In this document: piece after piece, positions 1-64,000 of the stretch
Numbering within the stretch: position 1 is the first letter of the stretch
Layout of the letters: every line of letters starts with the position of its first letter
The notes under the pieces: model-generated
What the model was told of the DNA's origin: nothing
Databases searched by the model: none
Seen by the model: only the letters and a program-made list of their open reading frames with translations
Assembly: GCF_001677475.2 (NCBI RefSeq)
Contig: NZ_CP015229.1
Length of the DNA stretch: 64,000 nucleotides
From: Escherichia coli
GTDB taxonomy: Bacteria; Pseudomonadota; Gammaproteobacteria; Enterobacterales; Enterobacteriaceae
Direction: 5' to 3' (one strand)
Made by a program: the position numbers and the translations under genes

Positions 1-11032: not shown

Positions 11033-11812
11033 ATGGAAATCAGTCTGTTGCAGGCATTCGCGTTGGGCATTATCGCCTTTATCGCTGGCCTGGATATGTT
11101 TAACGGCCTAACCCATATGCACCGCCCGGTGGTCCTCGGCCCGTTGGTCGGGCTGGTACTTGGCGATCTGCATACCGGTATTTTAACCGGCGGTACGCTG
11201 GAACTGGTGTGGATGGGGCTGGCCCCGCTGGCAGGCGCACAGCCGCCTAACGTGATTATCGGTACTATCGTCGGCACGGCGTTTGCCATTACTACCGGCG
11301 TGAAACCCGATGTCGCGGTCGGTGTCGCCGTACCTTTCGCTGTCGCAGTACAGATGGGGATTACCTTCCTGTTCTCGGTGATGTCTGGCGTAATGTCCCG
11401 CTGCGACCGGATGGCGGAGAACGCCGATACACGCGGCATTGAACGCGTGAACTATCTGGCACTGCTGGCACTCGGCACTTTCTATTTTCTCTGCGCTTTC
11501 CTGCCTATCTACTTCGGCGCAGAACATGCCAAAACCATCATTGATGTCCTACCGCAACGATTAATCGACGGCCTCGGCGTCGCGGGCGGCATCATGCCAG
11601 CAATCGGTTTTGCCGTACTGCTGAAAATCATGATGAAAAACGTCTACATCCCCTACTTCATCCTGGGCTTTGTTGCCGCAGCCTGGCTCAAGTTACCGGT
11701 GCTGGCTATTGCTGCCGCCGCGCTGGCGATGGCGCTGATCGACCTGCTGCGTAAATCTCCTGAACCGACTCAACCTGCGGCACAGAAAGAGGAATTTGAA
11801 GATGGCATCTAA
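11033..11812 (+). CDS. agaW: PTS N-acetylgalactosamine-specific IIC component, full length (259 aa)
   Basis: 259 aa membrane ORF paralogous to agaC; intact here, whereas I recall it truncated in K-12. Confidence 0.88.
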   Translation: MEISLLQAFALGIIAFIAGLDMFNGLTHMHRPVVLGPLVGLVLGDLHTGILTGGTLELVWMGLAPLAGAQPPNVIIGTIVGTAFAITTGVKPDVAVGVAVPFAVAVQMGITFLFSVMSGVMSRCDRMAENADTRGIERVNYLALLALGTFYFLCAFLPIYFGAEHAKTIIDVLPQRLIDGLGVAGGIMPAIGFAVLLKIMMKNVYIPYFILGFVAAAWLKLPVLAIAAAALAMALIDLLRKSPEPTQPAAQKEEFEDGI

Positions 11813-12680
11813 TCAAACCACCCTGCCGAACGTCAGTGAAAACGAAGAAACACTGCTGACAGGCGTCAATGAAAACGTGTATGAAGATCAGAGCATTGGC
11901 GCAGAGCTGACGAAAAAAGATATCAACCGCGTCGCCTGGCGTTCCATGCTGTTACAAGCGTCTTTTAACTACGAGCGTATGCAGGCTTCCGGCTGGTTGT
12001 ACGGTCTGCTGCCTGCTCTGAAAAAGATCCACACTAATAAACGCGACCTGGCGCGCGCCATGAAGGGGCATATGGGTTTCTTCAATACCCATCCGTTTCT
12101 GGTGACGTTTGTTATCGGCATTATCCTTGCGATGGAGCGTTCTAAGCAGGACGTTAACAGTATTCAGAGCACCAAAATTGCCGTCGGTGCGCCGCTCGGC
12201 GGGATTGGCGATGCGATGTTCTGGCTAACGCTACTGCCGATTTGTGGCGGGATAGGCGCAAGCCTCGCGCTACAAGGCTCTATTCTTGGCGCAGTCGTCT
12301 TTATTGTGCTGTTCAACGTGGTACACCTGGGGCTGCGTTTTGGTCTGGCGCATTATGCTTACCGCATGGGCGTGGCGGCGATTCCACTCATTAAAGCGAA
12401 TACCAAAAAAGTCGGCCATGCTGCGTCAATCGTTGGGATGACGGTAATCGGCGCGCTGGTGGCAACCTATGTTCGTTTAAGCACCACGCTGGAAATCACC
12501 GCTGGCGACGCAGTGGTTAAGTTACAGGCTGATGTTATCGACAAACTGATGCCTGCCTTCTTACCGCTGGTCTACACCCTGACCATGTTCTGGCTGGTAC
12601 GCCGCGGCTGGAGTCCGCTGCGCCTGATTGCAGTTACCGTGGTACTCGGCATCGTCGGTAAATTCTGTCATTTCCTTTAA
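11796..12680 (+). CDS. agaE: PTS N-acetylgalactosamine-specific IID component
   Basis: 294 aa ORF paralogous to agaD (KKDINRVAWRSMLLQASFNYERMQA); overlaps the agaW 3' end; start may be the second ATG at 11802. Confidence 0.85.
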   Translation: MKMASNQTTLPNVSENEETLLTGVNENVYEDQSIGAELTKKDINRVAWRSMLLQASFNYERMQASGWLYGLLPALKKIHTNKRDLARAMKGHMGFFNTHPFLVTFVIGIILAMERSKQDVNSIQSTKIAVGAPLGGIGDAMFWLTLLPICGGIGASLALQGSILGAVVFIVLFNVVHLGLRFGLAHYAYRMGVAAIPLIKANTKKVGHAASIVGMTVIGALVATYVRLSTTLEITAGDAVVKLQADVIDKLMPAFLPLVYTLTMFWLVRRGWSPLRLIAVTVVLGIVGKFCHFL

Positions 12681-12697
12681 ATACAATGAGGTATTAG

Positions 12698-13132
12698 ATG
12701 TTAAGTATTATTTTGACAGGGCATGGCGGATTTGCCAGCGGCATGGAAAAAGCAATGAAGCAAATCCTCGGCGAGCAATCGCAGTTTATCGCCATCGATT
12801 TTCCGGAAACCTCAAGCACCGCGCTGCTTACATCGCAGCTTGAAGAGGCCATCGCCCAACTGGATTGTGAAGACGGCATTGTTTTTCTGACGGATTTGCT
12901 GGGCGGCACGCCGTTTCGCGTAGCTTCAACGCTGGCGATGCAAAAACCGGGCTGTGAAGTGATCACCGGCACCAATTTGCAACTGCTACTGGAGATGGTG
13001 CTGGAGCGCGAAGGGTTAAGCGGTGAAGAGTTCCGTGTGCAGGCGCTTGAGTGTGGACACCGTGGGCTGACCAGTCTGGTAGATGAGTTAGGCCGCTGCC
13101 ATGAAGAATGTCCGGTCGAGGAAGGAATATGA
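12698..13132 (+). CDS. agaF: PTS IIA component (mannose family), 144 aa
   Basis: 144 aa ORF MLSIILTGHGGFASGMEKA; stop TGA overlaps the agaA ATG (ATGA at 13129-13132). Confidence 0.88.
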   Translation: MLSIILTGHGGFASGMEKAMKQILGEQSQFIAIDFPETSSTALLTSQLEEAIAQLDCEDGIVFLTDLLGGTPFRVASTLAMQKPGCEVITGTNLQLLLEMVLEREGLSGEEFRVQALECGHRGLTSLVDELGRCHEECPVEEGI

Positions 13133-14262
13133 CACCCGTTTTGCGCGCCAGAAGGCTGCTGACTGAAGAGGGATGGCTCGATGACCATCAGTTGCGTATT
13201 GCTGACGGTGTAATCGCAGCAATCGAACCGATTCCAGTGGGCGTGACTGAACGCGATGCGGAACTGCTCTGCCCCGCTTACATCGACACCCATGTACACG
13301 GTGGTGCGGGCGTTGATGTAATGGATGACGCGCCGGATGTGCTCGACAAGCTGGCAATGCACAAAGCACGCGAAGGTGTCGGCAGTTGGTTACCGACCAC
13401 CGTAACCGCGCCGCTTAATACCATTCATGCGGCGCTGGAACGTATTGCTCAACGTTGCCAACGCGGCGGACCTGGTGCGCAAGTGCTGGGGAGTTATCTC
13501 GAAGGACCGTACTTCACGCCGCAGAATAAAGGTGCGCATCCGCCGGAGCTGTTCCGCGAGCTGGAAATTGCCGAGCTGGATCAATTGATTGCCGTTTCTC
13601 AGCACACCTTGCGCGTGGTGGCGCTGGCACCGGAAAAAGAAGGGGCATTGCAGGCCATCCGCCATCTTAAACAGCAAAACGTACGGGTGATGCTGGGGCA
13701 TAGCGCGGCGACCTGGCAACAAACCCGTGCCGCGTTTGACGCTGGTGCCGACGGCCTGGTGCATTGCTATAACGGGATGACAGGTTTACATCACCGCGAA
13801 CCGGGAATGGTTGGCGCGGGATTAACGGACAAGCGCGCCTGGCTGGAACTGATAGCCGATGGTCATCATGTGCATCCGGCGGCGATGTCGCTGTGTTGTT
13901 GCTGTGCGAAAGAGAGAATCGTGCTCATCACCGACGCGATGCAGGCAGCAGGGATGCCGGATGGTCGCTATACGTTATGTGGTGAAGAAGTGCAGATGCA
14001 CGGTGGCGTTGTCCGTACCGCGTCCGGTGGGCTGGCGGGCAGTACGCTGTCTGTCGATGCGGCAGTGCGCAACATGGTCGAGTTGACGGGCGTAACGCCT
14101 GCGGAAGCCATCCATATGGCGTCGCTGCATCCGGCGCGTATGCTGGGTGTTGATGATGTTCTGGGATCGCTTAAACCGGGCAAACGCGCCAGCGTCGTTG
14201 CGCTGGATAGCGGGCTGCATGTGCAACAAATCTGGATTCAGGGTCAATTAGCTTCGTTTTGA
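13129..14262 (+). CDS. agaA: N-acetylgalactosamine-6-phosphate deacetylase, intact (377 aa)
   Basis: NagA-family amidohydrolase; start placed at the ATG preceded by gaggaagg SD (MTPVLRARRLL); full length here, whereas it is a pseudogene in K-12 as I recall. Confidence 0.88.
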   Translation: MTPVLRARRLLTEEGWLDDHQLRIADGVIAAIEPIPVGVTERDAELLCPAYIDTHVHGGAGVDVMDDAPDVLDKLAMHKAREGVGSWLPTTVTAPLNTIHAALERIAQRCQRGGPGAQVLGSYLEGPYFTPQNKGAHPPELFRELEIAELDQLIAVSQHTLRVVALAPEKEGALQAIRHLKQQNVRVMLGHSAATWQQTRAAFDAGADGLVHCYNGMTGLHHREPGMVGAGLTDKRAWLELIADGHHVHPAAMSLCCCCAKERIVLITDAMQAAGMPDGRYTLCGEEVQMHGGVVRTASGGLAGSTLSVDAAVRNMVELTGVTPAEAIHMASLHPARMLGVDDVLGSLKPGKRASVVALDSGLHVQQIWIQGQLASF

Positions 14263-14439
14263 TGGTTTGCTCCTTTATTGGGCCTTCACTTCCCCCGTAA
14301 GGCCTTTCTTTTTCTTTCGTTGTGCTCTGTGCAGGGTATCGGATGCGACGCTGACACATCTTCTTTGACCTACGGTACGCCGCATCCGGCAATCGGTGAA
14401 CATAGCGACGTCATCACGCAATCCTTTAATCTTCCCTTG

Positions 14440-14600
14440 TCTTTTCTTTCAACGATCACAAATTTCGTTTTATTTCCTTTTCCTCCATTGATCTTTCAGT
14501 TTCTTTTCTATAGATTTTGATCAACGAAATGTATCACCAAGTGAAACGAAACGAAAGGTAAGCGAAAGCGACAACGCCCGACGTCAAGTTCATCAGACTA
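14440..14600. promoter_or_regulatory. agaS promoter with AgaR operator-like repeats
   Basis: gtgaaacgaaacgaaaggtaagcgaaagcg and tttcgttttatttcc: the same repeated TTTCGTTT/GAAACG motif as the agaR-kbaZ region. Confidence 0.6.
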
Positions 14601-14611
14601 AGGATTGAGTT

Positions 14612-15766
14612 ATGCCAGAAAATTACACCCCTGCTGCTGCCGCAACCGGTACATGGACTGAAGAAGAGATCCGCCATCAGCCTCGCGCATGGATCCGTTC
14701 ACTCACCAACATCGACGCGCTACGTTCCGCGCTCAATAACTTCCTTGAACCGTTACTGCGCAAAGAGAATCTGCGGGTAATCCTGACCGGAGCCGGAACC
14801 TCGGCATTTATCGGTGACATCATCGCGCCGTGGCTCGCCAGCCATACCGGTAAAAACTTCAGCGCCGTACCGACCACCGATCTGGTCACCAATCCGATGG
14901 ACTACCTGAATCCAGCTCATCCACTGCTGTTGATCTCCTTCGGTCGATCCGGCAACAGCCCGGAAAGCGTCGCCGCCGTGGAACTGGCAAATCAATTTGT
15001 ACCCGAGTGCTATCACCTGCCGATCACCTGCAACGAAGCGGGCGCTCTTTACCAAAACGCGATCAACAGCGACAACGCGTTTGCCCTACTGATGCCCGCA
15101 GAAACGCACGATCGCGGCTTTGCGATGACCAGCAGCATTACCACCATGATGGCCAGCTGCCTCGCGGTTTTCGCACCTGAAACGATCAACAGCCAGAGCT
15201 TCCGCGACGTGGCGGATCGTTGCCAGGCGATCCTAACCTCACTGGGCGATTTCAGCGAAGGTGTGTTTGGTTACGCACCGTGGAAACGGATCGTTTATCT
15301 CGGCAGCGGTGGCTTACAGGGCGCAGCACGCGAGTCGGCGCTGAAAGTACTGGAACTGACGGCGGGTAAACTGGCGGCCTTTTATGATTCCCCGACCGGA
15401 TTCCGTCATGGACCAAAATCGCTGGTCGATAACGAAACGCTGGTGGTGGTATTTGTCTCCAGCCACCCTTACACCCGTCAGTATGATCTTGATCTGCTGG
15501 CTGAACTTCGCCGCGATAACCAGGCGATGCGCGTAATCGCTATCGCCGCGGAAAGCAACGACGTTATTACCGCCGGTCCACATATCATCCTGCCGCCGTC
15601 CCGTCACTTTATCGACGTTGAGCAGGCATTTTGCTTCCTGATGTACGCCCAGACGTTTGCACTGATGCAATCGCTGCACATGGGCAATACGCCGGATACC
15701 CCATCAGCCAGCGGCACCGTTAACCGCGTGGTGCAAGGCGTAATCATTCATCCGTGGCAGGCATAA
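14612..15766 (+). CDS. agaS: SIS-domain galactosamine-6-phosphate deaminase/isomerase, 384 aa
   Basis: 384 aa ORF, GlmS-C-terminal-like SIS domains. Confidence 0.9.
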   Translation: MPENYTPAAAATGTWTEEEIRHQPRAWIRSLTNIDALRSALNNFLEPLLRKENLRVILTGAGTSAFIGDIIAPWLASHTGKNFSAVPTTDLVTNPMDYLNPAHPLLLISFGRSGNSPESVAAVELANQFVPECYHLPITCNEAGALYQNAINSDNAFALLMPAETHDRGFAMTSSITTMMASCLAVFAPETINSQSFRDVADRCQAILTSLGDFSEGVFGYAPWKRIVYLGSGGLQGAARESALKVLELTAGKLAAFYDSPTGFRHGPKSLVDNETLVVVFVSSHPYTRQYDLDLLAELRRDNQAMRVIAIAAESNDVITAGPHIILPPSRHFIDVEQAFCFLMYAQTFALMQSLHMGNTPDTPSASGTVNRVVQGVIIHPWQA

Positions 15767-16639
<873 letters not shown>

Positions 16640-16805
16640 TCATTAGTTTTTTATGATTTATCCCAATGTACTTCCCGATTAATATCGGGGAGTGCCTTAA
16701 TGGAAAAGGAGATGACTAAACCTTAATAAATACATCAGTACAATATCGCAACAATAATATATTTAAAAAAATTATATTATTCAACTTTATGGTGAGGATT
16801 ACACA

Positions 16806-17282
16806 ATGAGCAGTCCAAATATTCTCTTAACCCGTATTGATAACCGTCTGGTTCATGGCCAGGTTGGCGTGACCTGGACATCCACCATCGGTGCAAATCT
16901 GCTGGTAGTCGTGGATGATGTTGTCGCTAACGATGATATTCAACAGAAATTAATGGGTATTACCGCGGAAACCTACGGCTTTGGCATTCGTTTCTTTACT
17001 ATCGAAAAAACCATTAACGTCATCGGCAAAGCTGCACCACACCAGAAGATCTTCCTGATTTGCCGTACGCCACAAACGGTACGTAAATTGGTAGAAGGTG
17101 GCATTGACCTGAAAGATGTCAACGTCGGCAATATGCATTTCTCGGAAGGGAAAAAGCAAATCAGCAGTAAAGTTTATGTCGATGACCAGGATCTCACGGA
17201 CTTACGTTTTATTAAACAACGTGGTGTGAATGTTTTCATTCAGGACGTCCCTGGCGATCAAAAAGAACAAATCCCTGACTAA
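16806..17282 (+). CDS. agaB: PTS galactosamine-specific IIB component, 158 aa
   Basis: MSSPNILLTRIDNRLVHGQ; 158 aa. Confidence 0.92.
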   Translation: MSSPNILLTRIDNRLVHGQVGVTWTSTIGANLLVVVDDVVANDDIQQKLMGITAETYGFGIRFFTIEKTINVIGKAAPHQKIFLICRTPQTVRKLVEGGIDLKDVNVGNMHFSEGKKQISSKVYVDDQDLTDLRFIKQRGVNVFIQDVPGDQKEQIPD

Positions 17283-17320
17283 ATCTAAAATCACCTTAAT
17301 ATTAGTTTGAGGTAATAAAA

Positions 17321-18124
17321 ATGCATGAAATAACCCTACTTCAGGGATTATCCCTGGCGGCGTTAGTTTTCGTTCTGGGGATTGATTTTTGGCTGGAAGC
17401 CTTATTTTTATTCCGCCCGATAATCGTTTGTACCCTAACTGGCGCTATTCTCGGTGATATTCAGACTGGCTTAATTACCGGTGGTCTGACAGAGTTGGCT
17501 TTCGCCGGATTAACCCCTGCAGGTGGTGTTCAGCCGCCCAACCCGATTATGGCGGGTCTGATGACCACCGTCATTGCATGGTCTACGGGCGTTGATGCCA
17601 AAACAGCAATTGGTCTTGGCCTGCCGTTTAGTTTGTTAATGCAGTACGTCATTCTGTTCTTCTATTCCGCTTTCTCATTATTTATGACCAAAGCCGATAA
17701 ATGCGCGAAAGAGGCGGATACGGCAGCGTTTTCCCGGCTTAACTGGACAACGATGCTCATCGTCGCTTCAGCGTATGCGGTGATTGCTTTCCTCTGTACT
17801 TACCTGGCACAAGGGGCGATGCAGGCGCTGGTGAAAGCGATGCCCGCCTGGTTGACCCACGGCTTTGAAGTGGCTGGCGGTATTCTGCCTGCCGTTGGTT
17901 TTGGCTTGCTGCTGCGCGTAATGTTCAAAGCGCAATATATCCCTTACCTGATCGCCGGTTTCCTGTTTGTTTGCTACATCCAGGTCAGCAACCTGTTGCC
18001 GGTTGCCGTACTGGGTGCAGGCTTTGCGGTGTATGAGTTTTTCAATGCGAAATCCCGGCAGCAAGCGCAACCGCAGCCCGTTGCCAGTAAAAATGAAGAA
18101 GAGGACTACAGCAATGGGATCTGA
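17321..18124 (+). CDS. agaC: PTS galactosamine-specific IIC component, 267 aa
   Basis: 267 aa membrane ORF; overlaps the agaD start by 11 nt. Confidence 0.92.
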   Translation: MHEITLLQGLSLAALVFVLGIDFWLEALFLFRPIIVCTLTGAILGDIQTGLITGGLTELAFAGLTPAGGVQPPNPIMAGLMTTVIAWSTGVDAKTAIGLGLPFSLLMQYVILFFYSAFSLFMTKADKCAKEADTAAFSRLNWTTMLIVASAYAVIAFLCTYLAQGAMQALVKAMPAWLTHGFEVAGGILPAVGFGLLLRVMFKAQYIPYLIAGFLFVCYIQVSNLLPVAVLGAGFAVYEFFNAKSRQQAQPQPVASKNEEEDYSNGI

Positions 18125-18905
18125 AATCAGTAAAAAAGATATCACCCGTCTGGGCTTTCGTTCGTCGCTGCTGCAAGCGAGCTTTAACTACGAAAGGATG
18201 CAGGCGGGCGGTTTTACCTGGGCGATGTTGCCGATCCTGAAAAAGATTTATAAGGATGACAAACCGGGCCTAAGCGCGGCGATGAAAGATAACCTCGAAT
18301 TTATTAATACCCACCCAAATCTCGTCGGATTCCTGATGGGGTTATTAATTTCGATGGAAGAAAAAGGAGAAAACCGCGACACCATTAAAGGCCTCAAAGT
18401 GGCACTGTTTGGCCCAATCGCCGGGATTGGCGATGCGATTTTCTGGTTTACTTTGTTGCCGATTATGGCGGGAATTTGCTCATCATTTGCCAGCCAGGGA
18501 AACCTGCTGGGGCCGATTCTATTTTTCGCCGTTTACCTGCTTATCTTTTTCCTGCGCGTCGGCTGGACCCACGTCGGTTATTCAGTCGGCGTGAAGGCGA
18601 TCGATAAAGTGCGAGAGAACTCGCAGATGATTGCCCGTTCGGCAACCATCCTCGGGATCACGGTAATCGGCGGGCTGATCGCTTCGTATGTGCATATTAA
18701 CGTGGTGACATCGTTTGCCATCGACAGTACCCACAGCGTCGCGCTGCAGCAGGATTTCTTCGATAAAGTCTTCCCGAACATTTTACCGATGGCCTACACC
18801 CTGCTGATGTATTACTTCCTGCGGGTGAAAAAAGCGCATCCGGTGCTGTTAATCGGCGTGACGTTTGTGCTCTCTATTGTTTGTTCCGCATTCGGCATTT
18901 TGTAA
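18114..18905 (+). CDS. agaD: PTS galactosamine-specific IID component, 263 aa
   Basis: Start at internal ATG (MGSEISKKDITRLGFRSSLLQASFNYERMQA), giving 263 aa. Confidence 0.9.
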   Translation: MGSEISKKDITRLGFRSSLLQASFNYERMQAGGFTWAMLPILKKIYKDDKPGLSAAMKDNLEFINTHPNLVGFLMGLLISMEEKGENRDTIKGLKVALFGPIAGIGDAIFWFTLLPIMAGICSSFASQGNLLGPILFFAVYLLIFFLRVGWTHVGYSVGVKAIDKVRENSQMIARSATILGITVIGGLIASYVHINVVTSFAIDSTHSVALQQDFFDKVFPNILPMAYTLLMYYFLRVKKAHPVLLIGVTFVLSIVCSAFGIL

Positions 18906-19673
18906 ATGGAACGAGGCACTGCTTCTGGCGGTGCCTCTTTACTTAAGGAATTTCATCCTGTGCAAACCCTTCAGCAAGTTGAAAACTATACGGCGTTAAG
19001 TGAACGTGCCAGCGAATATTTATTGGCCGTGATCCGTAGCAAACCGGATGCCGTGATTTGCCTGGCGACCGGAGCCACGCCATTACTGACGTATCATTAT
19101 CTGGTAGAAAAAATCCACCAGCAGCAGGTTGATGTCAGCCAACTAACCTTCGTCAAGCTCGACGAATGGGTGGATCTGCCATTAACTATGCCTGGCACCT
19201 GCGAAACTTTCCTGCAACAGCATATCGTGCAGCCGCTGGGGCTACGTGAAGACCAGCTCATCAGCTTTCGCTCCGAAGAGATAAATGAGACAGAGTGCGA
19301 ACGGGTAACGAACCTGATTGCGCGCAAAGGCGGTCTGGATTTATGCGTTCTCGGATTGGGGAAAAACGGTCATCTTGGGCTGAACGAACCGGGAGAAAAC
19401 CTGCAACCGACCTGCCATATCAGTCAACTTGATGCCAGAACACAGCAACATGAGATGTTAAAAACCGCGGGCCGTCCCGTGACTCGTGGGATCACCTTAG
19501 GCCTGAAGGATATTCTCAATGCCCGCGAAGTTTTGTTACTGGTGACTGGCGAAGGAAAGCAGGATGCGACAGAACGTTTTCTCACGGCTAAAGTCTCCAC
19601 CGCTATCCCGGCTTCGTTTTTATGGCTGCATAACTATTTCACATGCATGATTGATGAGATGTGTCGTCGTTAA
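18906..19673 (+). CDS. agaI: Galactosamine-6-phosphate deaminase/isomerase (NagB family), 255 aa
   Basis: ATG immediately follows the agaD TAA (TAAATG at 18903-18908); NagB-like fold. Confidence 0.88.
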   Translation: MERGTASGGASLLKEFHPVQTLQQVENYTALSERASEYLLAVIRSKPDAVICLATGATPLLTYHYLVEKIHQQQVDVSQLTFVKLDEWVDLPLTMPGTCETFLQQHIVQPLGLREDQLISFRSEEINETECERVTNLIARKGGLDLCVLGLGKNGHLGLNEPGENLQPTCHISQLDARTQQHEMLKTAGRPVTRGITLGLKDILNAREVLLLVTGEGKQDATERFLTAKVSTAIPASFLWLHNYFTCMIDEMCRR

Positions 19674-19676
19674 CTC

Positions 19677-19720
19677 GCCTGCTACAGGCGTTGCAACGCT
19701 ATTCCTGCTGCGACGCCTGT
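19677..19720. terminator. Nested palindromes between the convergent agaI and rsmI stops (putative bidirectional terminator)
   Basis: cgcctg-cta-caggcg, gcgttgcaacgc and outer acaggcgt ... acgcctgt inverted repeats; no strong T-run. Confidence 0.5.
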
Positions 19721-19722
19721 AA

Positions 19723-20586
19723 TCACTCTCCCTGCTGCTCCAGTGCATACTTATACAGCGCATTTTTCTTCACGCCGTGAATTTCTGCGGCCAGCGCCGC
19801 CGCTTTTTTCAGCGGCAGTTCTGCCTGTAGCAGCGCCAGCGTGCGCAGGGCATCGGCGGGTAAGTCTTCTTCCTGTGCTTTATGGCCTTCGACAATCAGT
19901 ACCATTTCGCCTTTGCGACGGTTTTCATCTTCTTTGACCCACGCCAGCAGCTCGCCAACGGGCGCGCCGTGAATGGTTTCCCAGGTTTTGGTCAGCTCAC
20001 GCGCCAGAACGACGTAGCGGGATTCGCCTAATACCGCAACGATATCTTCCAGGCTATCTAACAGACGGTGGGTAGATTCATAAAAAATCAGCGTGCGCGG
20101 CTCCGCTTCAATGGCTTTTAGCGCATCACGGCGGCCTTTTGATTTGGCAGGTAAAAAGCCTTCATAACAAAAACGATCGGATGGTAAACCCGCGGCGCTT
20201 AACGCAGTGATAGCAGCACACGGCCCGGGTAGCGGCACCACGAGAATCCCCGCTTCACGGCAGGTACGCACCAGATGGTAGCCAGGATCGTTAATTAGCG
20301 GCGTTCCGGCATCGGAAACCAGCGCAATGTTTTGCCCCTCTTGCAGCTTCGCCAGCAGCGTTTCGGCTTTTTGTTGTTCGTTATGGTCGTGCAGCGCAAA
20401 CAACCGAGCATTAATCCCAAAATGTTGCAGCAATAAACCGGTGTGACGCGTATCCTCGGCGGCAATCAGATCAACGGCCTGTAATACCTCCAACGCACGC
20501 TGGGTGATATCCGCCAGATTGCCGATTGGCGTCGGTACAATGTAAAGCTGGCCCTGAGAATTATCCGCCGATTGGTGTTGTTTCAT
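19723..20586 (-). CDS. rsmI: 16S rRNA C1402 2'-O-methyltransferase
   Basis: 287 aa [31 protein letters not shown], tetrapyrrole-methylase-like fold. Confidence 0.92.
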
Positions 20587-20650
20587 TGTGTCGTCCGTAT
20601 TGCCGATTTAATATTGAGCATTGCGTAAAAAAAATATCACTGGATACATT

Positions 20651-22687
20651 ATGGTACCCTCAACATTTTCTCGTTTGAAAGCCGCGCGTTGTCTGCCTGT
20701 TGTTCTGGCAGCCCTGATTTTCGCCGGTTGTGGCACCCATACTCCCGATCAGTCCACTGCTTATATGCAGGGCACGGCGCAGGCTGATTCTGCCTTTTAC
20801 CTGCAACAGATGCAGCAAAGTTCTGATGATACCAGGATCAACTGGCAATTACTCGCCATTCGTGCACTGGTGAAAGAAGGTAAAACCGGACAGGCGATGG
20901 AGTTGTTTAACCAACTACCGCAAGAACTGAACGATTCTCAGCGTCGCGAGAAAACACTGCTGGCGGCAGAGATTAAACTGGCGCAGAAAGATTTTGCTGG
21001 CGCGCAAAACTTGCTGGCGAAAATCACACCTGCAGATTTAGAACAAAACCAGCAAGCGCGTTACTGGCAGGCAAAAATCGATGCCAGCCAGGGGCGTCCT
21101 TCCATTGATTTACTGCGCGCGTTAATTGCTCAGGAACCGCTGCTCGGCGCGAAAGAAAAGCAGCAGAATATTGACGCCACCTGGCAGGCGCTCTCCTCCA
21201 TGACTCAGGAACAGGCGAATACGCTGGTGATCAATGCCGACGAAAATATTCTGCAAGGCTGGCTGGATCTGCAGCGCATCTGGTTTGATAACCGTAACGA
21301 TCCCGACATGATGAAAGCCGGGATCGCCGACTGGCAGAAACGTTATCCGAACAACCCGGGCGCGAAAATGCTGCCAACGCAGTTGGTTAACGTAAAAGCG
21401 TTTAAACCCGCATCGACCAACAAAATCGCCCTGCTGTTGCCACTGAATGGCCAGGCAGCGGTATTTGGTCGCACTATTCAGCAAGGCTTTGAAGCGGCGA
21501 AAAATATCGGCACTCAGCCAGTGGCGGCTCAGGTAGCTGCCGCACCTGCCGCAGACGTAGCAGAACAACCTCAGCCGCAAACCGTGGATGGCGTTGCCAG
21601 CCCGGCACAAGCCTCGGTTAGCGATCTGACCGGTGAACAACCTGCGGCCCAGCCGGTGCCTGTAAGCGCCCCGGCGACAAGCACCGCAGCAGTAAGCGCA
21701 CCCGCAAATCCATCTGCAGAACTGAAAATCTACGATACCTCATCACAACCACTTAGTCAGATCTTAAGCCAGGTTCAGCAGGATGGCGCGAGTATTGTGG
21801 TCGGTCCGTTGCTGAAAAATAACGTTGAAGAGTTGCTGAAGAGCAACACCCCGCTGAACGTGCTGGCACTGAACCAGCCGGAGAATATCGAAAACCGCGT
21901 CAATATTTGTTACTTCGCGCTTTCACCTGAAGACGAAGCGCGCGATGCAGCGCGTCATATTCGTGACCAGGGTAAACAAGCGCCGCTGGTGCTGATCCCA
22001 CGCAGTTCATTGGGCGATCGCGTAGCCAATGCGTTTGCGCAAGAGTGGCAGAAACTGGGCGGCGGCACCGTTCTGCAACAAAAATTTGGTTCCACCAGCG
22101 AATTACGCGCGGGTGTTAACGGCGGTTCTGGTATTGCTTTAACGGGTAGCCCGATTACTCCCAGAGCGGCAACCGACTCCGGCATGACGACCAACAATCC
22201 AACGCTGCAAACCACGCCAACCGATGACCAGTTCACCAATAATGGCGGTCGTGTCGATGCGGTCTACATTGTGGCAACGCCGGGTGAAATCGCTTTTATC
22301 AAACCGATGATCGCCATGCGTAACGGTAGCCAGAGCGGTGCAACGCTGTACGCCAGCTCCCGCAGTGCGCAAGGGACCGCTGGCCCGGATTTCCGACTGG
22401 AGATGGAAGGTTTGCAGTACAGCGAAATCCCGATGCTGGCAGGCGGTAATCTGCCCTTAATGCAGCAGGCGCTCAGCGCGGTGAACAACGATTATTCGCT
22501 GGCTCGCATGTATGCGATGGGCGTTGATGCCTGGTCGTTGGCAAATCATTTCTCACAAATGCGCCAGGTTCAGGGTTTTGAAATCAACGGTAATACCGGA
22601 AGCCTGACGGCAAACCCGGATTGCGTGATTAACAGGAAGTTATCATGGCTACAGTACCAACAAGGTCAGGTAGTCCCCGCCAGTTAA
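20651..22687 (+). CDS. lpoA: Outer-membrane lipoprotein activator of PBP1A, 678 aa
   Basis: Start at internal ATG ([28 protein letters not shown]: signal peptide with lipobox); 678 aa. Confidence 0.92.
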
Positions 22688-23040
22688 CCACCAAACAGAC
22701 CGGCGATGCGTGGGAAGCACAAGCGCGTCGCTGGCTGGAAGGCAAAGGACTGCGGTTTATCGCCGCTAACGTGAACGAGCGTGGCGGCGAGATCGATCTG
22801 ATAATGCGTGAAGGCCGGACCACCGTTTTTGTCGAGGTGCGTTACCGCCGCTCTGCGCTTTATGGCGGCGCGGCAGCCAGTGTGACCCGCAGCAAACAAC
22901 ACAAATTATTACAGACTGCCCGCTTGTGGCTCGCGCGTCATAATGGGAGTTTTGATACTGTGGATTGCCGGTTCGATGTGGTAGCCTTCACCGGGAATGA
23001 GGTTGAGTGGATTAAGGATGCCTTTAATGACCACTCATAA
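22645..23040 (+). CDS. yraN: UPF0102-family protein (predicted endonuclease fold), 131 aa
   Basis: 131 aa ORF overlapping the lpoA 3' end by 43 nt. Confidence 0.85.
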
Positions 23041-23059
23041 TTAAGGTTTAAGGATTAGC

Positions 23060-23650
23060 GTGCAAGAAAGAATTAAAGCTTGCTTCACTGAAAGCATTCA
23101 AACTCAAATTGCGGCGGCAGAGGCGCTTCCGGATGCCATCTCCCGTGCAGCCATGACGCTGGTTCAGTCTCTGCTCAATGGCAACAAAATCCTCTGTTGT
23201 GGTAATGGAACTTCCGCTGCCAATGCACAGCATTTTGCTGCCAGCATGATCAACCGTTTCGAAACGGAGCGGCCCAGCTTACCTGCCATTGCACTAAATA
23301 CTGATAATGTTGTCTTAACGGCGATTGCCAACGATCGCTTACATGATGAAGTGTATGCAAAACAGGTGCGGGCGCTGGGTCATGCGGGAGATGTATTGTT
23401 AGCCATTTCCACCCGTGGCAACAGCCGCGATATCGTAAAAGCAGTAGAAGCTGCCGTTACGCGTGATATGACCATTGTGGCATTAACTGGCTATGACGGC
23501 GGTGAACTTGCAGGTTTGTTAGGGCCACAGGATGTGGAGATCCGCATTCCTTCGCATCGTAGCGCTCGCATTCAGGAAATGCATATGCTGACGGTAAATT
23601 GCCTGTGCGATCTGATCGATAACACGCTTTTCCCTCACCAGGATGATTAA
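23060..23650 (+). CDS. diaA: DnaA initiator-associating protein (SIS domain), 196 aa
   Basis: 196 aa [30 protein letters not shown]; SIS fold. Confidence 0.92.
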
Positions 23651-23659
23651 GGAGAATAC

Positions 23660-24235
23660 ATGAAGGCATTATCGCCAATCGCAGTCCTTATTTCCGCGCT
23701 GCTGTTGCAAGGTTGTGTTGCCGCTGCCGTAGTGGGTACTGCTGCTGTGGGTACCAAAGCCGCAACTGACCCACGCAGTGTCGGCACCCAGGTGGACGAT
23801 GGTACCCTGGAAGTGCGCGTGAACAGCGCATTGTCGAAAGACGAACAGATTAAGAAAGAAGCACGCATTAATGTAACGGCCTATCAGGGCAAAGTGCTGC
23901 TGGTTGGGCAGTCACCAAACGCTGAACTTTCGGCTCGCGCTAAACAGATTGCTATGGGCGTAGACGGTGCCAACGAAGTGTATAACGAGATTCGCCAGGG
24001 GCAGCCGATTGGTCTGGGCGAAGCGTCTAACGATACGTGGATCACCACCAAAGTGCGTTCGCAGCTCTTAACCAGCGACCTGGTGAAATCGTCCAACGTG
24101 AAAGTGACTACCGAAAACGGCGAAGTGTTCCTGATGGGACTGGTGACTGAACGTGAAGCGAAAGCGGCGGCAGATATTGCCAGCCGGGTGAGCGGCGTGA
24201 AGCGGGTGACCACGGCGTTTACGTTTATTAAATAG
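23660..24235 (+). CDS. dolP: Outer-membrane lipoprotein DolP (YraP), dual BON domain, 191 aa
   Basis: Signal peptide with lipobox LLQGC; 191 aa. Confidence 0.9.
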   Translation: MKALSPIAVLISALLLQGCVAAAVVGTAAVGTKAATDPRSVGTQVDDGTLEVRVNSALSKDEQIKKEARINVTAYQGKVLLVGQSPNAELSARAKQIAMGVDGANEVYNEIRQGQPIGLGEASNDTWITTKVRSQLLTSDLVKSSNVKVTTENGEVFLMGLVTEREAKAAADIASRVSGVKRVTTAFTFIK

Positions 24236-24247
24236 CAGCCCCTTGTA

Positions 24248-24336
24248 ATGCCTGATGCGACGCTTGCCGCGTCTTATCAGGCCTACAACGACGCAAACCG
24301 TAGGTCGGATAAGGCGTTTACGCCGCATCCGACATG
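24248..24336. repeat. REP/BIME element (two REP palindromes)
   Basis: gcctgatgcgacgcttgccgcgtcttatcaggcctac and taggtcggataaggcgtttacgccgcatccgacatg, classic E. coli REP sequences between convergent dolP and yraQ. Confidence 0.85.
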
Positions 24337-24338
24337 TT

Positions 24339-25379
24339 TCAGGCCAACAGCGCCAGCCCGCCGACAATCACACCAGACACTGCCACCATCGCCCCTGTCA
24401 GCCATAAGGCTTTCGTCGGGAACGCTTTGCGCAGCATAATCAGTGACGGCAAACTCACGGCCGGGAGCGTCATCAACAATGCCAGCGCCGGAGCGGTTCC
24501 CATGCCTGCCAGCATCATCGTTTGTACAATTGGAATTTCTGCCGCCGTGGGAATGACAAACAAGCACCCTGCTACCGCCATCGCCACCACCCACATCAGG
24601 CTGTTATCGACAGCACCATCGGCATGGGGGAATAACCAGACGCGAGCGGCACCCAACACCAGTACTGCAAGGATATAAACCGGGATCGTACTCCAGAAAA
24701 GCGTCCATAGCGCCCTGCCCCAGCGGATAAAAAATCCGCCCTGCACTTCTGGCATGTCAATTTCGACCGGAGCCTGCGTTTGCGGTGTTTCACGCACCCA
24801 TTTTTGCACCAGCGTCGCAATCAGCAACACCATCACCAACCCCGCCACCAGACGAATCGCCGCCAAGCCCCAGCCGAGGACAAACCCCATAAACACCAGC
24901 GTCGCCGGGTTTAACAACGGATTCCCCATCCAGAATGCCAGCGCACCGCCCATCGATACCTGTTGGCGACGCATTCCCGCCGCGACCGGAGCCGCACAGC
25001 AGGTACACATCATACCCGGCAGCGAAAACAGCGTTCCCAGCAGCGTGCCGCGAAAGCGCGATTGCCCAAGCGTACGCAGCAACCAGTCACGCGGGATCAG
25101 CACCTGAATCAACGAACCGAGGATCACCCCCAGCACCGCCGCTTTCCATACCGCGAGGAAATAGATCATCGCGTAATCCAACGCCGCCTGCCACGGATTA
25201 GCATCCGCCTGCGCAAGGATAGATTTACCGATACTGTGGGTTTCGGCAGCAGTAAACGCTTTGCCGTAGTAAGGTTGCCATTTCACATACCAGAGACCAG
25301 CAATGACAACGAGAAAGAAAAGCGCGGGTTTCCACCACTGAATGGGCGTTGCCGCCTGAGATGAAGACTGACCAGTCAT
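24339..25379 (-). CDS. yraQ: Putative permease (UPF0718), 346 aa
   Basis: 346 aa multi-pass membrane ORF. Confidence 0.88.
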   Translation of the reverse strand: MTGQSSSQAATPIQWWKPALFFLVVIAGLWYVKWQPYYGKAFTAAETHSIGKSILAQADANPWQAALDYAMIYFLAVWKAAVLGVILGSLIQVLIPRDWLLRTLGQSRFRGTLLGTLFSLPGMMCTCCAAPVAAGMRRQQVSMGGALAFWMGNPLLNPATLVFMGFVLGWGLAAIRLVAGLVMVLLIATLVQKWVRETPQTQAPVEIDMPEVQGGFFIRWGRALWTLFWSTIPVYILAVLVLGAARVWLFPHADGAVDNSLMWVVAMAVAGCLFVIPTAAEIPIVQTMMLAGMGTAPALALLMTLPAVSLPSLIMLRKAFPTKALWLTGAMVAVSGVIVGGLALLA

Positions 25380-25451
25380 AGCATTCCCCAGGAATAAGTT
25401 ATGATAATTGAGCGCGTGAATATTACGCTCACTATCAATTCTTGGGAATAA

Positions 25452-26097
<646 letters not shown>

Positions 26098-26124
26098 TTA
26101 CAGAATTGTCTGCCTTGCGCTCCC

Positions 26125-26176
<52 letters not shown>

Positions 26177-26177
26177 A

Positions 26178-26712
<535 letters not shown>

Positions 26713-26733
<21 letters not shown>

Positions 26734-27156
26734 GTTACGTAGCCAGATCATTTTTTTACCAAAGCCCAGCGTGTTGTCGGTGAATTTGATTTCATCGAGC
26801 CGGATTTCCCACACCGGGGCCGACAGCATTCTGGCAACCGGAAAGCGACGGTTGTACGCCTTGCGTGCGAGGTCGCTTTCCTCACCTTCCAGTCTGCGGA
26901 TCTCGCCTTTAAATTGCACGCCGCGAATTAACGCTACCGTTTTCGGCTGACCGTTTACCGTTCCGGCAACTGCCGCCTGCGGCCCACTCATCTGCGCGTG
27001 GCGCGTTTTTTCTTCCGTCAAAATGTAGAAGGCAACTTTCTGCGCATCAAAAAGATAAAAGGCATTGGCGCACCACAATTCCCCTTCCTGCTGCACACAC
27101 CAGGAGACAACATGTTGTTTTGCCAGCCAACGGCTGATGGCGGTGAGTGTTTCCAT
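26713..27156 (-). CDS. yhbP: UPF0306 protein, 147 aa
   Basis: 147 aa ORF, convergent with and overlapping the yhbO 3' end. Confidence 0.85.
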
Positions 27157-27206
27157 AGCGGTTCTCTTTTATACTGTGGGCCTGACCTTAACATGCGACG
27201 CAGACG

Positions 27207-27509
27207 ATGACACCCTGGTTTCTTTACTTGATCCGTACCGCCGATAATAAGCTTTATACCGGGATCACCACAGATGTCGAACGCCGCTATCAGCAGCACC
27301 AAAGCGGCAAAGGGGCGAAAGCACTGCGCGGGAAAGGAGAACTAACGCTGGCGTTTTCCGCGCCAGTGGGCGATCGTTCGCTGGCGTTACGGGCAGAATA
27401 TCGCGTTAAGCAACTGACCAAACGGCAAAAAGAACGTCTGGTAGCGGAAGGCGCAGGGTTTGCAGAACTGTTGAGCAGCCTACAAACCCCAAAGATTAAA
27501 AGCGATTGA
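27207..27509 (+). CDS. yhbQ: GIY-YIG domain protein, 100 aa
   Basis: 100 aa; [22 protein letters not shown] is a GIY-YIG signature. Confidence 0.88.
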
Positions 27510-27999
27510 AGTGCTCGTGATACTCAACCAGACCGGTTACGCCGTTCAGCGCGTCATCCGCTAAACGATGTACCTGGAAGGCGCTTTCAGTGCCCGGCCA
27601 GCGGCAACGCAGATCGTGATGCGCCGCCAGCTCAAAGCCGAAACGACTGTACAGCGCCGGATCGCCCAGCGTCACCACTGCGGCATAGCCGAACTCATTA
27701 AGCGAATCGAGTCCTTCATAGACCAGTTGGCGTGCCAGCCCCTGTCCACGGTATTTTTCATCAACCGCCAACGGTGCCATGCCGACCCATTGCAGGTCTT
27801 CGCCCTGCACATCAACCGGACTAAATGCCACATAGCCAATGACCTGACCTTCGTCATCTGTCGCCACCAGCCCCAGCGTCAGAAAGCCATCTTCACGCAG
27901 ATCGTGAACCAGCTTCGCTTCCGCATCGCTTTCGAATGAACGACGCAGCAGGGCATCAATACCCGGCGCATCAATGGGAATTTCTACTCGAATTAGCAT
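27496..27999 (-). CDS. yhbS: GNAT-family N-acetyltransferase, 167 aa
   Basis: 167 aa ORF with acetyl-CoA binding motif region ([10 protein letters not shown]). Confidence 0.88.
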
Positions 28000-28517
28000 G
28001 GTTCACCTACCGATGTCTGTTTGGTTTCAGGCGCGGTTTTCATTCCCGCCTCAACAAAATCCGCCAGTTGCAGCAGCATCATGCGTAAGGCTTTCGGCAT
28101 TTGCTCCAGTTCAATGGCGTCCATCAGGTTTTTCACATACAGCCCCAGCTCCGTATCGCCTTCAATCACCAGCCGACGCTGGAAGAAGAGCGTATCCGGA
28201 TCTTGTTTACGCGCCGCAATCATCAGCAGATCGCTGGCGTCGGCACTAAAACTCACATCAGCTTGCGCGTTCTGGCTAACGACCAGTTTGCCATTCACCA
28301 CCGAGGTAAACCATTGCAGGTCAATATCACGCACATGAATACTTAACCAGCGGCCTTCAAGAAACTCCAGCTCGCCATCATCCAGCGCCTGACGGAATTG
28401 CCAGCTTAAGACCTGCTCAAGAACCTGGCGTTTTAGCGCAAATGGCGTCAGTTTTACCGGTACACTCAACAGAGATGGCCCCAAATGCACAATACGGGAA
28501 CGCAGTTTATCCAACAC
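27993..28517 (-). CDS. ubiT: SCP2-domain ubiquinone biosynthesis accessory factor UbiT (YhbT), 174 aa
   Basis: ORF track begins at a TTG (28541); I place the start at the in-frame GTG (28517) giving MLDKLRSRIVHLGPSLL. The start is uncertain. Confidence 0.8.
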   Translation of the reverse strand: MLDKLRSRIVHLGPSLLSVPVKLTPFALKRQVLEQVLSWQFRQALDDGELEFLEGRWLSIHVRDIDLQWFTSVVNGKLVVSQNAQADVSFSADASDLLMIAARKQDPDTLFFQRRLVIEGDTELGLYVKNLMDAIELEQMPKALRMMLLQLADFVEAGMKTAPETKQTSVGEPC

Positions 28518-28725
28518 GAGTTTTACTCCCTGTTTCAACAATCATCCTATTTTGCCATATCAGAAAAATAACATAGCGGTATAAATCAACAATTCCATAT
28601 GAAATTGCTGCTACCACCAATACAACTTTAACTGCCTTAAATCAAAAATTGTCGCAGCAAGGTTAACTAAAATCCCAGTTCGTTAACATTTTTGCGTTTT
28701 GATAGCGCAACCTTCAGGAAAAATT

Positions 28726-29721
28726 ATGGAGCTGCTCTGCCCTGCCGGAAATCTCCCGGCGCTTAAGGCGGCCATCGAAAACGGCGCAGATGCTGTTTAT
28801 ATCGGGCTAAAAGATGATACCAATGCCCGTCACTTCGCCGGCCTTAACTTTACCGAGAAAAAATTGCAGGAAGCGGTGAGTTTTGTCCATCAACATCGCC
28901 GCAAACTTCACATCGCGATTAACACTTTTGCGCATCCGGACGGTTACGCCCGTTGGCAGCGCGCCGTGGATATGGCGGCGCAGCTGGGTGCCGACGCGCT
29001 GATCCTCGCCGACCTCGCCATGCTGGAGTACGCCGCCGAGCGTTACCCGCATATTGAGCGTCATGTGTCAGTGCAGGCTTCGGCGACCAATGAAGAGGCG
29101 ATTAACTTTTATCATCGCCATTTTGATGTTGCCCGCGTGGTGCTGCCGCGCGTGTTGTCGATTCATCAGGTGAAACAGCTGGCACGGGTCACACCTGTAC
29201 CACTGGAAGTCTTTGCTTTTGGCAGCCTGTGCATTATGTCGGAAGGCCGTTGCTATCTGTCGTCGTATCTGACAGGTGAGTCGCCCAACACCGTGGGTGC
29301 GTGTTCTCCGGCCCGTTTCGTGCGCTGGCAGCAAACGCCGCAGGGGCTGGAATCTCGCCTGAACGAAGTACTGATCGACCGTTATCAGGATGGCGAAAAC
29401 GCAGGTTATCCGACGCTGTGTAAAGGGCGTTATCTGGTGGACGGCGAGCGCTATCACGCGCTGGAAGAACCCACCAGTCTCAATACCCTGGAACTGCTGC
29501 CGGAGTTAATGGCAGCGAATATTGCTTCGGTGAAAATTGAAGGCCGCCAGCGTAGCCCGGCGTATGTCAGCCAGGTGGCGAAAGTCTGGCGTCAGGCTAT
29601 CGACCGTTGTAAGGCCGATCCGCAAAACTTCATACCGCAAAGCGCGTGGATGGAGACGCTCGGGTCGATGTCCGAAGGCACGCAGACCACCCTTGGCGCG
29701 TATCACCGTAAATGGCAGTGA
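28726..29721 (+). CDS. ubiU: U32-peptidase-family O2-independent ubiquinone hydroxylation protein UbiU (YhbU), 331 aa
   Basis: Start at internal ATG (MELLCPAGNLPALKAAIENGADAVYIG); U32 family. Confidence 0.9.
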   Translation: MELLCPAGNLPALKAAIENGADAVYIGLKDDTNARHFAGLNFTEKKLQEAVSFVHQHRRKLHIAINTFAHPDGYARWQRAVDMAAQLGADALILADLAMLEYAAERYPHIERHVSVQASATNEEAINFYHRHFDVARVVLPRVLSIHQVKQLARVTPVPLEVFAFGSLCIMSEGRCYLSSYLTGESPNTVGACSPARFVRWQQTPQGLESRLNEVLIDRYQDGENAGYPTLCKGRYLVDGERYHALEEPTSLNTLELLPELMAANIASVKIEGRQRSPAYVSQVAKVWRQAIDRCKADPQNFIPQSAWMETLGSMSEGTQTTLGAYHRKWQ

Positions 29722-29729
29722 GAAAAGCA

Positions 29730-30608
29730 ATGAAATATTCCTTAGGGCCAGTGCTGTGGTACTGGCCAAAAGAGACGCTGGAAGAATTTTATCAGCAGGC
29801 CGCCGCCAGCAGCGCCGACGTGATTTATCTTGGTGAAGCGGTATGCAGCAAGCGCCGGGCAACCAAAGTTGGCGACTGGCTGGAGATGGCAAAATCACTC
29901 GCCGGAAGTGGTAAGCAGATTGTGCTCTCCACGCTGGCGCTGGTGCAGGCATCCTCTGAACTGGGCGAACTGAAACGCTATGTTGAGAACGGTGAGTTTC
30001 TGATTGAAGCCAGCGATCTCGGCGTGGTGAATATGTGCGCTGAACGCAAACTGCCGTTCGTCGCCGGGCACGCGCTGAACTGCTACAACGCGGTGACACT
30101 GAAAATATTGCTCAAACAGGGCATGATGCGCTGGTGTATGCCGGTGGAGCTTTCCCGCGACTGGTTGGTGAATCTGCTTAATCAGTGCGATGAGCTGGGC
30201 ATTCGCAACCAGTTTGAAGTGGAAGTCCTGAGCTACGGTCATCTGCCGCTGGCCTACTCCGCCCGCTGCTTTACCGCGCGTTCGGAAGACCGCCCGAAAG
30301 ATGAGTGTGAAACCTGCTGCATTAAGTATCCGAACGGGCGCAACGTGCTGTCGCAGGAAAACCAACAAGTGTTTGTACTCAATGGCATTCAGACCATGAG
30401 CGGCTACGTTTACAACCTCGGTAACGAGCTGGCATCCATGCAGGGATTGGTTGATGTGGTCCGCCTGTCACCGCAGGGTACTGACACTTTCGCGATGCTC
30501 GACGCCTTCCGCGCTAATGAAAATGGCGCGGCACCACTGCCGTTGACGGTAAACAGCGATTGTAACGGCTACTGGCGGCGGCTGGCCGGGCTGGAGCTGC
30601 AAGCGTAA
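29730..30608 (+). CDS. ubiV: U32-peptidase-family protein UbiV (YhbV), 292 aa
   Basis: Start at internal ATG (MKYSLGPVLWYWPKETLEEF), 9 nt after the ubiU stop. Confidence 0.9.
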   Translation: MKYSLGPVLWYWPKETLEEFYQQAAASSADVIYLGEAVCSKRRATKVGDWLEMAKSLAGSGKQIVLSTLALVQASSELGELKRYVENGEFLIEASDLGVVNMCAERKLPFVAGHALNCYNAVTLKILLKQGMMRWCMPVELSRDWLVNLLNQCDELGIRNQFEVEVLSYGHLPLAYSARCFTARSEDRPKDECETCCIKYPNGRNVLSQENQQVFVLNGIQTMSGYVYNLGNELASMQGLVDVVRLSPQGTDTFAMLDAFRANENGAAPLPLTVNSDCNGYWRRLAGLELQA

Positions 30609-30688
30609 GTAAATAGCTCACTTTGTTAACAACTTTAACTACTCTTTAATGCAGTATTAAAGATTAATCGGTAACAAAGTGAGCTGTT

Positions 30689-31696
30689 ATGACTGATAAA
30701 ACCATTCCGTTTTCGCTACTCGATCTGGCCCCTATTCCCGAAGGTTCTTCAGCGCGAGAAGCGTTCTCCCACTCTCTCGACCTCGCCCGTCTGGCTGAAA
30801 AGCGCGGCTATCATCGCTACTGGCTGGCTGAACACCACAATATGACCGGTATTGCCAGTGCTGCAACATCAGTATTGATTGGCTATCTGGCGGCGAATAC
30901 CACTACGCTGCATCTGGGGTCCGGCGGCGTGATGTTACCAAACCACTCACCGTTGGTGATCGCCGAACAGTTCGGCACGCTCAATACGCTCTATCCGGGG
31001 CGAATCGATTTGGGGCTGGGCCGTGCTCCGGGTAGTGACCAGCGAACCATGATGGCTCTACGTCGTCATATGAGCGGCGATATTGATAATTTCCCCCGCG
31101 ATGTCGCGGAGCTGGTGGACTGGTTTGACGCCCGCGATCCCAATCCGCATGTGCGCCCGGTACCGGGCTATGGCGAGAAAATCCCCGTGTGGTTGTTAGG
31201 CTCCAGCCTTTACAGCGCGCAACTTGCGGCGCAGCTTGGTCTGCCGTTTGCGTTTGCCTCACACTTCGCGCCGGATATGTTGTTCCAGGCGCTGCATCTT
31301 TATCGCAGCAACTTCAAACCGTCGGCACGGCTGGAAAAACCGTATGCGATGGTGTGCATCAATATTATCGCCGCCGACAGCAACCGCGACGCTGAATTTC
31401 TCTTTACCTCAATGCAGCAAGCCTTTGTGAAGCTGCGCCGTGGCGAAACCGGGCAACTACCGCCGCCGATTCAAAATATGGATCAGTTCTGGTCACCGTC
31501 CGAGCAGTATGGCGTGCAGCAGGCGCTGAGTATGTCGCTGGTGGGTGATAAAGCGAAAGTGCGTCATGGCTTGCAGTCGATCCTGCGCGAAACCGACGCC
31601 GATGAGATTATGGTTAACGGGCAGATTTTCGATCACCAGGCACGCCTGCATTCGTTTGAACTGGCGATGGATGTTAAGGAAGAGTTGTTGGGATAG
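30689..31696 (+). CDS. yhbW: Luciferase-like (LLM-class) flavin monooxygenase, 335 aa
   Basis: 335 aa ORF, bacterial-luciferase-like fold. Confidence 0.88.
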
Positions 31697-31704
31697 TGTG
31701 TCTT

Positions 31705-31812
31705 AACGCGGGAAGCCTTATCCGAGATGGCAACGCTGTCCTACGTAGGCCTGATAAGCGAAGCGCATCAGGCATTGTGTAGGCAGCAGAAATGTCGGAT
31801 AAGGCACCGCTG
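31705..31812. repeat. REP/BIME element
   Basis: gcctgataagcgaagcgcatcaggc plus flanking REP-like palindromes (ggaagccttatccgagatgg ... gtcggataaggcaccgc) between convergent yhbW and mtr. Confidence 0.8.
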
Positions 31813-31813
31813 A

Positions 31814-33058
31814 TTACTGATACACCGGCAGCAAATTAAAGCTCGATAAGATATGGACCAGTGCGTTGCCAACGCCAAATACCAGAATCAGCATAATCAT
31901 CGGCTTGCCGCCCCAGACGCGGAATTTCGGGCTACCAAAGCGTTTACGCGATGCGCGGGCCAACAGCGCCGGAACAATTGCCGCCCAGATGGTAGCCGCT
32001 AAGCCAGCATAACCAATGGCGTACAGGAATCCGTTAGGAAACAGCAGGCCACCCACAACAGGCGGGGCAAAGGTCAGCAACGCTGTTTTCAAACGGCCCA
32101 TAGCCGAGTCGTCGAAACCAAACAGATCTGCCAGATAGTCAAACAAACCCAGCGTTACGCCAAGGAACGAACTCGCTACCGCAAAGTTTGAGAACACGAC
32201 CAGCAGAAGATCCAGGCTACGGCTGTTCAGCACGCCGCTTAACGCCTGTACCAGCACATCAATATTACCGCCCTTCTCGGCGATGCCGATAAACTCCGGA
32301 CGAGGGATGTTTCCCATCGTCGCCAGCAACCAGATGGTATACAGCGCCAGCGCCATCAGCGTACCGTACACCAGGCATTTCACGATGGTTTTCGGATCTT
32401 TGCCGTAATACTTCATCAGGCTCGGCACGTTACCGTGATAACCAAACGATGCCAGACAGAATGGCAGCGTCATCAGCAGATACGGTGCATAAGACGCATT
32501 GCTTTCGGCGACGTTGAACAATGTCGCAGGCTGCACATGTCCCAGCAGGCTACCGAAGGTGAGGAAAAACGTAATGACTTTCGCCCCCAGCACAATCGCC
32601 GTCATCCGGCTGACCGCTTTGGTGCTCAACCACACCACAAACGCCACCAGTAGTGCAAAACCAAATCCAGCTGCCCGTGCAGGGACGTTCAGCGACATCT
32701 CCGCGAAGGTGTGATGCAGAATCGAACCGCTGGCAGAAATATAGGCGTAAGTCAGGATATAGAGCACAAAGGCAATGGAAATGCCGTTGACTACGTTCCA
32801 GCCTTTGCCGAGCAGGTCTTTGGTGATGGTGTCAAAGCTAGAACCGATTCGATAATTCAGGTTAGCTTCCAGAATCATCAAGCCGGAATGCAGCATACAG
32901 AACCAGGTAAAGATCAGCGCCGCCATTGACCAGAAGAACCACGCCCCGGACATGACCACAGGCAGAGAAAACATCCCTGCGCCAATAATGGTGCCGCCGA
33001 TAATCACCACGCCGCCAAGCAGCGACGGTGACGTTTGGGTGGTGGTTAGTGTTGCCAT
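31814..33058 (-). CDS. mtr: Tryptophan-specific permease, 414 aa
   Basis: 414 aa membrane [47 protein letters not shown]. Confidence 0.93.
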
Positions 33059-33137
33059 GAGGGCTTCTCTCCAGTGAAAAATAGTGCGACTGCGTTGTTA
33101 TGCATTGCACTGTACCAGTACACGAGTACAAAAGACA

Positions 33138-33168
33138 GAAAAAAAGCCCCGATGGTAAAAATCGGGGC
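33138..33168 (-). terminator. Intrinsic terminator after deaD
   Basis: Minus strand: gccccgat ... atcggggc stem followed by a T-run (complement of the A-run at 33138-33145). Confidence 0.75.
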
Positions 33169-33211
33169 TGTATATATTATTTTACAGATTGTGTTCGCTG
33201 TTTAGCGATGA

Positions 33212-35101
33212 TTACGCATCACCACCGAAACGACGACGACCGGTAGAGTCATCACGACGCGGAGCGCGGCCTTCACGACGTTCGCCGCTAAAACGACGAC
33301 CATCACCACGACCACCTTCACGGCGTTCACCGCTGAAGTTACGACCACCTTCACGACGTTCGCCACTGAAACCACGACCACCGCCACGACGCTCACCGCC
33401 AGTATGCGGCTGTGCATCGCCCAGTAACTGCATGTTCATCGGCTTGTTGAGAATGCGAGTGCGCGTAAAGTGTTGCAGCACTTCACCCGGCATACCTTTC
33501 GGCAGTTCGATGGTGGAGTGAGAAGCAAACAGCTTGATGTTACCGATGTAACGGCTGCTGATGTCGCCTTCGTTAGCAATCGCGCCAACGATATGACGAA
33601 CTTCAACACCATCATCGCGGCCCACTTCAATGCGGTACAGCTGCATATCGCCAACATCACGACGTTCACGACGCGGACGATCTTCACGGTCACCACGCGG
33701 GCCACGGTCGTTACGATCGCGCGGACCACGGTCATCACGGTCACGGAATTCACGTTTCGGACGCATCGGCGCATCTGGCGGAACAATCAGAGTACGTTCA
33801 CCCTGTGCCATTTTCAGCAGTGCGGCGGCCAGAGTTTCGAGATCCAGCTCTTCACCTTCTGCCGTCGGCTGAATTTTGCTCAGCAGTGCACGGTATTGAT
33901 CCAGATCGCTGCTTTCCAGCTGCTGCTGTACTTTAGCGGCGAATTTTTCCAGACGACGTTTGCCCAGCAGTTCTGCGTTCGGCAGTTCAACTTCCGGAAT
34001 GGTCAGCTTCATGGTGCGTTCAATGTTACGCAGCAGACGACGCTCACGGTTCTCAACGAACAGCAGCGCACGGCCAGCACGGCCCGCACGACCAGTACGA
34101 CCGATACGGTGAACGTAAGACTCAGAATCCATCGGGATATCGTAGTTAACTACCAGGCTGATACGCTCAACGTCCAGGCCACGGGCCGCAACGTCGGTCG
34201 CAATCAGGATGTCCAGACGACCATCTTTCAGTCGTTCCAGTGTCTGCTCACGCAGCGCCTGGTTCATGTCACCGTTCAGCGCGGCGCTGTTGTAGCCGTT
34301 ACGCTCAAGGGCTTCTGCCACTTCCAGAGTCGCGTTTTTGGTACGAACGAAGATAATCGCCGCATCAAAATCTTCCGCTTCCAGGAAACGTACCAGTGCT
34401 TCGTTTTTACGCATACCCCAGACAGTCCAGTAGCTCTGGCTGATGTCAGGACGGGTAGTCACGCTGGACTGAATGCGCACTTCCTGCGGCTCTTTCATAA
34501 AGCGGCGGGTAATGCGACGAATCGCTTCCGGCATGGTTGCAGAGAACAGAGCGGTCTGATGACCTTCCGGGATCTGCGCCATAATAGTTTCAACGTCTTC
34601 GATGAAGCCCATGCGCAGCATTTCGTCAGCTTCATCCAGAACCAGACCGCTCAGTTTAGAAAGGTCCAGAGTGCCACGTTTCAGGTGATCCAGCAGACGG
34701 CCCGGCGTACCGACAACGATCTGCGGCCCCTGACGCAGGGCGCGTAATTGCACGTCATAACGCTGGCCGCCGTACAGGGCAACCACGTTTACGCCGCGCA
34801 TGTGTTTAGAGAAATCCGTCATTGCCTCAGCAACCTGTACCGCCAGTTCGCGGGTCGGTGCCAACACCAGAATCTGTGGTGCTTTCAGCTCAGGATCAAG
34901 ATTCTGCAGCAGAGGTAAAGAGAATGCTGCAGTTTTTCCGCTCCCCGTCTGGGCCATACCCAGGACGTCGCGGCCATTCAGCAGATGTGGAATACACTCT
35001 GCCTGAATTGGAGATGGTTTTTCGTAACCCAGATCGTTAAGGGCTTCAAGGATAGGAGCCTTCAGGCCCAGATCTGCAAAAGTGGTTTCGAATTCAGCCA
35101 T
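33212..35101 (-). CDS. deaD: DEAD-box ATP-dependent RNA helicase DeaD/CsdA, 629 aa
   Basis: Start at internal ATG ([33 protein letters not shown]); DEAD box; Arg/Gly-rich repetitive C-terminus. Confidence 0.93.
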
Positions 35102-35280
35102 GTAGTACGTGTGCCTCAAAATTAATGGCGGCCAGTCTACATAACTCATCATGAAATTGATCAGCAATTTTCATTGAAAAGTGTGAACCGGCTCAAAGTA
35201 GGTGTATTAACGAACAACAACGCCCTCACCCGTTAAGGTGATGGCAATCAAAAAAGATTACGGGCTGATGTGTACGTCAG

Positions 35281-36165
35281 CTATTGCTGGTCCGATTCTG
35301 CCAGGTCATCTTGGTCCTGGCCCAGGAGCGATAATTCCAACAATGCGTATCGGTGCTCAACAAAGTTATGAACGTTGTTGGCAACCGCCAGTTTGAACAG
35401 TGCCGTGGCGCTGTCCAAATCCCCCAGACTTAGGTAGTACTTACCTAAATAGAAGTTGGTTTCACTGAGATGCTCAGCGAGCGAGGTGTTATCCGTTGCG
35501 TCCGCCTTGAGCCTTTCCATTAACGTTTGTTCGCTAATGTTGCCCAGGTAGAACTCGACAATGTTCCATCCCCACTGTTCCTTATCCGATTTTTCGAAGT
35601 GCTGTTTCAACACTTCTTTAGCCTGCTTCTCATCGAGCTTCTGCTCGGCGAGATAAAGCCACAGACTACGGAAAGGATCATTGGGATCGTCTTGATAAAA
35701 CGCCAGCAGATCATCTTGCGCTAACTTGTCACGACCGCCGTAATATAATGCGATCCCGCGATTCAAGTGCGCGTAGTTGTAAGTTGGATCAAGCTCAAGT
35801 ACAGAATCAAACGCTTCATAGGCAGCATCAAAATTGCCTGCCTGCGTTAAATATATGCCTAAGTAATTGAATACTTCAGGCATATCCGGTCGGATTGCCA
35901 GCGCTTGCGAAAAATCGTTACGCGCTAATGCCCTCAGACCGAGACTATCATACAACACTCCGCGCTCATATAAAAGCTGTGCGCGTTCGTCATCGGTTAA
36001 AGCCCGACTGGCAAGGATTTGTTCCATACGTGCCAGAATCACTTCCTGCTGTAAAGTCGGTTGCAATGGTACCGCGAGGACTTCACTTTTACGCCAGGAA
36101 GTATTACTGCATCCTGCAAGCGTAAGTGCTGTCGCAACGAAACACCAGCGCAAAAAAGGCTTCAT
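35281..36165 (-). CDS. nlpI: TPR-repeat lipoprotein NlpI, 294 aa
   Basis: [21 protein letters not shown] lipoprotein signal; TPR repeats. Confidence 0.93.
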
Positions 36166-36273
36166 TTCCCACTCCCGAAGACCACGGTTGAATGAACGTC
36201 CTGTTCCCGGTTGCTAACAAGGCGTCCTGCCCGGTTAAAAGCCCCCCGCCGCAGCGGAGGGCAAATGGCAACC

Positions 36274-38409
36274 TTACTCGCCCTGTTCAGCAGCCGGAGC
36301 TTCCGGTGCTGCAGCAGGTTGAGACTGCTCAGTCGCTTCTTTAATGCTCAGACGGATACGGCCCTGGCGATCAACTTCCAGAACTTTCACCGGTACTTCC
36401 TGACCCATCTGCAGGTAATCGGTCACTTTCTCAACGCGTTTGTCAGCGATCTGAGAGATGTGTACCAGACCTTCTTTACCGCCGCCGATGGCAACAAATG
36501 CGCCAAAGTCAACTATACGGGTCACTTTACCATTGTAGACGCGGCCCACTTCGATTTCTGCAGTGATCTCTTCGATACGACGAATAGCATGTTTCGCTTT
36601 CTCGCCGTCGGTCGCTGCGATTTTCACAGTACCGTCATCTTCGATTTCGATGGTGGTGCCAGTTTCTTCGGTCAGAGCACGGATAACAGAACCGCCTTTA
36701 CCGATAACGTCTTTGATCTTGTCCGGGTTGATCTTGATGGTATGGATACGCGGAGCGAACTCAGAGATATCGCCGCGCGGCGCGTTGATCGCCTGTTCCA
36801 TTACGCCCAGGATATGCAGACGCGCACCTTTAGCCTGGTTCAGTGCAACCTGCATGATCTCTTTGGTGATACCTTCAATTTTGATATCCATCTGCAATGC
36901 AGAGATACCGTCGCGGGAACCCGCAACTTTGAAGTCCATATCGCCCAGGTGATCTTCGTCGCCTAAAATGTCAGACAGTACAACGTAGTTGTCGCCTTCT
37001 TTCACCAGACCCATTGCGATACCCGCAACAGCAGCTTTGATCGGCACACCTGCGTCCATCAGCGCCAGAGACGCGCCGCACACGGAAGCCATAGAAGAAG
37101 AACCGTTGGATTCGGTGATTTCAGACACTACACGTACGGTGTACGGGAATTTGTCCATATCCGGCATGACTGCCAGCACGCCGCGCTTCGCCAGACGACC
37201 GTGACCAATTTCACGACGCTTCGGAGAACCGACCATGCCGGTTTCGCCTACGGAGTACGGAGGGAAGTTGTAGTGGAACAGGAAGGTGTCAGTACGTTCG
37301 CCCATCAGTTCATCAAGAACCTGCGCGTCACGAGCAGTACCCAGCGTTGCGGTAACCAGCGCCTGCGTTTCACCACGGGTGAACAGCGCAGAACCGTGAG
37401 TACGCGGCAGCACGCCAGTACGCACATCCAGACCACGGATCATATCTTTTTCACGACCATCGATACGCGGTTCGCCTGCCAGTACGCGGCTACGAACAAC
37501 GTTTTTCTCGATCGCGTGCAGAATTTCACCCAGTTCGTTTTCGTCCAGGGTTTCGTCTTCAGCAAGCAGCGTCGCGATGGTTTCAGATTTGATGACATCA
37601 ACCTGCGCATAACGCTCTTGTTTGTCGGTGATGCGGTAAGCATCACTCAGACGAGCTTCAGCCAGTGCAGCAACGCGCGCGTTCAGCGCTTCGTTTACCG
37701 GCTCCGGCTGCCAGTCCCAACGCGGTTTACCGGCTTCTTTCACCAGTTCATTGATGTTCTGAATAACAACCTGCTGTTGTTCATGACCGAACACTACTGC
37801 GCCCAGCATCTGGTCTTCACTCAGCAGTTCAGCTTCAGATTCAACCATCAGTACAGCGGCTTCAGTACCCGCAACAACCAGATCCAGTTTGCTCTCTTTC
37901 AGCTCGTCCTGAGTCGGGTTCAGTACGTACTGGTCATTGATGTAACCTACGCGGGCAGCACCAATCGGACCATTGAACGGAATACCAGACAGAGACAGTG
38001 CTGCGGAAGCACCAATCATCGCGACGATATCCGGGTTAACTTGCGGGTTAACAGAAACCACGGTGGCGATAACCTGAACTTCGTTGACGAAGCCTTCCGG
38101 GAACAGCGGGCGAATCGGGCGGTCAATCAGACGCGCGATCAGGGTTTCGCCTTCGCTTGGGCGGCCTTCACGACGGAAGAAGCTACCCGGGATACGACCA
38201 GCAGCGTAGGTACGCTCCTGATAGTTAACGGTCAGTGGGAAGAAGTCCTGACCTGGTTTGGCTTTTTTCTGGCCAACAACGGTAACAAATACCGCGGTGT
38301 CATCCATGCTAACCATAACAGCGGCAGTAGCCTGACGAGCCATCATGCCGGTTTCCAGAGTCACGGTGTGTTGGCCGTACTGGAATTTACGAACGATCGG
38401 ATTAAGCAA
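36274..38409 (-). CDS. pnp: Polynucleotide phosphorylase, 711 aa, UUG start
   Basis: ORF track extends to 38496; conserved N-terminus [20 protein letters not shown] begins at the in-frame TTG at 38407-38409; KH and S1 domains at the C-terminus. Confidence 0.92.
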
Positions 38410-38611
38410 TGTAATATCCTTTCTCTTTCTTAGACAGTACCTTACGGCACTGGTGTTAATACCCGATCTTCTGCGCATCCTCGCGACTAATGACAACCCT
38501 AACCCAGCTCTATGTGGGTAAAGCCTCTCATTAGCCGCGCGAACCTCTGCAACGGAAGATCATTCATAGCAACAATACATTAGTTTCCAGTGAATTGCTG
38601 CCGTCAGCTTG

Positions 38612-38635
38612 AAAAAAGGGGCCACTCAGGCCCCC
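38612..38635 (-). terminator. rpsO intrinsic terminator
   Basis: Minus strand: ggggcc-tgagt-ggcccc hairpin followed by tttttt, 20 nt after the rpsO stop. Confidence 0.8.
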
Positions 38636-38655
38636 TTTTCTGAAACTCGCAAGAA

Positions 38656-39021
<366 letters not shown>

Positions 39022-39073
39022 TTAAGCGGCAGTATTCTACTCGTAGCGACCTGTTATCGCAAGACGGTTAACA

Positions 39074-40018
39074 TTACGCCGGGTATTCAACCACCAGGCG
39101 ACGAGGCGCAACGCGGCCTTCATCGTCAATTTCGCCCATACCGATAAATTTGCCGTTCTCACCTTCCGTGACGCGAACCAGTCCTTCCAGCGGCGCACCG
39201 GATGTACGAACCGGGTTACCATTTTTGAAGTAAACAGAAGACGTTAACGGAAGATTCACCACCGGATAGTCCGAAGCTGGACTGTCCATTGGCATCAGTA
39301 ATGGATCAAGTAACTCCGCAGCCGGAATATCCTGCTGTTCAGCTTGTTCGACCAGTTCACGCAGATGTTCCAGGGTCACCATCCGTTCAACTGGATATTT
39401 ACTTACCGCCAGACGACGCAGGTAAATAACATGCGCGCCACAACCGAGTTTTTCACCCAGGTCGTCAATGATAGTGCGGATATAAGTACCTTTTGAGCAG
39501 TGAATTTCCAGCTCCAGCTCATTGCCTTCATGGCGAATAAACAGCAATTCATAAACGGTAATCGGACGCGCTTCACGCGGAACTTCAATGCCCTGACGCG
39601 CGTATTCGTACAGTTTTTTGCCCTGATATTTCAGTGCTGAATACATCGAAGGGATCTGTTCGATATCGCCACGGAAGGTATCCAGCGCCGCCGCCAGTTG
39701 CTCTGCACTAAAGGTTACCGGACGTTCTTCAACGATTTGTCCATCGGCATCGGAAGTATCGGTACGCTGTCCAAGACGCGCAATCACCCGATAGCGTTTG
39801 TCGGAGTCCAGCAGATACTGGGAAAACTTCGTCGCTTCCCCGAGGCAAATCGGCAACATGCCAGTTGCCAGCGGGTCCAGCGCGCCGGTGTGTCCGGCAC
39901 GGTTGGCGTTATATATACGTTTCACTTTTTGCAGCGCATCGTTGCTGGACATACCCTGCGGTTTATCCAGCAACAAAACGCCGTTAATGTCGCGACCGCG
40001 ACGACGAGGACGACTCAT
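39074..40018 (-). CDS. truB: tRNA pseudouridine-55 synthase, 314 aa
   Basis: 314 aa; ATG overlaps the rbfA stop by 1 nt. Confidence 0.95.
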
Positions 40019-40419
40019 TAGTCCTCCTTGCTGTCGTCCGGGTTAACACGACGTTCTTCGTCATGTTTGACCACGCTGGTCACCAGGTTTGACATGCGCA
40101 TCCCTTCAACCAGCGAGTTGTCGTAGAAGAAGGTCAGTTCCGGCACGATACGCAGGCGCATCGCTTTCCCCAGCAGGCTGCGGATGAAACCAGAAGCTTC
40201 CTGCAACGCTTTGATGCCCGCTTTAACCGCGTCTTCATCTTTGTCGTTGAGGAATGTCACATATACTTTGGCATACGCCAGGTCGCGAGACATTTCGACA
40301 CCGGAAACGGTGGTCATCATGCCCAGGCGAGGATCTTTAATTTCACGCTGCAGGATGAGAGCGATCTCTTTTTGCATTTCCTGCGCTACGCGCTGCGGGC
40401 GACCAAATTCTTTCGCCAT
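40018..40419 (-). CDS. rbfA: Ribosome-binding factor A, 133 aa
   Basis: Start at internal ATG ([33 protein letters not shown]) preceded by an aggag SD. Confidence 0.95.
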
Positions 40420-40435
40420 AATAAATTCTCCTGAC

Positions 40436-40461
40436 AAAAAAGGGGCTGTTAGCCCCTTTTT
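40436..40461 (-). terminator. Hairpin and T-run immediately upstream of the rbfA SD (putative partial terminator/attenuator after infB)
   Basis: Minus strand: aggggctaacagcccct followed by ttttt, then gtcaggagaatttatt ATG. Confidence 0.55.
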
Positions 40462-40494
40462 AAAATTAATTTCAGGTGGAAGGGCTGTTCACGT

Positions 40495-40572
40495 TGGCCT
40501 GATAAGACGCGCCAGCGTCGCATCAGGCAATCCATGCCGGATGCGGCGTAAACGCCTTATCCCGCATGGAAC
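40495..40572. repeat. REP/BIME element between infB and rbfA
   Basis: gcctgataagacgcgccagcgtcgcatcaggc and tgccggatgcggcgtaaacgccttatcccgcatgg. Confidence 0.85.
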
Positions 40573-40582
40573 CCTAAAAACC

Positions 40583-43255
40583 TTAAGCGATGGTACGTTG
40601 GATTTCGATGATTTCGAATACTTCGATCACATCGCCAGTGCGGACGTCGTTGTAGTTCTTAACGCCGATACCACATTCCATACCGTTACGGACTTCGTTA
40701 ACGTCATCTTTGAAGCGGCGCAGGGACTCCAGCTCGCCTTCGTAGATAACCACGTTGTCGCGCAGAACGCGGATCGGGTTGTGACGTTTAACCACACCTT
40801 CGGTAACCATACAACCTGCGATGGCACCAAATTTCGGTGATTTGAATACGTCACGAACTTCCGCCAGACCGATAATCTGTTGTTTCAGTTCCGGAGACAG
40901 CATACCGCTCATTGCCGCTTTCACTTCGTCGATCAGGTTATAGATGACGGAGTAGTAACGCAGATCCAGGCTTTCCGCTTCAATCACTTTACGTGCAGAG
41001 GCATCAGCACGTACGTTGAAGCCAACCAGGATGGCGTTGGACGCCGCAGCCAGGGTAGCGTCGGTTTCGGTGATACCACCTACGCCAGAACCGATGATCT
41101 TCACTTTAACTTCGTCAGTAGACAGTTTCAGCAAGGAGTCGGAGATAGCTTCCACAGAACCCTGTACGTCTGCCTTCAGGACGATATTCACTTCGTGAAC
41201 TTCGCCTTCGGTCATGTTGGCGAACATGTTCTCGAGTTTAGATTTCTGCTGACGCGCCAGTTTAACTTCGCGGAATTTACCCTGACGATAGAGTGCAACT
41301 TCACGCGCTTTCTTCTCGTCACGTACAACGGTAACTTCATCACCCGCAGCCGGAACGCCGGACAGGCCGAGGATTTCCACCGGAATGGACGGACCCGCTT
41401 CCAGCACTTCCTGACCCAGTTCGTTACGCATCGCACGAACACGACCGTATTCGAAGCCACACAGAACGATATCGCCCTTGTGCAGAGTACCTTCACGTAC
41501 CAGAACGGTAGCAACCGGACCACGACCTTTATCGAGGAAGGATTCGATAACCGCACCGCTCGCCATGCCTTTACGTACCGCTTTCAGTTCCAGAACTTCC
41601 GCCTGCAGCAGGATAGCGTCCAGCAGCTCATCGATACCAGTACCCGCTTTCGCAGACACATGTACGAACTGGCTTTCACCGCCCCACTCTTCCGGCAGGA
41701 TGCCGTACTGGGAGAGTTCGTTCTTAACGCGATCCGGATCGGCTTCTGGTTTATCGATCTTGTTCACTGCAACGACCACCGGAACCTGCGCCGCTTTCGC
41801 GTGCTGGATTGCTTCGATGGTCTGCGGCATTACGCCGTCGTCGGCAGCAACAACCAGGACTACGATGTCCGTTGCCTGCGCACCACGAGCACGCATTGAA
41901 GTAAACGCGGCGTGCCCCGGGGTGTCCAGGAAGGTGATCATGCCGTTTTCAGTTTCAACGTGGTATGCACCAATGTGCTGGGTAATGCCGCCCGCTTCGC
42001 CAGAGGCCACTTTCGTTGAACGAATGTAGTCCAGCAGAGAGGTTTTACCGTGGTCAACGTGACCCATGATGGTCACAACCGGCGCGCGCGGTTCAGCCGC
42101 TGCCCCCGTGTCACGGTCGCTCATTACCGCTTCTTCCAGCTCGTTTTCACGACGCAGGATAACTTTGTGGCCCATCTCTTCAGCAACCAGCTGTGCGGTT
42201 TCCTGATCGATAACCTGGTTGATGGTTGCCATTGCGCCCAGTTTCATCATCGCTTTGATGACCTGAGAGCCTTTAACAGCCATCTTGTTCGCCAGTTCGC
42301 CAACGGTGATGGTTTCGCCGATCACAACGTCACGGTTAACGGCCTGAGCAGGCTTCTGGAAGCCTTGCTGCAGCGAAGAACCTTTACGTTTTCCGCCTTT
42401 ACCGCCACGTACTGCTGCGCGTGCTTCTTCACGATCAGCTTTTGATTCAGCGTGTTTGTTGCCTTTCTTCGGACGCGCAGCTTTCGCGTTACGACCACGG
42501 CCACGGCCGCCTTCGACTTCACGATCGCTTTCGTCTTCTGCCTGGCGAGCATGTTGAGAAGTAGTGACGTGATAATCGCTGGAATCTTCAGTCGGTTCCG
42601 CGTTATCAGTCCATTTGTTTTCTTCCGCCATACGACGTGCTTCTTCAGCAACGCGACGTGCTTCTTCTTCGAGTTTACGACGCGCTTCTTCTTCGGCTTT
42701 ACGCTTGAGCTCTGCAGCTTCCTGCTCACGGCGGGCTTTTTCAGCCTGGGCGTTTTTAGTCATATCGTCTTGTTGATTGCTCACTTTGTCTTTTTCCGCA
42801 GCTTCACGTTTCGCTTGTTCAGCAGCTTCACGCTTAGCTTGTTCTGCGGCCTCACGTTCAGCTTTTTGTTGCGCCTCGCGTTTAGCCGATTCTTCTGCCT
42901 CACGACGGGCTTGCTCTTCCGCTTCACGCTGCGCTTGCTCTTCCGCTGCAAGGCGTTCAGCCTCTTGCGGATCGCGTTTCACAAAGGTGCGTTTCTTGCG
43001 GACTTCGATTTGTACCGATTTGCTTTTTCCACCGGTACCAGGAATGTTAAGGGTGCTGCGTGTTTTACGTTGCAGCGTCAATTTGTCCGGGCCTGAATTT
43101 TTCTGATTCAGGTGGTCAATCAAAGTCTGTTTCTCTTGTGCGGACACAGAGTCGTCAGCAGACTTCCGGATACCTGCATCAGCAAATTGCTGTACCAGGC
43201 GTTCCACGGAGGTCTGTCGCTCTGCGGCCAGCGTTTTAATCGTTACATCTGTCAT
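40583..43255 (-). CDS. infB: Translation initiation factor IF-2, 890 aa
   Basis: 890 aa; Glu/Ala/Arg/Lys-rich N-terminal region; GTPase G-motifs (GHVDHGKT); in-frame internal GTG (codon 158) and ATG (codon 165). Confidence 0.97.
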
Positions 43256-43279
43256 GCTGTTCCTTCCTGCTACAGTTTA

Positions 43280-44767
<1,488 letters not shown>

Positions 44768-44794
44768 CGCGGGCTTTTCACCTCATCCAGACTA

Positions 44795-45247
44795 TTAAAA
44801 GTGGGGAACCAGGTTCGCCTTCTGGATATTACTCAGCGCGAACACTTCATCTTTACCTTCGACGGTAACTGTGATCATTTCACCGTCTACCGCTTTGATA
44901 ACGCCCTGCCATTTGCGACGGTTTTGTACCGCCATACGGAGAACCAAAGTCACCTCTTCTCCGACAAAACGGGCGTAGTGTTCAGCCGTGAACAGTGGGC
45001 GATCGAGACCCGGTGAGGAGACTTCCAGGTTATAAGCAACGGTGATGGGATCTTCAACATCCAGCACAGCACTTACCTGGTGGCTCACATCAGCACAATC
45101 ATCAACATTGATGCCATCTTCACTATCAATATAGATGCGCAGTGTGGATGTGCGACCGCGAATAAATTCGATGCCAACCAGTTCAAAACCCAGGGCCTCA
45201 ACTGGCGCAGTAATCATCTCTGTTAATTTTTGCTCTAATGTGGACAA
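44795..45247 (-). CDS. rimP: Ribosome maturation factor RimP, about 150 aa
   Basis: Conserved protein begins ...[24 protein letters not shown]; no in-frame ATG, candidate TTG/GTG starts at 45259, 45253 and 45247; I take 45247. Confidence 0.85.
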
Positions 45248-45263
45248 GCCCACCCCCAAGACA

Positions 45264-45284
45264 TAAAAAAAGGGCCTAAAGCCC
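45264..45284 (-). terminator. Hairpin and T-run directly upstream of rimP
   Basis: Minus strand: gggctttaggccc followed by ttttttt. Confidence 0.55.
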
Positions 45285-45305
45285 AGTTATTCTGTAGTCA
45301 GATAA

Positions 45306-45328
45306 CAAAAAACCCCGATAAATCGGGG
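45306..45328 (-). terminator. Intrinsic terminator downstream of metY
   Basis: Minus strand: ccccgatttatcgggg followed by ttttttg. Confidence 0.65.
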
Positions 45329-45453
45329 CTTTATATAACTGAACCCTATAACCGCAACTGCGGTCTGGAGCACTTTCCAGAAGGATTTTTTCAAATCCCA
45401 CTACGAAGGCCGAAGTCTTCACAGTATATTTGAAAAAGGACTCTAAGGGAAAG

Positions 45454-45530
<77 letters not shown>

Positions 45531-45790
45531 CCTGAAACGTGGCAAATTCTACTCGTTTTGGGTAAAAAATGCAAATACTGCTGGGATTTGGTGTACCGAG
45601 ACGGGACGTAAAATCTGTAGGCATTATAGTGATCCATGCCACATTTTGTCAACGTTTATTGCTAATCACGTGAATGAATATCCAGTTCACTTTCATTTGT
45701 TGAATACTTTTGCCTTCTCCTGCTCTCCCTTAAGCGCATTATTTTACAAAAAACACACTAAACTCTTCCTGTCTCCGATAAAAGATGATT

Positions 45791-45826
45791 AAATGAAAAC
45801 TCATTTATTTTGCATAAAAATTCAGT
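45791..45826 (+). promoter_or_regulatory. Tandem ARG-box-like palindromes (ArgR operator) upstream of argG
   Basis: aaatgaaaactcattt (palindromic) and ttgcataaaaattcag, close to the TGAAT(A/T)4ATTCA consensus as I recall it, about 55 bp upstream of the argG ATG. Confidence 0.5.
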
Positions 45827-45862
45827 GAGAGCGGAAATCCAGGCTCATCATCAGTTAATTAA

Positions 45863-47221
<1,359 letters not shown>

Positions 47222-47228
47222 TTCGACA

Positions 47229-48854
47229 TCAACCCTGCCCTTCAGGGGTGGGGTTACCTTGCTTATCCTCTGTAAACTCCTTTCTGAGCATCACATAATC
47301 GAAAACATCATGGTTTGCATCCACAACCCGTGAGTCTCCTTTATAGTGTGCAATCACTTCCTCAAGCGTTTGTGGCTGTTCCGGCTTTGTTACCCCCATC
47401 CACGCATTAATAAGGTAATTATTGTAAGCTGTCGAAAAGATGTTGTTTTCCGTTGTGCGATCCACGCCATCCCCAAGAACGGGGCTATACCAGATAAACA
47501 TCGGGACATGATATGCCTGCTGGCTAGCCTCCCTGCCTCCATGAAAATAGACGTTCTTCTTCGTAGGGTCACGTTCCAGGCCGTGGTCGGCAAAATACAT
47601 GACCGAGGCGCGGCGATCTTTTAATAATTCAAAAACCTGACCTAGCAAACTATCTGTGTAATGAATGGAGTTGTCATAGCAGGCATCCTGATCGTCCTGC
47701 GGTTGAAACACGGCGCTGGATTGCGGATAGGCGCTACAAGCCGGTTCATGGCTTCCATTTAAATGAAGAACAATCAGTTTCTTTTGCTGCATATTTTGCT
47801 GTAACGCTTGCGATAAATGCGGCAACAACAATTCATCAAATCCTCTGACATAGACTGTTTCCATGGCGCGCATGGCGATACTGGTAACTGCTGTACCATT
47901 CTGCCGAAAAGCGGATTGCGAGCTTAGCCAGAAAGTCTGAAATCCTGCCTGATTAGCCATATTAATAATGTTGTCGGGGTAATTATGAATGTCATGGCTC
48001 AAAACGGAATCAGCAGTTAAAGAAAGGGGAACCGACAGCGCAGTGTAAGGTGCACCGCTTATTGCTTGATTAAACAGTTTGATCTGTTTTCTTTGTGCTT
48101 CGACTTGCGGTGTCGTAGAGCGTGTATATCCATACAAAGACATATTGTCGACACGTACAGACTCCCCCACAATCAACACGTAGGTATCAATACCTGTATC
48201 CCTGACTGATAATTGAAAATACGGCACCGTGTTTGCAATTGAGAGTAATCTTTGATGCTCTTTCGCTGCTAAAGCAAAATAATTGAGATTGAAAAACGGA
48301 GTATAGGTAGCAAATCGCGACGCTAGTATATATGGACTGAATGCTTTTTTATTTTTTGCATCTTTATAAGCAAATTGACAAGCAGAAAATAAACTGCCCG
48401 AAATGACAATCAGCAATAATATTCCTGTCACTTTTTTTGTCGGTAAGGAAACATCATATTTTATTATTACTGCCAAAAAAAGAAGGGATAAAAAAGCAAA
48501 AGCACATAGATAAGGGATATACATCCCCAGCATTTTGACAACTTCATCCGGATCACTCTGGAGCACACTAATCGCAAATCCATCATTGAAAGTTGTACCA
48601 AAGGTACACCATGAATAGAGGCTAATACTCATGTCTGCCGCAGTCAGTAACACAAATGGTGCGGCAACAAGCAGGCGAAGCGGAAGGGGTGATATACGTT
48701 TAACAACCAGGATGGTCAGGACGAAGAACAGCAATCGCTGAACCATATGCGCTCCGGAAGAGGCGACTAAGTTCGTAATACCAAAAACAATAACACAAAG
48801 ATACAACAACCAATGAGATTTAAAACTTCTAGCAAATTTGTTGAATACTGTCAT
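47229..48854 (-). CDS. yhbX: Inner-membrane sulfatase-fold protein of the phosphoethanolamine-transferase (EptA-like) family, 541 aa
   Basis: Start at internal ATG (MTVFNKFARSFKSHWLLYL); N-terminal transmembrane segments and C-terminal sulfatase-like domain. Confidence 0.88.
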   Translation of the reverse strand: MTVFNKFARSFKSHWLLYLCVIVFGITNLVASSGAHMVQRLLFFVLTILVVKRISPLPLRLLVAAPFVLLTAADMSISLYSWCTFGTTFNDGFAISVLQSDPDEVVKMLGMYIPYLCAFAFLSLLFLAVIIKYDVSLPTKKVTGILLLIVISGSLFSACQFAYKDAKNKKAFSPYILASRFATYTPFFNLNYFALAAKEHQRLLSIANTVPYFQLSVRDTGIDTYVLIVGESVRVDNMSLYGYTRSTTPQVEAQRKQIKLFNQAISGAPYTALSVPLSLTADSVLSHDIHNYPDNIINMANQAGFQTFWLSSQSAFRQNGTAVTSIAMRAMETVYVRGFDELLLPHLSQALQQNMQQKKLIVLHLNGSHEPACSAYPQSSAVFQPQDDQDACYDNSIHYTDSLLGQVFELLKDRRASVMYFADHGLERDPTKKNVYFHGGREASQQAYHVPMFIWYSPVLGDGVDRTTENNIFSTAYNNYLINAWMGVTKPEQPQTLEEVIAHYKGDSRVVDANHDVFDYVMLRKEFTEDKQGNPTPEGQG

Positions 48855-49276
48855 CCAGAAATCCAAGTTCACAACCAATATAAACAATTATCAACAATGT
48901 TCAATTTTATATCAGACATGTTTTTCAACTCTGATCCATATCAGAACGAAACACTGTTAGTTTTTTCTTTTTAAATGATGCGGCCATTGCGTTCTCAGTA
49001 ATTAAATAACATTATCAATGCGTCTCTAAACATTACGCAGAACGTAGCCATCAGTAGTTATACTGACAGGAGCAGGATGGTTTATCGAGAAGTAAACATA
49101 TCCGTATTCGTACCGGAACTGGAGTTGACACAATAAAGTGCCAATTATGTCAGCAGAAGGGAAAAATTTATAACTAAGGCGTACCGGCACCATCGTTTCA
49201 AGGTACCAGCTACGAGTAAAGCAACTGGACGAGATACAGATACCTGACTACCATTCCTCAGACCAGGACCAAAACG

Positions 49277-49299
49277 AAAAAAGACGCTTTTCAGCGTCT
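49277..49299 (-). terminator. Intrinsic terminator of the secG-leuU transcript
   Basis: Minus strand: agacgctgaaaagcgtct followed by tttttt, 14 nt after the leuU 3' end. Confidence 0.8.
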
Positions 49300-49312
49300 C
49301 TTTTCTGGAATT

Positions 49313-49399
49313 TGGTACCGAGGACGGGACTTGAACCCGTAAGCCCTATTGGGCACTACCACCTCAAGGTAGCGTGTCTACCAATTCCACCACCTCGGC
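49313..49399 (-). tRNA. leuU: tRNA-Leu, 87 nt, long variable arm
   Basis: Reverse complement reads GCCGAGGTGGTGGAATTGGTAGACACGCTACCTTGAGGTGGTAGTGCCCAATAGGGCTTACGGGTTCAAGTCCCGTCCTCGGTACCA. Confidence 0.93.
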
Positions 49400-49413
49400 A
49401 CGGATACTACTTT

Positions 49414-64000: not shown

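Follow-up and report, generated by a model that had tools for sequence, protein, structure and literature searches.

An undeleted aga/gam cluster with open agaW, agaE, agaF and agaA in an Escherichia coli genome, with predicted growth on GalNAc and GalN

Escherichia coli K-12 has lost part of the aga/gam cluster, and the locus described here raises the question of whether the window (the whole 64,000-nucleotide stretch of DNA that we analysed) carries the undeleted form and, if so, what this predicts for growth on N-acetylgalactosamine (GalNAc) and GalN. In the window, at positions 11033–14262 on the plus strand, we found that agaW, agaE, agaF and agaA are all open, with zero internal stops both in the list of open reading frames and on re-translation.

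11033–11812, plus strand: agaW, IIC of the GalNAc PTS; 259 aa, full length, ATG start
11802–12680, plus strand: agaE, IID of the GalNAc PTS; 292 aa counted from the ATG
12698–13132, plus strand: agaF, 144 aa; the single IIA, predicted to be common to the GalNAc and GalN PTS
13129–14262, plus strand: agaA, predicted GalNAc-6-phosphate deacetylase (NagA family), 377 aa

Re-translation confirmed the lengths that the initial annotation had given for agaW (259 aa), agaF (144 aa) and agaA (377 aa). The mechanical agaA frame begins at 13108 and would encode 384 aa; counted from the ATG at 13129, the protein has 377 aa, matching the annotation elsewhere. For agaE, the claim of a full-length frame holds, but the length of 294 aa counts from the TTG of the mechanical frame (11796–12680). 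The ATG at 11802 yields two residues fewer, and we take 292 aa as the length because the AgaE model has 292 positions and the protein is annotated at that length in three other strains. The genes are tightly coupled, as had been claimed: agaW and agaE overlap by 11 nt (11802–11812), and the agaA ATG and the agaF TGA share the ATGA at 13129–13132.

To the family models, AgaW aligns over positions 1–249 of 249 of the AgaW equivalog NF040757 (410.8 bits, cutoff 300), AgaE over 1–292 of 292 of the AgaE equivalog NF040760 (617.6 bits, cutoff 500) and AgaF over 1–144 of 144 of the AgaF equivalog NF040761 (219 bits, cutoff 130), and each protein thus belongs to its family. The phospho-acceptor histidine of AgaF is conserved: His9 falls opposite His10, the phosphorylated residue of IIA-Man (1vrc/1pdo; ManX His10). 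The AgaW protein is identical in VCSW7, O157:H7 PA20 and GF43 (WP_000406214.1), AgaE is identical in the three other strains compared (WP_001295548.1), and AgaF is identical in O157:H7 PA20 and GF43.

AgaA matches TIGR00221 nagA over model positions 6–379 of 380 (289.9 bits, cutoff 225.65), which places it in that family, and solved NagA structures can be aligned to it from end to end. Its DTHVHGG, LEGPY, LGHS, VHCYNGM and ITDAM motifs are the same motifs as in Bacillus subtilis NagA (2vhl), and comparison with that structure indicates that the amidohydrolase metal and catalytic motifs (HxH, EGP, GHS, H-x-YN and TDA) are kept. Deacetylase activity of E. coli AgaA on GalNAc-6-P is on record in literature as cited in PMC3668189, and the AgaA of the window is a predicted GalNAc-6-P deacetylase. 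Compared with O157:H7, AgaA has five substitutions, of which two, P3 and E104, are found in none of the three strains compared. Over agaW-agaE-agaF-agaA as a whole, codon differences from the O157:H7 genome amount to 80 synonymous and 5 non-synonymous, which indicates purifying selection. Opposite agaW-agaE-agaF-agaA, the longest three open reading frames encode 222, 141 and 124 aa; none matches Pfam, and for this reason we take them as chance frames and not as antisense genes.

To locate what differs in K-12, we compared the window with MG1655 (NC_000913.3) by blastn and base by base. The flanks are collinear (b3131–b3141; 97.5–98.3% identity), and agaR, kbaZ, agaV, agaS, kbaY, agaBCD and agaI are present in both. 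In contrast, K-12 MG1655 is without 2305 bp that correspond to approximately 11409–13713 of the window, and its junction lies at approximately position 3281076.

11409–13713, no strand assigned: the stretch missing from K-12, 2305 bp, bounded by an imperfect 10-bp direct repeat

The flanking repeat copies are CGCTGCGACC (11399–11408) and CGCGGCGACC (13704–13713); GCGACC is common to both, so the K-12 breakpoint is ambiguous within these six letters. In K-12, agaW ends after codon 125, agaE and agaF are gone and agaA lacks its first 195 codons. What is left are two pseudogenes, 402 nt of agaW and 504 nt of agaA; in the RefSeq annotation, the agaA pseudogene comprises the final 167 codons. Loss of the 2305 bp between the two short direct repeats would account for the absence of agaE and agaF in full and of agaW and agaA in part, and this deletion explains why K-12 does not grow on GalNAc or GalN. 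The window has the full 2305 bp and does not have the K-12-type agaW'-'agaA junction. The initial annotation had described the four genes as truncated or fused in K-12; they are indeed not intact there, but the wording does not fit, as agaE and agaF are wholly absent and agaW and agaA are pseudogenes. Its reading would have fallen with a frameshift or premature stop in the window, or with intact copies in K-12, and we found neither. PMC3668189 and PMC9628945 report the loss of 2.3 kb in K-12 as well as the intact cluster of E. coli C.

The nine other genes of the cluster are intact as well.

8188–8997, minus strand: agaR, intact; annotated agaR in syntenic loci; 269/269 identical to VCSW7 and 268/269 to K-12
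9246–10526, plus strand: kbaZ (agaZ), tagatose-bisphosphate aldolase subunit, 426 aa, GTG start, intact; 423/426 identical to K-12
10549–11022, plus strand: agaV, IIB of the GalNAc PTS, 157 aa, intact; 319.9 bits to the equivalog NF008508 over positions 1–157 of 157; 156/157 identical to K-12
14612–15766, plus strand: agaS, GalN-6-phosphate deaminase/isomerase (role from PMC3668189), 384 aa, intact; 377/384 identical to K-12
15779–16639, plus strand: kbaY (agaY), tagatose-1,6-bisphosphate aldolase, 286 aa, intact; 285/286 identical to K-12
16806–17282, plus strand: agaB, IIB of the GalN PTS, intact; 157/158 identical to K-12
17321–18124, plus strand: agaC, IIC of the GalN PTS, intact; 267/267 identical to K-12
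18114–18905, plus strand: agaD, IID of the GalN PTS, intact; 262/263 identical to K-12
18906–19673, plus strand: agaI, 255 aa, intact

Thus all 13 aga/gam genes are present in order, without frameshift or premature stop, as in an E. coli C-type cluster, and the gene order is that of annotated syntenic loci in other strains. The C-terminal approximately 14 residues of AgaI are unlike those of K-12 AgaI (251 aa) because homology to K-12 stops at window position 19630. As described in PMC3668189 after Brinkkötter et al. 2000, E. coli C is Aga+ Gam+ and has 13 intact genes that agree with those of the window in identity, order and orientation; agaC and agaI are uninterrupted in both. We found no difference of substance from E. 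coli C in a comparison made through its published description and through other intact strains; O157:H7 PA20, VCSW7 and GF43 were aligned in its place.

In O157:H7 (EDL933/Sakai type; here PA20), the order from agaR to agaI is the same and AgaW, AgaE and AgaF are identical to those of the window. However, O157:H7 has an amber codon (TAG) at agaC codon 8 and at agaI codon 72 and is Gam-negative, whereas the window has CAG at both (PMC3668189). O157:H7 is a lineage shown to be Aga+; the spinach-outbreak O157:H7 is Aga-negative and has Ser91 in AgaF (PMC3668189), where the window has Gly. All three published O157:H7 inactivating sites (AgaF G91S, agaC Q8amber and agaI Q72amber) are therefore wild-type here. 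The yra fimbrial genes that follow agaI are kept in O157:H7 but not in the window.

The genes are packed in two units. kbaZ-agaV-agaW-agaE-agaF-agaA form one tightly packed unit that encodes IIB, IIC, IID and IIA of a mannose-family GalNAc PTS together with the GalNAc-6-phosphate deacetylase, and agaR lies upstream of kbaZ on the opposite strand. The second unit, agaS-kbaY-agaB-agaC-agaD-agaI, encodes the deaminase, the aldolase and the GalN IIB/IIC/IID set, and the cluster contains no separate IIA gene for this set. The claim of two complete PTS transporters thus stands only through the shared AgaF, as the cluster has one IIA gene and not two. It also depends on agaV, the needed IIB, which is intact and lies just outside the span from 11033 to 14262 given for the dual PTS.

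The control regions are nearly identical to those mapped in K-12.

8998–9245, no strand assigned: agaR-kbaZ divergent control region with repeated CTTTC/TTTCGTTT motifs
14280–14318, plus strand: terminator-like hairpin (GGGCCUU...AAGGCCU) and T-rich run, directly past agaA
14319–14611, no strand assigned: remainder of the agaA-agaS spacer, with a REP-like palindromic segment and then a CTTTC-repeat region upstream of agaS

The agaR-kbaZ spacer differs from K-12 at 5 of 248 positions, and its CTTTC-type repeats are all invariant. In K-12, AgaR operators and the PR and PZ promoters have been mapped in this spacer (Ray and Larson 2004, as cited in PMC9628945), and from this literature we assign putative AgaR operators and PR/PZ promoters to the window. 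The spacers upstream of kbaZ and agaS are 94–99% conserved with K-12 and VCSW7 and retain the CTTTC repeats; by sequence comparison, predicted AgaR-controlled promoter regions are present there, as in a complete E. coli C-type regulon. Between agaA and agaS, alignment columns of approximately 100–170 (REP-like) are unlike K-12 and match VCSW7, and columns 171–350, adjoining agaS, are nearly invariant. In K-12, the conserved CTTTC region before agaS contains the PS promoter together with AgaR operator sequence. Folding of the hairpin after agaA gave an MFE of –10.2 kcal/mol (z –2.73; 0 of 200 shuffles as good), and the hairpin, a putative terminator, is identical in K-12 and VCSW7. A consensus terminator scan missed it, probably because its loop is longer than the 8-nt limit of the scan. 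A promoter scan gave 6 promoter-like sites as compared to 10.4 in shuffles, with no informative terminator call, and an Rfam scan of 7000–21000 at gathering thresholds returned zero structured RNA matches.

We reconstruct how these genes would act together from publications on E. coli C and O157:H7. GalNAc would enter as GalNAc-6-P and be deacetylated by AgaA or NagA, AgaS would deaminate and isomerise the product to tagatose-6-P, and tagatose-6-P would be phosphorylated and then cleaved by KbaY/KbaZ, with AgaF serving as IIA for both the GalNAc and the GalN transporters. With this route and a shared AgaF, the strain should grow on both sugars. We therefore read the window as a wild-type, undeleted aga/gam regulon, with growth on GalNAc and GalN expected (probability approximately 0.93); growth of the source strain on both sugars is a sound prediction from the gene content. 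The full catabolic pathway that had been claimed is present with its genes intact, but not all of them are needed: growth on GalNAc/GalN does not require agaA or agaI, and the deaminase is AgaS, not AgaI (Hu et al. 2013, PMC3668189). NagA stands in for AgaA, so that agaA is dispensable with nagA present (PMC3668189). Because of this, it is chiefly agaS, kbaY/kbaZ and the transporters that carry the pathway. Outside the window lie the general PTS proteins EI and HPr, nagA and the kinase step for tagatose-6-P.

To place the intact state among E. coli, we counted the stretch in complete genomes. It is present at full length in 4,929 of 5,426 (91%), a count that rests on coverage, with frame intactness taken from coverage and from the annotations of 27 sampled rows. 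The K-12 junction is found in 371 of the 5,426; among the matches listed (60 of 371), nearly all are K-12 laboratory derivatives, and four K-12-junction matches are at 95–99% identity. The contrast with K-12 drawn in the initial annotation is correct, but the specialness that it implied is not, and we reject the intact state as unusual given that 91% of complete genomes share it. The window is the common wild-type E. coli state and K-12 is the oddity, which makes K-12 a poor reference for the aga locus. Like most E. coli, the strain is predicted from its cluster to use GalNAc and GalN, amino sugars that derive from mucin. The significance is small beyond correct annotation: the K-12 deletion and the intact cluster are already known and have been genetically dissected since 2000.

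Intact open reading frames are no guarantee of function, because in some O157:H7 isolates the single missense G91S in AgaF suffices for the loss of GalNAc use (PMC3668189). The cluster could in the same way be intact yet phenotypically silent, through a missense, regulatory or elsewhere-in-genome defect, with no growth on GalNAc/GalN; the two AgaA substitutions absent from the three comparison strains and the residue differences from K-12 in KbaZ (3) and AgaS (7) would be compatible with this. We consider it improbable, however, as Aga+ O157:H7-type genomes encode the same AgaW, AgaE and AgaF proteins, AgaF has Gly91, the control regions are conserved and the synonymous excess argues for continued selection. 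There is a slimmer chance that the source strain belongs to a poorly sampled lineage, a possibility raised by the finding that identity to the window does not exceed approximately 99% in any complete RefSeq E. coli genome, and that its aga alleles (AgaA P3/E104 and the AgaI C-terminus) differ in activity; our sequence analyses of the window gave no evidence of altered activity relative to the studied alleles. Slimmest of all is the chance that the transporter mainly serves another sugar such as glucose: in E. coli ATCC 8739 with ptsG deleted, the Aga PTS carries glucose as a result of agaR mutations, but this uptake occurs only after de-repression in the ptsG-deleted background and does not reach the speed of the dedicated system (PMC9628945), and clustering with a GalNAc-6-P deacetylase, a deaminase and a tagatose-bisphosphate aldolase fits amino-sugar catabolism. 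The undeleted aga/gam regulon thus remains our reading of the window. Its transporter has the same mannose-family IIA/IIB/IIC/IID four-domain architecture as ManXYZ; however, IIA and IIB are separate proteins in the window and fused in ManX, and ManXYZ differs from the Aga PTS in substrate and regulation. Compared with the mannose models, the window proteins score under the cutoffs, whereas they score above those of the Aga models.

On the plus strand at 11033-14262, we found that four frames run without interruption, both in the ORF list and by direct translation, as the initial annotation had claimed:

agaW: 11033-11812, plus strand, ATG start, 259 aa
agaE: ATG at 11802, plus strand, 292 aa (ORF-list start, TTG at 11796, 294 aa)
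agaF: 12698-13132, plus strand, 144 aa
agaA: ATG at 13129, plus strand, 377 aa (ORF-list start at 13108, 384 aa)

The lengths it had given hold for agaW, agaF and agaA (377 aa is also the length of agaA in annotations of other strains). Its 294 aa for agaE is two residues too long because the 292 aa read from the ATG fill the AgaE model (1-292 of 292) and match the annotated AgaE length of three other strains. The claimed coupling of agaF and agaA is present as an ATGA overlap of stop and start, and agaW and agaE overlap by 11 nt. Apart from the small error in agaE, the observation on the four genes is confirmed. Antisense to them, the three longest ORFs had no Pfam match, and an Rfam scan of 7000-21000 matched no family.

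When we compared the four proteins and the neighboring AgaV with NCBIfam models at curated cutoffs, all were full-length and scored over the cutoff.

NCBIfam scores (model, bits, cutoff)
AgaW: AgaW equivalog, 410.8, 300
AgaE: AgaE equivalog, 617.6, 500
AgaF: AgaF equivalog, 219, 130
AgaV: GalNAc IIB equivalog, 319.9, 180
AgaA: nagA model, 289.9, 225.65

In an alignment with solved IIA-Man domains, His9 of AgaF corresponds to His10 of ManX, the phosphorylated residue. Solved NagA deacetylases align with the entire length of AgaA, in which the HxH, EGP, GHS, HxYN and TDA motifs are conserved.

MG1655 does not hold the four genes intact, in agreement with the claimed difference from K-12: its RefSeq record marks agaW (402 nt) and agaA (504 nt) as pseudogenes and contains neither agaE nor agaF. 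Alignment of the window to the MG1655 region by blastn gave two collinear blocks, 4332-11408 (98.3% identity) and 13704-19630 (97.5%), and base-by-base comparison located the deletion, with K-12 lacking 2305 bp that correspond to about 11409-13713. The deletion is flanked by an imperfect 10-bp direct repeat, CGCTGCGACC (11399-11408) and CGCGGCGACC (13704-13713), whose copies are identical at 9 of 10 positions with a perfect 6-bp core, GCGACC; endpoints in such a repeat are consistent with a microhomology-mediated deletion. In K-12, agaW is cut after codon 125, agaE and agaF are wholly gone, and agaA has lost its first 195 codons. Thus, the description "truncated or fused in K-12" understates the loss because agaE and agaF are removed completely.

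Among 5,426 complete E. coli genomes, the 3.2-kb stretch was matched in 5,316, of which 4,929 had 80% or more of it at a single location, and agaW, agaE, agaF and nagA (the pipeline name for agaA) are annotated in the 27 sampled full-length rows. The K-12 junction, searched with a 240-bp query across it, was matched in one piece in 371 genomes; among the 60 of these matches listed, nearly all are K-12 laboratory derivatives (MG1655, DH5alpha, C600, J53, DH1, NCM3722). Intact agaWEFA is the usual condition, and what K-12 shows is a lesion specific to its lineage.

The source is E. coli-like and has no near-identical relative among the 5,426 genomes. Its closest complete RefSeq E. coli genome has 98.4-99.0% identity to the window (tested at 1-24000 and 40000-64000); over the four genes the closest identity is 98.9%, and almost all genomes match at 95-99%. 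Because the best match changes along the window (the soil isolate VCSW7, GF43, Nissle-like strains), the comparison suggests a mosaic or under-sampled lineage.

Codon differences in the four genes number 80 synonymous and 5 non-synonymous against O157:H7 PA20 (all 5 in agaA; the AgaW, AgaE and AgaF proteins are identical), 30 and 6 against VCSW7, and 42 and 4 against GF43, a pattern typical of genes under purifying selection. Against VCSW7, kbaZ (9246-10526) has 35 nt differences (2.7%) and all of agaWEFA 36 (1.1%), an unevenness that hints at recombination breakpoints inside the cluster.

We found every one of the 13 cluster genes intact, agaR (8188-8997, minus strand) being the first and agaI (18906-19673) the last. 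For the nine that K-12 also has, protein identity lies between 98% and 100%, the AgaI C-terminus excepted. We looked in the window genes for the three O157:H7 inactivating point mutations (Hu et al., 2013; PMC3668189) and found none: AgaF residue 91 is Gly with no Gly91Ser change, and agaC codon 8 and agaI codon 72 are both CAG rather than amber. In the 248-position agaR-kbaZ spacer, 5 positions differ from K-12 and every CTTTC-type repeat is retained; the agaS-proximal half of the agaA-agaS spacer is likewise conserved. Directly 3' of agaA, at 14280-14318, is a hairpin followed by a T-rich run (MFE -10.2 kcal/mol, z -2.73). The agaA-agaS spacer also holds, at about 14335-14430, a REP-like palindromic segment (…GGATGCGACGCTGACAC…GCCGCATCCGGCA…) that is unlike the K-12 spacer in sequence and arrangement, but matches that of VCSW7. 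The gene sets of the claimed "two complete mannose-family PTS transporters" are intact; however, they are complete only in a limited sense because both use one IIA, AgaF.

Gene content, intactness, family membership, and conserved active-site residues and control regions were observed directly, and the interpretation of the cluster in the initial annotation is supported. From the genetics in the cited papers we infer the pathway itself: GalNAc would enter via AgaV, AgaW, AgaE and AgaF and GalN via AgaB, AgaC, AgaD and AgaF, followed by predicted deacetylation by AgaA or NagA, deamination and isomerization by AgaS and, after phosphorylation, cleavage by KbaY/KbaZ, with AgaR as the putative repressor of the regulon. 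The Aga- Gam- phenotype of K-12 has been attributed to a 2.3-kb deletion, credited to Brinkkötter et al. (2000); nagA makes agaA dispensable by substituting for it, and the deaminase step comes from agaS, not agaI (Hu et al., 2013; PMC3668189). The deletion is stated again in later work, in which an agaR mutation made the Aga PTS able to carry glucose (Kim et al., 2022; PMC9628945). Because these two papers cover it, the finding is already known in every respect, and the feature is ordinary.

At the flanks, the prlF-yhaV toxin-antitoxin pair (7334-8133; 111 and 154 aa, stop and start overlapping) adjoins agaR on its upstream side, as in K-12. The yraH-yraK fimbrial operon, which lies between agaI and rsmI (yraL) in K-12 and O157:H7, is absent in the window, where rsmI directly follows agaI (19631-19722, agaI end to rsmI end). 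K-12 homology stops at 19630, within agaI, so that the C-terminus of AgaI is not the K-12 one (…NYFTCMIDEMCRR, 255 aa, as compared to …SNFICLINT, 251 aa, in K-12). Among the 5,426 complete genomes, 1,821 share this yra-less agaI-rsmI junction.

Follow-up and report, generated by a model that had tools for sequence, protein, structure and literature searches.

The locus analysed here lies in a 64,000-bp stretch of E. coli DNA, called the window throughout, and comprises the 3′ ends of two convergent genes, agaI and rsmI, together with the short spacer between their stop codons (Table 1). The initial annotation, made from the sequence of the window before any comparison, had put these stop codons 49 bp apart, and the ORF coordinates agree. 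The identity of both genes is in accordance with RefSeq, which names the colinear genes agaI in strains 1190 and GF43 and whose annotation of colinear genomes agrees for rsmI. When AgaI of the window was aligned with NagB of Bacillus subtilis (2bkv), the alignment ran over residues 23-251 (E = 4e-35) and paired LWLHNYFTCMIDE with the last strand of NagB, LHLHSDVTVLIDR, through residue 251; the domain of the NagB/AgaI family, up to and including its last β-strand (...H-x-x-[VF]-T-x-[LM]-I-D), is present. The gene closes an aga/gam cluster (9246-19673) of intact ORFs in the order kbaZ, agaV, agaW, agaE, agaF, agaA, agaS, kbaY, agaB, agaC, agaD, agaI, which is colinear with strain GF43; agaW and agaA, intact in the window, exist in K-12 as pseudogene fragments only.

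Table 1. Features of the agaI-rsmI interval in the window and of the segments found at the same slot in other strains.
Feature	Coordinates	Strand	Description
agaI	18906-19673	+	galactosamine-6-phosphate isomerase/deaminase family, 255 aa, intact ORF; TAA at 19671-19673
agaI allele-specific 3′ tail	19631-19673	+	codons after His-242, NYFTCMIDEMCRR and stop; from alignments
Spacer between convergent agaI and rsmI stop codons	19674-19722		49 bp; 'empty' allele of the slot
Small alternative stem-loop CGCCTG-CTA-CAGGCG	19676-19690		arms 19676-19681 and 19685-19690; overlaps main hairpin
Main hairpin	19683-19721		13-bp stem plus two inner pairs; arms TACAGGCGTTGCA (19683-19695) and TGCGACGCCTGTA (19709-19721); no U/T run on either side
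Perfect 12-nt palindrome GCGTTGCAACGC	19688-19699		partly left arm of main stem, partly loop region
rsmI	19723-20586	-	16S rRNA C1402 2′-O-methyltransferase, 287 aa, ORF; stop TCA (= TGA) at 19723-19725
rsmI allele-specific 3′ end	19723-19729	-	extra Glu codon and TGA stop; from alignments
yra island	L001:6027-11475		fimbrial allele of the slot
Terminator-like hairpin directly after rsmI, K-12 yra allele	L001:11440-11465		10-bp hairpin with U-rich tail
Toxin-antitoxin (TA) cassette, E. coli XJ6-3	L002:2275-3125		851 bp; equivalent to window 19675-19721
LysR-MBL cassette, E. coli VE-T9	L010:3501-5921		also in L011 (O145:H28 RM13516)

The three palindromes that had been described in the spacer were all recovered by a repeat finder, the outer pair being longer than claimed. 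The two 13-nt arms of the main hairpin are 92% complementary, and RNA folding gave -24.5 kcal/mol for the + strand (z = -3.6, matched by 1 of 200 shuffles) and, for the - strand, -24.3 kcal/mol (z = -2.5); folding of the spacer exceeds chance. Across seven distinct sequences the hairpin is conserved, with a mean column identity of 96% and 96% of stem cells paired. Among these seven sequences a single compensatory change was seen, from G-C to A-U in strain E69, and covariation showed no excess over shuffles. The loop and one stem base of the small stem-loop vary among strains, and the palindrome GCGTTGCAACGC is not conserved as a palindrome, because most other strains have GCGTTGCAGCGC. As regards intrinsic termination, the stable GC-rich stem-loop is present, but a U/T run directly 3′ of it is absent: a pattern scan of 19674-19722 on both strands returned no terminator-like site, and the stem is followed by AATCACTC on the + strand and by GCAGGCGAG on the - strand. 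The spacer hairpin is not a canonical intrinsic terminator. In contrast, the K-12 yra allele carries a terminator-like hairpin with a U tract immediately after rsmI, and the two alleles may, to judge from these motifs, end their rsmI transcripts differently. As a working view, the hairpin of the window would be a shared 3′-end structure of both convergent transcripts, which might block read-through or protect the transcripts from 3′ exonucleases. Neither covariation nor a U tract lends support to such a function.

The spacer was also considered as a degenerate REP, since Trabulsiella has REPs at this position and part of the spacer resembles GCCTGATGCGACGC. Like a REP or BIME, it is a GC-rich imperfect palindrome between convergent genes; unlike these elements, it is single-copy in every genome and has no match to the REP consensus, and the candidate was rejected. 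In 1,821 genomes carrying the spacer it was found at one place per genome at E ≤ 10. Its stem-arm motif, with up to two mismatches, occurred within the window only at the spacer, at chance level, and a degenerate REP consensus with up to three mismatches matched the window only at 40493-40528. A canonical REP element with one mismatch to the consensus does lie in the window, at 40493-40566, where it overlaps an Rfam match to naRNA4. No Rfam family matched the spacer itself at the gathering threshold.

The absence of a fimbrial operon was the main claim of the initial annotation, which had given the K-12 gene order as yraH-yraI-yraJ-yraK between agaI and rsmI. This order matches the MG1655 annotation, in which agaI is followed by yraH, yraI, yraJ and yraK and then by rsmI on the opposite strand; the alternative that agaI and rsmI are equally adjacent in K-12 does not hold. 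The yraHIJK locus (b3142-b3145) is a cryptic chaperone-usher fimbrial locus, with YraJ as the usher, YraI as the periplasmic chaperone and YraH and YraK as fimbrial subunits. In the window no usher/chaperone/subunit operon of this kind stands between agaI and rsmI: the interval measures 49 bp, and a tblastn search of the whole 64-kb window with the four K-12 Yra proteins gave 0 matches at E ≤ 1e-3.

By pairwise alignment and BLAST, homology to K-12 ends at position 19630 of the window and restarts at 19730, such that 99 allele-specific bp (19631-19729) correspond to 5,484 bp in K-12. The indel boundary, which had been left to be mapped, was thus located at 19630/19631, inside codon 243 of agaI, and at 19729/19730, at the end of rsmI. 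The flanking genes are the same in the two genomes and the flanks are 97.5-97.9% identical, with 0-6 differences in every 100 nt as far as the breakpoints themselves. An old linked polymorphism should make divergence rise near the indel, but no such rise was seen between the window and K-12; the breakpoints are abrupt. The island has 45.1% GC against 50.7-52.6% in its flanks, and the agaI-yraH spacer only 27%. A GC content below that of the flanks is the usual signature of acquired DNA, and the K-12 yra segment shows this deviating composition. Hallmarks of mobility are missing, with no integrase, transposase or tRNA annotated between agaI and rsmI in K-12. Direct repeats or a fimbrial-gene residue, which had been proposed as possible traces of the event, were found neither in the 99 bp nor at the ends of the island. 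The longest k-mer shared by the island ends was 6 nt, which gives no sign of a target-site duplication, and neither allele has a direct repeat of at least 7 nt at its ends; comparison of the 99 bp with the K-12 island yielded no significant match (best E = 0.096) and 7-11-mers at chance level. An 8-mer, GCAACGCT, present in the spacer and just downstream of K-12 yraK, was examined as a yra residue or shared terminator stem and was treated as chance, because equally good 8-mers occur throughout the island.

Since the breakpoints fall inside genes, the AgaI and RsmI products of the window both differ from those of K-12. AgaI of the window ends in ...WLHNYFTCMIDEMCRR (255 aa) and that of K-12 in ...WLHSNFICLINT (251 aa), the last residues being ...HNYFTCMIDEMCRR in the window versus ...HSNFICLINT in K-12; RsmI ends in ...EQQGE (287 aa) versus ...EQQG (286 aa). 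The C-terminus of AgaI had been given as ...LWLHNYFTCMIDEMCRR, which is how it reads, and the suggestion that the indel boundary might alter the last agaI codons was borne out and extends to the end of rsmI. In nucleotide terms, the window and K-12 agree at 44% of the 27 nt that follow the WLH codons of agaI, as against 93% of the preceding 60 nt. An ungapped comparison of the two tails shows that the K-12 tail HSNFICLINT is equal in length to the window tail over the last strand; it is therefore a real, very divergent agaI end and not a random read-through. The yra-linked tails of K-12, E. whittamii and Escherichia sp. MOD1-EC7003 are 74% identical to one another and 44-59% identical to the window tail, whereas just upstream the window, K-12, ST131 and E. 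albertii are 90-98% identical with no such sorting. The agaI tails group by allele, not by species, and since the yra-linked tails are alike while the upstream agaI sequence is not sorted by allele, the tail travels with the island. RsmI follows the same division, with QQGE at the end of all alleles that carry the hairpin, the TA pair or the LysR-MBL pair and QQG or QQE in the yra alleles. Annotation pipelines should accordingly not read these allele-specific C-termini of AgaI and RsmI as truncations.

In order to see how common each arrangement is, 5,426 complete E. coli genomes were surveyed. Sequence of the yra island was present at the slot in 3,523 genomes, 3,264 of which have at least 80% of the island; K-12, BL21, O157:H7, O103:H2, O111:H8 and O121 strains belong to this group. 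The 55-bp hairpin junction was found in 1,821 genomes (34%), at one place per genome and always between agaI and rsmI, in strains of B2 (O25b:H4-ST131, Nissle 1917, APEC IMT5155, M1/5) and of D (O15:H18 ST69); 584 genomes match it at 100%, and in the remainder identity is 90-99%. A pair encoding a RelE/ParE toxin and an HTH antitoxin occupied the slot in 13 genomes, and a pair encoding a LysR regulator and an MBL-fold hydrolase in 64. The four sets add up to 5,421, leaving about five genomes unaccounted for, so that they can overlap in few genomes at most and are effectively mutually exclusive. A 1,701-bp query across the junction was contiguous in 1,835 genomes, a number that matches the hairpin genomes and the 13 with a toxin-antitoxin pair taken together. 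It had been left open whether the junction is simply the common state of the species; it is not that of the majority, though it is very common.

The yra-less junctions of the B2 and D strains (ST131, Nissle 1917, IMT5155 and ST69) share the architecture of the window exactly, with a 255-aa agaI product, a 49-bp spacer and a 287-aa rsmI product, and differ from it by a few substitutions only. Two spacer variants occur in E. coli, the window type (the 584 identical genomes) and the M1/5 type with five differences. One of the records that match the junction bears the label of a plasmid; the replicon may be mislabelled, or a large plasmid may carry a piece of chromosome. The lineage of the window itself appears to be unrepresented among the complete E. 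coli genomes: over 24 kb (1-24000) none of the 5,426 exceeded 98.5% identity, and the best 1.7-kb match at the junction was 99.1%. In a local comparison the window was 95.6% identical to Escherichia sp. E1V33 and 97.5-98.8% identical to K-12, XJ6-3 and 1190.

A yra-less agaI-rsmI arrangement is an ordinary one, being common (about one third of E. coli) and already documented. Chaperone-usher operons have been catalogued by locus, with the distribution of Yra given in Figure 5 of that catalogue (Wurpel et al., 2013; PMC3559732). The presence or absence of yra was likewise known beforehand, because its acquisition by the E/B1/A lineage, as a single gain on the EB1A branch, has been published (PMC6896753). 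The present data matter little beyond confirming that the E/B1/A and D/F/G/B2 parts of E. coli are set apart by the presence or absence of the cryptic Yra locus; what they add is small, namely breakpoints at base level and the multi-allelic nature of the slot. As a short sequence present once per genome, the junction also marks the yra-less allele.

The slot was then followed beyond E. coli by a species-level scan with AgaI, which recovered six loci with one genome per outgroup species and did not recover E. fergusonii, E. marmotae or E. ruysiae. E. albertii NBRC 107761 has the same 49-bp spacer type, with the AgaI tail ...DEMCRR and the RsmI end ...QGE, and the slot is arranged in the same way in Escherichia sp. 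E1V33 and in 'E. coli' E69, a separate GTDB species. In Trabulsiella odontotermitis, agaD-agaI converges with rsmI-lpoA and only REP-like sequence lies between. E. whittamii, on the other hand, carries yraHIJK at the slot (83-90% aa identity to K-12), and Escherichia sp. MOD1-EC7003 a much more divergent Yra-like operon (53-65% aa identity to K-12), so the occupied allele is also old in the genus.

The initial annotation had offered two explanations for the junction, an unoccupied ancestral site or a clean deletion. Under the second, a yra-bearing ancestor would have lost the 5.5-kb operon in one deletion that fused both gene ends. Loss or decay of fimbrial operons is frequent in E. coli, and the island itself provides examples: 259 of the 3,523 yra genomes hold less than 80% of it, some of the islands among the genomes listed being disrupted by IS elements or partial deletions, and in strain EC25 no more than 136 bp remain. 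(Among the genomes listed, those of O157:H7 have the IS3-family element IS1203 in the island, and several others IS1.) However, the 99 bp between the breakpoints are absent from the K-12-like yra allele, and a simple deletion therefore cannot yield the junction of the window. Moreover, this junction, with both of its altered gene ends, is common to 1,821 E. coli genomes and E. albertii, so any loss would predate the radiation of the genus, and the composition of the island is foreign-like. A deletion is thus highly improbable as the origin of the junction, and a recent one is largely refuted.

We favour the other explanation, that the window carries the unoccupied, old and probably ancestral allele of a polymorphic agaI-rsmI slot and that the E/B1/A lineage replaced 99 bp of it with a 5.5-kb yra segment, and we put its probability at roughly 80%. 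This reading rests on the absence of any yra remnant or repeats, on the low GC of the island and on the empty state in E. albertii and in another genus, Trabulsiella, where the two genes are also convergent. In its 1,821 genomes the hairpin junction forms one conserved haplotype. As for the course of the event, we infer that in K-12 and the rest of the E/B1/A strains a low-GC segment took the place of the 99 bp. This segment has yraHIJK with an AT-rich regulatory region and a terminator, along with an agaI tail that is homologous but foreign and an rsmI end that differs slightly. Homologous recombination within the flanking genes would be the most likely route, the donor being one in which yra already stood beside agaI. 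Simple parsimony is a weak guide to the direction, because the occupied allele is also old in the genus and because of recombination, and the allele-specific AgaI tails are too short to polarise the change against Trabulsiella or NagB.

These same features bring in a serious partial alternative, in which the two alleles are older than E. coli and homologous recombination has moved them between Escherichia lineages. The terms 'ancestral' and 'derived' would then lose any clear sense inside E. coli, and the split between E/B1/A and D/F/G/B2 would reflect which allele each lineage inherited or imported. Both states do occur in Escherichia other than E. coli, and the sorting of agaI tails by allele points the same way. 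So does the spacer, in which the window differs from E. albertii at 1 of 49 positions despite a 19% difference at third codon positions of the flanking genes, and from M1/5, SX4 and LTC201, all E. coli, at 5 of 49. Such near-identity suggests either constraint or a sharing of alleles across species. For the deeper past, an ancient polymorphism of this kind is compatible with the replacement of an unoccupied site: Trabulsiella and E. albertii are unoccupied, and the island is low in GC. The published reconstruction (PMC6896753) places yra as one gain on a single branch. As a full account of the locus, we regard it as unlikely, though clearly less so than a deletion.

The remaining alleles show that fimbriae are not the only cargo of the slot. 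The TA cassette takes the place of the hairpin, with its ends almost exactly at the two stop codons (Table 1), and so does the LysR-MBL cassette; both alleles retain agaI and rsmI ends of the window type, and the two cassettes share their first 122 bp on the left and their last 66 bp on the right. Multi-allelic integration hotspots between conserved core genes occur in E. coli, and the agaI-rsmI interval resembles them in holding mutually exclusive cargos: nothing, Yra fimbriae, a RelE/ParE-HTH pair, or a LysR regulator with an MBL-fold hydrolase. It differs from them in having no integrase, tRNA, IS element or direct repeats, and exchange at this site appears to rely on homology between flanking genes. 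That the Yra allele carries its own agaI tail would imply a donor in which yra was already next to agaI. A tentative extension, which we hold at somewhat less than even odds, is that the interval forms a multi-allelic cargo slot whose contents pass between Escherichia lineages through homologous recombination. It would comprise two families of gene ends, one with AgaI ...DEMCRR and RsmI ...QGE, in which a 45-nt hairpin, the TA pair or LysR plus MBL is swapped within one base of the stops, and another with Yra fimbriae and its own agaI tail; the hairpin would in that case be a selected 3′-end element rather than neutral filler. In O145:H28 strains with the LysR-MBL cassette, the aga genes to the left were found to be replaced by malX/malY-like and PTS genes.

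Follow-up and report, generated by a model that had tools for sequence, protein, structure and literature searches.

The divergent ubiT/ubiU-ubiV locus of Escherichia coli and the half-consensus FNR sites of its intergenic region

The locus considered here raises two questions: how a pair of divergent operons can be controlled by FNR from a shared region in which no clean FNR box is visible, and at which of two candidate non-ATG codons the translation of ubiT begins. Positions 27993-30608 of the window (the whole 64-kb stretch of E. coli DNA that was analysed) contain ubiT on the minus strand, divergent from ubiU-ubiV on the plus strand, and the 208-bp intergenic region between ubiT and ubiU spans 28518-28725. 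With a probability of about 0.96, this is the E. coli ubiT/ubiU-ubiV locus of O2-independent ubiquinone synthesis, with three promoters and two FNR sites in its divergent region.

Identity of the locus and its proteins

The open reading frames lie exactly where the original prediction had placed an SCP2 gene and two divergent U32 genes, and the profile searches that it had set as a check assign all three proteins to these families. The 174-residue product of ubiT (27993-28517, minus strand, GTG start; annotated as such in RefSeq) is an SCP2-domain accessory factor, which matches the Pfam profile PF02036 over residues 43-133 (E=7.9e-20) and the NCBIfam equivalog NF047962 with 153.6 bits (cut-off 46.9); a PDB sequence search returned for it only the generic SCP2 structures 1c44, 2c0l and 1qnd. 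UbiU (331 residues; 28726-29721, plus strand) and its partner UbiV (292 residues; 29730-30608, plus strand) are U32-family [4Fe-4S] proteins, with E-values of 1.6e-67 and 1.2e-9, respectively, against Peptidase_U32 (PF01136). UbiU scored 560 bits over its full length (1-331) against NF047963 (cut-off 440), and UbiV scored 362.3 bits against NF047965 (cut-off 275) and 439.7 bits against PRK15447. No solved relative of UbiU was found in the PDB sequence search at E<=0.001. The eight cysteines listed as [4Fe-4S] ligands of the two proteins (PMC6747719) are all present, namely C169, C176, C193 and C232 in UbiU, and C39, C180, C193 and C197 of the CXnCX12CX3C motif in UbiV. Together with the identity to K-12, the Pfam and NCBIfam matches confirm the assignment to the O2-independent ubiquinone system that had been proposed from the sequence.

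In K-12, the three genes are also known as yhbT (b3157, ubiT), yhbU (b3158, ubiU) and yhbV (b3159, ubiV) (Pelosi 2019, PMC6747719; Arias-Cartin 2023, PMC10470549), and the genes, their order and orientation, and both FNR sites are the same here; the divergent arrangement corresponds to 'architecture 3' of PMC11707229. In both K-12 MG1655 and the E. coli genome that matches best, RefSeq annotates the genes at the coordinates given above, and a 2.8-kb region covering the locus was matched in 5424 of 5426 complete E. coli genomes, where it is annotated as ubiT/ubiU/ubiV. The intergenic region and UbiT are identical to those of MG1655 (208/208 nucleotides and 174/174 residues), while ubiU and ubiV differ from K-12 at 26 and 17 nucleotides, with the surrounding 8 kb being approximately 97% identical. 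These differences amount to two amino-acid substitutions each in UbiU (V190I, I303V) and UbiV (A26T, V274A), all distant from the cysteine ligands, and judged from sequence they have no evident functional significance. The ATG of yhbS, a GNAT acetyltransferase gene downstream of ubiT (27496-27999, minus strand), lies in a 7-nt overlap with the final codons and stop of ubiT; because of this overlap, yhbS is read as a passenger co-transcribed with ubiT. The ubiV start at ATG 29730 (the MKYSLGP position) is present in 75 of 75 sequences. An alternative start at ATG 29712 was rejected, because the frame is lost in species whose gap is 5 or 7 nt; its conservation is explained by the C-terminal codons of ubiU (KWQ-stop) at that place.

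A separate observation, which may be new, is a kilobase of low diversity across the E. coli species, which takes in ubiT, the intergenic region and the initial 265 nt of ubiU. Synonymous constraint was rejected as the cause of this patch, as ubiT is just 93.5% identical in E. albertii.

FNR sites and promoters of the intergenic region

The original prediction described the system as FNR-controlled and reported that no clean TTGAT-N4-ATCAA box could be found by eye in 28518-28725. Both statements hold. The intergenic region contains no perfect box, and FNR control is exerted through two non-canonical boxes that exactly match published sites, both on the minus strand: F1 (TTGATTTAAGGCAG, 28632-28645), which activates the ubiUV promoter ubiUVp, and F2 (TTGATTTATACCGC, 28576-28589), which activates the ubiT promoter ubiTp2. 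Each site deviates from the perfect box by three mismatches and consists of one perfect and one degenerate half, which is why neither was apparent to the eye. The non-consensus halves (CTGCC or GCGGt) are themselves conserved in 79-80 of 81 Enterobacteriaceae sequences.

The position-weight-matrix scan for FNR that had been suggested as a check was carried out with a matrix built from 31 Grainger sites, F1 being excluded. F1 scored 14.6 bits, ranking first among the approximately 64,000 positions of the window and lying above the training-site median (12.7 bits). F2 ranked 185th in the window with just 5.2 bits; because of this low score it is not callable from the sequence alone, and its role is taken from published mutagenesis. 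Mutation of F1 and F2 in K-12 validated both sites, and the F2 mutation abolished the anaerobic induction of ubiT (PMC10470549). F1 is likewise the motif in the ChIP-chip data of Grainger 2007 (PMC1802558), an FNR ChIP-seq peak was reported at yhbT/yhbU (PMC3688515), and Fnr ChIP-chip data list 'Activation' for both operons (PMC3974632). Expression ratios of 0.07 for yhbU, 0.115 for yhbV and 0.49 for yhbT accompany the ChIP-seq peak; since yhbUV is labelled 'Activated' there, we take them to be ratios of the fnr mutant to the wild type (PMC3688515).

Three promoters serve the two operons. Their reported transcription starts were derived second-hand from distances given in the text of PMC10470549, with a 1-nt ambiguity each, and their probable elements were read from conserved blocks in the alignment of the 81 Enterobacteriaceae sequences, so that the exact -10 and -35 hexamers are inferred. 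For ubiUVp, the putative -10 element TAAAAT (28668-28673, plus strand) lies in the conserved block GGTTAACTAAAATCC, and the reported start is at about 28681/28682. The upstream ubiT promoter, ubiTp1, would have the -10 element TATTGG (28617-28622, minus strand) in a conserved CCAATAC block, with a start at about 28608/28609; the TTGATT half of F1 (28640-28645) is likely to double as its -35 element. For ubiTp2, an extended -10 element TGgCAAAAT (28549-28557, minus strand) is suggested by the conserved block 28548-28561, and the reported start is at about 28542/28543. In class II FNR promoters the FNR site is centred near -41.5, overlapping the -35 element, and the -10 element follows approximately 29.5 bp downstream. 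F1 was found in 79 of the 81 sequences, with 29.5 bp between its centre (28638.5) and the first base of the putative ubiUVp -10 element in every case (79/79), which corresponds to the -41.5 geometry. F2 was found in 80, its centre (28582.5) always 28.5 bp from the putative -10 element of ubiTp2 (80/80), equivalent to -40.5. Counted from the reported starts, with their 1-nt ambiguity, F1 would be centred at about -42.5/-43.5 and F2 at about -39.5/-40.5. As in other class II promoters, the -35 regions of ubiUVp and ubiTp2 are poor, fitting activator dependence; unlike the class II consensus, each site has a single consensus half (ATCAA).

A generic sigma-70 scan of 27400-30800 returned a single match (28699-28727, ending at the ubiU ATG) and missed all three real promoters. 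Such a consensus scan is uninformative here, as the promoters are activator-dependent or weak. A third FNR-like half-site (TTGATAGCGCAACC, 28699-28712) was considered and rejected, since it has no matrix score, is specific to Escherichia and coincides with the loop of a hairpin in the ubiU leader.

Start of ubiT, proposed additional control and alternative readings

The 44-nt leader of ubiU contains a covarying hairpin, which may be a new observation. In the minimum-free-energy fold it forms the stem-loop UUGCGUU-UUGAU-AGCGCAA (28692-28710, plus strand), followed by the ubiU Shine-Dalgarno sequence AGGA (28716-28719, 6 nt before the ATG) within a TCAGGA block conserved in the Enterobacteriaceae alignment. 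It is conceivable, but somewhat doubtful, that this stem-loop adds post-transcriptional or attenuation control of ubiUV beyond FNR; possible modes include attenuation, control of mRNA stability, and the binding of a small RNA or a protein. Nearly all of the 81 Enterobacteriaceae sequences have at this place a hairpin whose sequence varies. Its covariation was computed on 40 and 64 distinct Enterobacteriaceae UTRs: approximately 82% of hairpin cells are paired, against 32-56% in slid-register controls, and compensatory changes occur in six of the seven pairs, with 46 double-change cells against 17.6 +/- 3.3 in shuffles, a significance that shuffle controls overstate because the sequences are related. 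G.U pairs outnumber A.C cells (29 vs 7), which favours an RNA on the ubiU strand, and in Klebsiella and Raoultella T5 comes after the hairpin, an arrangement resembling a terminator. On the other hand, the hairpin is weak in E. coli (-9.7 kcal/mol for the 59 nt that contain it, z = +0.37 vs shuffles), as is the RNAalifold consensus (-1.26 kcal/mol); Pseudocitrobacter has lost the hairpin by deletion and one Enterobacter has a truncated form, and GC-rich palindromes could also reflect the turnover of small inserted repeats. An Rfam search of 28400-28850 assigned no family, its chance match to CRISPR-DR22 reaching 21.9 bits where the gathering score is 50.

A precedent exists in Pseudomonas aeruginosa, where the small RNA SicX opens a 5' UTR stem-loop that hides the ubiU ribosome-binding site, the operon being activated by Anr, a homologue of FNR (Cao 2023, PMC10247376). 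The two arrangements differ in that the P. aeruginosa stem-loop occludes the ribosome-binding site, whereas the enterobacterial hairpin stops 5 nt short of the Shine-Dalgarno sequence and does not include it, and in gene order, as ubiUVT forms one operon there, unlike the divergent ubiT of E. coli. If the proposed leader control is true, the enterobacterial leader would parallel the SicX-responsive one with a different geometry.

Control by ArcA in addition to FNR, through a direct-repeat site overlapping F2 and the ubiTp2 core promoter, is improbable and is not supported. Of the 34 loose matches to TGTTA-N6-TGTTA in the window, three are in the 208-bp region, and two of these make up three repeats at 11-bp spacing across 28558-28584, but such matches are inflated by the AT-richness of the region, and the repeat bases are poorly conserved between genera. 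The ArcA scan that the original prediction had called for, performed with a matrix from 115 published boxes, yielded a sub-threshold match only: the best one in the region (28557-28574, minus strand; rank 15 in the window) has an Ri of 9.4 bits, lower than the weakest training box (9.6; median 15.7). No ArcA ChIP peak at the locus was found in two genome-wide studies, with yhbT, yhbU and yhbV being absent from the text form of the ArcA ChIP and expression supplements of Park 2013 and of the ArcA tables of Federowicz 2014.

The original prediction was also right that ubiT has a non-ATG start, and of its two candidates, GTG at 28517 and TTG at 28541, conservation favours GTG as the probable translation start. 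The GTG codon and its GGAG Shine-Dalgarno motif (GGGAG in E. coli, 28526-28530, minus strand) at 8-nt spacing are kept in all 81 Enterobacteriaceae sequences, the TTG at 28541 occurs in five, all Escherichia, and in 47 of the 81 a stop is reached upstream before any in-frame start. Translation of a 182-residue UbiT from TTG 28541 is therefore very unlikely, even though the frame stays open as far as 28541, TTG occurs in frame at 7 and 8 codons upstream of the GTG, and transcripts from the distal ubiTp1 would include both of them. TTG 28541 is preceded by just AGGA at a distance of 3 nt; it would be left with a leader of 1-2 nt on transcripts from the reported ubiTp2 start, and GTG is the start annotated in RefSeq and K-12.

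That UbiU and UbiV are peptidases or collagenases without a role in quinone synthesis, as suggested by the Pfam name Peptidase_U32, the RefSeq product name 'U32 family peptidase' still borne by UbiV and older papers calling yhbUV collagenase-like, is refuted by published K-12 genetics and biochemistry, in which they are Fe-S proteins needed for hydroxylating ubiquinone precursors in an O2-independent manner (PMC6747719, PMC10470549, PMC10990095), and both clear their NCBIfam equivalog cut-offs.

Function in O2-independent ubiquinone synthesis

The locus very probably operates as follows. FNR at F1 acts as a class II activator of ubiUVp, so that ubiUV is made only at low O2; FNR at F2 raises the expression of ubiT (and yhbS) anaerobically via ubiTp2, and the upstream ubiTp1 supplies basal, FNR-independent UbiT. 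UbiT is probably translated from GTG 28517 behind its GGAG motif, and as an SCP2 lipid-binding accessory factor it is thought to hold hydrophobic intermediates. UbiU and UbiV form a heterodimer, each carrying one [4Fe-4S] cluster through four cysteines, and hydroxylate the ring of ubiquinone precursors in three reactions without O2, with prephenate, identified as the oxygen donor in PMC10990095, as the donor. Experiments in K-12 have shown the roles of the proteins, their Fe-S ligands, the binding of FNR, what mutation of F1 and F2 does, and the need for prephenate; UbiT, identical in sequence to the protein here, is needed for anaerobic UQ8 synthesis in that strain (PMC6747719, PMC10470549).

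Related systems share parts of this scheme. UbiJ is another SCP2 accessory factor, required for the O2-dependent ubiquinone pathway only, whereas UbiT acts in the anaerobic pathway and in the shift from anaerobic to aerobic conditions (PMC10470549, PMC6747719). The RNA-hydroxylation proteins TrhP and RlhA have the U32 domain, the four-cysteine motif and the prephenate dependence in common with UbiU and UbiV (PMC6747719, PMC10990095). They act on RNA instead of a prenylated phenol, and UbiU and UbiV differ in working as a heterodimer; UbiU scores 165 bits against the TrhP model, far under its cut-off of 534.

The locus, its FNR sites and its function thus constitute a correct finding that is already known, and since the biology of the locus is all published, it adds nothing new. 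Three points are closed by the analysis: ubiT most probably starts at GTG, the already known half-consensus sites F1 and F2 account for the 'missing' FNR boxes, and control by ArcA is not supported. Both the hairpin of the leader and the kilobase of low diversity offer testable leads on the tuning of the pathway. This locus lets facultative anaerobes make ubiquinone without O2, in a hydroxylation that uses the first known organic oxygen donor, and it supports nitrate respiration and pyrimidine synthesis.

The ubiT/ubiUV locus and its products

The ORF map and the sequence place ubiT on the minus strand, with its stop ending at 27993 and a frame that stays open, past an in-frame GTG at 28517, as far as a TTG at 28541, and ubiU and ubiV on the plus strand, the former from an annotated ATG at 28726 to 29721 and the latter from ATGs at 29712 and 29730 to 30608. 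The RefSeq coordinates of the best-matching genome and of MG1655 (window position = NC_000913.3 position - 3,272,759) map exactly to 27993-28517, 28726-29721 and 29730-30608, leaving a ubiT-ubiU gap of 208 bp (28518-28725). A megablast with the segment 27900-30700 covered 5426 complete E. coli genomes and matched 5424 of them, with ubiT, ubiU and ubiV annotated; the other two lack the locus, and a copy was also present in one plasmid-typed record. The divergent arrangement with a 208-bp shared region, as originally predicted, is confirmed; the finding is real, was correctly read and is already known. The best match of the 2.8 kb among complete E. coli genomes was 99.4%, and just 27 genomes reached at least 99%, so the window represents a sparsely sampled lineage. 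The intergenic region (208/208) and UbiT (174/174) are identical to those of MG1655, while UbiU differs by V190I and I303V, and UbiV by A26T and V274A.

The proposed assignment to the SCP2 and U32 families also held, as UbiT matched Pfam SCP2 (E=7.9e-20) and UbiU and UbiV matched Peptidase_U32 (E=1.6e-67 and 1.2e-9, respectively). The NCBIfam equivalog models were passed by UbiT (153.6 bits, cut-off 46.9), UbiU (560 bits, cut-off 440) and UbiV (362.3 bits, cut-off 275), and the TrhP model was not (165 bits, cut-off 534). UbiT matches SCP2 structures, and a structure sequence search returned no sequence-related solved structure for UbiU. The published [4Fe-4S] ligands (PMC6747719) are retained in UbiU (C169, C176, C193, C232) and UbiV (C39, C180, C193, C197). 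The UbiU-UbiV heterodimer with its two [4Fe-4S] clusters is needed for O2-independent hydroxylation of ubiquinone precursors, with UbiT as the SCP2 accessory factor (PMC6747719) and prephenate supplying the oxygen in all three hydroxylations (PMC10990095). This mechanism can be carried over to the present locus, given that its sequences match those studied completely or almost completely. The ubiT stop overlaps yhbS by 7 nt in every species examined; yhbS reportedly has no part in UQ8 metabolism (PMC10470549).

Start codon of ubiT and control by FNR

The locus was compared among 80 GTDB species representatives of Enterobacteriaceae and the window (81 sequences). Of the two ubiT starts originally proposed, GTG 28517 and TTG 28541, the former is supported: a GTG at the homologous codon and a GGAG at an identical 8-nt spacing are present in 81/81, whereas the TTG, 8 codons upstream, is found in 5/81, exclusively in Escherichia. 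In 20 sequences a start codon lies 7 codons upstream, 47 have no in-frame start ahead of a stop, and the stretch 28533-28547, upstream of the ubiT Shine-Dalgarno sequence, is not conserved. The ubiTp2 transcript begins 33 nt from the FNR site F2 (PMC10470549), i.e. at 28542/28543, and the TTG, which would then have essentially no leader, is disfavoured. Codon 2 is excluded as a conserved start, being CTG or TTA in 22/81. By this comparison the ubiT start is placed at GTG 28517, which yields the 174-aa protein of the published work (PMC6747719).

FNR control of the locus, assumed in the original prediction, is borne out by exact matches to both published sites and by ChIP-chip and ChIP-seq. FNR activates ubiUV and ubiTp2, while ubiTp1 maintains basal UbiT, which is required for the anaerobic-to-aerobic shift (PMC10470549). 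Site F1, TTGATTTAAGGCAG (28632-28645, minus strand), precedes the ubiUVp start by 36 nt, and F2, TTGATTTATACCGC (28576-28589, minus strand), precedes ubiTp2 by 33 nt and follows ubiTp1 at a distance of 19 nt; mutation of F1 abolished UbiV production, and mutation of F2 removed anaerobic induction of UbiT with basal UbiT unaffected (PMC10470549). The earlier failure to see a clean TTGAT-N4-ATCAA box by eye in 28518-28725 was correct, because each site has one perfect ATCAA half and three mismatches in the other. A symmetrised matrix was built from Table 2 of Grainger et al. (PMC1802558), using its 31 AlignACE sites other than F1. With it F1 scored 14.6 bits, exceeding the median training site and every other position of the 64-kb window, while F2 scored 5.2 bits (rank 185) and is not callable from sequence alone. 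The second-best match in the whole window, TTGCTCCAGTTCAA (28101-28114, 12.0 bits), lies within the ubiT coding sequence, some 100 nt ahead of the yhbS ATG, and could be either a chance match or an internal candidate FNR site upstream of yhbS.

Published genome-wide data agree. The ChIP-chip motif at yhbT/yhbU (the K-12 synonyms of ubiT/ubiU) is F1 (PMC1802558), and a second ChIP-chip study lists 'Activation' of [yhbU, yhbV] and of [yhbS, yhbT] (PMC3974632). A ChIP-seq peak at yhbT/yhbU was accompanied by classification of yhbUV as 'Activated', with expression ratios of 0.07 for yhbU, 0.115 for yhbV and 0.49 for yhbT (PMC3688515), which we read as presumably fnr mutant over wild type. yhbW (30689-31696), directly downstream of ubiV on the same strand, is listed by Myers et al. 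2013 with an expression ratio of 6.8 against 0.07 for yhbU; in the fnr comparison it apparently shifts in the opposite sense to ubiUV despite being the next gene. The content of the yhbW-mtr spacer (31697-31813; 6775-8183 in fetched locus L001 and 7862-8842 in L088) depends on the strain: in the closest genome, E300010, it holds a gene for an L,D-transpeptidase and a hypothetical one, in strain MEW an IS621 transposase, and in the window and K-12 none of these.

F1 is recognisable in 79/81 sequences, with 29.5 bp to the first -10 base in every one, and F2 in 80/81, with a constant 28.5 bp to its -10 element. An FNR centre 29.5 bp from the first -10 base corresponds to class II geometry. The half of each site that departs from consensus is also maintained in 79-80 of the 81 Enterobacteriaceae, as CTGCC in F1 (28632-28636) and GCGGC or GCGGT in F2 (28576-28580; GCGGT in the window, GCGGC in most genera), which suggests selection for sub-optimal FNR affinity or a second factor. 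That Pseudomonadota conserve FNR sites in the divergent ubiT-ubiU interval has already been published (PMC11707229).

Promoter elements and the ubiU leader

ArcA control is not supported. With a matrix from the 115 ArcA boxes in Table S3 of Park et al., the best match in 28518-28725 (28557-28574, minus strand) had an Ri of 9.4 bits, slightly below the weakest training box (9.6; median 15.7), and ubiT, ubiU and ubiV appear in neither of two genome-wide ArcA studies (Park et al.; PMC3974632). Loose TGTTA-N6-TGTTA matches are enriched in the intergenic region (3 of the window's 34), but AT content is high there and conservation of the repeat bases is poor. By far the window's best ArcA-box match, ATGTTGATGTATTGTAAA (55443-55460, minus strand), has an Ri of 17.6 bits and exceeds the known-box median.

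The 81-sequence alignment resolves discrete conserved intergenic blocks: the ubiT Shine-Dalgarno sequence (minus strand); TATTTTGCCATATC (28548-28561), reading TGgCAAAAT on the minus strand, a putative extended -10 of ubiTp2; F2 with its flank; CCAATAC (28618-28624), the likely ubiTp1 -10 TATTGG (minus strand, 28617-28622); F1 with its flank; GGTTAACTAAAATCC (28661-28675), holding the probable ubiUVp -10 TAAAAT; TCGTTAACA at the ubiUVp start; and the ubiU Shine-Dalgarno sequence (plus strand). We infer these hexamers from sequence; a generic sigma-70 scan picked up none of the three promoters. A 17-bp spacer separates the perfect half of F1, TTGATT (28640-28645, minus strand), from the conserved TATTGG downstream of it, and by this spacing TTGATT would be the -35 of the FNR-independent ubiTp1; FNR bound at F1 might shut off ubiTp1 and activate ubiUVp at once. 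The hexamer GTTAAC occurs in two strongly conserved copies at a distance of 20 bp (28662-28667 and 28682-28687), which bracket the ubiUVp -10 and cover its transcription start; contacts of RNA polymerase or FNR do not explain their conservation.

Between the TCGTTAACA and TCAGGA blocks the primary sequence is highly variable across genera, and a GCGnnnn/nnnnCGC stem is formed at the homologous position by almost every sequence of the fetched comparison loci (L003-L082). In the window this hairpin lies in the ubiU 5' UTR at 28692-28710 (plus strand). Among 40 diverse leaders aligned with MAFFT, pairing was kept in 82.4% of cells, versus 32-51% in slid registers, with compensatory changes in 6 of 7 stem pairs; in a covariance-model alignment of 64 distinct leaders the figures were 81.6% and 32-56%, and double-change cells numbered 46 against 17.6 +/- 3.3 in shuffles, the sequences being related. 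The excess of G.U over A.C cells (29 versus 7) points towards an RNA fold of the ubiU strand. T5 follows the hairpin in Klebsiella and Raoultella. The E. coli hairpin is weak (z = +0.37 versus shuffles for the 59-nt stretch holding it), as is the RNAalifold consensus, and the hairpin is deleted in Pseudocitrobacter. It matched no Rfam family, and a literature search found no published description; in P. aeruginosa, ubiUVT has a functional leader stem-loop responsive to the small RNA SicX (PMC10247376).

A low-diversity kilobase in E. coli

Of 5424 E. coli genomes, 5419 share at least 99% identity with the window over a 998-bp segment that takes in ubiT, the intergenic region and ubiU up to nucleotide 265, whereas the adjacent 998 bp reach this identity in just 27 genomes with the window as query and in 1626 with K-12. 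Among nine diverse genomes, pi is 0.2-0.7% across about 27600-29000, except for one 200-bp window inside ubiT (1.4%), versus 2-4% in the flanks; the valley extends from the 3' end of yhbS into ubiU as far as nucleotide 265, and the adjacent kilobase has a normal diversity of 2-3%. Synonymous-site constraint is disfavoured as its cause, since ubiT is not unusually conserved between species (93.5% identity to E. albertii), which makes a sweep or recombination likelier. In this locus-level comparison the valley would point to a recombination-driven sweep rather than synonymous constraint. Only this patch and the leader hairpin might be new here.

Follow-up and report, generated by a model that had tools for sequence, protein, structure and literature searches.

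Introduction

In Escherichia coli, the cold-shock DEAD-box RNA helicase DeaD (CsdA) ends in a stretch rich in arginine and glycine, and in the window, by which we mean the whole 64-kb stretch of DNA analysed here, the corresponding 3' end of the deaD gene has a repetitive appearance. The question raised by this locus is whether the gene end is genuinely built from tandem repeats and, if so, how often the repeats change the length of the protein among strains, how old they are, and whether they are maintained for the peptide or for the nucleic acid.

In the passages of PMC11850223 that cite Xu et al. (2017), CsdA is made up of the core, DD, RBD and a C-terminal tail. According to the same passages, the C-terminal regions together improve the affinity for a model RNA from 28 µM (dimeric core) to 0.07 µM (full length) and raise activity as well, a tail-less construct being compared there with the dimeric core rather than with full-length CsdA. 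For the ATP-independent annealing activity of CsdA, a location in the basic CTD has been proposed (PMC3590231). Purified DeaD phase-separates, and condensates marked by DeaD in vivo have been linked to persistence (PMC12758526); in related bacterial RhlE helicases, C-terminal IDRs govern phase separation and specificity (PMC11260450).

Results

Identity and domain layout of deaD

The gene and the features that flank its 3' end are located in the window as follows:

33212–35101, minus strand: deaD/csdA coding sequence, cold-shock DEAD-box RNA helicase, 629 aa plus stop codon (open reading frame, NCBIfam NF008642 and Pfam)
33647–33766, minus strand: Arg/Asp-rich linker, a second low-complexity segment with short DRGPR repeats, aa 446–485 (Tandem Repeats Finder, TRF, and composition)
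33428–33637, minus strand: DbpA-type RNA-binding domain (RBD), aa 489–558, directly upstream of the tail (Pfam PF03880, 73.6 bits)
33145–33169, minus strand: intrinsic-terminator-like hairpin followed by a T-run (9-bp stem with 6 GC pairs, tail TTTTTTCTGT), between the deaD stop codon and mtr

The preliminary description had called the gene deaD, and this name was borne out by a score of 1397.6 bits against the DeaD equivalog profile NF008642 (cut-off 989; aa 1–629 aligned with profile positions 1–628 of 628) and by the neighbourhood nlpI-yrbN-deaD-mtr, in which nlpI and yrbN lie upstream and mtr downstream, as seen from open reading frames and from the yrbN translation. The same arrangement is annotated in RefSeq E. 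coli genomes with matching loci, and the Salmonella locus was also compared; the deaD locus is annotated in 5425 of the 5426 complete E. coli genomes. Pfam domains follow each other in the order DEAD (aa 30–196), Helicase_C (232–340), DeaD_dimer (374–443), DbpA (489–558) and DeaD_C (568–629), so that core, dimerisation domain, DbpA-type RBD and C-terminal tail are all present in the order expected for DeaD, and the D-E-A-D motif occupies aa 156–159. The RBD is identical in amino-acid sequence (100%) between E. coli and Salmonella. In the Arg/Asp-rich linker, TRF detected a period of 9 at 33757–33780, and a Salmonella DeaD allele (P0230) has a linker that is 3 aa shorter.

The 3' end of deaD contains four imperfect repeat units

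An in-frame imperfect tandem array occupies codons 567–616 of deaD (33254–33403, minus strand). In the direction of translation, its units and the segment that follows them are:

33371–33403, minus strand: unit R0, degenerate leading copy, aa 567–577, 33 bp (over the GERRxGGR core, 20 of 24 nt agree with R1 and likewise with R2)
33338–33370, minus strand: unit R1, aa 578–588, 33 bp (reading-frame parse)
33293–33337, minus strand: unit R2, aa 589–603, 45 bp (TRF, repeat search and reading-frame parse)
33254–33292, minus strand: unit R3, partial last copy, aa 604–616, 39 bp (reading-frame parse and repeat search)
33215–33253, minus strand: extreme C-terminus, aa 617–629, before the stop codon, kept as RRRFG(G)DA across Enterobacteriaceae (alignment)

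TRF reported a period of 33 (2.9 copies, 77% matches, score 127) at 33305–33399 and a period of 45 (2.0 copies, 79% matches, score 113) at 33270–33357, the period-33 array being the strongest tandem repeat within the whole window. A repeat search found three 43-nt copies, which start at 33270, 33315 and 33348 (spacings 45 and 33) and are 79–88% identical. The imperfect tandem repeats that the preliminary description had placed at 33230–33420 are therefore there, as this span contains the array, the strongest tandem repeat of the 64 kb; the unit length of 36–45 bp given with them has to be corrected to periods of 33 and 45 bp, and of the "about three degenerate copies" the three good ones stand, but a degenerate leading copy brings the number to four.

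The most similar pair of units is R1 and R3 (88% over 43 nt), which have in common a 17–18 nt exact core, GGCGAACGTCGTGAAGG(C), repeated at a distance of 78 bp. At the protein level the units encode a motif of the type GERR(E/G)GGR. Residue 579, in R1, is serine in the window and glycine in K-12 and most strains, so that the window carries a minority allele, and owing to Ser579 the eight-residue block FSGERREG occurs exactly three times in its DeaD. No more than 71 of the 5426 genomes matched a 91-bp segment of the window at 99% or more. An origin of Ser579 as a gene conversion tract was ruled out, since its codon is AGT in the window whereas R2 and R3 have AGC, which indicates a point mutation.

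The repeat units make up most of a predicted disordered tail

The preliminary description had assigned the repeats to an Arg/Gly-rich tail of DeaD, and this tail corresponds to Pfam family PF12343 (DeaD_C, "DeaD helicase C-terminal disordered region"), which was matched by aa 568–629 over profile positions 1–62 of 62 with 45.7 bits (gathering threshold 23.3). The stretch is an ordinary, already catalogued member of DeaD_C in the DeaD family. With 20 Gly and 19 Arg in 69 residues, interspersed Glu and Asp and a net charge of +7, the tail contains a single RGG tripeptide (in ERRGGGRG), together with GGR and RG dipeptides that are split by acidic residues.

In an AlphaFold2 model of aa 481–629, calculated on a 17-sequence alignment, nearly all of aa 563–629 had a pLDDT below 50 and no secondary structure, and the RBD folded as beta-alpha-beta-beta-alpha-beta with block-mean pLDDT values of 62–78. 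PDB entries for DeaD span residues 6–210 and 218–445 only, and none of them reaches the tail. The tail is thus predicted to be without stable structure, and the repeat units are best explained as making up most of the approximately 65-residue, Arg/Gly/Glu-rich disordered tail of DeaD.

The array is older than the Escherichia/Salmonella split

In Salmonella enterica, DeaD is likewise 629 aa long and its array is laid out in the same four units. Orthologous units of E. coli and Salmonella agree at 27–30 of 33 nt, and paralogous units within a genome at 18–27 of 33 nt, so that the duplications are older than the split between Escherichia and Salmonella and each unit has diverged on its own since then. 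On the same grounds, namely that orthologous units are closer to each other than paralogous ones, concerted evolution or gene conversion among the units was ruled out. Amino-acid identity between E. coli and Salmonella amounts to 91% in the tail and 99% in the core.

Farther away, the tail of Klebsiella pneumoniae contains four GERREGGR copies and a duplicated APRRDD segment, the repeats are present in degenerate form in Enterobacter, Serratia, Yersinia, Pantoea and Mixta, and the tails of Proteus and of the Pasteurellaceae are merely rich in R, G and N. In the long term the tail thus evolves as copies of the motif are gained, lost or degraded, with the RRRFG(G)DA end and the adjacent RBD being conserved.

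Length alleles among E. coli and Salmonella

Targeted BLAST queries against 5426 complete E. coli genomes, of which at most about six have variants other than these, yielded the following alleles:

629 aa, canonical: no change; about 5236 genomes (about 96.5%)
633 aa (WP_001306022.1): 12-bp duplication in R1, EGGR to EGGREGGR; about 162 genomes, including strains 042 and PCN033
603 aa (WP_005001325.1; WP_001355780.1 in TW10722): 78-bp deletion, R1 fused to R3; 21 genomes
618 aa: 33-bp deletion, R1 fused to R2; 1 genome (K56-43-un)
585 aa: 132-bp deletion between two GCGTCGTG microhomologies, whole array gone; 1 genome (FXCREC035)

The carrier of the 33-bp deletion was found by querying the complete genomes with a constructed allele. 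When constructed alleles with a 45-bp deletion (R2/R3 fusion), a 33-bp duplication or a 78-bp duplication were used in the same way, no carrier was detected among the 5426 complete E. coli genomes, and the best matches were alignments in two or three pieces to normal or +12 bp alleles; no whole-unit expansion was seen among these genomes. The wider protein collection contains an E. coli protein from a draft assembly with 30 additional residues, in which R1 and R2 are duplicated on the +12 bp background (P0126), and an E. coli variant lacking 5 aa (P0150), as well as Salmonella variants with additional 26 aa (P0146), 22 aa (P0202/P0220), 21 aa (P0151/P0152), 1 aa and 2 aa.

Comparison of tail lengths across E. 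coli deaD alleles, the check that the preliminary description had pointed to, thus revealed variants of +12, −78, −33 and −132 bp inside the array. Strains differ in the number of whole units: in E. coli one unit is lost with 33 bp, two units with 78 bp and the whole array with 132 bp, and unit-sized gains in Salmonella or E. coli amount to 78, 66, 63 and 90 bp. Every indel in the array is in frame and flanked by direct repeats, and the indel spacings match direct-repeat pairs present in the window (D1 at 33, 45 and 78; D2 at 63; D3 at 132). All in-frame indel alleles keep the extreme C-terminus RRRFG(G)DA. Direct repeats thus mediate occasional in-frame contraction and expansion. The expectation that the repeats are prone to slippage and could vary in copy number between strains was borne out by about 185 complete E. 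coli genomes, out of 5426, with in-frame length variants within the array (about 3.4% non-canonical), by unit-sized expansions and by a recurrent 78-bp deletion, but such variants are rare; the array should be regarded as a slow VNTR, and "slippage-prone" does not mean a hypermutable switch.

Intragenic VNTRs in bacterial housekeeping genes, as used in MLVA typing, resemble the deaD array in being in frame, in gaining and losing sequence by units and in having recurrent identical alleles, whereas the deaD array is much less polymorphic and its units are degenerate. In the literature, no relevant paper was found on deaD as a typing marker (VNTR or MLVA) or on in-frame repeat variants of the gene. 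The bile-resistance deaD mutation of Salmonella is located in the helicase core, outside the tail.

The 78-bp deletion arose at least three times

Over 4.1 kb, five carriers of the 78-bp deletion were 0, 19, 62–69 and 137–143 SNPs apart, and carriers differ even within about 100 bp of the junction. The haplotype of 1403KP, which has the deletion, finds its nearest relatives among undeleted strains (record span of 1379 versus 1301), and the same holds for the deleted haplotype of EC0026B, whose nearest relatives ATCC 8739, strain C and B-lineage strains are undeleted; other carriers of the deletion are absent among the nearest relatives of both haplotypes. As carriers are divergent and their nearest relatives undeleted, the R1/R3 fusion must have arisen at least three times, and this recurrence fits the fact that R1 and R3, with their common exact core, are the best-matching pair of units.

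Alternative explanations for the array and its variants

The tail consists of 57% Arg and Gly, CGT is used for 17 of 19 Arg and GGT for 14 of 20 Gly, and a periodicity might thus arise by chance in a low-complexity region with few preferred codons. However, the best ungapped self-match in the 69 tail codons is 32, at lag 33, and when the same codons were shuffled 1000 times, keeping amino-acid and codon composition, a mean of 13.0 and a maximum of 27 were obtained and none of the shuffles reached 32; in 1000 base shuffles, which did not reach 32 either, the mean was 7.7 and the maximum 14. The periodicity is therefore not a by-product of Arg/Gly codon bias, and at least two head-to-tail copies are more alike than composition alone accounts for. 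As the TRF scores of 127 and 113, the three exact occurrences of FSGERREG and the coincidence of indel end points in other strains with unit boundaries also speak against chance, we regard an origin of this kind as exceedingly improbable. The repeat-finder analysis by which the preliminary description would have its periodicity judged gave a significant result (TRF score 127, with a self-match above those of all 1000 codon shuffles), and it is confirmed that the deaD 3' end is truly built of old, imperfect 33/45-bp tandem repeats. Such repeats could still be kept for a function of the nucleic acid, be it a structure or processing signal in the 3' end of the mRNA, an sRNA derived from that end or a gene read from the other strand, and open reading frames of 110 aa (33189–33521, plus strand) and 71 aa (33202–33417, minus strand, other frame) do overlap the array, and the intrinsic-terminator-like hairpin lies 45 nt downstream. 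Against such a function, the mRNA-sense strand folds no better than expected (z = −0.46; in 64 of 200 shuffles the fold was as good or better), no Rfam family matches over the array at the gathering threshold, synonymous changes in the tail affect 27% of conserved codons, a rate as high as in the rest of deaD (18–28% in other segments), and the overlapping frames give monotonous strings of RRSPLK and VVV, as is to be expected of the shadow of a coding repeat that is periodic and rich in GC. Taken together, the ordinary synonymous rate, the unexceptional folding, the lack of an Rfam match at that threshold and the shadow frames indicate that constraint acts on the peptide, and a nucleotide-level function appears very improbable.

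For repeats that are real and encode a constrained peptide, it may be asked whether the length differences are real as well, or whether the array is truly invariant and the variants are artefacts of sequencing or assembly at a repetitive, GC-rich site. Singleton proteins from draft and metagenome assemblies (P0121–P0125) have large odd internal duplications elsewhere in deaD and are possible misassemblies. The +12 bp allele (about 162 genomes) and the −78 bp allele (21 genomes), however, have identical junctions in complete-level assemblies that come from many countries and laboratories, the latter has been passed on clonally (SCEC020001 is identical to CUVET16-559 over 4.1 kb), and the variants are all in frame with direct repeats at both ends, so that the artefact explanation is in our view very improbable. 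An opposite reading, in which the array serves as a contingency locus and, as a hypermutable and adaptive VNTR, switches or rapidly tunes DeaD within populations, could draw on the existence of length variants, on the recurrence of one of them on different backgrounds and on the fact that unit-sized expansions and contractions are both seen. A contingency locus is recognised by near-perfect short repeats, shifts in frame or promoter spacing and high frequency, a description that the deaD array does not fit: its units of 33–45 bp are 77–88% identical and are multiples of three, which makes switching by frameshift impossible, about 96.5% of the 5426 genomes have one and the same length, and no whole-unit expansion turned up when the complete E. 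coli genomes were queried with constructed alleles. The same four-unit layout in Salmonella and the greater similarity of orthologous than of paralogous units also argue against concerted evolution or rapid turnover, and there is very little chance that the array acts as such a switch.

Discussion

The reading that we prefer, and hold with considerable confidence, is that four in-frame units of 33, 33, 45 and 39 bp encode a disordered, basic tail of DeaD with a probable role in RNA tethering, the array being old and subject to occasional in-frame slippage, with selection acting on the peptide. As shown at the DNA level, the direct repeats now and then mispair in replication or recombination, giving rise to in-frame losses and gains that end in shared cores; among large events the 78-bp deletion between the best-matching pair R1/R3 is the most frequent, and purifying selection on the peptide keeps the canonical length in most strains. 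Published work and the analogy with other helicases suggest that the tail is a flexible, net-positive appendage beside the RBD, which would add non-specific multivalent RNA contacts and so tether the helicase core to large RNAs. It is also the likely seat of ATP-independent strand annealing and a plausible contributor to phase separation of DeaD. That these roles in RNA tethering and in condensates belong to the tail, as opposed to the RBD, we infer by analogy with other helicases.

One might go further and regard the length of the tail as a natural tuning knob, in which the loss of 26 aa or the expansions would shift GERREGGR valency, RNA tethering and the condensate threshold, certain lineages, many of them clinical isolates from humans and companion animals, would come to differ in phenotype in the cold, under stress or in persistence, and the deletion would recur because it is adaptive and not simply through mutation; we consider this unlikely. 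Clinical lineages retain natural alleles in which 26 or even 44 residues of the array are missing, and much of the array is thus dispensable for viability.

Compared with Pfam PF12343 (DeaD_C) and NF008642, the tail belongs to the same family and nothing essential is different, the window merely having the minority Ser579 allele. The RGG/RG box, as Thandapani et al. reportedly described it in 2013, is a cluster of closely spaced RGG (or RG) motifs, such as di- or tri-RGG, and the DeaD tail is not an RGG/RG box of this eukaryotic type. Having many Glu and Asp residues and one true RGG, it is a polyampholyte, and this weakens the analogy with eukaryotic RGG boxes. Like the RGG/RG-box domains of LAF-1 and the tails of Ded1/DDX3 and Dhh1, which drive RNA-dependent phase separation, the DeaD tail is an Arg/Gly-rich IDR on a phase-separating DEAD-box ATPase (PMC12758526). 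In contrast to these domains, its charges alternate (ERRE) around the single RGG, and its part in condensation is suggested by analogy. The tails of Mss116p and CYT-19 are, in the passages of PMC3590231 that cite Mallam et al., unstructured and basic, located after a folded C-terminal domain, and proposed to serve as a non-specific tether to structured RNA and as an aid in annealing. The DeaD tail is likewise a basic unstructured extension, for which a tethering role is suggested by this analogy, but its sequence is not homologous to theirs: it comes after a DbpA-type RRM, belongs to a dimeric helicase, is composed of repeated GERREGGR and is rich in acidic residues.

The tail itself is already known, since Pfam has a curated family for it and earlier papers describe a basic extension at the C-terminus of CsdA; what is new here is only the list of natural alleles that differ in tail length and the finding that the 78-bp deletion recurs. 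The catalogue comprises E. coli alleles with +4, −11, −26 and −44 aa, together with expansions of +21 to +30 aa from both Salmonella and E. coli. Differences of 12–132 bp in deaD length between strains are real and should not be annotated as pseudogenisation, and beyond annotation the array is of little consequence. The natural alleles are ready reagents with which motif valency of a bacterial DEAD-box IDR can be related to RNA binding, to annealing and to the DeaD condensates linked to persistence.

Sequence context of the repeat array

Within unit R1 of the repeat array (window 33338-33370), codon 579 of deaD specifies Ser (AGT) in the window; in K-12 and the majority of strains it specifies Gly (GGT). 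At most 71 of the 5426 complete E. coli genomes matched the window's 91-bp haplotype carrying Ser579 at 99% or more and, when a 501-bp segment was compared, the best match among complete genomes was 99.6%; the window therefore does not derive from K-12.

Two additional open frames cross the repeat array, one of 110 codons on the plus strand (window 33189-33521) and one of 71 codons in another frame of the minus strand (window 33202-33417). Their translations consist of RRSPLK-type and poly-Val strings, and both look less like genes than like frame shadows of the periodic GC-rich coding repeat. At the other end of deaD, a small ORF overlaps the start codon by 8 nt in a different frame:

35094-35174, minus strand, yrbN, 26 codons

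This ORF is the counterpart of YrbN, a small protein annotated in RefSeq as WP_010723222.1; at the Salmonella locus, YrbN is covered by Pfam PF28071.

Structured RNAs and a further repeat cluster

Outside deaD, the following Rfam matches were obtained in the window at the gathering threshold:

548-924, RNase P RNA
38468-38639, SraG sRNA
38869-38983, S15 leader
40496-40566, naRNA4
45265-45365, rimP leader
45457-45530, first of two tRNAs
49316-49399, second of two tRNAs
56052-56173, greA leader

This set of matches fits the part of the E. coli chromosome in which deaD lies. Imperfect tandem repeats with periods of 21 and 24 (TRF scores 68-94) are clustered at 42620-42947, and their consensus units suggest a coding repeat on the minus strand that would be rich in Ala, Glu, Arg and Lys. 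With the rimP leader in the neighbourhood, the cluster possibly belongs to the N-terminal region of infB.

Repeats and length variation in other parts of DeaD

In the region of deaD encoding motif VI, a period-9 micro-repeat, GCACGGCCA, is present in 3.6 copies (window 34068-34099) and encodes 12 residues that immediately follow the conserved HRIGRTGR helicase motif VI. Among the DeaD relatives from the protein search, the singleton proteins P0121-P0125 (656-829 aa), which originate from draft or metagenome assemblies, contain large internal tandem duplications. These measure 27-200 aa, lie in the core, in the dimerisation domain or in the RBD, and may be real or else misassemblies.

A second low-complexity segment (aa 446-485, window 33647-33766) separates the dimerisation domain from the RBD; it is rich in Arg and Asp (15 R and 9 D in its 40 aa) and contains DRGPR repeats, with a TRF period of 9 at 33757-33780. 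The Salmonella DeaD allele P0230 is 3 aa shorter within this segment, so slippage-type variation is seen there too.

Follow-up and report, generated by a model that had tools for sequence, protein, structure and literature searches.

The spacer between rpsO and pnp in this Escherichia coli genome is almost certainly the known rpsO–pnp intergenic control region of the species, unchanged from K-12. We consider this the best explanation overall, and nothing that we found at the locus contradicts it. The window, by which we mean the whole 64,000-nt stretch of contig NZ_CP015229.1 (assembly GCF_001677475.2) that was analyzed, carries here a pnp gene beginning with UUG, a long leader hairpin, the antisense RNA SraG, and a terminator that serves both rpsO and SraG (Table 1). 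RNase III-dependent autoregulation and mRNA decay have been studied at this locus, as a model, since the 1980s. Everything found at it has already been described for K-12, and it is in this sense ordinary and already explained. Our own analysis established the sequence identity, the structures and their conservation, and the conservation of the start codon.

The 301 nt from 38380 to 38680 are 100% identical to E. coli K-12 MG1655, and because of this identity the K-12 annotation and experiments carry over to the window. The cleavages, toeprint, transcript ends, and regulatory effects discussed below are accordingly those published for the identical K-12 sequence, and they would be expected to apply here unchanged. 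Of 5426 complete E. coli genomes, all but one (5425) have a match to a 651-nt query around the spacer; identity is at least 99% in 5409 of them, and it is 100% in O157:H7 and several further non-K-12 strains. Judged by these full matches, together with two PNPase substitutions given below, the window probably comes from a strain other than K-12. Read on the minus strand, the spacer (38410-38655) measures 246 nt, rather than the 245 nt given in a preliminary description of the sequence. It follows the rpsO open reading frame, which runs from 38925 to 38656 (−), ends with a TAA stop codon at 38658-38656, and is the counterpart of K-12 b3165 by RefSeq feature mapping. On its other side lies pnp, to which K-12 b3164 (3309033..3311168, minus strand) maps. 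The encoded PNPase is identical to that of K-12 at 709 of 711 residues (the substitutions are Q194E and T626N), and its Pfam matches (RNase_PH twice, RNase_PH_C twice, PNPase, KH_1, and S1, all above their cut-offs) give the domain order of a PNPase: RNase PH, PNPase alpha domain, RNase PH, KH, and S1.

Table 1. Features of the rpsO–pnp region, in window positions
Feature	Position	Strand	Basis
pnp CDS (711 codons + stop; polynucleotide phosphorylase)	36274..38409	−	ORF; K-12/O157 RefSeq CDS ends
pnp UUG initiation codon	38407..38409	−	Sequence; RefSeq start; 58/58 conservation; published toeprint
SraG promoter −10 box TAATAT (probable)	38412..38417	+	6 nt upstream of +1 (T at 38424)
Shine-Dalgarno sequence AAGGA	38417..38421	−	7 nt upstream of UUG
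sraG (psrO), 216-nt primary antisense transcript	38424..38639	+	K-12 b4449 mapping; Rfam; published cRT-PCR
Small second hairpin CAGUGCC-GUAA-GGUACUG, between hairpin R and the Shine-Dalgarno sequence	38435..38452	−	Fold
Long RNase III hairpin "R" of the pnp leader, 97 nt	38465..38561	−	MFE fold; covariance model R1; published cleavage
In-frame AUG, 23 codons (69 nt) upstream of UUG (decoy)	38476..38478	−	Paired in 3′ arm of hairpin R
3′ arm of invariant core (UCAUUAGUCGCG)	38482..38493	−	Near-invariant pairs with 5′ arm
5′ arm of invariant 12-bp core (CGCGGCUAAUGA)	38528..38539	−	Near-invariant pairs, columns 29-40 with 121-132
pnp promoter P2, putative −10 region (TAATGTATTGTT) and start at about 38564-38567	38564..38582	−	Inferred
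Bidirectional intrinsic terminator: T1 for rpsO (−), T for SraG (+)	38612..38640	.	Minus-strand fold; plus-strand scan
rpsO (ribosomal protein S15, 89 aa)	38656..38925	−	ORF; Pfam Ribosomal_S15, E = 1.7e-38; RefSeq
S15 autoregulatory leader of rpsO	38869..38983	−	Rfam RF00114, 117.6 bits vs gathering 39.5

The S15 leader scores above its Rfam threshold and overlaps the start of rpsO, the ATG of which lies at 38925. Upstream of this leader is a sigma-70-like site, TTGCGA-17-TAGAAT at 39034-39062 (−), which is probably the rpsO promoter P1. Elsewhere in the window, Rfam matches above the gathering score, all on the minus strand, lie at 548-924, 40496-40566, 45265-45365, 45457-45530, 49316-49399, and 56052-56173; the families are RNase P RNA, naRNA4/CssrE, the rimP leader, two tRNAs, and the greA leader. 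These are expected neighbors in the nusA-infB-rbfA-truB-rpsO-pnp region.

The terminator that the preliminary description had assigned to rpsO at 38612-38635 is present. On the minus strand it consists of a G+C stem (38634-38629 paired with 38623-38618) closed by the loop UGAGU and followed by U6 at 38617-38612, and the fold extends the stem by A-U pairs to 38640-38612. The same stem can be read in the opposite direction, GGGGCC-UGAGU-GGCCCC with U6 on the minus strand being matched on the plus strand by the stem with CUUUU; there, a terminator scan reported GGGGCCACTCAGGCCCC followed by CTTTT, ending at 38639, the annotated 3′ end of SraG. That T1 and the SraG terminator are one and the same bidirectional terminator has been described (PMC5029454). 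Of the two copies, the scan reported just the one on the plus strand, although the U run is better on the minus strand (U6); overlapping terminator sites seem to be given only once by this tool.

Folding of the minus-strand leader, which the preliminary description had proposed as a way to look for a long RNase III stem, recovers such a stem as a 97-nt hairpin, 38561-38465. The 256-nt spacer RNA has a minimum free energy (MFE) of −97.3 kcal/mol, compared with −70.5 ± 5 for 200 shuffled sequences (z = −5.4), none of which was as low. Its fold comprises four hairpins: the terminator (38640-38612), one at 38602-38568, the DNA of which overlaps the P2 promoter, the long hairpin R, and a small hairpin at 38452-38435. 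To follow hairpin R in other genomes, we used a covariance model, R1, built from 11 Enterobacteriaceae sequences and the MFE structure of the window. R1 scores 114 bits at 38563-38459 (−), has no other minus-strand match in the window, and recovers 54 other loci at E below 5e-7; when the 55 leaders are folded singly, all 55 give the same long hairpin.

The pairing of hairpin R is also maintained by compensatory change. In the alignment of hairpin R from 55 genomes, which was fitted to the structure and to that extent favors it, 94.0% of cells are standard pairs, against 37–52% when pairing partners are slid by 1–3 columns. Changes on both sides of a pair occur in 22 of 37 pairs (9–14 in the slid controls) and in 191 alignment cells (32–58 in the slid controls), and the observed values were reached by none of 500 shuffles. 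The slid controls, together with the independent single-sequence folds, argue that the covariation is real. A long, near-perfect 5′ untranslated region (UTR) hairpin with covariation, as expected of a pnp leader, is thus present, and our search found no Rfam family for the mRNA strand. The RNase III autoregulation that the preliminary description had noted for K-12 is in keeping with this hairpin, its covariation in 55 genomes, and the two-site cleavage published for it (PMC5029454). Three other treatments of the leaders were set aside: RNAalifold on a MAFFT alignment of 50 leaders (A2), which was gappy and not structure-aware, returned 2 pairs only; a MAFFT alignment restricted to the hairpins (A3) had its 3′ basal stem out of register and did not enter the counts; and whole-spacer MFE folds of the leaders all fell within one multiloop and were uninformative.

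Sequence homology of the hairpin was detected with confidence in Enterobacterales and Orbales only. Weak R1 matches (E 2e-4 to 2e-3) lie just upstream of pnp in L081 (1046-1095) and L059 (1085-1138) and, in the same E range, upstream of pnp in L054 (1083-1176), L058 (1056-1173), and L063 (1057-1175); the core alone is matched in two Vibrionaceae loci and the full model in three Pasteurellaceae loci. These matches hint that a related leader hairpin reaches beyond Enterobacterales. In the majority of 52 related leaders, the segment of the small second hairpin also folds into a hairpin (median z −2.9, with 81% below −1.5). It is kept as a structure and not as a sequence, and it lies in the part of the leader that is covered by full-length SraG and not by the short form.

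Within hairpin R, the stems on either side of a 12-bp core covary freely, while the core itself is essentially invariant across the 55 genomes (Enterobacterales and Orbales). Judged by sequence comparison, helical pairing alone would not require so strong a constraint. RNase III cuts stem-loop R in vivo and in vitro at two sites, RIII1 and RIII2, 39 and 77 nt from the P2 start (PMC5029454). From the 38-nt spacing of these published sites and the canonical 2-nt 3′ overhang in the core helix, we infer that RIII1 lies near 38529 and RIII2 near 38491, which would put both, within a few nucleotides, at the apical end of the core. The P2 start can be approached in a similar way. The pnp fragment used in vitro comprises positions 1-234 from the P2 start and ends at nucleotide 79 of the open reading frame (PMC5029454), and therefore the leader would be 155 nt long and start at 38564. 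If the start were exactly 38564, sites at 39 and 77 would not be opposite each other in the helix, unless the GGG added in vitro is counted; cleavage after 38529 and 38491 would fit a P2 start at 38567 in natural numbering or at 38564 in numbering with the added GGG. A block at P2, ACTAATGTATTGTTGC, is conserved in Enterobacteriaceae and Erwiniaceae. At the thresholds of our promoter scan, neither P2 nor the SraG promoter was found.

Why is the sequence of the hairpin core invariant, and why is a non-AUG start so widely kept? It is possible, though we think it rather unlikely, that the core CGCGGCUAAUGA/UCAUUAGUCGCG is read by its sequence beyond the shape preference of RNase III, or that the weak start codon is required for autoregulation. 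PNPase or another protein could be the reader of the core, or the double constraint of mRNA and SraG could account for it. We found neither idea, sequence reading of the core or a required weak start, stated in the papers examined, which comprise a minor part of the primary literature.

SraG lies, as the preliminary description had it, on the strand opposite pnp in this spacer. The K-12 noncoding RNA sraG (b4449, 3311183..3311398, plus strand) maps to 38424..38639 through identical sequence, so the alignment with the K-12 annotation that had been suggested is straightforward. At 38468-38639 (+), the Rfam family RF00082 scores 164.3 bits (gathering score, 50; E = 1e-31), with all 177 model positions aligned. 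The match is thus well above the gathering score, falls between rpsO and pnp, is antisense to the pnp leader, and ends at the rpsO terminator, all as expected of SraG. The alias PsrO is also confirmed (PMC6735904). The ends of SraG, which had been thought impossible to place from the sequence, are given by the RefSeq annotation and published cRT-PCR as 38424-38639 (+). The primary transcript was found by cRT-PCR to be 216 nt, its 5′ end lying 42 nt upstream of the older annotation; Northern blots and cRT-PCR with polyphosphatase treatment were used to characterize it in K-12 and N3433, and a −10 mutation near, and not overlapping, the pnp Shine-Dalgarno sequence abolishes it (PMC5029454). As a discrete RNA in the present strain, SraG would be carried over from K-12 by 100% identity. 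The assignment of the hexamer TAATAT as the SraG −10 box is our own and is probable; this hexamer is the complement of the gap between the pnp Shine-Dalgarno sequence and the UUG. Among 20 diverse loci tested, 16 have Rfam SraG matches antisense to pnp, namely all Enterobacterales loci and one of two Orbales loci. Because most of the Rfam model is a mirror of the leader hairpin and terminator, these matches do not allow us to deduce that SraG is expressed in species other than E. coli.

The start of PNPase at the TTG at 38407-38409, as the preliminary description had it, is well supported. This TTG is followed by CTT AAT CCG ATC GTT CGT AAA TTC (LNPIVRKF). RefSeq starts the K-12 protein at the same TTG, giving 711 aa (NP_417633.4), and so does the PGAP annotation of an O157:H7 genome. 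To compare start codons, species-representative genomes were scanned with PNPase residues 1-160, which gave 80 loci. All 58 Enterobacterales and Orbales sequences (57 loci and the window) have TTG as the aligned codon, each with AGG 8-10 nt before it, and the A and G columns of the Shine-Dalgarno sequence are invariant in the MAFFT alignment of 50 leaders. No alternative in-frame ATG, GTG, or TTG occurs before the upstream stop in 33 of the 58, and an in-frame stop lies at most 15 codons upstream of the TTG in 32. A toeprint that depends on 30S subunits and tRNA-fMet maps 15 nt from the pnp UUG (Fontaine et al., 2016; PMC5029454). In the remaining 23 loci, from Pasteurellales, Aeromonadales, Vibrionales, and related groups, the start is one codon downstream and is GTG in 20 and ATG in 3. 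Of the 81 gammaproteobacterial genomes sampled, only 3 use AUG to start pnp; the other 78 keep a non-AUG codon, UUG or GUG. The gene rpsO is directly upstream of pnp in no Pasteurellales locus and, in the other orders, in all loci bar one (L080, Aliagarivorans).

The preliminary description had also held that no in-frame ATG is nearby. This is correct within 22 codons on either side, the first in-frame ATG downstream being codon 22, but an in-frame ATG does exist 23 codons upstream, at 38478-38476. Upstream of the TTG, the pnp frame stays open over 51 codons and contains another in-frame TTG, 29 codons away, and the mechanical list of open reading frames extends the frame to the TTG at 38496 (740 aa). 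Could PNPase instead be made from the upstream AUG as a 734-aa protein, the UUG being an internal leucine codon? The frame is open from this ATG to the TTG, as it also is in E. albertii and two other genomes, and early K-12 annotations, presumably using the upstream AUG, gave the product as 734 aa. However, this ATG is base-paired within the 3′ arm of hairpin R, and no spacer separates it from the GAGG before it. Its sequence (GAGGAUG) is kept in 49 loci, yet only 4 of them have the ATG in frame with no stop before the TTG, which argues for conservation of the RNA and not of a start codon. The many in-frame stops just upstream of the TTG in other genomes, the published toeprint at the UUG (PMC5029454), the use of the TTG by current RefSeq, and the first Pfam RNase_PH domain, which starts at residue 15 of the 711-aa form, all point the same way. 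We therefore rejected the 734-aa form, to which we give next to no credence, and retain the UUG as the start of pnp. PDB entries that start MLNPIV reflect construct design only. An AUG within the conserved 3′ arm of a hairpin is a trap for gene callers.

Two further alternatives concern the antisense strand. The SraG match might be a mirror image of the leader hairpin and of the symmetric terminator, there being no independent antisense transcript in this strain. The Rfam model is indeed mostly the reverse complement of hairpin R and the terminator and gives a weak match of 20.5 bits on the pnp strand, R1 likewise matches both strands, the exact TAATAT hexamer occurs in only 14 of 58 related genomes, and SraG was undetected in Dickeya RNA-seq (PMC6735904). 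The window, however, is identical to K-12 through the SraG promoter, the +1 position, and the terminator, and the K-12 transcript of 216 nt was seen by both Northern blotting and cRT-PCR with polyphosphatase and was lost on mutation of the −10 region (PMC5029454), so that we regard a mere mirror image as highly improbable here. It could also be argued that the hairpin owes its conservation chiefly to SraG, on the plus strand, and not to pnp autoregulation, given that RNase III cuts SraG by itself at mirror-image sites (PMC5029454) and that the core is invariant on both arms, as expected were both strands important. Yet the G.U and U.G pairs conserved on the pnp strand (columns 26/135, 33/128, and 43/118) become A.C mismatches on the SraG strand, and R1 scores 28 bits on that strand against 114 on the sense strand. 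Because of the conserved G.U pairs and this difference in score, the comparison indicates that the helix is optimized on the mRNA strand. The hairpin also persists in genomes without the exact TAATAT hexamer, and the effect of SraG on pnp has been described as fine-tuning. Conservation chiefly for SraG is thus very unlikely, and we keep to the reading of hairpin R as an element of the pnp mRNA, with SraG as an antisense transcript opposite it.

How would these elements work together? The promoters P1 and P2 and the terminator T1 of the rpsO–pnp locus have been described (Fontaine et al., 2016; PMC5029454), and the following steps would apply here by identity with K-12. Transcripts from P1, upstream of rpsO, would stop at T1 or read through into pnp, and the second promoter, P2, would fire just upstream of the leader hairpin, such that both kinds of pnp transcript would carry the 97-nt hairpin in their 5′ UTR. 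RNase III would cut both arms of the hairpin within the invariant 12-bp core, removing the apical part, and PNPase would then degrade the short 5′ strand of the leftover duplex. Degradation of this strand would expose the message to RNase E and to translational repression, and PNPase would in this way limit its own synthesis. According to reviews and array data, inactivation of rnc raises pnp mRNA and not rpsO mRNA (PMC8708148; PMC3082872). Translation would begin at the UUG, served by the AAGGA sequence 7 nt upstream. RNase III-independent translational autorepression of pnp, and binding of CsrA at the Shine-Dalgarno sequence, have been reported as well (PMC5029454).

SraG would add an antisense layer, one described at pnp in 2016 (PMC5029454). 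It would start 15 nt upstream of the UUG on the opposite strand, from a promoter with its −10 box between the pnp Shine-Dalgarno sequence and the start codon, span the whole leader in antisense, and end at the hairpin that terminates rpsO. Once paired with the leader, SraG would block 30S binding and create a new RNase III site. Full-length SraG abolishes the 30S toeprint at the pnp UUG (PMC5029454).

The practical value of the analysis lies in annotation. The TTG is the right start of pnp and the in-frame ATG 69 nt upstream is not, and exact window coordinates are now available for sraG and the leader elements. The comparison further shows a UUG start and a leader hairpin common to Enterobacterales and Orbales.

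The closest known system is the K-12 rpsO-sraG-pnp locus itself (b3165, b4449, b3164; NC_000913.3 3309033-3311684), which has the same sequence over 38380-38680 and the same gene order, strands, lengths, UUG start, terminator, hairpin, and SraG coordinates; it differs in that PNPase here carries the substitutions Q194E and T626N. The Rfam family RF00082 is matched over its full length, in the rpsO–pnp spacer and antisense to pnp, but represents the older 174-nt form of SraG; the mapped primary transcript has its 5′ end at 38424, 42 nt upstream of that form. More distant parallels are the rnc-era leader and the RNase III control of pnp in Streptomyces, Borrelia, S. pyogenes, and Campylobacter (PMC8708148). 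These systems share with the present one a long 5′ UTR hairpin that is cut by RNase III, destabilizing the message. The locus analyzed here differs from them in that PNPase would degrade the strand left over from the cut duplex and in that an antisense RNA overlaps the leader.

Follow-up and report, generated by a model that had tools for sequence, protein, structure and literature searches.

The hairpin and T-run between infB and rbfA on the minus strand of the Escherichia coli contig NZ_CP015229.1 (the window, to which all coordinates refer, is the whole stretch of 64,000 nucleotides that was analysed) very probably form t3, the internal Rho-independent terminator of the metY-rimP-nusA-infB-rbfA-truB(-rpsO-pnp) unit, acting as a fixed step-down valve. 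[quoted passage not shown] 2019, PMC6511841); it shares organism, position and role with the element described here, and we see no essential difference between the two. Both t3 and the idea of regulated read-through are already known and in print, and since t3 already has a name and its operon is among the most thoroughly studied in E. coli, the discovery value is low. What we add to the published t3 accounts that we have seen is a picture of its conservation, comprising 81 genomes, two stem classes and loop alleles.

The minus-strand operon reads metY-rimP-nusA-infB-rbfA-truB-rpsO-pnp, with metY at 45530-45454. According to the list of open reading frames, the infB (IF2) coding sequence occupies 40583..43255 and ends in a TAA stop at 40585-40583; E. 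coli matches at 100% are annotated infB. From the same list, rbfA (133 amino acids) spans 40018..40419 with its ATG at 40419. Its product is identical to that of the annotated E. coli rbfA, its homologues match Pfam PF02033, and its coding sequence shares one base with the start of truB. The 261 nt around t3 are 100% identical to E. coli FDAARGOS_497, and this full stretch was found in 5,422 of 5,426 complete E. coli genomes, where the annotation is infB followed by rbfA. Rfam families matched in the window are the rimP leader, the REP-derived naRNA4, the S15 leader and SraG. A scan of the window found no promoter-like site in the infB-rbfA spacer.

Positions 40461-40436 of the minus strand read AAAAAGGGGCTAACAGCCCCTTTTTT. 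An A5 tract (40457..40461) precedes the t3 hairpin (40441..40457), which is built from AGGGGCU (40457-40451), the loop AAC (40450-40448) and AGCCCCU (40447-40441), and is followed by a U6 tract (T6 in the DNA; 40436..40441), the first U of which can join the stem. The A5 tract is able to pair with the U-tract, and in the predicted fold the A5 and T6 runs can lengthen the stem to 11 bp. After the T6 run come GTC, the rbfA Shine-Dalgarno sequence AGGAG (40428-40432), a spacer of 8 nt and the rbfA ATG. With 3 nt separating the U-tract from the Shine-Dalgarno sequence, read-through mRNAs would have the hairpin and the U-rich stretch directly before the rbfA ribosome-binding site. The initial annotation, made from the letters and their reading frames, had described this order of hairpin, T-run, Shine-Dalgarno sequence and rbfA ATG on the minus strand, and had placed it past the infB stop and a BIME; the sequence agrees on both counts, with the stop at 40585-40583, a naRNA4 match at 40496-40566 and the end of the U-tract 147 nt past the stop, the REP pair lying in between.

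The t3 hairpin has a folding energy of -14.8 to -15.2 kcal/mol (z -2.65 to -3.44), equalled by one of 200 shuffled sequences, and its core pairs keep probabilities of 1.0 when 221 nt of context, both REP hairpins included, are folded together. It thus has the hallmarks of an intrinsic terminator, namely a stable G+C-rich stem-loop with a U-rich tract directly 3′, and transcript 3′ ends are expected to fall within the U6 tract at 40436-40441, which corresponds to about 3,313,195-3,313,200 on the minus strand of K-12 (NC_000913.3). A standard terminator scan of positions 36000-48000 did not list t3 and listed weaker sites, because extension of the stem through the A and T runs uses up the T tail; when the T-tract was counted from the last G/C of the 3′ arm, t3 was recovered. 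The element is also nearly symmetrical. The plus strand reads A6-stem-T5 and scores 28.1 bits with our t3 model, and in this orientation t3 could also halt antisense transcription from the rbfA side; there is no convergent gene at the site.

Sands et al. are said to have mapped t3 with S1 in 1988. The two RNA 3′-end sets that we searched contain no entry for infB or rbfA. The structure and conservation of t3 are our own observations, and termination and read-through at the site are taken from published northern blots (PMC6511841). Termination, on the detection of which the initial annotation had made its reading depend, is indicated by a 4.8 kb rimP-nusA-infB RNA without rbfA, the end of which was assigned to t3 with the wording 'likely', and a 6.7 kb RNA was assigned to t3 read-through (PMC6511841). 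On the same blots rbfA is the lowest of four mRNAs (PMC6511841). As cited in that paper, an earlier estimate put infB mRNA at about twice rbfA mRNA, and Plumbridge and Springer 1983 is the reference given there for t3 (PMC6511841).

Taken as a valve, t3 would work as follows. RNA polymerase that has passed infB and its REP-containing 3′ UTR would make the GGGGCU/AGCCCC hairpin and then U6. A fraction of the complexes would release at this point and leave rimP-nusA-infB mRNAs with a hairpin-protected 3′ end, and the remaining complexes would read through t3 and transcribe rbfA and truB. By such partial release t3 would act as a fixed step-down valve that holds rbfA-truB mRNA below infB mRNA, and we infer that it mainly sets a constant ratio rather than serving as a switch. 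Against termination at t3, exonucleases could also trim longer RNAs back to the hairpin and so generate a 3′ end stabilised by it.

Conservation of t3 and its REP neighbours

For comparison, one genome per species was sampled, giving 80 Enterobacteriaceae loci with RbfA 85-100% identical, or 81 with the window. All 81 genomes have the hairpin at the position that it occupies in the window, in 58 distinct sequences. The suggestion of the initial annotation that the arrangement is not due to chance is therefore well founded, and conservation in related genomes, which it had put forward as a test, is complete in this sample. Throughout the 58 distinct sequences the five core pairs GGGGC/GCCCC (the loop-closing C-G and four G-C) are invariant, and the loop occurs in 33 variants of 4-6 nt. 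The two pairs next to the core are mostly A-U; G-C takes their place in 14 and 10 distinct sequences, respectively, and pairing is 100% at both. These counts were anchored on the loop-closing pair, by which seven pairs are 100% paired, and this procedure was preferred over a model-fitted alignment. The latter contains 12 double-change cells versus 4.6 in shuffled alignments, a value reached by none of 500 shuffles; its overall covariation score equals that of the shuffles, with the long-stem class lying out of register there. Compensatory changes in t3 are real but probably derive from few events.

The U-tract is more variable, with at least six T among the first eight bases past the stem in 68 of the 81 genomes and an interrupted tract in the other 13. 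These 13 genomes (Atlantibacter, Cedecea, Buttiauxella, Shimwellia and others; loci L034, L041, L053, L054, L070, L072-L074, L076-L078, L080 and L081, at about 1456-1488) carry a longer G6C/GC6 stem with tails such as GTTTTGTC. Interrupted tracts in these genomes, Erwiniaceae and Vibrio include GUUUUGU (Cedecea), GAAUUAUUUGA, GTTTTGTC and GATTTGTC, in each case with the hairpin retained. Judged from the sequences, this combination hints that termination efficiency is tuned, that termination is factor-dependent or that the hairpin has a role beyond termination. Downstream of the stem, the distance to the Shine-Dalgarno sequence is 8-9 nt in 55 genomes and 14-17 nt in 26, GGAG of the rbfA Shine-Dalgarno sequence is conserved in 81 of 81 genomes, and a GTCTGGAGAAT motif is likewise conserved. 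The comparison accordingly separates a G-run/C-run core that is fixed across the family from a U-tract that is tuned between lineages.

Beyond the long-stem class, a side comparison covered Erwiniaceae and Vibrio (loci L082-L085 and L088). The four Erwiniaceae loci have a spacer of 59-71 nt without REP and a GC hairpin 8-15 nt before the Shine-Dalgarno sequence. One of them (Erwinia sp.) keeps a G6C/GC6 stem resembling that of the long-stem class, and in the other three the stem differs (GGGAGGCC/GGCCUCCC) and the U-tract, GAAUUAUUUGA, is poor. In one Vibrio a G6C/GC6 hairpin with CUUUCU is located about 24 nt ahead of the start, and another gammaproteobacterial contig displays a G5C hairpin and a U-tract. 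No comparable hairpin was found in two still more distant contigs, whose RbfA identities are 50-53%; one locus from this distant sampling turned out to be Klebsiella again.

Upstream of t3, the infB 3′ UTR contains a BIME, a REP hairpin pair at 40496..40566 on the minus strand, which matches Rfam naRNA4 with 77.2 bits versus a gathering score of 59.5 and folds into two hairpins. It is separate from the t3 hairpin. The REP-containing fragment matches E. coli genomes at a median of 12 places each, and the 101-nt fragment with the t3 hairpin at a median of one; the REP model match stops at 40496. Being neither multi-copy nor inside that match, the t3 hairpin does not belong to the REP/BIME elements. 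That t3 is a chance hairpin or a by-product of insertion of the adjacent BIME might be argued from the mere 35 nt between it and the REP pair, and Naville and Gautheret placed the region upstream of rbfA among their BIME-based candidate attenuators. Set against this are the single copy of the hairpin versus the multi-copy REP fragment, its persistence while REP types change between genera, and its presence in Erwiniaceae devoid of any REP. We regard such an origin as exceedingly improbable, and these three observations refute it. The rbfA upstream region is thus already listed among the conserved enterobacterial candidates of the BIME-associated attenuators (Naville and Gautheret 2010, Figure 8); compared with these, the t3 hairpin is distinct from the REP pair and older, and its greater age relative to the adjacent REP elements is a gain of the comparative analysis.

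Turnover of the REP type upstream of t3 is seen between genera at one and the same position (40496-40566 of the window; loci L004-L081). E. coli, E. albertii and Pseudocitrobacter have a common spacer, GAACAGCCCTTCCACCTGA, between the REP pair and t3. Most other genera carry a different REP, ending in ...GCGCCACCCGGCA directly ahead of the hairpin, and Erwiniaceae are without REP. From these sequences, REPs seem to have landed repeatedly at the site ahead of the fixed terminator. By the Rfam match, the first REP hairpin of the window starts about 16 nt past the infB stop (40566-40585, minus strand); the predicted fold moves this start a few bases nearer to the stop. Stalling of terminating ribosomes has been reported for REPs that lie no more than about 15 nt from a stop codon.

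Comparison with the rimP leader and the rpsO terminator

As the initial annotation had observed, the same arrangement stands before rimP in the same operon. The rimP leader (t1 and t2; 45265..45365, minus strand; Rfam RF01770, 102 bits) contains the t2 hairpin GGGCTTTAGGCCC at 45284-45272 and T7 at 45271-45265, after which 17 nt including GGGGGTGGG, a G-rich Shine-Dalgarno sequence, lead to the rimP TTG at 45247. The rimP leader (RF01770; Naville and Gautheret 2010) resembles t3 in being a leaky intrinsic terminator of this operon with G-rich and C-rich arms and a U-run, and both shortly precede the ribosome-binding site of a ribosome-maturation gene. The leader, however, consists of two tandem hairpins, the upstream one with a proposed antiterminator, whereas t3 is a single hairpin lacking a conserved alternative structure.

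The window hairpin most similar to t3 is the rpsO terminator, A4-GGGGGCC-TGAG-TGGCCCC-T6 (38612..38640, minus strand), which is located at the end of rpsO and shared with SraG on the other strand. Both display an A-run, a G-run/C-run stem, T6 and a free loop. At the same loci the rpsO terminator has an invariant GGGGCC/GGCCCC core, T6 and 27 loop variants; as it shows the same conservation pattern in the same genomes, the pattern of t3 is that of a genuine terminator. The two differ in that T6 is perfect in 65 of the 65 genomes in which the rpsO terminator was found, whereas the U-tract of t3 is degraded in 13 of 81, and t3, unlike the rpsO terminator, abuts a downstream ribosome-binding site.

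We consider it very unlikely that t3 is a paralogue of the rimP-leader terminator that shares its GGGc...gCCC motif and is recognized by the same sequence-specific factor. The arms of t3, G-rich on the 5′ and C-rich on the 3′ side, and its U stretch do fit the rimP leader as described; the GGGGC/GCCCC core stays the same over the 81 genomes, a G6C/GC6 stem is present in a Vibrio, and the only three G-run-first terminators of the window all lie within the metY-pnp super-operon, a comparison that involves small counts and was chosen after seeing the data. The formula GGGc...gCCC followed by a U stretch, which t3 matches as GGGGC-N5-GCCCC-U6, is nevertheless matched by the rpsO terminator too, so the trait is not diagnostic. 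The RF01770 model yielded no match on 40380-40620 even at E<=10, at which only sub-threshold terminators of unrelated sRNAs were returned. Conversely, a covariance model of t3 (R1), built from 59 distinct t3 sequences and able to find t3 in 81 of 81 sources, gave no match to rimP t2 at E<=10; apart from t3 itself, R1 matched nothing but t3 read in the opposite direction, with 28 bits, and the rpsO terminator, for which the score in the window is 19.7 bits. In addition, the Erwiniaceae stem GGGAGGCC is different. A specific kinship of t2 and t3 was rejected, since t2 is never among the matches of R1. The likeness between t3 and the rimP leader is therefore best described as generic.

A corrected scan of the whole window returned some twenty hairpins that resemble terminators, of which roughly eleven are convincing. 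Three strong terminators are located at most 35 nt upstream of a long co-directional open reading frame, namely t2, t3 and a hairpin at 52210-52187, and a terminator followed by a gene start is therefore not a rare arrangement. This third case, in another gene cluster, weakens the shared architecture, from which the initial annotation had argued, as evidence of shared regulation. The hairpin concerned, AAAACCCCGGGGC-GTGC-TCCGGGGTTTT with a T-run (52187-52210, minus strand), lies 34 nt before the start, at 52152, of an open reading frame of 282 amino acids.

Among the clear minus-strand terminators of the window, only t2 (45265-45284), t3 (40436-40461) and the rpsO terminator (38612-38640), all in the metY-pnp super-operon, have the G-run first, and the others (538, 33169, 45332, 52210 and 57671) are C-run first or mixed; this tally involves small numbers and was drawn up once the data had been seen. 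That t2, t3 and the rpsO terminator, which precede rimP, rbfA-truB and pnp, respectively, constitute one class of deliberately leaky G-run-first terminators with a shared sensitivity to NusA, Csp proteins or both is a distinctly unlikely proposition. If it held true, the level of one factor would gate three ribosome-biogenesis modules along the super-operon, and t3 would be strictly factor-dependent where its U-tract is degraded (Cedecea, Atlantibacter, Erwiniaceae, Vibrio).

Regulated read-through and effects on the transcript

The initial annotation took the repeated arrangement to suggest regulated read-through rather than chance. Regulated read-through in this operon has already been proposed in print, in the form of NusA feedback and antitermination by CspA, CspC and CspE, and the reading is partly supported and not new; the repetition adds little to it, the likeness being generic and neither model matching the element of the other. 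The regulated reading holds that t3 is an attenuator at which NusA raises termination in a feedback loop and CspA-family chaperones melt the hairpin in the cold, and that read-through of t3 and t1/t2 is actively modulated to increase rbfA-truB output when ribosome assembly is limiting. We treat this as a tentative possibility, compatible with the t3 valve as an added layer.

Several published results point in this direction. In summaries of Bae et al. and others, overproduction of CspA, CspC or CspE lowers termination in the metY-rpsO operon and increases the expression of nusA and rbfA; mutants with weaker NusA-mediated termination have elevated operon transcripts, as cited from Bylund 2011 in PMC6511841; and rbfA is cold-induced (PMC6511841). 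The U-tract of t3, moreover, is imperfect in about a sixth of the genomes. Work in Bacillus indicates that terminators with imperfect U-tracts tend to depend on NusA. On the other hand, transcript patterns before and after cold shock were very similar, with no relevant read-through events, and the authors accounted for cold induction with new promoters and stabilised mRNA (Brandi et al. 2019, PMC6511841). Overproduction of CspD did not raise nusA or rbfA, according to a literature summary, and we found no evidence that separates t3 from t1/t2 in this respect. Cold-shock antitermination at the metY-nusA-infB operon is thus contested.

Nor is a conserved antiterminator present in the spacers, since the 5′ arm pairs upstream in 43% of 84 spacers versus 67% for shuffled upstream sequence. 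Two specific candidates were rejected. AGCCCUU (40485-40479), which could pair with the 5′ arm in the nascent RNA, is confined to Escherichia and Pseudocitrobacter and falls below the shuffled expectation. A CCUGA/UCAGG helix, which would tie up some of the Shine-Dalgarno sequence, requires the GTCA of Escherichia, whereas other genera have GTCT. An RNA-only switch at t3 hence appears unlikely from the sequences compared, and with no conserved antiterminator any regulation of t3 would act through protein factors (NusA, Csp), a narrowing that we count among the gains of the comparison.

The retention of the hairpin where the U-tract decays might alternatively mean that t3 acts chiefly after transcription, with the hairpin shielding the 3′ end of infB mRNA from exonucleases and the hairpin and U-tract enhancing or insulating rbfA translation. 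The constrained distance from stem to Shine-Dalgarno sequence (8-9 or 14-17 nt) and the conserved GTCTGGAGAAT motif are in line with such a function, and U-rich and A/U-rich translational enhancers are documented, including that of rnd (Zhang and Deutscher 1992, as cited in PMC7769764). When the hairpin was removed in silico, however, the Shine-Dalgarno sequence became no less accessible, if anything more, and in most genomes the A-tract, GC stem and U6 are canonical, which argues that termination is selected. A chiefly post-transcriptional function is thus rather unlikely, and we retain termination at t3 as the preferred explanation. Because the hairpin is kept despite decay of the U-tract and the distance to the Shine-Dalgarno sequence is constrained, the sequences leave room for a secondary role of t3 in RNA stability or rbfA translation, and we infer that the U-tract influences the latter.

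The closest parallel for such a secondary role is rnd. Its terminator-like hairpin and U8, in the 5′ leader, were reportedly found by Zhang and Deutscher in 1992 to be required for translation. As in t3, the hairpin and U-run of the rnd leader are placed immediately upstream of the Shine-Dalgarno sequence; the rnd element lies in a 5′ leader and reportedly acts on translation, whereas any such role of t3 is putative.

Variants of t3 within E. coli

Two loop alleles of t3 occur within E. coli (window 40446-40450), GGGGC-TAACA-GCCCC and GGGGC-TTATG-GCCCC. The TAACA allele is carried by the window and by K-12; of 5,425 matched genomes, 4,774 are at least 99% identical to it over 101 nt. The TTATG allele is found in E. 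coli E69 (locus L002, 996-1010) and in E. albertii, and is the commonest loop across genera. The alleles differ at three positions within 5 nt, and the flanks are otherwise identical.

One of 5,426 complete genomes, that of E. coli 22AH104, carries an IS4-family element of about 1.29 kb inside the t3 hairpin (NZ_AP043972.1, locus L086 2540-3880, equivalent to window 40442-40456). Its transposase, which matches NF033591 with 340 bits, lies antisense to rbfA. The 6-nt loop CTATGG is present twice as a result of the insertion, and the target corresponds to GGGG-N6-CCCC; IS186 prefers targets of the form GGGG(N6/7)CCCC. In 22AH104 the right end of the element (..CAGGG), together with CTATGG-CCCC-T6, rebuilds a shorter hairpin ahead of rbfA.

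Follow-up and report, generated by a model that had tools for sequence, protein, structure and literature searches.

REP and BIME elements belong to the bacterial repeats that have been known for the longest time, and several described systems bear on the pair analyzed here, which lies between infB and rbfA in a 64,000-nucleotide stretch of Escherichia coli DNA (contig NZ_CP015229.1; the whole stretch is called the window below). The closest are the naRNA units of REP325, between yjdM and yjdN (Rfam RF02564). There, as at infB-rbfA, the transcript runs through a Z2 hairpin, then a short linker, then a Y hairpin, and both loci are flanked by two genes that share a strand and a transcription unit. 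REP325, however, comprises six units in an array (12 hairpins), whereas the infB-rbfA site has just one unit, with its linker shorter by 6 nt, and is followed, unlike REP325, by a canonical intrinsic terminator. Rho dependence of REP325 was found only with the full array (Harris preprint, bioRxiv 10.64898/2026.03.23.713779). A second comparison is with intercistronic stabilizers such as that of malE-malF, in which, as Newbury et al. 1987 and Khemici & Carpousis 2004 are summarized in PMC6061677, the REPs follow the better-expressed upstream gene, as they do here, and are proposed to block 3'-5' exonucleases, an effect that would extend to the infB-rbfA pair by analogy; in contrast to those stabilizers, the infB-rbfA locus has a terminator, t3, between the REPs and the downstream gene.

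Two further REP arrangements are similar in some respects. BIME-1/RIB/RIP elements (Y, an L motif with an IHF site, and Z1) likewise consist of two inverted REP units at a gene 3' end, and an example is found nearby in MG1655, between dacB and obgE, with Z and Y about 35 nt apart; their linker is about 34 nt, however, compared with 3 to 7 nt at infB-rbfA, where the IHF consensus is also lacking. Stop-proximal REPs that stall ribosomes, such as that of nrdAB (Liang, Rudd & Deutscher 2015, as reported in PMC12306157), are matched by the infB-rbfA pair in that its first hairpin begins 13 nt past the stop codon, inside the 15-nt limit given there, but this spacing is allele-specific and is not conserved. 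Lastly, ERIC/IRU elements and other enterobacterial REP classes are also small structured noncoding repeats and also occur between the infB stop and t3, although they belong to sequence families unrelated to the infB-rbfA pair.

Genes in the window were named from the annotation of matching E. coli records, which gave the order rsmI ... dolP, yraQ ... yhbW, mtr, deaD, nlpI, pnp, rpsO, truB, rbfA, infB, nusA, rimP, metY, argG ..., with infB through pnp on the minus strand. A 401-nt query around the REP pair was matched over at least 80% of its length in 5,422 of 5,426 complete E. coli genomes, with strain MEI003 at 100%. The infB-rbfA spacer (40420-40582) is 163 nt long, identical in length to that of MG1655, and precedes an RbfA of 133 aa (translated from 40419). 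Along the mRNA, the infB stop is followed after 13 nt by the Z2 hairpin and, past a further 3 nt, by the Y hairpin; 35 nt and an A5 tract separate the latter from the terminator hairpin, which precedes the Shine-Dalgarno sequence and rbfA, the ribosome-binding site and start reading GUC-AGGAG-AAUUUAUU-AUG (Table 1). The original prediction had placed the REPs within a cotranscribed unit, and this agrees with published northern blots, on which a joint transcript of about 6.7 kb with rimP, nusA, infB and rbfA was seen (PMC6511841). In the same study, infB mRNA was present at about twice the level of rbfA, its half-life of 2.1 min at 37°C was called typical, and cold shock was described as inducing this gene cluster (PMC6511841). 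A promoter/terminator scanner returned 0 promoters and 0 terminators on positions 39900 to 41000, so an internal rbfA promoter is unsupported.

Table 1. Positions in the window of the infB-rbfA features and of the other REP sites.
Feature	Position	Strand	Basis or remark
infB ORF	40583-43255	-	890 aa; annotated infB in matching E. coli records
infB stop codon TAA (UAA in mRNA)	40583-40585	-	
Spacer, infB stop to first paired base of REP hairpin, 13 nt	40570-40582	-	Sequence and MFE fold
Z2-type REP hairpin CCAUGCGGGAUAAGGCG-UUUA-CGCCGCAUCCGGCAUGG	40532-40569	-	Inverted repeat; MFE hairpin, -26.5 kcal/mol; aligns with naRNA4 hairpin 1
Y-type REP hairpin GCCUGAUGCGACGCUGGCGCGUCUUAUCAGGC	40497-40528	-	Regex match, inverted repeat, naRNA4 hairpin 2; predicted -21.4 kcal/mol
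A/U-rich spacer tract GAAAUUAAUUUU, mostly unpaired	40462-40496	-	MFE and centroid structures
Intrinsic-terminator-like hairpin A5-GGGGCU-AAC-AGCCCC-U6	40436-40461	-	Perfect 11-nt inverted repeat; -15.2 kcal/mol
rbfA Shine-Dalgarno AGGAG (40432-40428) and start codon ATG (40419-40417)	40417-40432	-	
dolP-yraQ Y-type REP, 14 nt past dolP stop (REP240)	24250-24286	+	
dolP-yraQ Z-type REP (GTAGGTCGGATAAGGCGTTTACGCCGCATCCGACA), a few nt from yraQ stop (24339-24341)	24300-24334	-	
yhbW-mtr short Y-like REP gcctgataagcgaagcgcatcaggc (REP241)	31749-31773	-	
yhbW-mtr degenerate REP fragments	~31714-31725 and ~31792-31805		
agaA-agaS degenerate REP site (REP239)	14339-14420	+	nhmmer E = 0.004 and 0.04

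At 40495-40572, where REP palindromes had been predicted, two REP units were indeed found on the minus strand (40497-40569), and the site is a single Z2-Y REP pair, that is, one BIME-2/naRNA-like unit. The two units are inverted and joined by the short linker AUU, 3 nt (7 nt in the naRNA4 model alignment), and the whole naRNA4 model was aligned. The match to RF02564 covers 40496-40566 on the minus strand at full length (model positions 1 to 77) with 77.2 bits and E = 6e-12, the gathering score being 59.5 bits; the model was built from Z2-linker-Y units of REP325, whose naRNA4 source units have been described as Y-l-Z2 (PMC4550694). An inverted-repeat search gave arms that are 84 to 86% complementary, and a query spanning the site matched a median of 12 places per E. 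coli genome by megablast. The pair is extragenic, at the 3' end of infB. The fold of the entire spacer has a predicted energy of -73.3 kcal/mol (z = -5.3 against shuffles) and contains the two REP hairpins and the terminator hairpin; in the MFE structure, AGCCC (40480-40484) pairs with GGGUU (40570-40574), closing a junction around both REP hairpins. The predicted folds also make the A/U-rich tract within 40462-40496 a candidate endonuclease entry site. A BIME-1/RIB/RIP reading of the pair was rejected because the linker is too short and the IHF consensus WATCAANNNNTTR was absent from both strands here, as it was at the dolP-yraQ and yhbW-mtr REP sites; no L motif was seen at the infB-rbfA pair. 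REP and BIME elements are long known and catalogued, so the pair is nothing new in kind; an rbfA-proximal terminator has been published as well.

The spacer holds a second structure, which the original prediction had overlooked. The hairpin at 40436-40461 has the form of an intrinsic terminator, in sequence and in the predicted folds, with a GC-rich stem-loop directly followed by U6, and it is positioned 35 nt and the A5 tract downstream of the REP pair and upstream of the rbfA Shine-Dalgarno sequence. A terminator t3 has been described "just upstream of rbfA", where a rimP-nusA-infB transcript of about 4.8 kb likely ends (Brandi et al. 2019, PMC6511841), and from its position and form the hairpin is taken here to be t3, its termination activity being predicted. 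A simple consensus terminator scanner did not call it on positions 39900 to 41000; the probable reason is that pairing between the upstream A5 and the U tract adds to the stem length that is counted. Because t3 is within the spacer, the step in RNA-seq coverage across infB-rbfA that had been proposed as a check is confounded, and an expression step between the two genes is not creditable to the REPs unless these are separated from t3.

The outcome of a formal REP consensus scan, the other check that had been proposed, depended on how the pattern was worded. No match in the window was obtained with a rigid fixed-loop Stern-type pattern allowing up to 3 mismatches, since REP loop lengths differ, whereas the loop-tolerant consensus GCCKGATR-N6-30-YTTATCMSG, used as a regex, picked out 4 units in the window but none in any of 300 dinucleotide-preserving shuffles, and the covariance model scored above its cutoff, so that the REP assignment was borne out by the latter two. 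An nhmmer profile was made from the four clear units and served solely to seek further copies, the E-values of those units being circular; a weak match at 62686-62718 had no palindrome and was dismissed as a chance half-site. The three REP sites that had been listed are all present, but the list was incomplete, a degenerate fourth site in the agaA-agaS spacer having been missed. At 24248-24336 there is a clean pair (24250-24334), with Y and Z tail to tail in the 103-nt spacer between the convergent genes dolP and yraQ. The span claimed at 31705-31812 takes up nearly all of the 117-nt spacer between the convergent genes yhbW and mtr; one short Y-like REP was found in it, but it is not a cluster, the rest being mere fragments. 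The naRNA4 model scored 33 to 38 bits at dolP-yraQ, under the cutoff, and had no match at yhbW-mtr, and queries for the two sites matched medians of 9 and 2 places per E. coli genome, respectively.

These neighboring sites are catalogued. They were matched to REP239, REP240 and REP241 of MG1655 through coordinates in the supplement of bioRxiv 10.64898/2026.03.23.713779; REP241 (29 bp, MG1655 3304505-3304533) corresponds to about 31746-31774 of the window. REP243 is located beyond the infB-rbfA pair in MG1655 and is absent from the window, and the infB-rbfA pair is, by elimination, probably the catalogued REP242. A literature search for an infB REP or "REP242" returned no relevant literature. 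In the Harris 2026 supplement, the Y hairpin at dolP-yraQ is given as a convergent-transcription 3'-end hairpin (row 263), and REP239 overlaps an in vitro Rho-binding fragment. The REP239 remnants (tcggatgcgacgctgacacatcttctttgacctac ... gtacgccgcatccggca) are located within the aga operon, in the agaA/nagA-agaS spacer. The dolP-yraQ allele of the window (24236-24338) is rare: 23 records were at least 99% identical, while 5,244 records were 90 to 95% identical, with listed examples spanning 221 nt against the 211-nt query, and query coverage was below 80% in about 14% of genomes. In the dacB-obgE spacer of the window (57636-57679) there is only a terminator hairpin (aaaccccggcacatggccggggttt), whereas MG1655 (3330397-3330581) has about 100 bp more, comprising a BIME with Z, about 35 nt and Y (REP243), and this REP is thus a presence/absence polymorphism between strains.

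Within E. coli, the infB-rbfA pair is nearly always present. At least 80% of a 181-nt query, 40% of which is the REP pair, was covered in 5413 of 5426 complete genomes, and two main alleles were distinguished. The minority allele, in about 13% of genomes (such as those of strains ST3 and E300010), retains the canonical tail of each unit (GUAGGCCGG... for Z2, ...CAGGCCUAC for Y); these tails are kept in most other genera that have a Z2-Y pair, and E. albertii lacks them. The derived allele, found in the window, in K-12 and in about 81% of genomes, has a Z2 unit reading CCAUGCGGG...CCGGCAUGG, with CCAU in place of GUAG, and a Y tail of CAAC in place of CUAC. The GTAG/CTAC tetranucleotide is the recognition and cleavage tag of RAYT and is needed for mobility. 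Both tags are lost in the majority allele, which is therefore probably immobile. Several changes on both arms of the derived allele lengthen its Z2 stem, with a predicted energy of -26.5 kcal/mol against -21.5 kcal/mol in the GTAG allele, and its first paired base is 13 nt past the infB stop, compared with about 17 nt in the GTAG allele. A common E. coli allele that is tagless yet appears to form a longer hairpin is a modest new observation. In E. coli strain E69, a species-representative genome (locus positions 869-1030), the infB 3' end and rbfA are only about 95 to 96% identical to those of the window, and one arm of the Z2 unit has degenerated (GGCGTTTGAGTCACTTCCGGC), so retention of the stop-proximal hairpin does not extend to every Escherichia lineage.

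With an RbfA probe, the locus was retrieved from 80 species-representative genomes, and the spacer was delimited in 79 of them. A GC-rich hairpin at the t3 position was present in all 79 Enterobacteriaceae species, and so was a GGAG ribosome-binding site, with GGAGA invariant across 66 distinct sequences; covariation within the terminator was weak (double-sided change in 2 of 11 pairs), there being too little variation to inform. The stretch between the infB stop and the terminator hairpin, which we refer to as the slot, ranged from 62 to 289 nt. It was without a repeat in 14 species (Cedecea, Buttiauxella, Atlantibacter, Shimwellia and others), and in the other 65 it was occupied by varying repeats, namely, other REP classes, ERIC-like elements, or the Z2-Y pair. 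The commonest occupant was the REP class GTAGGCCGGGTAAGCGAAGCGCCACCCGGCA, which differs from the E. coli Z2-Y pair; about 16 species additionally had ERIC-like elements, and about 8 had a Z2-Y pair (E. coli, E. albertii, Pseudocitrobacter, some Citrobacter, and Kluyvera georgiana). Since some species are repeat-free and others have different repeats, no particular element is required. The hairpin is constant while the slot contents vary, which argues that the terminator is the ancient feature and the REP pair one among several interchangeable occupants of a slot that is permissive, or even favored. A terminator that seems to have stayed constant while the slot was filled by different repeat families is a modest new comparative observation. 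Recent horizontal transfer was considered as a cause of the patchy Z2-Y distribution and is not supported, because the infB and rbfA flanks of the non-Escherichia carriers have an unremarkable identity of about 84 to 91% to those of E. coli. In Pseudocitrobacter, the spacer looks to match the E. coli GTAG allele to about the degree seen for the coding flanks (about 90%, with the flanks measured and the spacer judged by eye).

Some details of the slot and its border were also recorded. ERIC-like elements (core ...CACCCCGGTCACATAGTTATCTATGCTCCCGGGGATT...) were found in Salmonella enterica diarizonae, Raoultella, Citrobacter braakii/youngae, Phytobacter and others, and their cores agree at 13 to 16 of 22 positions with the ERIC primer sequences. 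In Intestinirhabdus and R. ornithinolytica the element contains an additional insertion of about 70 nt, and shorter forms in several Citrobacter resemble internally deleted copies. The rbfA ribosome-binding site reads GUCAGGAG in E. coli and E. albertii and GUCUGGAG in nearly all other species, none of which shares the A. In the predicted fold, the A of GUCAGGAG gives a perfect 5-bp CCUGA/UCAGG pairing (40469-40473 with 40430-40434) across the base of t3, partly over the Shine-Dalgarno sequence; the helix is short and the pairing may therefore be due to chance.

The reading that we judge somewhat more probable than its negation, by analogy with the characterized systems, is that of a fixed, immobilized Z2-Y pair whose RNA hairpins would form a 3'-exonuclease barrier for infB transcripts. 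The element would have originated as a mobile RAYT-dependent repeat that has since become fixed in E. coli. Both hairpins would lie near the 3' end of transcripts that stop at t3 and of read-through transcripts that are cut in the A/U-rich tract; there they would impede 3'-to-5' exonucleases, and the infB part of the message would outlast the rbfA part, with a modest added contribution to pausing or attenuation possible. An mRNA-stabilizing or exonuclease-stalling role, which had been part of the original prediction, is a textbook REP function and plausibly fits the two predicted stable hairpins; it is only partly supported, since the adjacent terminator had been overlooked and confounds the RNA-seq check. 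The barrier reading is favored by the retention of the pair in nearly all E. coli genomes, by the longer and stronger Z2 stem of the tagless allele, by the apparent similarity of the Pseudocitrobacter spacer, and by the joint transcription of infB with rbfA, the 4.8-kb species likely ending at t3 and the twofold excess of infB mRNA (PMC6511841). REPs resist exonuclease digestion (PMC6061677). REP325 stabilizes the message of the upstream gene, yjdM, and reduces transcription into yjdN by attenuation, and tandem gene pairs with an intervening REP have higher upstream/downstream expression ratios genome-wide; in the same preprint, REP effects are context-dependent, with no general half-life benefit (bioRxiv 10.64898/2026.03.23.713779). 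Against a strong REP effect, the hairpin of t3 might alone suffice to protect 3' ends and to account for the excess of infB over rbfA, and the ordinary half-life of infB mRNA (2.1 min) also counts against it. The Adams et al. 3'-end supplements contain neither infB/rbfA nor nearby coordinates, and the hairpin table of the Harris supplement, in the part available, consists essentially of convergent-transcription sites.

It is unlikely, though to be taken seriously, that the pair has no selected effect at all and is a selfish REP doublet that settled in a permissive spot after a stop and before a terminator, persisting by drift and by hitchhiking with its essential neighbors. Such a history is favored by the comparison of the 79 species, in which a slot of 62 to 289 nt holds unrelated repeats or none beside a constant terminator and Shine-Dalgarno sequence, by the strain variability of other REP sites in the window (REP243 absent, the dolP-yraQ allele rare), and by the decay of both GTAG tags. 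It accords less well with the near-universal presence of the pair in E. coli, with changes in the derived allele that lengthen rather than degrade the Z2 stem on both arms, and with a spacer that appears about as conserved as the coding flanks across genera (the flanks measured, the spacer judged by eye). A more elaborate proposal is that the whole stretch from the infB stop to t3 is itself a selected hairpin slot, in which exapted selfish repeats of unrelated families (two REP classes, ERIC-like elements or Z2-Y BIMEs) would tune the output of IF2 versus RbfA/TruB. Exaptation would be suggested by the majority E. coli allele, in which both mobility tags are gone while the stop-proximal hairpin is longer and only 13 nt from the stop; the tuning might act by blocking exonucleases or by stalling coupled to termination, and might matter in cold shock. 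We regard this as speculative and improbable.

The remaining readings place the effect at other steps. The position of the Z2 stem, 13 nt past the infB stop in the window and K-12 allele, recalls the report that REPs at most 15 nt from an upstream stop stall ribosomes, which was proposed for 260 of 496 REPs (Liang et al. 2015, as described in PMC12306157), and a hairpin less than 15 nt from the stop might thus cause mRNA cleavage, tmRNA tagging and less IF2. The stem of the ancestral GTAG allele is about 17 nt from the stop, however, other species differ widely in how far the first hairpin lies from the stop, and IF2 is an abundant essential protein, all of which makes such a control of translation termination decidedly improbable. 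Even less credit is given to transcription attenuation, in which the REP pair would pause RNA polymerase or recruit Rho and so set rbfA-truB transcription alongside or instead of t3. BIMEs have been linked with attenuation (Espeli et al. 2001, as cited in PMC6061677), REP325 is partly Rho-dependent (Harris preprint, bioRxiv 10.64898/2026.03.23.713779), and 78 REPs, the neighbors REP241 and REP239 among them, bind Rho in vitro (Harris 2026 supplement); but REP242 is absent among the listed rows of the Rho-binding table, REP fragments of two to four hairpins had no bicyclomycin sensitivity (Harris preprint, bioRxiv 10.64898/2026.03.23.713779), and the conserved feature is the canonical intrinsic terminator 35 nt and an A5 tract downstream. 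An action on the DNA or nucleoid is hardly credible; the pair would then serve as a gyrase (BIME-2) or HU/naRNA-type site, either relieving supercoiling in the wake of strong transcription of the operon or organizing the chromosome. A single pair rather than an array is present, with no IHF consensus or L motif, and REP325 and naRNA4 gave no measurable nucleoid compaction, with REP-REP contacts unseen (bioRxiv 10.64898/2026.03.23.713779). The Z2-Y unit does score above the naRNA4 cutoff, and it has been proposed that gyrase cleaves at REPs, while HU-naRNA4 has been linked with nucleoid condensation (PMC4550694).

Beyond correct annotation, the infB-rbfA pair is of little wider relevance. If REPs do tune operon polarity, the slot would offer a convenient natural series for testing it in an essential translation-factor operon.

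Elsewhere in the window, Rfam matches above the gathering score were those expected: RNase P RNA (548-924), SraG (38468-38639), the S15 leader (38869-38983), the rimP leader (45265-45365), the greA leader (56052-56173), and tRNAs at 45457-45530 and 49316-49399, the metY and leuU positions. Between agaS and rbfA, the offset between window and MG1655 coordinates changes by 5,395 bp, so that MG1655 has extra DNA somewhere between the two genes (perhaps near window position 19700, the agaI-rsmI junction) that is missing from the window strain. The aga cluster of the window is intact, agaE and agaF included.

Follow-up and report, generated by a model that had tools for sequence, protein, structure and literature searches.

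Internal initiation within infB is already known in Escherichia coli K-12, where it is annotated in the reference genome and experimentally proven. For the K-12 internal starts, later papers cite Plumbridge (1985), Nyengaard (1991) and Sacerdot (1992). In the reference record NC_000913.3, b3168 has three coding features. Their ends, at record positions 3316014, 3315543 and 3315522, match an ATG at codon 1, a GTG at codon 158 and an ATG at codon 165; the feature beginning at GTG158 is YP_010283915.1 and that beginning at ATG165 is YP_010283916.1. Genetic proof came from the substitutions g474c (GUG to GUC) and t494c (AUG to ACG), which change codon 158 at its third base and codon 165 at its second. 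They eliminate the short forms of IF2 and leave a functional IF2-1 (Madison, 2012; PMC3334882). The two sites are also referred to by name, as 'GUG158 and AUG165', in the TRAINSPOTTER study (2026; PMC13245402), the supplement of which contains N-terminal peptides covering residues 158-175 and 165-175 (MTKNAQ...). The residue-158 peptide carries the Met that is decoded at GUG158 (PMC13245402, supplement). Since the gene encodes Val at this position, only initiation at the GUG explains such a peptide and proteolysis is excluded. Ribo-RET has likewise recorded sharp peaks of retapamulin-arrested ribosomes where internal initiation in infB had been verified (Meydan et al., bioRxiv 10.1101/520783), and a homologous pair of IF2 proteoforms is described in Salmonella (PMC11005335). 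The short forms are without Domain I (the first 157 residues), including the first IF2_N sub-domain. Domain I of the long form binds NusA and has been tied to replication restart, DNA-damage tolerance and genome-integrity phenotypes, and best growth requires both long and short IF2 (PMC3334882, PMC13245402). Here we examine the corresponding sites in another E. coli strain and ask how they compare with those of K-12 and with their homologues in related bacteria.

Results

An infB gene encoding a protein identical to K-12 IF2

The window analysed here is a stretch of 64,000 nucleotides of an E. coli genome, and a single long open reading frame covers the sites of interest (Table 1). This frame lies on the minus strand and comprises 890 codons from an ATG start to a TAA stop, such that codon n begins at position 43255-3(n-1). 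We assign it to infB because its product scores 988 bits against TIGR00487, because RefSeq annotates infB here and because the protein is identical to K-12 IF2. The TIGR00487 score (NCBIfam IF2 equivalog, residues 306-889) lies above the cut-off of 424.4 and places the protein within the family. Pfam recovers the set of domains typical of IF2, namely IF2_assoc (residues 56-94), two stretches of IF2_N (the best at 314-364), GTP_EFTU (393-549), IF-2 (665-779) and GTP_EFTU_D2 (810-877), and PDB chains of full-length E. coli IF2 (e.g. 3jcj_f) align with the window protein over residues 1-890.

The surroundings agree with this assignment. RefSeq places infB between nusA and rbfA and gives the operon order metY-rimP-nusA-infB-rbfA-truB for the identical region as well as for K-12, with the rimP leader and a tRNA recognised by Rfam. 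A 901-nt query spanning the nusA-infB junction and the internal site found matches in 5425 of 5426 complete E. coli genomes; identity was 100% in six of the genomes listed, and the matched gene is annotated as infB downstream of nusA. Compared with K-12 MG1655, the window infB differs at 34 of 2673 nucleotides, all of them synonymous, with no amino-acid difference. The differences closest to the internal starts are at nucleotides 114 and 561, and the interval from 115 to 560, with both starts inside it, is identical in the two strains. Divergence that is wholly synonymous indicates that purifying selection on IF2 is very strong in E. coli.

The Rfam matches elsewhere in the window (Table 1) are all expected for this region of E. 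coli. For the neighbouring rbfA, also on the minus strand, the list of open reading frames gives 40018-40437 from a TTG at 40437 (139 aa), compared with 402 nt and about 133 aa in RefSeq; the longer frame simply reads on upstream as far as the first start-like codon.

Table 1. Positions and properties of features in the 64,000-nt window; duplex energies refer to pairing with the 3' end of 16S rRNA and ranks to the start-like codons in frame within infB
Feature	Position	Strand	Details
infB CDS, full-length IF2-1 (alpha)	40583..43255	-	890 aa, computed 97.3 kDa; ORF, TIGR00487, Pfam, RefSeq
ATG1			duplex -6.5 kcal/mol, rank 1 of 44
GTG codon 158, start of IF2-2 (beta)	42782..42784	-	product 40583..42784, 733 aa, computed 79.7 kDa; duplex -3.5 kcal/mol, rank 8 of 44; GGA at -13..-11, 10-nt gap to start codon
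ATG codon 165, start of IF2-3 (beta-prime, gamma)	42761..42763	-	product 40583..42763, 726 aa, computed 78.9 kDa; duplex -1.9 kcal/mol, rank 27 of 44
AAA (Lys157) directly before GTG158, in A-rich spacer	42785..42787	-	AAA in 91/92 aligned sequences
GCGGAAA block, -15..-9 of GTG158	42793..42799	-	holds the SD-like GGAA at -13..-10
A-rich, structure-poor mRNA pocket with both internal starts	42741..42830	-	predicted folding
24-nt tandem repeat, about 3 copies	42790..42864	-	encodes AEQAKREA repeats just upstream of the internal starts
Out-of-frame ORF, TTG start	42781..42951	-	56 codons; TGA overlaps GTG158
RNase P RNA	548-924		Rfam, gathering threshold
SraG	38468-38639		Rfam, gathering threshold
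S15 (rpsO) leader	38869-38983		Rfam, gathering threshold
naRNA4, infB-rbfA spacer	40496-40566		Rfam, gathering threshold
rimP leader	45265-45365		Rfam, gathering threshold
tRNA, at the place of the initiator-tRNA gene metY in K-12 gene order	45457-45530		Rfam, gathering threshold
Second tRNA	49316-49399		Rfam, gathering threshold
greA leader	56052-56173		Rfam, gathering threshold

Codons 158 and 165 correspond to the characterised K-12 starts

The original prediction had placed an in-frame GTG at codon 158 and an in-frame ATG at codon 165 on the minus strand. Re-translation and a scripted check agree exactly with this placement, and coordinates, strand and codon number proved correct for both codons. 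The 890-codon infB thus contains both codons in frame, and their nucleotide context is the same as that of the K-12 sites. The further claim, that these are the positions known to initiate the shorter isoforms, is borne out by the annotation, the mutants and the peptides of K-12, where the protein is identical. The masses computed from the window agree with the published IF2 masses of 97.3, 79.7 and 78.8 kDa (PMC3334882), and the ribosome-profiling peaks that were proposed as a check have been published for K-12, where Ribo-RET detects initiation at the verified internal site. Finally, the K-12 record lists three products of one gene, in keeping with the view that the internal starts do not mark a separate gene.

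Taken individually, neither codon would attract attention. There are 44 in-frame start-like codons among the 890 of infB (21 ATG, 20 GTG and 3 TTG), and a single GTG or ATG at any position in the gene is therefore unremarkable. This number favours the view that the two are ordinary Val and Met codons which match the known positions by coincidence, as does the weak Shine-Dalgarno (SD) match at both sites described below. We nevertheless consider a coincidence vanishingly improbable. Both starts are annotated and proven in K-12, whose IF2 has the same amino-acid sequence as the window protein, and the Met-158 peptides and start-codon mutants have already refuted this reading. Codons 158 and 165 stand out from the other start-like codons because they are identical by descent to the sites characterised in E. 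coli. Initiation at both codons, with the GUG decoded as initiator Met, has been shown for K-12 with the identical sequence.

A different account of the short forms would derive them from IF2-1 by proteolysis, or from a shorter transcript produced by an internal promoter or by RNA cleavage. In the history of the subject this was the alternative that had to be eliminated. We found no support for either, and a truncated mRNA would in any case use the same codons. Against both stand the loss of the short forms upon single-base changes to the start codons with functional IF2-1 retained (PMC3334882), and the initiating ribosomes caught at the site by Ribo-RET; proteolysis in particular is contradicted by the finding of Met at residue 158, a Val codon in the gene (PMC13245402). 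A search for a sigma-70-like promoter on both strands of 42600..43400 found none, which argues against a shorter transcript. Taken together, these observations leave this account very improbable, and translation initiation at the two internal codons is the reading that we retain.

A weak Shine-Dalgarno match within an mRNA pocket predicted to be open

The strength of potential SD pairing was assessed by pairing positions -20..-4 of each in-frame start-like codon with the 3' end of 16S rRNA (Table 1). A strong SD, with pairing that lies some 5-9 nt before the start codon, was sought by duplex energy and is absent at GTG158 and ATG165. The original prediction had suggested looking for an SD-like sequence upstream of 42784, and a GGAA is indeed present there; the match is weak (-3.5 kcal/mol), which refines the reading of the site as a start and does not contradict it. 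We therefore reject a canonical SD-led site, there being a weak GGAA for GTG158 and essentially nothing for ATG165. The SD criterion alone would not single out either codon.

What does distinguish the two starts is the predicted structure of the surrounding mRNA. Folded alone, the 90 nt around them have a minimum free energy of -9.2 kcal/mol, compared with -20.4 and -20.5 kcal/mol for the flanking 90-mers, and of 200 dinucleotide-preserving shuffles, 195 are more structured (z = +1.56). When the gene is folded locally, the region from -20 to +9 of ATG165 ranks first among the 44 start-like codons in predicted accessibility (99.4th percentile of all codons) and that of GTG158 ranks fifth (96th percentile). 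The fraction of A at both starts is 0.47-0.50 against an infB mean of 0.27. This property would extend beyond E. coli, since in 80 of 89 species the predicted accessibility maximum of the segment lies between 3 codons before and 12 codons after the GTG. The open pocket is a product of predicted folding, and its meaning is limited by the elongating ribosomes that keep unwinding this stretch of the message. Rfam, searched at its gathering threshold, did not find a known RNA element at the internal-start site.

Synonymous constraint around GTG158 in Enterobacterales

Homologous loci were fetched from contigs of a set with one genome per species, using a degenerate DNA pattern to codons 82-94, which leaves the internal sites outside the pattern. 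This procedure returned 111 loci, of which those long enough and with Val at the position of codon 158 were aligned. The resulting 92 sequences (the window included) represent 91 distinct loci from Enterobacteriaceae, Pectobacteriaceae, Yersiniaceae and Hafniaceae. The counts that follow come from sequences which share one tree and are not phylogenetically independent, at loci that were chosen by an exact degenerate pattern. One apparent peculiarity of the collection, a second infB copy in Affinibrenneria salicis (NZ_VYKJ01000001.1, L055/L056), was discarded. The two entries are 100% identical and have coordinates mirrored about the scaffold length, so they are one stretch listed twice and not a gene duplication.

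All 92 sequences have GTG at the position homologous to codon 158, despite the fact that GTG accounts for only 22% of Val codons in these segments; with the exception of V85, each of the other columns with a conserved Val shows three or four different codons. Upstream, the GCGGAAA block is unvaried in 92/92, including the synonymous sites at -13 and -10. The Lys157 codon is never AAG (0/92), the lone exception to AAA being an AAC, and downstream Q161 is CAA throughout and Ser159 is AGC wherever it is Ser. Across codons 153-161, five of the six degenerate conserved codons are synonymously invariant, compared with 6 of 115 elsewhere (Fisher p = 1.3e-5, a value that ignores phylogeny, but the contrast is still meaningful since one tree underlies all columns). 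Both the universal GTG and this focus of synonymous constraint on codons 153-161 speak against ordinary Val and Met codons at the two sites.

Some other codons are also invariant or nearly so at synonymous positions in the 92 sequences, namely A112 GCG (42920-42922), V85 GTC (43001-43003), K93 (42977-42979) and E276 (42428-42430). A112 lies in GCGGAAGAG, the first six bases of which are those of the GCGGAAA block, and no in-frame start codon follows A112.

The second start is less well preserved. ATG165 is ATG in 65/92 sequences (71%) and is replaced by GTA, GCA, AAA, ACG and other codons in Rahnella, Rouxiella, Ewingella, Hafnia, Trabulsiella, Atlantibacter and more. Outside the aligned families, the Vibrio loci (L013, L021, L031, L039, L059, L063, L070, L077-L079 and L097) and a Burkholderiaceae metagenome-assembled genome (L076) have neither the GCGGAAA...GTG block nor a homologue of ATG165. 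One of the Vibrio loci, L013, is no longer IF2-like beyond the pattern, which it may match by chance. Within the loci sampled, the internal site appears to be confined to Enterobacterales.

The alignment also bears on the idea of translational coupling, in which initiation at GTG158 would follow from termination of an upstream, out-of-frame ORF; the TGA of that ORF overlaps the GTG (as GTGA). The overlap is present in the window, and the A at +4 of GTG158 that it needs is kept in 92/92. This A follows from residue 159, which is Ser (AGC), Thr or Ile, and that choice of residues explains why it is invariant. Moreover, the frame itself is not conserved: its open length varies from 5 to 73 codons across 91 species, 16 of the 91 are without a start-like codon in the frame and the first start differs among the rest. 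That the alternative frame is open at all reflects the paucity of T in the GAA/GCN/AAA/CGT-rich repeats. We accordingly reject the out-of-frame ORF as a coupling device and give translational coupling almost no chance of being correct. Two antisense ORFs on the plus strand (42452..43096 and 42777..43106) were also dismissed as products of the low-complexity repeats; RefSeq annotates nothing there.

Upstream repeats and variation within E. coli

Tandem Repeats Finder reports several arrays of 24-, 21- and 12-nt units between 42620 and 42947 on the minus strand (codons ~104-212), which encode the E/A/K/R-rich linker of IF2. Across E. coli, the 101 nt around the internal sites are at least 99% identical in 5420 of 5425 genomes. 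The most divergent genome is that of strain E5, the infB of which is 24 nt (8 codons) shorter. The difference lies upstream of the internal starts: the E5 gene departs from the window sequence at the repeat array and further upstream, and is identical to it across both starts. By sequence, the internal starts of E5 would be codons 150 and 157. Repeat copy number sets the codon numbering of infB, and the shorter E5 gene means that 158 and 165 do not hold as codon numbers for every E. coli strain.

Discussion

We regard it as nearly certain that GTG158 and ATG165 are in-frame internal translation starts of infB, this being the best explanation of the observations. A single infB mRNA offers three starts, with AUG1 giving rise to IF2-1, GUG158 to IF2-2 and AUG165 to IF2-3. 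In the mechanism that the sequence analysis suggests, the 30S subunit would enter directly at the A-rich pocket within the coding region, which is predicted to be unpaired. Instead of a strong SD, the GGAA at -13..-10, weak yet under strict conservation, would aid its entry. On the evidence of the alignment, GUG158 would be the ancestral and main internal start, universal in the sampled Enterobacterales. AUG165 would be a second start reached from the same loading pocket, one that many lineages may have lost or may never have had. Judging from the folding predictions, the most likely route is that the 30S subunit loads directly onto an open pocket where the SD is weak, and any role for ribosomal protein S1 at the infB internal site is a matter of speculation.

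A stronger version of this proposal can be formulated, in which GCGGAAA-N5-AAA-GUG-A, with its invariant synonymous sites and set in a conserved open pocket, is a specific internal ribosome-entry element common to the sampled Enterobacterales. GUG158 would then be obligatory and AUG165 optional, and the ratio of long to short IF2 might be set or regulated by something beyond SD pairing, such as an S1 standby or feedback by IF2 itself. We consider this version unlikely. Laursen et al. (2002; Genes Cells 7:901) reportedly came to a similar 'open structure' conclusion by probing and are said to have found that the short IF2 forms are made from intact mRNA, and the idea of an entry element in infB is probably largely covered by that work.

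What the present analysis adds is the finding that GUG158 and the weak GGAA are under strict synonymous constraint in the sampled Enterobacterales, and that AUG165 is dispensable in many lineages. A third, equally modest addition is that codon numbers in infB shift with the number of repeats. There is also a practical consequence for annotation. Neither the GTG nor the ATG should be called a separate gene or the 'true' start of infB, and a full annotation would give three products from one gene, as is the case in the K-12 reference record.

Comparison with known systems

Short forms of IF2 are not peculiar to enterobacteria. Bacillus subtilis and other bacteria are described as making short IF2 by initiating in frame at internal codons that lie between the two IF2_N sub-domains; those internal sites are not homologous to the GTG158 site of infB. 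Within E. coli itself, clpB, mrcB, arcB, speA and cheA likewise yield a full-length and an N-terminally truncated product from an in-frame internal start detected by Ribo-RET. Compared with these five genes, infB differs in having two starts 21 nt apart. Many such internal sites in E. coli have a recognisable SD-like sequence, whereas the match in infB is weak and an A-rich, structure-poor pocket is found instead. The closest system by far is GUG158/AUG165 of K-12 infB, which shares with the window the gene, the protein, the codons, their numbers and their context, the two genes being distinguished only by synonymous substitutions elsewhere. The sites described here are the same feature in another strain of E. 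coli.

Follow-up and report, generated by a model that had tools for sequence, protein, structure and literature searches.

The leader of the Escherichia coli metY-rimP-nusA-infB operon contains two transcription terminators, t1 and t2, which go back to Ishii et al. (1984) and Regnier and Grunberg-Manago (1989) and are summarized in Brandi et al. (2019; PMC6511841). The latter study lays out the promoters P-1, P0 and P2, the terminators t1 and t2 upstream of rimP, the RNase III sites and the control of the operon by NusA, together with the internal promoters P3 and P4, which supply nusA and infB and bypass both terminators. Processing, by RNase III among others, releases the 3' end of the metY tRNA. 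Antitermination mediated by Csp proteins has also been proposed for this operon, but Brandi et al. dispute it, since the transcript pattern was unchanged after cold shock, which argues against such antitermination as a major input.

In their comparative work, Naville and Gautheret (2010; PMC2965389) named this region the "rimP-leader" and described an unusual conserved GGGc..gCCC stem, with a second, tandem terminator upstream of it that carries the inverse CCCg..cGGG motif in several Gammaproteobacteria. NusA, or possibly RimP, was proposed by these authors as the feedback factor. In Bacillus subtilis, it is established that NusA autoregulates its synthesis by stimulating a terminator in the leader of its own operon, with negative feedback as the result (reviewed in J Bacteriol 2025; PMC12288461). 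The terminated rimP leader has also been listed as a "required" noncoding element in TraDIS.

Here, we analyzed a 64,000-nt stretch of E. coli DNA (the window), in which a preliminary description made from the letters alone had reported two hairpin/T-run elements on the minus strand between metY and rimP; a terminator consensus scan likewise calls both of them terminator-like. We consider it very likely (probability of about 0.88) that these elements represent t1 and t2, the tandem Rho-independent terminators of the metY-rimP-nusA-infB operon, and together make up the rimP leader attenuator (RF01770). The anatomy of the elements, their family membership and their conservation come from the present analysis, and the in vivo 3' ends, the assignments of t1, t2 and P2, and the NusA autoregulation of the operon are taken from the literature.

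Results

Identity of the locus and layout of the leader

Alignment revealed that the leader is 100% identical to that of K-12 MG1655, and the sole mismatch to MG1655 in the 361 nt around the elements is one base inside the tRNA. Window positions are converted to MG1655 coordinates by adding 3,272,759. The 1.2-kb region is matched at at least 95% identity by 5,420 complete E. coli genomes, in which it is annotated as argG / tRNA-Met / rimP / nusA. At position 46 of metY (window ∼45484, minus strand), the strain carries G, compared to A in K-12 MG1655. Its metY thus encodes a tRNA-fMet1-type sequence rather than the K-12 minor species tRNA-fMet2, and such a metY sequence has been described in the literature for E. 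coli B strains. The features of the locus are as follows, in the direction of transcription.

45454-45530, minus strand: metY, initiator tRNA-Met (CAU), found by ARAGORN, with an Rfam tRNA score of 61 bits and by alignment to MG1655
206 nt, minus strand: the metY-rimP intergenic leader, from the sequence
45414-45455, minus strand: core of promoter P2, with TATACT at 45428-45423 and a start near 45417-45420, located from the literature
45387-45437, minus strand: long hairpin predicted by folding, with an RNase III cut inside it at MG1655 3318176, which is window 45417 (Gordon et al. 2017)
45350-45365, minus strand: small hairpin H0 (GACCGC-AGUU-GCGGUU), detected by covariation, just upstream of the conserved box
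45339-45347, minus strand: conserved box AGGGUUCAG (AGGGUYCAG across Enterobacterales), invariant or nearly so and upper-case in the Rfam consensus
45309-45332, minus strand: t1 stem-loop of 10 bp, AAAGCCCCGA/UCGGGGUUUU, with the 4-nt loop UUUA, from folding; helix 1 of RF01770
45302-45312, minus strand: t1 U-tract, U6-G-UUAU (U6 at 45312-45307), from the sequence; invariant in the Enterobacterales leader alignment
45272-45284, minus strand: t2 stem-loop, GGGCTTTAGGCCC (also written GGGCUUUAGGCCC), with the conserved core GGGC/GCCC, from folding; helix 2 of RF01770
45265-45271, minus strand: t2 U7 tract, from the sequence
45249-45257, minus strand: Shine-Dalgarno (SD) region GGGGGUGGG, a nearly invariant segment of the Enterobacterales leader alignment
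45245-45247, minus strand: TTG start codon of rimP, the RefSeq-annotated start
44795-45247, minus strand: rimP coding sequence, from the ORF list and annotation, with the RefSeq start at 3318006 (window 45247)
43280-44767, minus strand: nusA, downstream of rimP, from the ORF list and annotation
40583-43255, minus strand: infB, downstream of nusA, from the ORF list and annotation

The mechanically called rimP ORF begins at the TTG at 45259 (154 aa), compared to 150 aa from the RefSeq TTG. Many database predictions of RimP (P0002-P0016 and others) are 187 to 209 aa long, so gene callers evidently extend the ORF upstream through the noncoding leader and its terminators.

The published sequences of P-1, P0 and P2 all map upstream of t1. 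The P2 sequence that Brandi et al. (2019) give matches window positions 45414-45455 letter for letter, and the primer of the rimP reporter used by Adams (2021) starts at window position 45417. P2 was not detected in the consensus scan and is thus a weak promoter. Upstream of metY, at 45652-45623 on the minus strand, we observed a perfect 12/12 sigma-70 consensus, TTGACA-18 nt-TATAAT, which is the published P-1 sequence with one base different downstream of the -10 element. The earlier statement that any transcript reaching rimP must read through the second hairpin holds for rimP itself, but nusA and infB can also be reached from P3 and P4.

Anatomy of the two elements

Both elements have the anatomy of an intrinsic terminator, in which a G+C-rich stem-loop runs straight into a U-tract on the transcribed strand. 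Element 1 is located precisely where it had been described, with CCCCGATTTATCGGGG-TTTTTTG at 45328-45306 of the minus strand. It folds with −14.1 kcal/mol (z = −4.2), a stability that none of 200 shuffled sequences reached. The preliminary description had interpreted it as a canonical terminator for metY; canonical it is, but this interpretation is incomplete, since element 1 also lies in the rimP 5' untranslated region (UTR). The t1 stem follows the 3' end of the metY tRNA (45454) at a distance of ∼120 nt. Because P2 is located between metY and t1, both elements belong to the rimP 5' UTR, where they act in series. Moreover, both are downstream of all rimP promoters and are partly read through, as seen from published fractions of 3' ends (R; defined below) of less than 1 and from the expression of the downstream genes, which is the arrangement of an attenuator.

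On the plus strand, what comes after the t1 hairpin is CTTTATATAA and not a T-run, and no convergent gene ends there; we thus rejected a bidirectional terminator. The same strand contains, at 45187-45340, a full-length match to the Salmonella sRNA candidate STnc430 (RF02053), antisense to the leader and to the 5' end of rimP. This match is below threshold (26.6 bits, compared to a gathering score of 47; E = 0.12) and probably due to the shared hairpin.

Element 2 had been placed at 45264-45284 of the minus strand. A hairpin with a T-run is indeed present there, but the end was set one base too far, the T-run stopping at 45265. Its distance of about 17 nt from the rimP start proved correct, with 17 nt between the last T and the TTG at 45247 and with the SD region in this interval. 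The fold of −7.4 kcal/mol (z = −1.3; about −6 to −7 kcal/mol otherwise) was equalled in stability by 23 of 200 shuffled sequences. Taken alone, the t2 hairpin is thus statistically unremarkable and marginal as an intrinsic terminator.

Directly after the t2 U-run, we observed the only small ORF of the leader, of 9 codons (AUG UCU UGG GGG UGG GCU UGU CCA CAU UAG; 45264-45235, minus strand), which overlaps the rimP start in a different frame. It has no SD, is lost in two of the distant loci described below (L085 and L087) and is probably not meaningful. Leader-peptide attenuation through this ORF was rejected, since the ORF lacks an SD, is not conserved and lies downstream of both terminators.

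Match to the rimP leader family

Each of the two motifs with its T-run occurs once in the window, compared to 0.02 and 0.00 expected occurrences. The pair matches the Rfam family RF01770, "Gammaproteobacteria rimP leader," with 102 bits (E = 6e-18; gathering score, 47) over the full model (1-102) at window 45265-45365 of the minus strand, and the two helices annotated in the family are exactly the t1 and t2 hairpins. All features that define membership were found, namely, tandem CCCCG..CGGGG and GGGC..GCCC hairpins, a U-run after each, and a position directly upstream of rimP-nusA-infB. Scores for RF01770 in Yersinia, Xenorhabdus and Edwardsiella were 92 to 102 bits. A chance occurrence was rejected on motif uniqueness, the Rfam score and conservation; these, and not the weak t2 fold, are the evidence that takes the elements beyond chance.

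RNA 3' ends at both U-runs

The preliminary description had named 3'-end mapping as the check and an absence of 3' ends as the adverse outcome; in published TRS/Term-seq data, termini are present at both U-runs. The t1 terminus spans MG1655 3318058-3318068, with the dominant ends at 3318061/62 (window 45302/03) and R = 0.72 to 0.89, and the t2 terminus spans 3318018-3318030, with the dominant end at 3318023 (window 45264) and R = 0.39 to 0.46, where R relates the 3' ends counted within 3 nt of the position to all those counted there and over the following 67 nt, and where an RNA-seq 3' end alone cannot separate termination from processing or from exonuclease arrest at a hairpin. At t2, the dominant end coincides with the end of the U7 tract, 8 nt past the stem. 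These R values indicate that t1 is the principal stop and that t2 is a second and weaker one, in agreement with the strengths of the hairpins. Neither t1 nor t2 has a 3' end in the curated Term-seq lists of Adams (2021).

We assigned the names t1 and t2 to the two hairpins because they are the only terminator-like elements in the interval and because of the 3'-end maps. Attenuation built into the operon leader, as had been suggested, is supported and has been published for this exact locus (Brandi 2019; Naville and Gautheret 2010; RF01770).

Conservation of the leader

A scan of species-representative genomes with RimP yielded 80 Enterobacteriaceae loci, all with 92 to 99% identity; Yersinia, Xenorhabdus, Edwardsiella, a 1.2-Mb genome and seven distant loci (42 to 58% RimP identity) were obtained from contig look-ups. 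The Enterobacterales alignment contained 62 distinct leaders from about 30 genera. In these leaders, the segment that begins at the box AGGGUYCAG and includes both hairpins, the U-runs and the SD is more conserved than the wobble positions of rimP; the two stems and the two U-runs vary little or not at all, and the flanking and upstream leader, including the region of the RNase III hairpin, varies. The box AGGGUUCAG lies outside both terminator hairpins and yet is invariant across Enterobacterales.

At t1, 99.2% of the pairs are kept across the 62 leaders, and variation preserves pairing throughout: six pairs are invariant, and two vary on one side yet stay paired (G.U to A-U or G-C; C-G to U.G). 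The median stability of t1 is −13.6 kcal/mol. The t2 hairpin is weak everywhere (−5.7 to −7.5 kcal/mol), with all four G-C pairs of its core invariant and with a fifth pair (U.G) that is specific to E. coli and not conserved. Since the core pairs never vary, covariation is uninformative for t2. Given the weak fold and the lack of covariation, its role as a terminator therefore rests on the U7 tract, conservation and the published 3' end. At the small hairpin H0, in contrast to its unstructured state in the Rfam consensus, compensatory changes were found in five of six pairs across the 62 leaders, indicating that it is a genuine structure.

Outside Enterobacterales, the leader sequence is not conserved, whereas the terminator anatomy is: one or both element types were found between tRNA-fMet and rimP in all eight distant gammaproteobacterial loci (42 to 66% RimP identity). 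Both the CCCC..GGGG-U-run and the GGGC..GCCC-U-run hairpins are present in four of them (L085, L086, L088 and L089). L087 and L091 have the t2 type only, as the sole terminator-like element of the leader, and L090 and L092 have the t1 type only. A tRNA-fMet gene is located upstream wherever this region is visible, and, in loci with a t2-type element, the U-run ends ∼13 to 21 nt before the called rimP start.

At L089 (∼540-600, plus strand), the t1-type element includes three segments, CCGGGG .. CCCCGG .. CCGGGG-U8, in the textbook 1:2 / 2:3 layout of an anti-terminator and a terminator, and a t2-type GGGUC..GGCCC-U9 hairpin follows ∼90 nt later. The rimP start codon is TTG in the window (45247) and in L085, L087 and L088, and GTG in L089 and L092. 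Non-AUG starts of this kind, for the most part TTG, in E. coli and the majority of the distant loci suggest that weak initiation of translation directly after the second terminator is conserved.

Alternative explanations

In predicted folds, the box AGGGUUCAG can pair with the 5' arm of either t1 or t2, and AGGGUYCAG might thus serve as the anti-terminator of a structural switch, pairing with the t1 5' arm (GGGUU:AGCCC) and later with a region that includes the t2 5' arm (45290-45278). Once t1 has been passed, a helix of 45347-45335 with 45290-45278 would enclose t1 and block the t2 hairpin, so that read-through of t2 would be set by RNA folding or by a box-binding factor. The GGGUU:AGCCC hairpin is predicted with p ∼0.9 in E. 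coli before the t1 3' arm is made, but t1 fully displaces this pairing at equilibrium. In a P2 transcript that ends at the t2 stem, the enclosing helix of 13 to 14 bp is predicted with p > 0.99 and t2 with p ≤ 0.01; the local energy advantage of the helix over t2 is nevertheless only 2 kcal/mol, and the predicted balance flips by species, with P(helix) ranging from 0.001 to 0.99 and t2 winning in Yersinia, Xenorhabdus and L085. A switch would account for a box that is invariant although the neighboring sequence varies, for the U.G to C-G change that preserves pairing of the helix in seven sequences, and for the textbook CCGGGG/CCCCGG/CCGGGG arrangement at the t1 of L089. However, the helix shows no positive covariation in the 62 leaders (its core is always complementary and never varies, with one compensatory cell), its outer and extension pairs are lost in divergent taxa, and beyond Enterobacterales the terminators persist without the box. 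We regard such a switch as conceivable but unlikely, and as at best equally likely its specific form in which the box would be the sensor of two stages, a fold or a factor (NusA, a Csp protein or ProQ) on the box deciding read-through of t2. If true, it would add a mechanistic layer, along with the covarying H0, to the published rimP-leader model.

It is very unlikely, in our judgment, that only t1 terminates and that element 2 is instead a structure adjacent to the ribosome-binding site, such as a 5' stabilizing hairpin, a U-rich landing site for ribosomal protein S1, or an operator for rimP translation or mRNA stability. The hairpin of element 2 is marginal (−6 to −7 kcal/mol; z = −1.3), lies 17 nt from the start codon and directly 5' of the SD, and in an alternative 101-nt fold pairs its 3' arm with GGGC at the start codon; its GGGC/GCCC is, moreover, conserved as sequence, beyond pairing alone, which suggests recognition by a factor. 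Against this stand the significant in vivo 3' terminus at the end of U7 in several datasets, the uninterrupted U-run that is conserved together with the hairpin, the occurrence of a t2-type hairpin and U-run as the only terminator-like leader element in L087 and L091, and the name t2 itself in the literature. A translational role of element 2 may, however, be an added function beside termination. Slightly lower still do we rank the proposal that the main product is a short terminated leader RNA of ∼110 nt, which would begin at P2 or the RNase III site, end at t1 and act in trans as a ProQ-bound sRNA and for which the terminators would exist to define the 3' end. The rimP leader is indeed among the attenuator-derived ProQ-associated RNAs in Salmonella (Smirnov 2017), t1 yields a strong, discrete 3' end, and the core of the leader is more conserved than the rimP wobble positions. 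Yet this conservation is explained equally well by function in cis, distant taxa keep only the terminator anatomy and not the leader sequence, and the literature surveyed reports neither a target nor a phenotype in trans; a leader RNA would in any case be compatible with the attenuator and is no true alternative to it. Rho-dependent rather than intrinsic termination in the leader or early rimP, finally, is highly improbable as the cause of the transcription drop. The region is a "Rho termination region" of Adams (2021), with 3318065 as the best coordinate, a Rho score of 2.97 and p = 1e-38, but this score compares 800-nt windows that include the abundant ends of the tRNA and the leader, so that 3318065 merely marks the last strong upstream 3' end. 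With both sites showing canonical hairpin/U-tract anatomy, and with the rimP 5' UTR+ORF reporter of Adams (2021) falling, not rising, in the rho R66S mutant, we rejected Rho-dependent termination as indirectly supported by the Rho score and contradicted by the reporter.

Discussion

In the tandem-terminator attenuator that we favor, transcripts start upstream of metY, from P-1 or P0, or else from P2, which lies between metY and t1. RNA polymerase would meet t1 first, with its strong hairpin and U6GUUAU, and most transcripts would stop there. Polymerases that read through would reach t2 ∼42 nt later, where a further fraction would stop just before the ribosome-binding site, and only double read-through would give an mRNA that carries the rimP SD and TTG and continues into nusA and infB. 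The t1/t2 pair would thereby set, and probably tune, the output of the operon. From the literature, in which NusA feedback is reported at the level of the operon, we infer that NusA, a stimulator of termination at weak hairpins, is the most likely tuning input at the E. coli t1 and t2, where it would probably raise termination, particularly at t2, and thus exert negative feedback. The weakness of the t2 hairpin in all 62 leaders fits the anatomy of a NusA-stimulated terminator.

The genes behind the attenuator encode RimP (ribosome maturation), NusA (a termination factor) and IF2 (initiation), and by its position before rimP-nusA-infB the attenuator therefore helps to set the level of the core transcription and translation machinery. 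NusA could plausibly regulate its own synthesis at the rimP leader as well. Since t1, t2 and the rimP leader attenuator are already published, our analysis adds no new biology; its value is that of a positive control, in which a known attenuator was correctly recognized from sequence only.

The leader-peptide attenuators of trp, his and pheST likewise have a terminator in the 5' leader with possible alternative pairings, but they contain a leader peptide, whereas the rimP leader is without a conserved one. The B. subtilis NusA attenuator (Mondal et al. 2016, as outlined in the review PMC12288461) is also an intrinsic terminator in the leader of a nusA operon. The GGGc..gCCC-U motif of t2 also appears in the B. 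subtilis ylxS/rimP leader in the alignment of Naville and Gautheret. The B. subtilis system differs in having a single terminator and no upstream tRNA gene, and its dependence on NusA has been demonstrated, while that of the E. coli t1 and t2 is what we infer. Compared to RF01770 (Naville and Gautheret 2010, Genome Biol 11:R97), the terminators described here are without any difference; the consensus of the family leaves H0 (45365-45350) unstructured although it is inside the span of the model, whereas H0 covaries in our alignment. The published t1/t2 pair of the E. coli metY-nusA-infB operon is the same locus with an identical leader, the window strain differing by G46 in metY.

Follow-up and report, generated by a model that had tools for sequence, protein, structure and literature searches.

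Between yhbX and leuU, Escherichia coli carries an AT-rich spacer, and within it, on the plus strand, a Shine-Dalgarno-like (SD-like) AGGAG stands just before an ATG that opens a frame of 19 codons. The question raised by this locus is whether the frame is a small-protein gene that annotation has passed over, or an open frame that arose in the spacer by accident. We examined it in a window of 64,000 nucleotides of E. coli DNA (assembly GCF_001677475.2, contig NZ_CP015229.1), and all coordinates below refer to this window unless stated otherwise. Our answer, to which we give a probability of about 87%, is that the frame opened by chance in the AT-rich DNA upstream of yhbX, which is young and lineage-specific. 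The elements needed to follow the argument are these:

47229-48854, minus strand: yhbX, encoding a putative phosphoethanolamine transferase of 541 aa (K-12 b3173; Pfam Sulfatase PF00884).
49068-49072, plus strand: SD-like AGGAG, read from the sequence, with CAGG (49073-49076) as the 4-nt gap to the ATG.
49077-49136, plus strand: ORF encoding MVYREVNISVFVPELELTQ, followed by TAA, read from the sequence and judged to be a probable chance ORF.
49276-49305, minus strand: intrinsic terminator of secG-leuU, found by terminator scan and also as an inverted repeat.
49313-49399, minus strand: leuU, tRNA-Leu(GAG) (ARAGORN; Rfam tRNA, 52.8 bits; K-12 b3174).

When the sequence was re-read, the positions that the original prediction had given for the SD-like motif, the gap, the start codon and the stop codon proved exact, as did its translation. 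The frame runs without interruption through 19 sense codons from the ATG at 49077 to the TAA at 49134-49136, and its product is the peptide listed above. It lies on the strand opposite to both neighbours, as had been described, yhbX and leuU both being on the minus strand. The spacer between these genes measures 458 bp, or about 421 bp when counted to the leuU terminator, and has a G+C content of 38%. Its longest ORFs reach 55 aa on the minus strand and 53 aa on the plus strand, which agrees with the earlier statement that some 420 bp here are free of any ORF of 60 aa or more. In K-12 MG1655 the ORF is identical (NC_000913.3:3321836-3321895); coordinates in that genome equal the window coordinates plus 3,272,759, an offset shown by matching the positions of yhbX and leuU. 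The K-12 annotation (NC_000913.3) has no feature between the two genes, and among the matches listed, none of the PGAP genomes has the spacer ORF annotated. An AGGAG followed by an ATG would in principle make a competent initiation site. Its spacing is short, as the original prediction had itself remarked, with 4 nt between the motif and the ATG; for initiation in E. coli, such a gap after AGGAG is reportedly shorter than optimal.

The first line of evidence concerns how readily such a pattern arises by accident. In dinucleotide shuffles of the spacer, an ATG ORF of at least 19 codons led by an SD appeared in 2.4% of the trials when AGGAG and GGAGG were the only motifs accepted, in 6.6% when four SD pentamers were allowed and in 18% when GTG and TTG starts were admitted too, and these rates stand for one spacer, uncorrected for the many spacers that a reader scans. 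The real window holds nine SD-led ORFs of 19-60 codons, and AGGAG or GGAGG precedes four of them. The duplex of the AGGAG with the 3' end of the 16S rRNA was calculated as -6.6 kcal/mol, a value equalled or bettered at 7.3% of the 2,049 ATGs in the window. The codon-usage log-odds of the ORF was -0.69, a value that ranks within the lowest 5.7% of genuine coding stretches of 19 codons in this window and in the top 12.8% of off-frame stretches (above 87% of them). Because the score is low for coding DNA and high for off-frame DNA, it is uninformative and leans, if anything, to the non-coding side. The combination of SD and ATG is not beyond chance expectation, and the locus may serve as a worked example of how often short frames of this kind arise by chance in the AT-rich spacers of bacteria. 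The other three ATG ORFs of the window that are led by AGGAG or GGAGG, with the motif 3-11 nt upstream, are found at 7529-7669 (plus), 27112-27210 (plus) and 408-494 (minus).

The decisive evidence on the ORF is the history of the locus. We aligned 45500-49900 with the corresponding DNA of Salmonella, Citrobacter, E. ruysiae and an alternative E. coli allele. Homology ended at 47222/47223, at the argG stop codon, and resumed at 49270-49277, at the leuU terminator. What lies between these breaks is a single unit:

47223-49270, no strand assigned: lineage-specific cassette of 2,048 bp, comprising yhbX and its 416-bp upstream spacer, delimited by the homology breaks.

With its low G+C content and sharp boundaries, the cassette looks horizontally acquired. 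Other lineages, those of other genera being reached through SecG homologues and the contigs that carry them, have different content between argG and leuU:

Salmonella and Citrobacter: nothing, the two genes standing about 150 bp apart.
E. ruysiae: sialate-esterase, NanM-like and KdgM-like genes.
Klebsiella pneumoniae: a 133-aa gene of unknown function, yfaZ and a cNMP/HTH regulator.
One unassigned assembly: a DUF1963 gene.
E. coli, 248 of 5,426 complete genomes: the spacer is absent, its place in strain Ec40743 being taken by a 317-aa HTH gene.

The spacer is present in the other 5,178 of the complete E. coli genomes and is thus absent from about 5% of the species. A blastn search with the spacer and yhbX gave no match in any of the loci just listed. 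The slot between argG and leuU has sharp bounds and a cargo that differs among Enterobacteriaceae, and yhbX with its upstream DNA is one such cargo. We picture the 416-bp region and yhbX as a 2-kb cassette that occupies a hypervariable slot in most E. coli. The ORF in itself matters little, and the slot may be the more useful result of the two.

The only other species in which a syntenic yhbX homologue was found is E. fergusonii (GCA_027275105.1), where the gene order is glmM-secG-leuU-yhbX-argG. This homologue (locus L044, 2141-4096) is 69% identical to E. coli yhbX in amino acids and 71% in DNA, and the leuU-terminator segment beside it is 98% identical to that of E. coli. For sister species the divergence of yhbX seems high, which suggests that related cassettes were acquired separately or that the gene has evolved very fast. 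The leuU-yhbX spacer of E. fergusonii is 273 nt long, as against 458 nt in E. coli; it could not be aligned significantly with that of E. coli, and none of its short ORFs is related to our peptide, so that it offers no counterpart of the ORF. As the cassette is absent from E. ruysiae and the other genera examined and the E. fergusonii spacer has no such frame, the frame is not conserved outside E. coli. Conservation of the frame, whose absence the original prediction had named as one of two refuting outcomes, was accordingly not found in other species, nor did the ORF bear a mark of purifying selection. Whether the DNA is present at all in a sister species can settle calls of this kind where variation within the species has no power. 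It was also observed that some database entries labelled E. coli carry a YhbX protein of the fergusonii type.

A protein search with YhbX was dominated by E. coli entries of 99-100% identity. Plasmid pRHB40-C01_2 (CP057032.1; L042, 1712-3373) encodes a phosphoethanolamine transferase that is 65% identical to YhbX in amino acids, and the cluster of this paralogue at 90% identity comprises 2,955 member sequences, the named members that were read all being from E. coli. The region upstream of the plasmid paralogue is unrelated to the chromosomal spacer. The spacer had no match among phages; among plasmids, its matches were confined to chromosomes deposited as plasmids and to one paralogue, the latter within the coding region.

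Variation within E. coli was studied in 20 full-length spacers from complete genomes, representing 15 haplotypes. The ORF had two SNPs among these haplotypes, both nonsynonymous (E5G at 49090 and L15M at 49119) with no synonymous one, and two SNPs provide almost zero statistical power in either direction. Their density (2 per 60 nt) could not be distinguished from that of the spacer (27 per 414 nt). The ATG, the stop codon and the open frame were intact in all 20 sequences; however, substitutions are so few that neutrality predicts the same, and the intact frame carries no weight. The central spacer (48958-49153) was poorer in SNPs than the part next to leuU. The SD reads AGGGG, with a G at 49071, in a B2-like allele that accounts for 4 of the 15 haplotypes and 7 of the 20 sequences.

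In the larger set of genomes, the 101 nt at 49050-49150 were found at an identity of at least 99% in 4,281 genomes, at 95-99% in 775 and at 90-95% in 120. The 95-99% band fits the B2-like allele with AGGGG. The 90-95% band is explained by an in-frame deletion of 6 nt (49103-49108) between CGTA repeats, shared by about 120 of the complete genomes. A larger deletion of 111 bp (49107-49217), flanked by short CGTA/GTA repeats, takes out codons 11-19 of the ORF in isolate F829, together with a sigma-32-like -35 element that is described below. In one Logan assembly, a 1-nt deletion shifts the frame at about codon 13, which may be an assembly error. As far as these sequences tell, the plus-strand frame bears no mark of selection.

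A chance ORF of this kind would be without function and would be expressed at a low level or not at all. The signals that bear on expression include two predicted features:

49075-49104, plus strand: predicted local RNA hairpin pairing the AUG (GGAUGGUUUAU...GUAAACAUAUCC), seen in the MFE fold as well as the centroid fold.
48877-48915, minus strand: two overlapping sigma-70-like promoter matches (consensus scan, 9/12 each), just upstream of the yhbX start.

The consensus scan of 48700-49450 returned no sigma-70-like promoter on the plus strand, and scans of this type overlook weak promoters, of which AT-rich DNA has many. The two matches at 48877-48915 are the only promoter-like sites in the spacer, and their number is not above that expected from shuffled sequence. 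A TATACT at 49059-49064, noticed by eye, is without a -35 element, and a transcript starting from it would begin inside the SD. Judged by the signals of the consensus scan, the strand of the ORF has no promoter-like site that would cover it. The region from -30 to +33 of the ORF has a predicted folding energy of -16.5 kcal/mol, compared with -8.1 for yhbX and -9.8 for secG. The leuU terminator hairpin doubles as a weak terminator-like site on the plus strand (49282-49299).

Of the other explanations, the one that survives best is that the frame is translated and still non-functional, ribosomes initiating whenever pervasive transcription exposes the SD and the AUG, with a product that is not selected. 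We regard this as unlikely. The minimal requirements for initiation are present at the site, and the frame shows no sign of selection. Pervasive translation of non-conserved short ORFs has been described in E. coli and M. tuberculosis (Stringer, 10.1101/2021.07.02.450978; Smith, PMC9094748), and our ORF is like the ORFs concerned in being short, restricted to one species, devoid of a coding signature and equipped with minimal initiation signals. That class is defined by ribosome profiling, and the 19-codon ORF would belong to it if ribosomes were observed on it. Against translation stand the lack of a plus-strand match in the consensus scan and the predicted structure of the start region, which would lower initiation. 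The spacer is, moreover, AT-rich acquired DNA, and DNA of this kind is typically silenced by H-NS.

We prefer the reading in which a frame that happens to be open and a fortuitous SD-like pentamer would have come together within the AT-rich 416-bp region upstream of yhbX. Stray plus-strand transcripts may then yield some low-level translation of the ORF, as they do for many non-functional short ORFs, and no function would be implied by it. If the spacer DNA serves any purpose, it is most likely that of a promoter or regulatory region for yhbX on the minus strand. The caveat of the original prediction, a possible accident within the promoter region of yhbX, is favoured by the chance rate, the locus history and the polymorphism. 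Taken as a whole, that prediction holds in its description and in this caveat; the unannotated small-protein gene that it implied is unsupported.

It is also conceivable that the functional element lies on the other strand or is non-coding, in the form of an antisense ORF of 55 aa, a long yhbX leader transcribed from a distal sigma-32 promoter, or a small RNA; we consider this very unlikely. The candidates on the minus strand, with the longest plus-strand ORF of the spacer, are as follows:

49197-49203, minus strand: CTTGAAA, an exact match to the sigma-32 -35 consensus directed towards yhbX, read by eye, with a poor -10.
49026-49193, minus strand: 55-aa ORF antisense to the 19-codon ORF, from the ORF list, with no SD upstream and found in E. 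coli only.
48813-48974, plus strand: 53-aa ORF overlapping the yhbX start, from the ORF list.

An in-vitro SELEX experiment with RNAP-RpoH placed a peak in the yhbX-leuU spacer (Shimada 2017, PMC5493296), and the minus-strand CTTGAAA (49203-49197) could belong to such a site. However, the intensity of the peak was 3.2 against a cut-off of 3.0, and with fragments of 200-300 bp it resolves neither the position more finely nor the strand. The -10 match behind CTTGAAA is poor. If real, this promoter would cross the ORF in antisense as part of a long yhbX leader. Position 49202, inside the motif, is polymorphic (G/A) in E. coli. The 55-aa and 53-aa ORFs are named, as hypothetical proteins, only in a few old draft assemblies of E. 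coli; the naming speaks to some extent for the 55-aa ORF, but this ORF is without an SD, is restricted to E. coli and is shortened by the F829 deletion. As to an RNA, a search of 48855-49270 against Rfam 15 gave no match even at E <= 1, and only the tRNA (leuU) passes. A structured plus-strand RNA was rejected on its fold z-scores, which were -0.22 for 101 nt (not significant) and -1.75 for 273 nt (including the terminator hairpin). A 461-aa member of the cluster of the antisense ORF was discarded as an unrelated protein that had been clustered wrongly.

A 13-nt inverted repeat, 85% complementary and with 29 nt between its arms, is present at 48990-49002 and 49032-49044 (CGTTCTCAGTAAT / ATTACGCAGAACG). 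It sits 140-190 nt upstream of yhbX, where the spacer is least variable, and might bind a protein or form a hairpin in a leader.

A further proposal, that of a genuine and very young 19-aa microprotein gene that is specific to E. coli and possibly of de novo origin, divergent from yhbX and ending at the bidirectional leuU hairpin, is in our judgement highly improbable. Equally improbable is the version in which it was born within the acquired yhbX cassette and is expressed without consensus promoters, for instance after relief of H-NS silencing. Were the newborn gene real, the AGGAG/AGGGG, L15M and two-codon deletion alleles would represent the earliest stage of the birth or loss of a gene. 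An SD-like motif and an ATG are present, the frame is intact in the 20 full-length spacers, and the common 6-nt deletion keeps the frame. The lower number of SNPs in the central spacer and the weak plus-strand terminator-like site at 49282-49299 would fit as well. On the other side, the consensus scan found no plus-strand promoter, the AUG is placed within a predicted hairpin, a common allele carries a changed SD, both SNPs are nonsynonymous, and deletions found in nature take away the C-terminal half or shift it. Neither E. fergusonii nor the other genera examined have a counterpart. The ORF is missing from the K-12 reference annotation, which carries the validated small proteins. Many validated small proteins of E. 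coli are single transmembrane helices; the peptide encoded here is not, being insufficiently hydrophobic. Nor did it show similarity to any protein or protein family, as assessed through the read-through translation of 70 aa because 19 aa is below the minimum length of the protein search tools tried: a phmmer search of 1.84 billion representative proteins with a limit of E <= 0.001 gave no match.

Comparison with known small ORFs points in the same direction. Validated E. coli proteins of less than 50 aa (Weaver, bioRxiv 10.1101/511675; VanOrsdel, PMC6001520) are likewise short and intergenic, begin at an SD-like motif with an ATG and fall below the size limit of gene callers. These proteins, however, were recognized by initiating-ribosome peaks and epitope-tagged products, and in contrast to them our ORF is unannotated in K-12, has no promoter match and is not conserved beyond E. 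coli. It also resembles the smORFs of Enterobacteriaceae described by Fesenko (PMC11188072) in its intergenic position, its length within 15-70 codons and its AT-rich spacer; those families are defined by conservation and selection, whereas the ORF is without homologues outside E. coli and without variation biased to synonymous sites. Leader peptides and uORFs are similarly very short and adjoin regulatory regions, but such an ORF precedes the gene that it controls on the same strand. The 19-codon ORF is opposite to yhbX, and downstream of it on the plus strand there is only the antisense of leuU and secG; with yhbX, leuU and secG all on the minus strand, it is no leader peptide or uORF.

The least plausible proposal is that the frame is what decay has left of the 5' end of a donor gene divergent from yhbX. 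It could appeal to the horizontally acquired look of the cassette and to the continuation of frame 1 for 36 more codons past the TAA, with a single stop in 49077-49244. By our calculation, however, DNA of this base composition would show one stop in 56 codons in about 12% of cases, and the regions upstream of the E. fergusonii homologue and of the plasmid paralogue bear no resemblance to the spacer. We rejected the proposal on the empty phmmer search of the read-through.

The ORF was mentioned in no paper in the literature searched. In the small-ORF supplementary tables of PIRT-seq and in a portion of those of Fesenko 2024 (PMC11188072), there was no entry for the peptide, its coordinates, yhbX or leuU. 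Other papers that touch yhbX (a sigma-54 bypass screen, a prediction of GalR sites, ExcludonFinder and EASY-edit) concern the gene or its argG side rather than the spacer.

Some minor observations on the cassette and its surroundings may be added. Peptide patterns of YhbX were run against a contig collection that evidently does not give access to E. coli, and none of the 55 matching stretches was a confirmed relative. The leuU-terminator pattern had one match in the same collection, the 1,485-bp contig JAIJJM010000762.1 ('MAG: Collinsella sp.'); since this contig is 100% identical to the argG-HTH-leuU region of E. coli Ec40743, the bin is almost certainly contaminated with E. coli DNA. Among the nine E. 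coli strains sampled first, two (FDAARGOS_1256 and O145:NM FWSEC0002) have yhbX annotated as a frameshifted pseudogene, which suggests that the gene is dispensable. In K-12, a cat cassette inserted into the leuU-yhbX spacer has served as a neutral marker with linkage to ftsH (Fivenson 2023, bioRxiv 10.1101/2023.02.03.527047). One of the primer homology arms begins within the last four codons of the ORF, so that the insertion lies about 30 nt past the stop codon and leaves the ORF intact.
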